NCBI GenBank assembly: GCA_054661495.1 | Contig: BAAFSQ010000454.1 | Coordinates: 1-6,055 of the forward strand | Reading direction: 5' to 3' | Origin: Zygophlyctis sp. KS116 | Taxonomy: Eukaryota; Fungi; Chytridiomycota | DNA length: 6,055 bases | In this document: piece after piece, positions 1 through 6,055 of the stretch | Layout of the letters: each line of letters starts with the position of its first letter | How positions within the stretch are numbered: the first letter of the stretch is position 1 | Position numbers and translations under genes: made by a program | The notes under the pieces: generated by a model | Told to the model about the DNA's origin: nothing | Seen by the model: the letters and a program-made list of their open reading frames with translations, nothing else | Databases searched by the model: none

Positions 1-157
1 AATTTTTATTGGTTTATACACTTTTAATGGCTAGTATATTAAGCATCTTTGATCATGATACATCTTTATTGAATTATTTTAAAGAATTACTAGTGCTCAA
101 TCATTATAAAATCATAAATTGGATGAAAAAACGGCAATATATCATAAATGGTATCTT
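1..157 (+). repeat. Internal 157-bp direct repeat, copy A (also 5495-5651)
   Basis: Matches 454-610 with one mismatch (A109 vs C562); spacing is 453 bp = 151 codons. Confidence 0.95.
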
Positions 158-743
158 GTCTTCTGGAAAGATTTCGAATTCGAAATTTAAGTTTACTATT
201 CTTTATCTTTGGACACTAAACATACTGAAATTTAAAGTCTTGAAAGCATTGGATCTACATGTTATACAACAAACGCGCATGATTGAAAATTGCATTTATA
301 TTTTTGAACGAAACTTGATGGGTGGATATGTTAATGGATTGAATCTTCAGTATATTTTAGAGCAGATACAGTCACTGCTTCTTGGAAAATTTCAACTTGT
401 TTGGAATATTTTTAGAGGTACATATTCCACTGGGACCATTATCGCGTCCCTCCAATTTTTATTGGTTTATACACTTTTAATGGCTAGTATATTAAGCATC
501 TTTGATCATGATACATCTTTATTGAATTATTTTAAAGAATTACTAGTGCTCAATCATTATACAATCATAAATTGGATGAAAAAACGGCAATATATCATAA
601 ATGGTATCTTTTTAGAAAAGAGTATCCATAAAGTTCTCCTAATCTCTCTTTGTTTTTGGAGACTAATACTTAACGTAATACCAATTCAAGTTTCCTGCTT
701 GCACGATGATCGTATATACAAAACAGATCAAGGGAAATTTTAA
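3..743 (+). CDS. ORF-X, C-terminal part (the 244-aa ORF 9-743 is a 5'-truncated piece of the ORF starting at 5104)
   Basis: The frame is open from the window edge. It contains an in-frame duplicated ~52-aa block (FLLVYTLLMASILSIF...QYIINGI) and ends at TAA 741-743, overlapping the APE-RT frame. Confidence 0.68.
   Translation, partial: FLLVYTLLMASILSIFDHDTSLLNYFKELLVLNHYKIINWMKKRQYIINGILSSGKISNSKFKFTILYLWTLNILKFKVLKALDLHVIQQTRMIENCIYIFERNLMGGYVNGLNLQYILEQIQSLLLGKFQLVWNIFRGTYSTGTIIASLQFLLVYTLLMASILSIFDHDTSLLNYFKELLVLNHYTIINWMKKRQYIINGIFLEKSIHKVLLISLCFWRLILNVIPIQVSCLHDDRIYKTDQGKF
171..186. repeat. Perfect 16-bp palindrome (also 5665-5680)
   Basis: ATTTCGAATTCGAAAT is its own reverse complement. 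Confidence 0.85.
454..610 (+). repeat. Internal 157-bp direct repeat, copy B (partial copy at 5948-6055)
   Basis: Matches 1-157 with one mismatch. Confidence 0.95.
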
Positions 744-3739
744 AACTTTTCTACATTAATATTTGCGGGCTTGATCATGTGAAGTTAAGATACTTGGAAA
801 ATAAATTAGATGATGCCAACGAGCCAACCATCATCATCATAGCTGAACACTGGTTCAGTAAATTTTTCAGTCTGCAAGAATCAAGATACTTTTTCTGTAG
901 TACACCTTTAATTAATTACCGTGACGTTGGACATCAAAATGGGGGACTTGCGGTTTTAGCATCTCGGACAGTTATACCATTAATCAAGGAAGCAAATGTG
1001 TCAGAGTTTTCTATACAATTTACAATCGGGTTAGAAACAATCAAGGCAGTTTATCTACCTCCCAGACTGTCCCTAGAAGAAGTCGAAAAAGTAATATCAG
1101 CTGAGACAAATCAAGTATCAATATTGTTAGGAGATATAAATGTACGTTTTGGAAAACTCTTAAATTACAAACGAACTTGGAATACACCTAGGGGACAGAA
1201 GATCATTTCAATCTTAGAAAGTTACGACATGCATTTACAACCGTCAACGGGGAAATTCTCTGGAAATGACCACGTCTTCAGCCGGAAAAATGAAACCTGG
1301 GAATATTATAAGTTAACAGATGCTCAAATGAGAACTGACCATGGAATGATTGATCTTAGCATACCTCTAGACAGACGAATTCCTCACGCTACCATTATCG
1401 GCCAAGAAAAAAGATATGCTTTCTCAATATTAAAAGATCCTATATTTAGAGATGTGATCAAAAATGACTGGATTACTGAACAGCCATTTCTTGTAGAATT
1501 TGTGGGGAAAGTACGCTTCCAGCTTAAATTGGGCAGGATAAAATCTTACCAGTCCGCACTTGAAGTGATCAACATCACATATGATACTCTTGCAGGGGCA
1601 ATAATGAATCTCTGCGAAAGAAACTTCCCAACCTATGACCCAGAAAATATAAAAAGTCAGAGAGCCACATCTCAAAATCTTGATAGTACTAACTGCTCAA
1701 CTGTTTTTGCCATTAGACAGTTTAAAAGATCCCAAAGGTTATATACCCAGGCCCAGAAATTTAAATCTTCAACAGATACTGATGTCTTGCAAGAAGCAGT
1801 GGAGTATTATTCAAACATATACTCTTCAACAACCGGCCAAGCTACATTTGATTGGTCAGATGAGTTAGTATCCAATCATTGTTGGAAAACTGATGCAGAC
1901 CAGATAGCAACAATCATAAAGCAATACAGTTCAGCGAAAGCAGCAGGTCCTGATGGAATGCATTCCTCGCTGCTTAAATGCTTATTGGAAGTTAAAGGAT
2001 TTTCCTCGCTCATAGCCGAGCTCTTTAACATATGCTTAGAATATTCGATTACTCCTCTAGCGTGGAATACATCCCGAATCCACCTTCTGATGAAGGACCC
2101 TTTAACACCATATATAGCTTCATCAAGAGCTGTATCACTTACATGTATGTTTCGAAGATTCTTTGAAAAAATCGTGCTCAGAAATAGTCTAAATGAAACC
2201 TGGAGTCAGTTACATGCAAATCAGGCCGGATTTCGGAAAGGCTGGAGCACCGTATCACATATCCTGTTAAATGATGATATGTGTCGGAGTGGATTTAATA
2301 TCTCAGCTTATTTGGACTTGAAAAGTGCATTTGATGTAGTCGATCACAGATATCTCTTCAAAATACTTAGGCAAAGAGGGGCTCCTATACAAATCTGTAA
2401 ACTCATCTACTCACTCATGGTAAATAACTGCGGATCTACGATAGCAGTGAATGGGATAGTGTCTGAAACAAAGATTCAAAGATCTCGAGGATTGTTCCAA
2501 GGGAGTATTCTCTCACCGATGCTCTTCAATATGCTAATAGATATTCTTGCAGAACAGATAACAGTTGAACTACCCCCATCCACTGTTATTCTCTTGTTTG
2601 CTGATGACATTGTGATCAAAACTAATGACTGGGTTCGATTACAACACGCCTTAGATATCTGCTACAATTGGAGTGCTAACTCCAAAATTGATTGGGGAAT
2701 ACGAAAATGCGGCGTAATTTCTAAATATGAAAGTTATCCAGTATTATTGGGAGCTGAAGTAGTCCCTGTTGTTTCTCAGTACAAATATCTGGGCCTTCCT
2801 TTCACAGCAAACGGAGTAGATTGGAAACAATATCTTTACAAGATCATGGACAAACATAATAAGTTTATCCAGGGAATTCAACTTCAATCACAAGTTTGGA
2901 CAATGAACAATAGGCTTATAATATATAGGACCTTTGTTCGACCGATCCTTGACTATTGCCTTCCTGTACTAACTCGTTGGATATCTAAACAGCAAGACTC
3001 CAAAGAGATGTTTGGTCAACTTGAAGCTACATATGGTGATGGAATCAAATGGATAATGGGCAGAGACCGTCCTTTAAAAATACTTGAAATAATTACAGGC
3101 CTAGGATCCTTCAAATTTAGAATTTCTCAGGTTGAAGCTTCCCTGGCAAACCATATCCACCTCCTCCAACAAACAAATCCACTTATTTCTTATATGAAAT
3201 CACATTTTCTTTCATTAAATAAGAATTTTATTCTTATGGACTGCAAAAAGAGTAGAATACTTCAAGAATGGAGAGTTTATTTTAAATCGGAAAAATTTCC
3301 CCTTAAATATAGAACATGGCTATTAAAACAGAAATGGCTGGAATATAAAATGCTTCCAGGAAAGTTGCACCACTATATACTTCCTCGAAGTCGAACCAAA
3401 TCTGGGGCGGACAAACTTATGCAACAAAAGTATCCAATAGCAAACAAATCTCTTCAATGGCGCTGTAATTTCTCTTTCATCAATAAATACTGTCCCGAAT
3501 GCTTCAACAAGTTCAATAGAAGACACTTGGCAAGATGTAATTTGTACTCACTATTAGATGAAAGGACACAAAGTATGTTTAAAACTACCCAATACAGGGT
3601 TGATATGAGCAAGATAAATTCTATAATCAATCAAGATGCTGAAAATTACACAGTTTTGGACTTCTACCTCAACAATGGAGATTATGACAGTTTTTTACAT
3701 CTGTACGATCAAATCTCAACACTATTGGCAGAAGTCTAG
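710..3739 (+). CDS. LINE ORF2-type polyprotein: apurinic/apyrimidinic-like endonuclease + reverse transcriptase + CCHC zinc knuckle (ORF track calls 779-3739 from GTG; the true start is upstream)
   Basis: APE motifs: LKLFYINICGL (740-772, upstream of the called GTG), IIIIAEHW, GGLAVL, AVYLPP, LLGDIN, NDHVF, TDHGMI. RT motifs: KAAGPDG, RAVSL..FRRFFEKI, QAGFRKGWST, YLDLKSAFDVV, RGLFQGSILSPMLF, LFADD (FADD 2597-2608), YKYLG. The frame is open from 710 (TGA at 707-709) to TAG 3737-3739. Confidence 0.95.
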   Translation, partial: SYIQNRSREILKLFYINICGLDHVKLRYLENKLDDANEPTIIIIAEHWFSKFFSLQESRYFFCSTPLINYRDVGHQNGGLAVLASRTVIPLIKEANVSEFSIQFTIGLETIKAVYLPPRLSLEEVEKVISAETNQVSILLGDINVRFGKLLNYKRTWNTPRGQKIISILESYDMHLQPSTGKFSGNDHVFSRKNETWEYYKLTDAQMRTDHGMIDLSIPLDRRIPHATIIGQEKRYAFSILKDPIFRDVIKNDWITEQPFLVEFVGKVRFQLKLGRIKSYQSALEVINITYDTLAGAIMNLCERNFPTYDPENIKSQRATSQNLDSTNCSTVFAIRQFKRSQRLYTQAQKFKSSTDTDVLQEAVEYYSNIYSSTTGQATFDWSDELVSNHCWKTDADQIATIIKQYSSAKAAGPDGMHSSLLKCLLEVKGFSSLIAELFNICLEYSITPLAWNTSRIHLLMKDPLTPYIASSRAVSLTCMFRRFFEKIVLRNSLNETWSQLHANQAGFRKGWSTVSHILLNDDMCRSGFNISAYLDLKSAFDVVDHRYLFKILRQRGAPIQICKLIYSLMVNNCGSTIAVNGIVSETKIQRSRGLFQGSILSPMLFNMLIDILAEQITVELPPSTVILLFADDIVIKTNDWVRLQHALDICYNWSANSKIDWGIRKCGVISKYESYPVLLGAEVVPVVSQYKYLGLPFTANGVDWKQYLYKIMDKHNKFIQGIQLQSQVWTMNNRLIIYRTFVRPILDYCLPVLTRWISKQQDSKEMFGQLEATYGDGIKWIMGRDRPLKILEIITGLGSFKFRISQVEASLANHIHLLQQTNPLISYMKSHFLSLNKNFILMDCKKSRILQEWRVYFKSEKFPLKYRTWLLKQKWLEYKMLPGKLHHYILPRSRTKSGADKLMQQKYPIANKSLQWRCNFSFINKYCPECFNKFNRRHLARCNLYSLLDERTQSMFKTTQYRVDMSKINSIINQDAENYTVLDFYLNNGDYDSFLHLYDQISTLLAEV
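740..1351 (+). other. APE (exonuclease-endonuclease-phosphatase superfamily) endonuclease domain
   Basis: Conserved catalytic-type residues occur in the right order: N (INICGL), E (AEHW), Y (VYLP), D-x-N (GDIN 1130-1141), D (NDH), DH (TDH 1334-1342). Confidence 0.88.
1937..2794 (+). other. Non-LTR reverse transcriptase domain
   Basis: All canonical blocks from KAAGPDG to YKYLG are present, with an intact FADD catalytic motif. Confidence 0.95.
3491..3538 (+). other. C-terminal CCHC zinc-knuckle motif of ORF2
   Basis: CPECFNKFNRRHLARC = C-x2-C-x7-H-x3-C, at the position typical of LINE ORF2 proteins. Confidence 0.8.
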
Positions 3740-3745
3740 AAAAAT

Positions 3746-3783
3746 CCGTTCTCTTTCCTATATAAAAGGTTTTCCGAGAACGG
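3746..3783 (+). other. Stem-loop just after the RT stop codon
   Basis: CCGTTCTC (3746-3753) pairs perfectly with GAGAACGG (3776-3783). An inner CCT/AGG stem closes the loop ATATAAA. Confidence 0.6.
3759..3768 (+). promoter_or_regulatory. Candidate TATA box
   Basis: TATATAAAAG matches TATAWAWR and lies about 100 bp upstream of the ORF1 ATG, in the only non-coding segment. Confidence 0.5.
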
Positions 3784-3816
3784 TCGGGGTTCAACTCGTG
3801 CAAAATAATTAAAATT

Positions 3817-3822
3817 AATAAA
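3817..3822 (+). terminator. Candidate polyadenylation signal
   Basis: AATAAA 78 bp after the RT stop, preceded by ATTAAA (3808-3813). The AT-rich context lowers significance. Confidence 0.35.
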
Positions 3823-3863
3823 TCTCTTACTTCCTAACCCTAAGTTCATCTGAAAATGGATCT

Positions 3864-5114
3864 ATGAATATGGATGAGGAAGAAGATGCTAGTTTGGTGG
3901 ATCTTGAAAACTTCGAAAAATCATCTTCGAATGAAACATTATCGGATATTAACTTGGCTTTAGAAAAAAGAATTTCTAATCTTGAAAAAGAACTTAATGA
4001 ATTGAAAGAAACTACAAAAGCTTATGTTGATCGATTTGGAACTATTGAAAAAGAAATAGTGAAATCAAGAATGGAGAATACTAATGCTACTAATGAATTA
4101 GCAAAACTTATGAAAGTTATGATTGCTCAACAAAATAATAAGTCTCTCGATGAAACTTTTGATCAGGGAAAATCCGTTAGTTTCCAAAGACCAGATACCT
4201 TTAATAGAAAAAGTACGAATACCAATGCTCCTGTTTCGATTTTAAAAAACACTGATACAAGCAGCAAGAAAATTAGTTATGCAGAAGTAACAAAGGAAAA
4301 TGTTAAAGGCTATGATACAAATGAGATTGTATCTCCAAAAAATGGAGTTAATAATGATCAAGAGAAAGAACTGAAAGCATTCTTAGAAACATCCAGAAAA
4401 GCAGAGAGACGAAAGGTGGAAAGAGAAACAATAACTCCTTCGGAATTAAAAATGGTTTACATTAGAGGGTTCGGTTCCACGATGACAATTTCGAAAATTA
4501 AAGCACATCTTTACAAATTGAAATTCTTACTTACAAAGATTCGTAATATTAGATATGTTGGAATTTCGACTGTAGAATTCATGGTTGAAGAATCTTATTA
4601 TATACGATTCATGAAAAGATTTCAGGGAATGGATACTCACTTTACAATTATCGAAAACTATAACCTTGTAAAAAATCCTTGGGAAAACATTCCAGATCAA
4701 GAATTCAACTCTAAGATCAGATCAGCAACTCAAAGAATCTATAAAAGTTCTATGAAATCTAATGATCGTACTGTCCAAATTTTCTTTTCGGAATTAATTG
4801 ACTCACTTGGGCCCGTTGCAATAAAAGAGGCAGAAAGATGTAACGAAGAAATAGATCGAACATCAAAAGAATCTCATAAAAAAGATGTTACACAGAATTC
4901 AGATAAGGAAGTGACAGGGCAAAACTTTTCTGATAGTATTCTTGTTGAGCCTCCTAAAAAGAAGAATGAAGAAAGTAAATCAACAGACATTTCTGAAATA
5001 GAAATTGAAGAAAATGACTTAGACTCTGTTGACTTAACGAACGATTCAAATAACAATTTGGAAAATGAAGACATCGAAATGGACAATATAGATCATACTA
5101 ATAATGATCAGTAG
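3864..5114 (+). CDS. ORF1 / gag-like nucleic-acid-binding protein of the retroelement (416 aa)
   Basis: N-terminal heptad coiled coil (LEKRISNLEKELNELKE), a low-complexity linker with SYAEV, an RRM-like block (LKMVYIRGF...IKAHL...IRNIRYVG..TVEFMV) and an acidic D/E/N-rich tail. This layout is typical of LINE ORF1 proteins. No CCHC knuckle was seen. Confidence 0.78.
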   Translation: MNMDEEEDASLVDLENFEKSSSNETLSDINLALEKRISNLEKELNELKETTKAYVDRFGTIEKEIVKSRMENTNATNELAKLMKVMIAQQNNKSLDETFDQGKSVSFQRPDTFNRKSTNTNAPVSILKNTDTSSKKISYAEVTKENVKGYDTNEIVSPKNGVNNDQEKELKAFLETSRKAERRKVERETITPSELKMVYIRGFGSTMTISKIKAHLYKLKFLLTKIRNIRYVGISTVEFMVEESYYIRFMKRFQGMDTHFTIIENYNLVKNPWENIPDQEFNSKIRSATQRIYKSSMKSNDRTVQIFFSELIDSLGPVAIKEAERCNEEIDRTSKESHKKDVTQNSDKEVTGQNFSDSILVEPPKKKNEESKSTDISEIEIEENDLDSVDLTNDSNNNLENEDIEMDNIDHTNNDQ

Positions 5115-6055
5115 GTCCAAAAAAACCTGCAGGCAAATTATTTTATGTGACTATCAATTGGTATCAGTGAGAAGATACTTAAATAGATTCACTCAAAATT
5201 ATTTGGATGATACTTCTACTACAAAACGCTCTAATTCTGGCATACTTTCAAAAGAGTATAGAATATTTAACCATCTGAAACTTAACTTTGACCACTGCAA
5301 TTGGACGATATTAAAATTGACAAAAAAATGTTTACATGGGATCATGATAGGCATAGTACAAAACCCAAGGTTAATGAAAATTGTTCAACATGTCAATTTA
5401 GACAAGTGGTTTCGCCATATTGGGTATCAAGACTATATCATATTGCCAAGAGATATGTGTAAAGTTAATTATTCCAGTGGGATAAAACTCCCTAAATTTT
5501 TATTGGTTTATACACTTTTAATGGCTAGTATATTAAGCATCTTTGATCATGATACATCTTTATTGAATTATTTTAAAGAATTACTAGTGCTCAATCATTA
5601 TAAAATCATAAATTGGATGAAAAAACGGCAATATATCATAAATGGTATCTTGTCTTCTGGAAAGATTTCGAATTCGAAATTTAAGTTTACTATTCTTTAT
5701 CTTTGGACACTAAACATACTGAAATTTAAAGTCTTGAAAGCATTGGATCTACATGTTATACAACAAACGCGCATGATTGAAAATTGCATTTATATTTTTG
5801 AACGAAACTTGATGGGTGGATATGTTAATGGATTGAATCTTCAGTATATTTTAGAGCAGATACAGTCACTGCTTCTTGGAAAATTTCAACTTGTTTGGAA
5901 TATTTTTAGAGGTACATATTCCACTGGGACCATTATCGCGTCCCTCCAATTTTTATTGGTTTATACACTTTTAATGGCTAGTATATTAAGCATCTTTGAT
6001 CATGATACATCTTTATTGAATTATTTTAAAGAATTACTAGTGCTCAATCATTATA
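5104..6055 (+). CDS. ORF-X, N-terminal part (runs off the window and continues at 562-743 through the terminal overlap; 377 aa in total); hydrophobic protein of unknown function
   Basis: Hand translation from ATG 5104 (in-frame TAG upstream at 5089-5091) gives MISRSKKTCRQIILCDYQLVSVRRYLNRF...YSSGIKLPKFLLVYTLL... with no stop before the window end. It is in frame with the 9-743 ORF of the first copy, and the ORF track probably omits it because no stop lies in the window. Confidence 0.7.
   Translation, partial: MISRSKKTCRQIILCDYQLVSVRRYLNRFTQNYLDDTSTTKRSNSGILSKEYRIFNHLKLNFDHCNWTILKLTKKCLHGIMIGIVQNPRLMKIVQHVNLDKWFRHIGYQDYIILPRDMCKVNYSSGIKLPKFLLVYTLLMASILSIFDHDTSLLNYFKELLVLNHYKIINWMKKRQYIINGILSSGKISNSKFKFTILYLWTLNILKFKVLKALDLHVIQQTRMIENCIYIFERNLMGGYVNGLNLQYILEQIQSLLLGKFQLVWNIFRGTYSTGTIIASLQFLLVYTLLMASILSIFDHDTSLLNYFKELLVLNHY
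5495..6055 (+). repeat. Terminal direct repeat, right copy (561 bp)
   Basis: Identical by eye to 1-561. Confidence 0.97.

Follow-up and report, generated by a model that had tools for sequence, protein, structure and literature searches.

The window, by which we mean the whole stretch of 6,055 nucleotides analysed here, is most probably the collapsed assembly of a chromosomal, multicopy L1-like LINE of the APE type, which carries a telomere-repeat tail and is inserted in a target-primed manner into telomeric or telomere-like repeats, the tails of its own copies included. Its host would be an AT-rich eukaryote, possibly an early-diverging fungus; none of the contigs with this element bears an informative host gene. 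The following features were assigned, in window coordinates:

1-561, + strand: terminal redundancy, copy 1, exactly identical to 5495-6055
1-157, + strand: internal repeat module, copy 1, inside ORF-X (present again at 5495-5651)
454-610, + strand: internal repeat module, copy 2, with a mismatch at 562
562-743, + strand: last part of ORF-X, stop TAA at 741-743 within the open ORF2 frame
737-3739, + strand: ORF2 (APE endonuclease, reverse transcriptase, CCHC), probable start ATT at 737, 4 nt upstream of the ORF-X stop
779-1499, + strand: APE-type endonuclease domain (Pfam Exo_endo_phos_2, E 9.5e-4)
2120-2800, + strand: reverse transcriptase domain (RVT_1, FADD motif; Pfam E 4e-23)
3491-3538, + strand: C-terminal CX2CX7HX3C (CCHC) motif, conserved across relatives
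3740-3832, + strand: 3' UTR with hairpin at 3746-3783, AATAAA at 3817-3822 and conserved terminal CTCTTACTT, assigned from sequence and fold (z = -2.1)
3833-3843, + strand: 3' tail CCTAACCCTAA, about 1.8 telomere C-strand repeat units, variable in other copies; the motif is family-wide and strand-specific
3844-3863, + strand: head of the next copy, comprising an extra G and then TTCATCT as 5' end, with a 5' UTR of roughly 19 nt; same start in L096
3864-5114, + strand: ORF1, 416 aa, with a coiled coil (24-97), an RRM-like domain (195-263) and a helical C-terminal part, assigned from homology to the ORF1 of relatives and an AlphaFold2 model
5104-6055, + strand: first part of ORF-X (377 codons in total), ATG at 5104, 8 nt before the ORF1 stop; continues as 562-743
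5495-6055, + strand: terminal redundancy, copy 2, exactly identical to 1-561

Pairwise comparison within the window reproduced the self-closure on which the preliminary description was built. The 561 terminal positions match with 0 mismatches, the repeat unit measures 5,494 bp, and the direct repeat inside this unit (1-157 versus 454-610) differs solely at A109/C562, its two copies being preceded by A5494 and C453. Both contig ends fall on this 157-bp repeat, and the lengths of the proposed path R-A-R-B-R-A-R do add up (108+345+108+4933+108+345+108 = 6055). The exact match of the ends is the product expected from a collapsed de Bruijn loop and no independent evidence for a homogeneous array. 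The wrap at 5494/5495 is only an assembly coordinate and no biological junction, because contig L095 carries ORF1, ORF-X and ORF2 as plain linear sequence at this point. ORF-X does cross 5494/5495, as had been claimed, but what it reads through there is not a junction of the element. Scans of the window against Rfam (E ≤ 1) and for tRNAs revealed no RNA genes.

The circularised unit contains three ORFs on the same strand, ORF1, ORF-X and ORF2, which cover about 98% of it and leave a gap of 124 bp between the ORF2 stop and the ORF1 ATG, in agreement with the earlier figures. The frame of ORF2 is open from 710; the ORF program called a GTG start at 779, and a start at the first ATG (1229) would remove part of the APE domain. 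At the position equivalent to the proposed ATT start L097 has an ATG and L007 the same ATTTTAA, the homology of the latter beginning at window position 725. A canonical -1 slippery heptamer was discarded for the ORF-X/ORF2 overlap, since the TTTAAAA present there lies in the frame of ORF2 and not in that of ORF-X.

Across 30 relatives the endonuclease residues D119/N121, D164 and D187/H188 are invariant and E23 and H165 nearly so; A608/D609/D610 of the reverse transcriptase are invariant, as are C905 and C920 of the CCHC motif, with C908 and H916 nearly invariant. The family endonuclease profile matched the human L1 endonuclease (1vyb, 3.7e-8) and gave no match to the TRAS1 or R1Bm endonucleases at E ≤ 0.01, while the endonuclease domain by itself retrieved nothing useful from the PDB sequences. 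The best solved relative of ORF2 is human L1 ORF2p (8uw3, E 3.9e-51), aligned over endonuclease and reverse transcriptase; R2 matches the reverse transcriptase only. The only named close database match is annotated as 'LINE-1 ORF2 [Smittium culicis]'. By these sequence criteria the element classifies as a non-LTR (LINE) retrotransposon of the APE type with an L1-like protein set; the Pfam domains, the catalytic residues kept in the 30 relatives and the L1 endonuclease match bear out its earlier designation as an APE LINE.

ORF1 has homologues in L009 (3e-52), L010, L002 and L097. Its AlphaFold2 model shows a long helix (residues 24-97) followed by a beta-alpha-beta RRM-like domain (195-263); the top Foldseek matches of the model were RRM domains, at E 0.02 only. 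ORF1 has no CCHC zinc knuckles and no match to Pfam Transposase_22, and its profile found nothing useful among the PDB sequences. Pfam searches with ORF1, ORF-X and the relatives' upstream ORFs yielded sub-threshold noise only. In ORF-X the internal repeat copies are spaced by 453 nt, i.e. 151 codons, and hence share one frame. The inter-ORF region holds 373 open codons, compared with a maximum of 163 in 5,000 simulations, and ORF-X is intact in L095. A known protein was ruled out for ORF-X: a single distant analogue was found among 1.84 billion protein representatives, the predicted structure has no fold (pLDDT 34.8), and the ratio of non-synonymous to synonymous changes among copies is about 4-6:1. 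Relatives carry repeats of their own at the site of the ORF-X repeat (4.9 x 159 bp in L007; 326 bp at 462-bp spacing in L097). ORF-X is a lineage-specific, repeat-built and fast-evolving third ORF, in which openness is kept rather than sequence.

The boundary of the element lies at 3844/3845, inside the 124-bp gap, where the order of motifs is 3' UTR, AATAAA, CTCTTACTT, the C-strand telomere repeat CCTAACCCTAA, a G and the 5' start TTCATCT, which stands 19 nt upstream of the ORF1 ATG. The preliminary description had the element without a tail. There is indeed no A-run at the junction of the unit, the sole A7 runs being located at 5119 and 5322, but a telomere repeat occupies 3833-3843 behind the AATAAA, and the relatives end likewise. 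AATAAA precedes the tail by 10-16 nt, both in the window and in 8 of the 9 displayed 3' UTRs of relatives; the short UTR of L010 has none. Stems of a 3' UTR hairpin were predicted in the window (z -2.1), L007, L009 and L004, and none in L010 and L002. A promoter in the 3' UTR of the HeT-A kind was rejected, as TATATAAAA at window position 3762 is not conserved among relatives.

Seven further contigs from other samples (L001 and L091-L096) carry the same element with 96.8-99.6% identity. Together with the window they present five different 3' junctions, and the tails measure 13, 14, 17 and 36 nt in these copies and 11 nt in the window itself. In L091 a 5'-truncated copy of 737 nt follows directly behind a long copy, and in L096 the homology starts at the same nucleotide as the 5' end in the window, after an unrelated, non-telomeric flank. 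The five junctions, the variable tails, the truncated copy and the second 5' flank argue that the element is a multicopy chromosomal retrotransposon; the absence of host flanks, noted earlier from the single contig, is no property of the element. The repeat tracts between element and flanks are 11-36 nt long only, and no long telomere array adjoins any copy of the window's element. None of these copies has both flanks on one contig, and the junctions themselves are repeats, in which a target-site duplication would look the same as the target. Exact 17-mer scans for the 3' end in genome_contigs and viral_contigs returned 7 loci, which lack similarity to the element and are chance matches. One copy of the element is already deposited within a 'Bacteroidota' MAG.

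The relatives, with 26-62% identity in the reverse transcriptase, share the end ...CTTAAY-NCCTAACCCTAA(CCCTAA)n in front of diverse flanks. CCTAACC tracts occurred 54 times in sense and 6 times in antisense orientation, and 35 of the 44 family loci had sense tracts; the corresponding counts at unrelated LINE loci were 5 and 9. L002 holds three head-to-tail copies, two of them full-length and 70-80% identical in DNA, each starting with TCATCT directly after CTAAC(C); the third is 5'-truncated, with 46% amino-acid identity to the ORF2 of copy 1. L097 shows the order ORF2, tail, next ORF1. Of the roughly 33 true 3' tails for which downstream sequence exists, 7 run straight into another family copy, and self-adjacency was further seen in L013, L019 and L025. 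5'-truncated relatives occur in L002, L003, L013 and L019. Repeats are also present on the 5' side in the window, L002, L047, where (CCCTAA)3.5 stands upstream of the copy, and the distant relative L026, where a contig-terminal (CCCTAA)15 leads directly into a 5'-truncated copy; in L096 they are not. The tails of L004 and L005 are of the CCTAA type, as if the tail had tracked a different host telomere motif. The Smittium culicis relative (L098, a spliced gene model), whose locus DNA was compared with the window's ORF2, shows no such tail. Relatives were found almost solely on contigs of 3-6 kb; distant ones on contigs of 90-134 kb have interstitial copies, and the long-contig relatives Ga03075xx comprise subfamilies of 65-87% identity, too diverged to fix boundaries. 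Since the tracts are short, L096 has a non-telomeric 5' flank and the distant copies are interstitial, the family may be telomere-repeat-tailed rather than strictly telomere-specific.

These observations are consistent with the following mechanism. The RNA of the element would end in a short (CCCUAA)n just after AAUAAA instead of a poly(A), and the APE nuclease would nick telomeric or telomere-like (TTAGGG)n DNA on its G-strand. The freed 3'-OH could then pair with the CCCUAA tail and prime reverse transcription. Each insertion would bring a new (CCCTAA)n tail and thereby a new target; head-to-tail arrays would arise because each inserted tail itself serves as target, with new copies settling beside old ones, oriented alike and separated by about 2 repeat units. 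In the assembly graph the junction of tail, G and 5' start (3833-3851) would connect the 3' end of the element with its 5' end, and through this link would come the 5,494-bp loop and a contig that stops on the internal 157-bp repeat. The loop closes via a real head-to-tail junction, a tail followed by a defined 5' start, in support of the preliminary description. Translation may proceed from ORF1 via ORF-X to ORF2 by stop/start coupling, the candidate sites being the ORF-X ATG 8 nt before the ORF1 stop and the ORF2 AUU 4 nt before the ORF-X stop.

A mainly extrachromosomal circle of 5,494 bp, a retroplasmid-like LINE of which the window would be 1.1 rounds, would likewise explain why the contig closes on itself exactly, and the relatives do sit nearly all on contigs of 3-6 kb. 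A tandem junction produces a terminal overlap just as well, however, and short contigs are expected of any high-copy repeat in a metagenome. The closure point bears a tail of the retrotransposition type, the same element has five different 3' junctions (the window counted) and, elsewhere, another 5' flank and a copy truncated at its 5' end, the conserved APE nuclease implies integration, and the arrays of relatives hold diverged copies, which is impossible from a circle. Recombination in tandem arrays can yield circles, so some may exist; for the retroplasmid advanced in the preliminary description nothing positive was found, and we consider it extremely improbable. A pure assembly chimera is also very improbable. 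Dispersed copies would here share k-mers with telomere-like sequence while the genome had no tail-to-head junction, and mis-joins of the graph at CCTAACCCTAA are conceivable, the low-complexity tail being common to copies and subfamilies from the same samples (L091 shares its sample with L097, and L008 with L092). Yet the tail runs into the exact 5' end (G plus TTCATCT) that L096 confirms independently, and two other lineages from other assemblers or samples show full-length junctions of the same kind (L002, L097). Assemblers typically use k-mers far longer than 11 nt, so reads must presumably have spanned the tail.

Many LINEs end in simple repeats, and an ordinary dispersed LINE whose 3' microsatellite resembles the telomere repeat by chance, without targeting of telomeres or of its own tails, would fit the diverse flanks behind the tail and the non-telomeric 5' flank in L096. 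This is unlikely nonetheless: self-adjacency, which involves 7 of some 33 tails and also L013, L019 and L025, is far too frequent, the repeats upstream of the copy in L047 and the terminal telomere array in L026 are left unaccounted for, and the CCTAA-type tails of L004 and L005 seem to follow a different host motif. A somewhat better, still small chance is given to a nuclease-free addition to chromosome ends, as proposed for HeT-A/TART and endonuclease-deficient Penelope-like elements, in which the G-overhang would pair with the CCCUAA tail and prime reverse transcription, building true terminal arrays with a few repeats added in between by telomerase. The tracts on the sense strand place the 5' ends distal, the terminal (CCCTAA)15 of L026 caps a 5'-truncated copy, the junction tracts are short, and the sequences behind the tail are unrelated, as the healing of just any eroded end would predict. 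Against this route, the conserved APE catalytic residues argue for use of the nuclease, and the copies of distant relatives on long contigs are interstitial. The nuclease-free and the nuclease-primed route are compatible and not mutually exclusive.

Telomere-targeted LINEs arose independently several times (TRAS/SART, Tx1-1_ACar, Zepp, GilM/GilT, MoTeR/FoTeR/Cnl1, HeT-A/TART). Like TRAS1/SART1 of Bombyx mori (R1 clade), the element is an APE LINE with two main ORFs that enters telomeric repeats in one fixed orientation, the sense strand being continuous with the C-strand as it is in TRAS. TRAS/SART elements of the R1 clade end in poly(A), their ORF1 contains CCHC zinc knuckles, and SART1 couples the translation of ORF1 and ORF2 by overlapping stop and start codons. 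The window's element differs in its lack of poly(A), the coiled coil and RRM-like domain of ORF1, the L1-matching endonuclease and the third ORF; membership in this group was rejected for want of ORF1 zinc knuckles, a poly(A) and a TRAS1 or R1Bm endonuclease match at E ≤ 0.01. Among the site-specific LINEs of the Tx1/L1 group, Tx1-1_ACar of Anolis, a vertebrate host, is an L1-like APE LINE that has been reported from within (TTAGGG)n telomeric repeats (PMC10088271, PMC5537684), and as described it would resemble the window's element in both respects. We know of no third ORF in Tx1-1_ACar. Zepp of Chlorella vulgaris, which is LINE-like, accumulates at telomeres (PMC10088271). The Zepp tail is poly(A), whereas that of the window's element is the telomere repeat itself. 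Higashiyama et al. (1997) reportedly described nested head-to-tail clusters of Zepp, in which new copies enter the tails of older ones.

Short telomere-repeat junction tracts, arrays at chromosome ends and internal variable tandem repeats are known from the fungal elements MoTeR1/2, FoTeR and Cnl1, which encode a restriction-like endonuclease and fall into the CRE/SLACS clade (PMC12857005). The tracts, arrays and internal repeats are common to the window's family; its N-terminal APE and L1-like reverse transcriptase led us to reject membership in the CRE clade. HeT-A, TART and TAHRE, of the jockey clade, have poly(A) tails and replace the telomerase repeats. Unlike these, the window's family has telomerase-type repeats at every junction, and a telomere of the HeT-A/TART/TAHRE type was rejected given CCCTAA units without A-run. 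The Drosophila elements form head-to-tail arrays with 3' ends towards the centromere and 5' ends distal (PMC10088271), and the comparison with them in the preliminary description pointed in the right direction. The Penelope-like elements Athena and Coprina belong to another class of reverse transcriptases and lack the nuclease, whereas the window's family keeps its APE. Their 3' ends bear short telomere repeats in reverse complement, for which pairing with the G-overhang has been proposed. A terminal location has been described for these endonuclease-deficient elements (10.1101/2021.04.23.441226).

The window's element is a further member of the known telomere-associated class and not a circular "retroplasmid". 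A self-closing metagenome contig is no evidence of a circular replicon when the closure bears a retrotransposition tail. The family, which is widespread in environmental assemblies with several diverged sublineages in the same niche, would add an L1-like APE lineage with the telomere repeat itself as tail, and it offers a simple model for arrays that perpetuate themselves, the tail acting as target. It is conceivable, if improbable, that in an uncultured AT-rich microbial eukaryote, perhaps an early-diverging fungus, several co-resident lineages build long terminal head-to-tail arrays interleaved with telomerase repeats and so contribute to the maintenance of chromosome ends, with excised circles as a possible means of amplification. 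If true, this would be a microbial counterpart of the telomeres of Drosophila and Bombyx, and the repeat-built, coupled ORF-X would be a new accessory component of LINEs.

The first 561 nucleotides of the window (1-561) are identical to positions 5495-6055, which gives the 5,494-bp unit of the preliminary description. Its reading of the contig as a path of repeat (R) and intervening (A, B) segments, R-A-R-B-R-A-R, was likewise borne out: the segment lengths total 6,055, the contig starts on the first base of the internal repeat (the two copies are preceded by A5494 and C453) and it ends one base short of the sole mismatch between them (A109/C562). This direct repeat comprises 1-157 and recurs at 454-610. 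On a contig of the same element from another sample (L001), a 100-N scaffold gap (1089-1188) falls precisely at this 157-bp repeat region, so that the repeat interrupts assemblies in further samples too. The circularised unit holds three ORFs on the same strand, each overlapping the next, and behind them a gap of 124 bp.

Features of the circularised 5,494-bp unit
3864-5114, same strand as ORF-X and ORF2: ORF1, 416 aa
ATG at 5104, over the wrap, to 743, same strand: ORF-X, 377 aa
open frame from 710, end at 3739, same strand: ORF2
3817-3822: AATAAA, ahead of the tail
3833-3843: tail CCTAACCCTAA, 1.8 units of the telomere C-strand repeat

ORF-X does cross 5494/5495, as had been noted, but the wrap is merely an assembly coordinate: on L095, another contig of the element, ORF1, an intact ORF-X (377 aa) and ORF2 follow each other on ordinary linear sequence. 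This 3.6-kb contig (GCA_041191245.1, JBEEPD010000224.1), 99% identical to the window element, was deposited in a 'Bacteroidota bacterium' MAG, a bacterial genome into which this eukaryotic retrotransposon was mis-binned.

The element had also been described as lacking a poly(A) tail. The 124-bp gap (...AATAAATCTCTTACTTCCTAACCCTAAG|TTCATCTGAAAATGGATCTATGAATATGG) does contain a tail after AATAAA, made of telomere repeat and simply not poly(A), and the biological element boundary is 3844/3845. The 3' end of relatives reads ...AATAAA-N10-16-CTTAAY-NCCTAACCCTAA(CCCTAA)0-2, followed by diverse flanks. AATAAA lies 10-16 nt ahead of the telomere-type tail in the window and in nearly every relative (L002, L004, L007, L009, L011, L012, L013, L016), a spacing which suggests transcript cleavage at about the tail, though the DNA has no copied A-run. 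Tail lengths and flanks differ between the relatives L007 and L008, although their encoded RT is identical. Copies in L004 and L005, which encode the same 978-aa RT (37% identical to that of the window), have CCTAA-type or irregular tails, CCCCTAACCTAACCTTAATCC (L004:3307-3318) and CCCCCCCTAACACTAACCTAACCTA (L005:3250-3270), that may follow a TTAGG-like telomere of their host. L004 further contains a copia-type RVT_2 fragment 1.2 kb downstream, and L014 (3150-3221) ends in ...AATAAACATTATCCCTACCC and then (TTTGGTTC)3, a different simple repeat behind a degenerate telomere-like motif. An 8-bp hairpin in the 3' UTR of the window (3746-3783, CCGTTCTC...GAGAACGG; fold z-score -2.1) may be an RT-recognition structure; stems unrelated in sequence occur in the 3' UTRs of L004, L007 and L009, and none in L010 and L002.

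Clustering of RTs at >=90% identity returned seven members from ENA, JGI and NCBI, and the seven contigs compared are 96.8-99.6% identical to the window.

3' ends of the same element on contigs from other samples
L001: tail CCTAACCCTAACC, then TGGCTTGCGTCGGG...
L091, first 3' end: tail CCTAACCCTAACCC, then directly a 5'-truncated copy (the element's last 737 nt)
L091, second 3' end: tail CCTAACCCTAACCCTAA, then 431 nt of unrelated sequence
L092, L093 and L094 (three samples): 36-nt irregular telomere-like tract, then TGCTATAAAC...

On L096, homology begins exactly at window G3844-TTCATCT behind an unrelated, non-telomeric flank. An extra G thus stands directly ahead of the element's 5' end and resembles the one often seen in full-length L1 insertions. 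In the L096 flank (1-141), the ORF1 frame stays open over the 47 codons that precede the usual ATG; this may be accidental (P about 0.03), or an adjoining gene or element may be read through here. Behind the tail of L001, a short tandem motif with a period of about 22 nt (4923-4977, GGCTTGCGTCGGGA) may represent subtelomeric satellite DNA of the host.

With that of the window included, five 3' junctions and two 5' junctions with the same first nucleotide were recovered for a single element, along with variable tail length and 5' truncation. As read from the contigs, this set bears the signature that target-primed reverse transcription leaves in chromosomal DNA. The autonomous extrachromosomal circle that had been considered for the closed unit is unsupported, since several chromosomal-type junctions, variable tails and 5' truncation occur in the one element. 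Nor do the short family contigs speak for a circle: the ORF2 search found 34 close-family proteins, nearly all on metagenome contigs of 3-6 kb, and such contigs are expected for a high-copy repeat. To close the loop of the window, one tail-to-head junction between near-identical copies would suffice, the assembler having halted on the internal repeat.

The family was surveyed in the fetched relatives and 80 further loci. CCTAACC tracts lie 54 times on the element sense strand (35 of 44 loci) versus 6 times antisense; 51 unrelated LINE loci had 5 sense and 9 antisense. Downstream sequence is available for about 33 true 3' tails; seven of these lead directly into another family copy on the same strand, and L013, L019 and L025 are additional cases of self-adjacency. 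The 10.6-kb locus L002 carries three copies head-to-tail, of which two are full-length (70-80% DNA identity) and the third, cut short at ORF2 residue ~237, has 46% amino-acid identity to the ORF2 of copy 1; the copies meet at CCTAACCCTAACC|TCATCT and CCTAACCTAAG|. In L003, from another sample, the first of these copies adjoins a different truncated relative. L097, from the same sample as L091 and with an ORF2 44% identical to that of the window, has the order ORF2, AATAAA, CTTAATTCCTAACCCTAACC, next ORF1, and its tail-to-ORF1 junction is by sequence an independent full-length junction. L026 starts with (CCCTAA)15 and then a 5'-truncated copy whose element 5' end is distal, a layout that fits chromosome-end geometry. 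Distant relatives on contigs of 90-134 kb are interstitial. Sublineages with only 44-62% RT identity co-occur in single samples (L091 and L097 in ENA ERZ19570925; L008 and L092 in JGI 3300043548), and L002 and L003 hold diverged sublineages within the same arrays. A single host genome and a single target niche are probably common to several lineages.

Against Pfam, the ORF2 of the window matched RVT_1 clearly and APE weakly. Across 30 relatives there is little or no variation in the APE catalytic residues, in FADD and in a C-terminal CX2CX7HX3C motif. Among solved structures, the family profile matched human L1 ORF2p (8uw3, 3.9e-51) over nuclease and RT and human L1 EN (1vyb, 3.7e-8); R2 aligned over the RT only, and neither the TRAS1 nor the R1Bm nuclease was matched at E<=0.01. 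The sole near relative with a name carries the annotation 'LINE-1 ORF2 [Smittium culicis]', and no telomere-type tail was seen in that copy; named matches further away are from Phenoliferia and Amoeboaphelidium. ORF1 is homologous to that of the relatives, and its model has a helical C-terminal part, preceded by an RRM-like beta-alpha-beta domain and, nearer the N-terminus, a long coiled-coil helix; Foldseek returned RRM domains for it, though only weakly. In L097 (4578-4800) and L002 (86-400), ORF1 begins with a Cys-rich, zinc-ribbon-like CxxC ... CxxC which the shorter ORF1 of the window lacks. On these grounds the element is called L1-like, a description rather than a clade assignment.

The region between ORF1 and ORF2 has 373 open codons, where none of 5,000 composition-matched simulations exceeded 163, and its remaining five frames contain 25-39 stops; ORF-X is kept open. 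To judge from composition and comparison, ORF-X does not encode a conserved protein. The G content at first codon positions is only 0.15, substitutions between copies lie closer together than those of ORF1 or ORF2 and most of them are non-synonymous (17:4 and 17:3), structure prediction gave no confident fold, and a search of 1.84 billion proteins found one distant analogue, P0059. The latter lies between ORF1 and ORF2 of L097 and contains an internal repeat of its own, of 326 bp. The close relative L007 (62% RT identity) carries 4.9 in-frame copies of a 159-bp unit in the ORF-X slot. A weak motif, LNxxYV...LKFQ(L/M), is common to ORF-X, P0059 and the L007 counterpart. If the three ORFs are translationally coupled, as proposed below, ORF-X would be a repeat-derived stretch selected mainly for staying open.

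In L097, the ORF1 stop and the ORF-X start share the sequence ATGA, and ORF2 begins with an ATG 4 nt ahead of the ORF-X stop. At the position of this ORF2 ATG, the window and L007 have ATT (ATTTTAA); starting the ORF2 of the window at its first in-frame ATG would remove part of the nuclease. In the more distant relatives L009 and L002 the ORF-X region is missing, and the stop of ORF1 and the start of ORF2 overlap directly in ATGA. These overlaps suggest that all three ORFs would be coupled in translation by termination-reinitiation.

From the observed tail, boundaries, junction diversity, truncation, arrays, strand bias and intact nuclease, the following course of insertion can be proposed. 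The nuclease would act on (TTAGGG)n and nick its G-strand; the RNA would pair with the nicked strand through its CCCUAA end, which would be copied. Nuclease-independent priming on a telomere overhang is a possible second route. As each insertion would supply a fresh (CCCTAA)n tail, resident copies would turn into targets, which would account for mixed-sublineage head-to-tail arrays both at ends (L026) and within contigs (L021, L028, L039). Resident copies of Zepp likewise serve as targets, but via poly(A) tails.

The element would work like TRAS/SART, yet it fails the features of that group (R1 clade, zinc-knuckle ORF1, poly(A)). Its working would also be similar to that of MoTeR/FoTeR/Cnl1, but it is no member of these elements, whose nuclease is of the REL type and whose clade is CRE (PMC12857005). 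Nor does it belong to HeT-A/TART, given the telomerase repeats at each of its junctions, or to the retroplasmids, given its chromosomal junctions. Nearest in kind, as likened by description, are Tx1-1_ACar and Zepp (PMC10088271; PMC5537684). Its kind is already known among telomere-associated elements, and the apparently coupled, repeat-built third ORF is a modest structural novelty.

What the first reader, a model, noticed from the sequence alone, without database searches (positions are those of the whole stretch)
5104..6055. Hidden third ORF (ORF-X, 377 aa) between ORF1 and APE-RT encoding a hydrophobic, possibly membrane protein
Seen: 377 stop-free codons from ATG 5104 across the junction to TAA 743 in very AT-rich DNA, where random frames close quickly. 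It overlaps ORF1 by 11 nt and the RT frame at its end. Hydrophobic segments are FLLVYTLLMASILSIF twice (5497-5544; 456-503) and VLLISLCFWRLILNVIPI (633-686). I recognise no domain. Known: canonical LINEs have ORF1 + ORF2 only, and membrane/env-like extra ORFs are mainly a feature of LTR elements. Inference: this is an accessory gene (membrane anchoring, cell-to-cell transfer or host interaction), or a translated spacer that couples ORF1 to RT.
Basis: partly seen in the sequence, partly recalled or inferred. Interest (0 to 1): 0.82.

Follow-up and report, generated by a model that had tools for sequence, protein, structure and literature searches.

The report
Retrotransposon's extra ORF: a ribosome bridge
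A jumping gene from a freshwater microbe carries a real extra 377-codon reading frame between its two normal genes, but its amino acids drift as if unselected and its greasy stretches are no more than chance, so it likely works as a translated bridge that would carry ribosomes to the copying enzyme, not as a membrane protein.

Summary
ORF-X is a stop-free 377-codon frame (chance about 1e-12) between ORF1 and the APE-RT frame. It was assembled independently (P0033) and has one distant open homologue (P0032, 360 aa, 31-43% identical). The membrane reading is not supported: random stop-free DNA of the same make-up gives such hydrophobic segments, one variant breaks the first one, and the homologue has none. 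The protein drifts: 17/377 residues differ against 5/495 in RT of the same element (p=0.0016), and substitutions to P0032 match a neutral, stop-avoiding simulation. It holds an in-frame 453-nt repeat of variable copy number. Its ATG overlaps the ORF1 stop by 11 nt, the commonest ORF1/ORF2 junction among relatives. Its own stop overlaps an ATT at the start of the ATG-less RT frame. Best reading (0.6): a translated bridge for two successive termination-reinitiation steps. The element belongs to an APE-LINE family that I did not find described, whose members end in CCTAACCCTAA. An earlier unreviewed scan note reached the same reading for a mussel Tx1 element. Against: one frameshifted copy, translation not shown, and P0032's context unseen.

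The parts
5104..6055 (+). ORF-X, 5' part (ATG 5104; 317 codons to the window's end)
   Evidence: full 377-aa form on record as P0033
3..743 (+). ORF-X, 3' part, same frame, ending TAA 741-743 (1-561 duplicates 5495-6055)
5495..5947 (+). 453-nt (151-codon) in-frame repeat unit of ORF-X; one full unit here, two in P0002. The duplicated block is 5453-5651 / 406-610 (91% with gaps)
   Evidence: joint 5947->5495 in 4 of 4 runs and 1 of 4
1..561 (+). Exact copy of 5495-6055: the window runs once round a tandem or looped unit of 5494 nt; not an LTR
5104..5114 (+). ORF1 stop / ORF-X start overlap of 11 nt, the family's commonest ORF1/ORF2 geometry
737..743 (+). ATT 737-739 in the RT frame, overlapped by the ORF-X stop by 7 nt; aligns with the first residue (M) called for sister RT P0005; inferred near-cognate restart
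   Evidence: inference
710..3739 (+). ORF2 frame, 1009 codons: APE endonuclease, RT, C-terminal C-x2-C-x7-H-x3-C; first in-frame ATG only at 1229
3740..3843 (+). 3' UTR with AATAAA (3817-3822), ending in CCTAACCCTAA (3833-3843); the element's 3' end
   Evidence: sequence; loose ends continuing as CCCTAA in X5 and X11; same end in 14 of 18 related loci
3864..5114 (+). ORF1 (416 aa from ATG 3864): RRM-type core, acidic tail; likely 5'-truncated at 3844 in this copy
   Evidence: other upstream sequence at 3844 in X5 and X11
5497..5544 (+). Hydrophobic stretch 1 (repeated at 456-503 = 5950-5997); broken by H, E, R in variant P0033
633..686 (+). Hydrophobic stretch near the ORF-X C-terminus (KD19 1.89); within chance for this base make-up

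Best explanation
ORF-X is a real stop-free frame between ORF1 and the RT frame of a non-LTR retrotransposon, its amino acids drift at about the neutral rate, and it likely serves as a translated bridge: ribosomes ending ORF1 would restart at its overlapping ATG, run through a 1.1-kb repeat-bearing spacer, and would restart again at the ATG-less RT frame beside its stop. Shown: the open frame, both overlap geometries, fast amino-acid change, the in-frame variable repeat, and presence in an RNA library. Inferred: translation, reinitiation at ATG 5104 and at ATT 737, and selection on openness rather than on the protein. Why the spacer exists at all is open. A cis role for the repeats, such as an internal promoter for RT-only copies, is an untested guess.
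For: (1) Geometry: in 10 of 11 related loci examined, the last in-frame ATG before the APE domain overlaps the stop of the open upstream frame, by 11 nt in 6, 4 nt in 2, 14 nt in 1, and 7 or 11 nt in L010; no ATG was found in L014. ORF-X's ATG has the same 11-nt overlap with ORF1. (2) The RT frame has no ATG until codon 174. ORF-X's stop overlaps an ATT that aligns with the M called for P0005. The 62%-identical cluster is called from L in P0004/P0042 and M in P0043 at the same place, which suggests a non-ATG start there too. (3) Drift: 17/377 against 5/495 residues (P0033 and P0038 vs window, Fisher p=0.0016); 10/213 against 13/985 (P0002, P0036; p=0.003); 4 of 15 changes silent, against a neutral 27%. 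Mean BLOSUM of substitutions to P0032 is -0.66, against -0.63 to -0.74 (sd 0.2) in neutral stop-avoiding simulations; 36 of 40 RT windows scored higher than -0.62. (4) Openness is kept: without stop avoidance, 0 of 1000 simulated pairs stayed open at each of three divergences. Repeat periods are whole codons: 151 aa here, 154 aa in P0032, 141, 147 and 141 nt in L003, L005, L006. L004's rearranged spacer has a 140-nt period, reads one repeat in two frames, and is still open for 164 codons up to the 11-nt overlap (P about 2.5e-4). (5) No family or fold: Pfam none, PDB none, Atlas best 0.83, AlphaFold pLDDT 34 against 78 for the ORF1 core. (6) RNA run X15 has identical contigs over 5035-5317 and 5517-5807. 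(7) Literature passages: termination-reinitiation works at 1-14-nt overlaps and tolerates non-AUG starts in caliciviruses, and is reported for SART1 and L1 (PMC5972666); a long L1 spacer inhibits retrotransposition, more so when its AUGs are removed (PMC4072516).
Against: One of 6 DNA runs laid (X13; one contig, depth 3.87) has an 11-nt deletion at 5690 that breaks the frame. The silent/replacement contrast between ORF-X and RT is not significant (p=0.30). The BLOSUM test is weak: 85 aligned positions, and 4 of 40 RT windows score as low. P0032 keeps W, G, N and F residues in a 48-residue block, which could be protein-level constraint, and its genomic position could not be seen. The frames upstream of RT in L003-L006 show no homology to ORF-X, lie in a different subclade, and may be ORF1 tails because their contigs end there. 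L002, in the window's own clade, is 5'-truncated and uninformative. RNA contigs give no strand and may be DNA; X16 covers only ORF1 pieces of the stretch laid. No RNA structure above shuffles at either junction (z -0.35 to -1.39), and no UGGGA just upstream of either stop. The poor fold rests on a shallow alignment (5 rows, two families).
Confidence: 0.6

Rival explanations
1. ORF-X makes a functional, fast-evolving soluble accessory protein (for example a helical repeat protein that meets a host factor or the element's RNP), expressed by coupling to ORF1.
For: Homologue P0032 has a similar length, a similar 150-residue repeat and a shared 48-residue block at 43% identity. Fast change is also expected in host-conflict proteins. 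The family's start geometry predicts real translation.
Against: Substitutions are radical and match the neutral simulation. Codon-position bias equals that of random stop-free DNA (chi2 11.2 vs 13.2; RT windows are only a little higher at 16-20, so the test is weak). No family, look-alike or confident fold. Only one distant homologue among 1.84 billion representatives; the other hit, P0031, is a 51-copy fish repeat.
Confidence: 0.2
2. ORF-X is an N-terminal extension of ORF2, joined to RT by a -1 ribosomal frameshift in the 34-nt overlap (710-743).
For: ORF-X starts where ORF2 starts in relatives. The RT frame is -1 to ORF-X and open from 710. Residues Q-x-R-S upstream of the APE motif are shared with P0007/P0044.
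Against: By eye, no X XXY YYZ heptamer in the ORF-X frame within the overlap; the two slippery-looking words there are in the third frame. No stable downstream structure (z -0.35). The stop sits at a stop/start overlap like those of relatives.
Confidence: 0.1
3. ORF-X is a membrane or env-like protein that anchors the particle or moves it between cells.
For: Two or three 19-residue windows reach KD 1.9-2.2 in the window, P0002 and P0033. Small TM-bearing extra ORFs are known in bdelloid LTR elements (PMC5408684, passages).
Against: Such windows arise at chance rates. The first segment is broken in P0033, and P0032 has none. No signal peptide is evident by eye. No dedicated TM predictor was available.
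Confidence: 0.07
4. ORF-X is a chance frame or an assembly artefact of the repeat loop.
For: The window begins and ends at a repeat branch, and no single contig in the runs laid spans the whole unit.
Against: Both halves are open on their own; log10 P = -11.7; an independent 377-aa record exists; a distant open homologue exists.
Confidence: 0.03

Closest known systems
L1/Tx1-type two-ORF LINEs with termination-reinitiation (human L1; long-spacer megabat L1, PMC4072516; SART1 coupling as cited in PMC5972666)
   Same: ORF1 with an RRM-type core, then an APE-RT-CCHC ORF2; ORF2 reached through a stop/start junction; a long spacer is costly, and AUGs within it help (passages).
   Different: Here the 1.1-kb spacer is one continuous open frame with a variable in-frame repeat, the RT frame has no ATG, and the tail is CCCTAA-like rather than poly(A). 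Human L1 ORF2p did not appear among 12 PDB hits of the RT profile; R2 RTs scored best. Clade membership was not tested.
TRAS (Bombyx, R1 clade, APE type, telomere-repeat specific; PMC7265360 passages)
   Same: APE-type LINE associated with the C-rich telomere strand on its sense side.
   Different: The repeat is CCCTAA. Most relatives carry only 1.5-2 units followed by other sequence, so telomeric targeting is not shown. The ORF1 type differs, and a middle ORF is not described for TRAS in the passages I saw.
MoTeR/FoTeR fungal telomeric retrotransposons (PMC12857005 passages)
   Same: Variable tandem repeats upstream of the RT ORF; association with telomere repeats.
   Different: Those have one ORF with a C-terminal restriction-like endonuclease and short VNTRs, mostly upstream of the ORF; this element has an N-terminal APE, an ORF1, and a 453-nt repeat held in frame.
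Grem-LINE1 of Mucorales (bioRxiv 10.1101/706580 passages)
   Same: Two overlapping ORFs with APE-RT. ORF1 look-alikes in the Atlas are mostly Mucoromycota (0.91-0.95), which hints at an early-diverging fungal host.
   Different: Grem has zinc-knuckle ORF1, zf-RVT, a poly(A) signal and a pericentromeric location; no such Pfam domains here.
Extra ORF3s of bdelloid LTR and Athena elements (PMC5408684 passages)
   Same: An accessory ORF in a retroelement, some with TM segments.
   Different: Those are in LTR or Penelope-like elements and encode recognisable enzymes or env-like proteins; ORF-X has no recognisable domain or conserved TM segment.

Membership tests
APE-type non-LTR retrotransposon (LINE) | RT domain in ORF2 | tested here: met
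   RVT_1 E 4e-23, residues 471-697
APE-type non-LTR retrotransposon (LINE) | N-terminal APE endonuclease | tested here: met
   Exo_endo_phos_2 E 0.001, below Pfam's cut-off; motifs N..G, EHW, GDIN, NDH, (S/T)DH nearly invariant in the 24-row alignment (their identity as APE motifs is recalled)
APE-type non-LTR retrotransposon (LINE) | C-terminal CCHC-like motif | tested here: met
   C-x2-C-x7-H-x3-C in the sequence, present in most rows
APE-type non-LTR retrotransposon (LINE) | ORF1 with an RNA-binding (RRM) domain | tested here: inconclusive
   Model with an RRM/ferredoxin-like strand and helix order, pLDDT 78; Foldseek top hits RRM domains but best E 0.026; homologous to ORF1 of L007, E 2e-18
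APE-type non-LTR retrotransposon (LINE) | No LTRs; 5'-truncated copies | tested here: met
   The 561-nt terminal repeat lies inside ORF-X; other upstream sequence at 3844 in two studies; truncated relatives L001, L002
APE-type non-LTR retrotransposon (LINE) | Only two sense ORFs | tested here: not met
   Third frame ORF-X; relatives L007, L009, L011, L016 have the two-ORF form
APE-type non-LTR retrotransposon (LINE) | Target-site duplications | not testable with these tools
   No host genome held; flanks seen only as loose ends of up to 30 letters
Telomere-repeat-specific LINE (TRAS-like) | Insertion into telomeric repeat arrays | tested here: inconclusive
   3' end CCTAACCCTAA-like in 14 of 18 loci, further repeats behind it in X5 and L016, but unique DNA after 1.5-2 units in most loci
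Telomere-repeat-specific LINE (TRAS-like) | R1-clade RT | not tested
   No named reference RTs in the tree
MoTeR/FoTeR (CRE-like) | Single ORF with C-terminal restriction-like endonuclease | tested here: not met
   APE at the N-terminus and a separate ORF1; no PD-(D/E)xK seen by eye after the CCHC motif
MoTeR/FoTeR (CRE-like) | Variable tandem repeats upstream of the RT ORF | tested here: met
   453-nt unit in 1 or 2 copies
Env-like / membrane accessory ORF | Conserved transmembrane segment(s) | tested here: not met
   Chance-level hydropathy, broken in P0033, absent in P0032; hydropathy scale only, no TM predictor
Env-like / membrane accessory ORF | LTR element with integrase, extra ORF behind pol | tested here: not met
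   No integrase or RNase H in Pfam; ORF-X lies before RT
Grem-LINE1 | Zinc-knuckle ORF1 and zf-RVT domain | tested here: not met
   No such Pfam hit at E up to 1; L007 ORF1 has a weak InsA-type Zn ribbon instead

The most novel reading that the evidence does not exclude
This is a tricistronic LINE in an undescribed, CCCTAA-tailed family of freshwater micro-eukaryotes. Its middle ORF is an expandable translated bridge whose repeat number tunes RT dose through two successive stop/restart steps, the second at a non-AUG codon. Such bridges would have arisen more than once, in this family's subclades and in unrelated Tx1 elements, as a general way for LINEs to carry long cis-acting repeat arrays between ORF1 and ORF2.
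Probability: 0.3. Interest if true: 0.75.

Novelty: new variant of a known kind. Interest (0 to 1): 0.52.

Why it matters
How ORF2 of LINEs is translated, and why some LINEs keep long spacers that should cost them activity (the megabat L1 puzzle, PMC4072516), are open questions. A natural element whose spacer is kept stop-free while its residues drift makes the termination-reinitiation model directly testable, with one stop codon against a recoded open frame. It also warns that long hydrophobic ORFs in AT-rich elements can be selected for openness alone. Separately, the family's CCCTAA-type tail suggests an APE lineage that primes on TTAGGG-like targets, possibly in early-diverging fungi.

Tried and rejected
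No host genome is held. Rfam found nothing at E up to 1. The single-protein RT scan of metagenome contigs, the RT-profile scan of viral contigs and the ORF-X scan of genome contigs found nothing. The RT-profile scan of genome contigs gave 9 distant loci at 24-29% identity, which I did not analyse. The weak Pfam DASH_Dad3 hit on ORF-X (E 0.009, 17 residues, below cut-off) and the fish repeat protein P0031 were rejected as chance. An alternative genetic code was rejected by eye, because all three stop codons occur in the other frames. An antisense gene was rejected (17-26 stops). A profile of the ORF-X/P0032 repeat found no homology in the upstream regions of 11 loci (best E 0.35). The ORF-X model (pLDDT 34) was too poor for a fold search. 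The 561-nt terminal repeat was rejected as an LTR. Contig depths (RT part and repeat loop about 1.4-2.2 times ORF1 in X1 and X2; loop higher still in X4 and X5) hint at extra repeat copies or copies starting in the repeats, but are no copy number. P0032 ends in QC-stop, which would fit a 7-nt ATG/stop overlap before an RT starting M-L-N like P0005; this is a hint only, as the two records could not be linked. An out-of-frame ATG at 706 opens a 17-codon frame; I found no role for it.
Full report
Observation. The window reads R-a-R-b-R-a-R: 1-561 equals 5495-6055 exactly, and inside it a block of 157 nt (205 nt with gaps) recurs 453 nt further on. One frame is open from ATG 5104 to the window's end and from position 3 to TAA 743, which gives 377 codons. 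Shuffles reach at most 153 codons against 281 for the unique 5' part. For 324 unique codons log10 P is -11.7. The full 377-aa protein is on record from an independent assembly (P0033), with a locus tag next to a partial RT, both on 3645-bp contigs. That record is labelled as a bacterial MAG; I read it as eukaryotic carry-over (inference). P0002 has two copies of the 151-aa unit, so the repeat number varies and 377 aa is one form.

The element. 710-3739 is an APE-RT-CCHC frame with no ATG before 1229. 3864-5114 is ORF1, with an RRM-like core (model pLDDT 78; Foldseek hits RRM domains but only E 0.026) that is homologous to ORF1 of relatives. Its Atlas look-alikes are mostly Mucoromycota. Runs that hold the element are mostly freshwater, lake or estuary metagenomes (20 of 23 listed hold it or a part; 3 may be the source). 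The host is likely a freshwater micro-eukaryote, perhaps an early-diverging fungus; it is not determined. The true 3' end is 3843. Contigs of X5 and X11 go on there as CCCTAA repeats, and in the same two studies other sequence precedes 3844. Read by hand, its 30 visible letters continue the ORF1 frame without a stop. The window is therefore best read as a head-to-tail junction with a 5'-truncated copy; the X1 and X2 contigs cross this junction with only 30 letters on the left, one short of the tool's bridging rule. Twenty-three RT homologues at 27-100% identity form one family, supported at 100 in a FastTree tree of 43 rows with four distant rows as outgroup (no bootstrap, no named clades). 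Of 18 related metagenome loci, 14 end in a CCTAACC/CCCTAAC-type word 25-184 nt behind the RT stop. The pattern was set after I had seen the tails and includes one variant word for L012; without it the count is 13. Two misses are cut 26 and 51 nt after the stop, and two are partial matches. Most carry only 1.5-2 repeat units followed by other sequence, so the tail is shown but telomeric targeting is not.

Junctions. In 10 of 11 loci examined, the last ATG before the APE domain overlaps the stop of the upstream open frame: 11 nt in six, 4 nt in two, 14 nt in one, 7 or 11 nt in L010; L014 had no ATG in range. L007, L009, L011 and L016 join ORF1 directly to RT. In the window, ORF-X's ATG takes exactly this 11-nt position at the ORF1 stop. 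ORF-X's stop in turn overlaps by 7 nt an ATT (737-739) that aligns with the first residue called for the sister RT P0005. In L003-L006 the frame upstream of RT is open to the contig edge (68, 164, 117 and 85 codons). In the three measured (L003, L005, L006) it is mildly hydrophobic, unlike most ORF1 tails (L012 is an exception). It holds repeats of 141, 140, 147 and 141 nt. Chance of openness is 0.06, 0.013 and 0.034 for L003, L005 and L006 and about 2.5e-4 for L004. These frames show no homology to ORF-X, sit in another subclade sister to L007, and could be ORF1 tails.

What is selected. The search of 1.84 billion representatives gave three hits: P0002, a fish repeat artefact, and P0032 (360 aa, E 5e-7, 45.7 bits against at most 11 for 2000 shuffles), which has its own 154-aa repeat. 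A profile search added nothing. Without stop avoidance no simulated pair stays open at this divergence (0 of 1000 at three levels), so stops are avoided, provided P0032 is a true counterpart; its DNA context could not be seen. The residues, however, drift. ORF-X differs from P0033 at 17 of 377 places while RT differs from P0038 at 5 of 495 (p=0.0016); P0002 against P0036 gives 10/213 and 13/985 (p=0.003). Of the variants listed (18 more were not shown), 4 of 15 in ORF-X are silent, equal to the neutral 27%. In RT 9 of 21 are silent, or 10 when two changes in one codon are taken together, as entered in the test; the difference is not significant (p=0.30). Substitutions to P0032 have mean BLOSUM -0.66, like neutral stop-avoiding simulations (-0.63 to -0.74, sd 0.2), whereas 36 of 40 RT windows score higher than -0.62. 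Against strict openness, one contig of X13 has an 11-nt deletion at 5690; the other five DNA runs laid list no indel in ORF-X, though they do not all cover it fully.

Membrane idea. Peaks of KD19 1.9-2.2 are present, but random stop-free DNA of this make-up reaches 1.6 in 79%, 2.19 in 22% and two segments in 46% of 3000 trials. P0033 reads H, E, R within the first segment, and P0032 has no segment over 1.45. No Pfam, PDB or Atlas match; AlphaFold pLDDT is 34 on a shallow alignment. RNA run X15 has identical contigs at 5035-5317, across the ORF1/ORF-X junction, and at 5517-5807; X16 covers only ORF1 pieces. Strand and DNA carry-over are unknown.

Mechanism. The most economical reading is a translated bridge. 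Passages of PMC5972666 describe termination-reinitiation at 1-14-nt overlaps, tolerance of non-AUG restarts, and coupling in SART1 and L1. Passages of PMC4072516 show that a 445-nt L1 spacer cuts retrotransposition about 26-fold and that an AUG-free spacer is worse. A 1.1-kb spacer would thus be tolerable if ribosomes translate through it and stop beside the RT start, which selects for an open frame and whole-codon repeats but not for residues. Translation, both restarts and the reason for the spacer are inferred. I give this 0.6, a functional soluble protein 0.2, a -1 fusion 0.1, a membrane protein 0.07 and an artefact 0.03.

Comparison and novelty. It works like a coupled two-ORF LINE and carries a tail that recalls TRAS, MoTeR and FoTeR. 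It fails their defining tests or leaves them untested (passages of PMC7265360, PMC12857005, PMC10088271, bioRxiv 706580, PMC5408684, PMC9926174, PMC5821460, PMC2241872; no whole text and no supplements read; Alisch 2006 and Kojima 2005 seen only as cited). Seven full-text searches listed no description of this family or of a stop-free middle ORF in a LINE. I saw only listings for most hits, only 25 of 55 and 20 of 75 were listed in two searches, and the library lacks subscription journals and Repbase. An earlier unreviewed note of this scan (e1-8605157) reached the same reading for a mussel Tx1 group. I met it after my own tests and did not check it; it is not independent evidence. Verdict: a real feature and a new variant of a known kind, interest 0.52.

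Noticed in passing
window 3833-3843 and 3' ends of L001-L005, L007, L008, L010-L016: A whole APE-LINE family ends in AATAAA..CTCTTA..CCTAACCCTAA-like words instead of poly(A); it may prime on TTAGGG-like targets. I did not find it described.
   Followed up: partly
window 3844: ORF1 appears 5'-truncated here: two studies (X5, X11) show another, in-frame upstream sequence, and relatives L007 and L016 start ORF1 with a CPKC zinc-ribbon region that the window lacks.
   Followed up: partly
window 5490-5495: The only internal CCCTAA lies right at the left edge of the exact repeat; it may be a self-insertion target or the origin of the duplication.
   Followed up: no
window 5058-5205 (run X1, record 5): A 90%-alike relative starts at 5058 directly behind a family-type 3' end with telomere-like repeats and diverges after 5205: a second subfamily with a different spacer in the same sample.
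   Followed up: no
L004:1-495: Mosaic spacer: an L003-type repeat, the first 30 codons of an L003-type RT and an L005-type end, open for 164 codons up to the 11-nt overlap.
   Followed up: partly
L001:1-103 and 2723-2825: A 5'-truncated relative assembled as a head-to-tail unit joined at its CCCTAA end, like the window.
   Followed up: no
window 3746-3783: An 8-bp stem in the 3' UTR (whole UTR z -1.36, not significant); L003-L007 share a different conserved 3' UTR word (CAGCCA..TGGGTTTT..AATGCAA), a candidate RT-recognition hairpin.
   Followed up: partly
window 710-3739: The family's RT profile matches R2 RT structures best (E 1e-36), and human L1 ORF2p is not among 12 PDB hits, although the element has an APE endonuclease; its clade placement may be unusual.
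   Followed up: no
window 706-759: An ATG one base out of frame with RT opens a 17-codon frame across the ORF-X stop.
   Followed up: no
P0033/P0038 (NCBI MAG) and L019-L027: Eukaryote-type LINE contigs sit inside bacterial MAG records, likely bin contamination.
   Followed up: no
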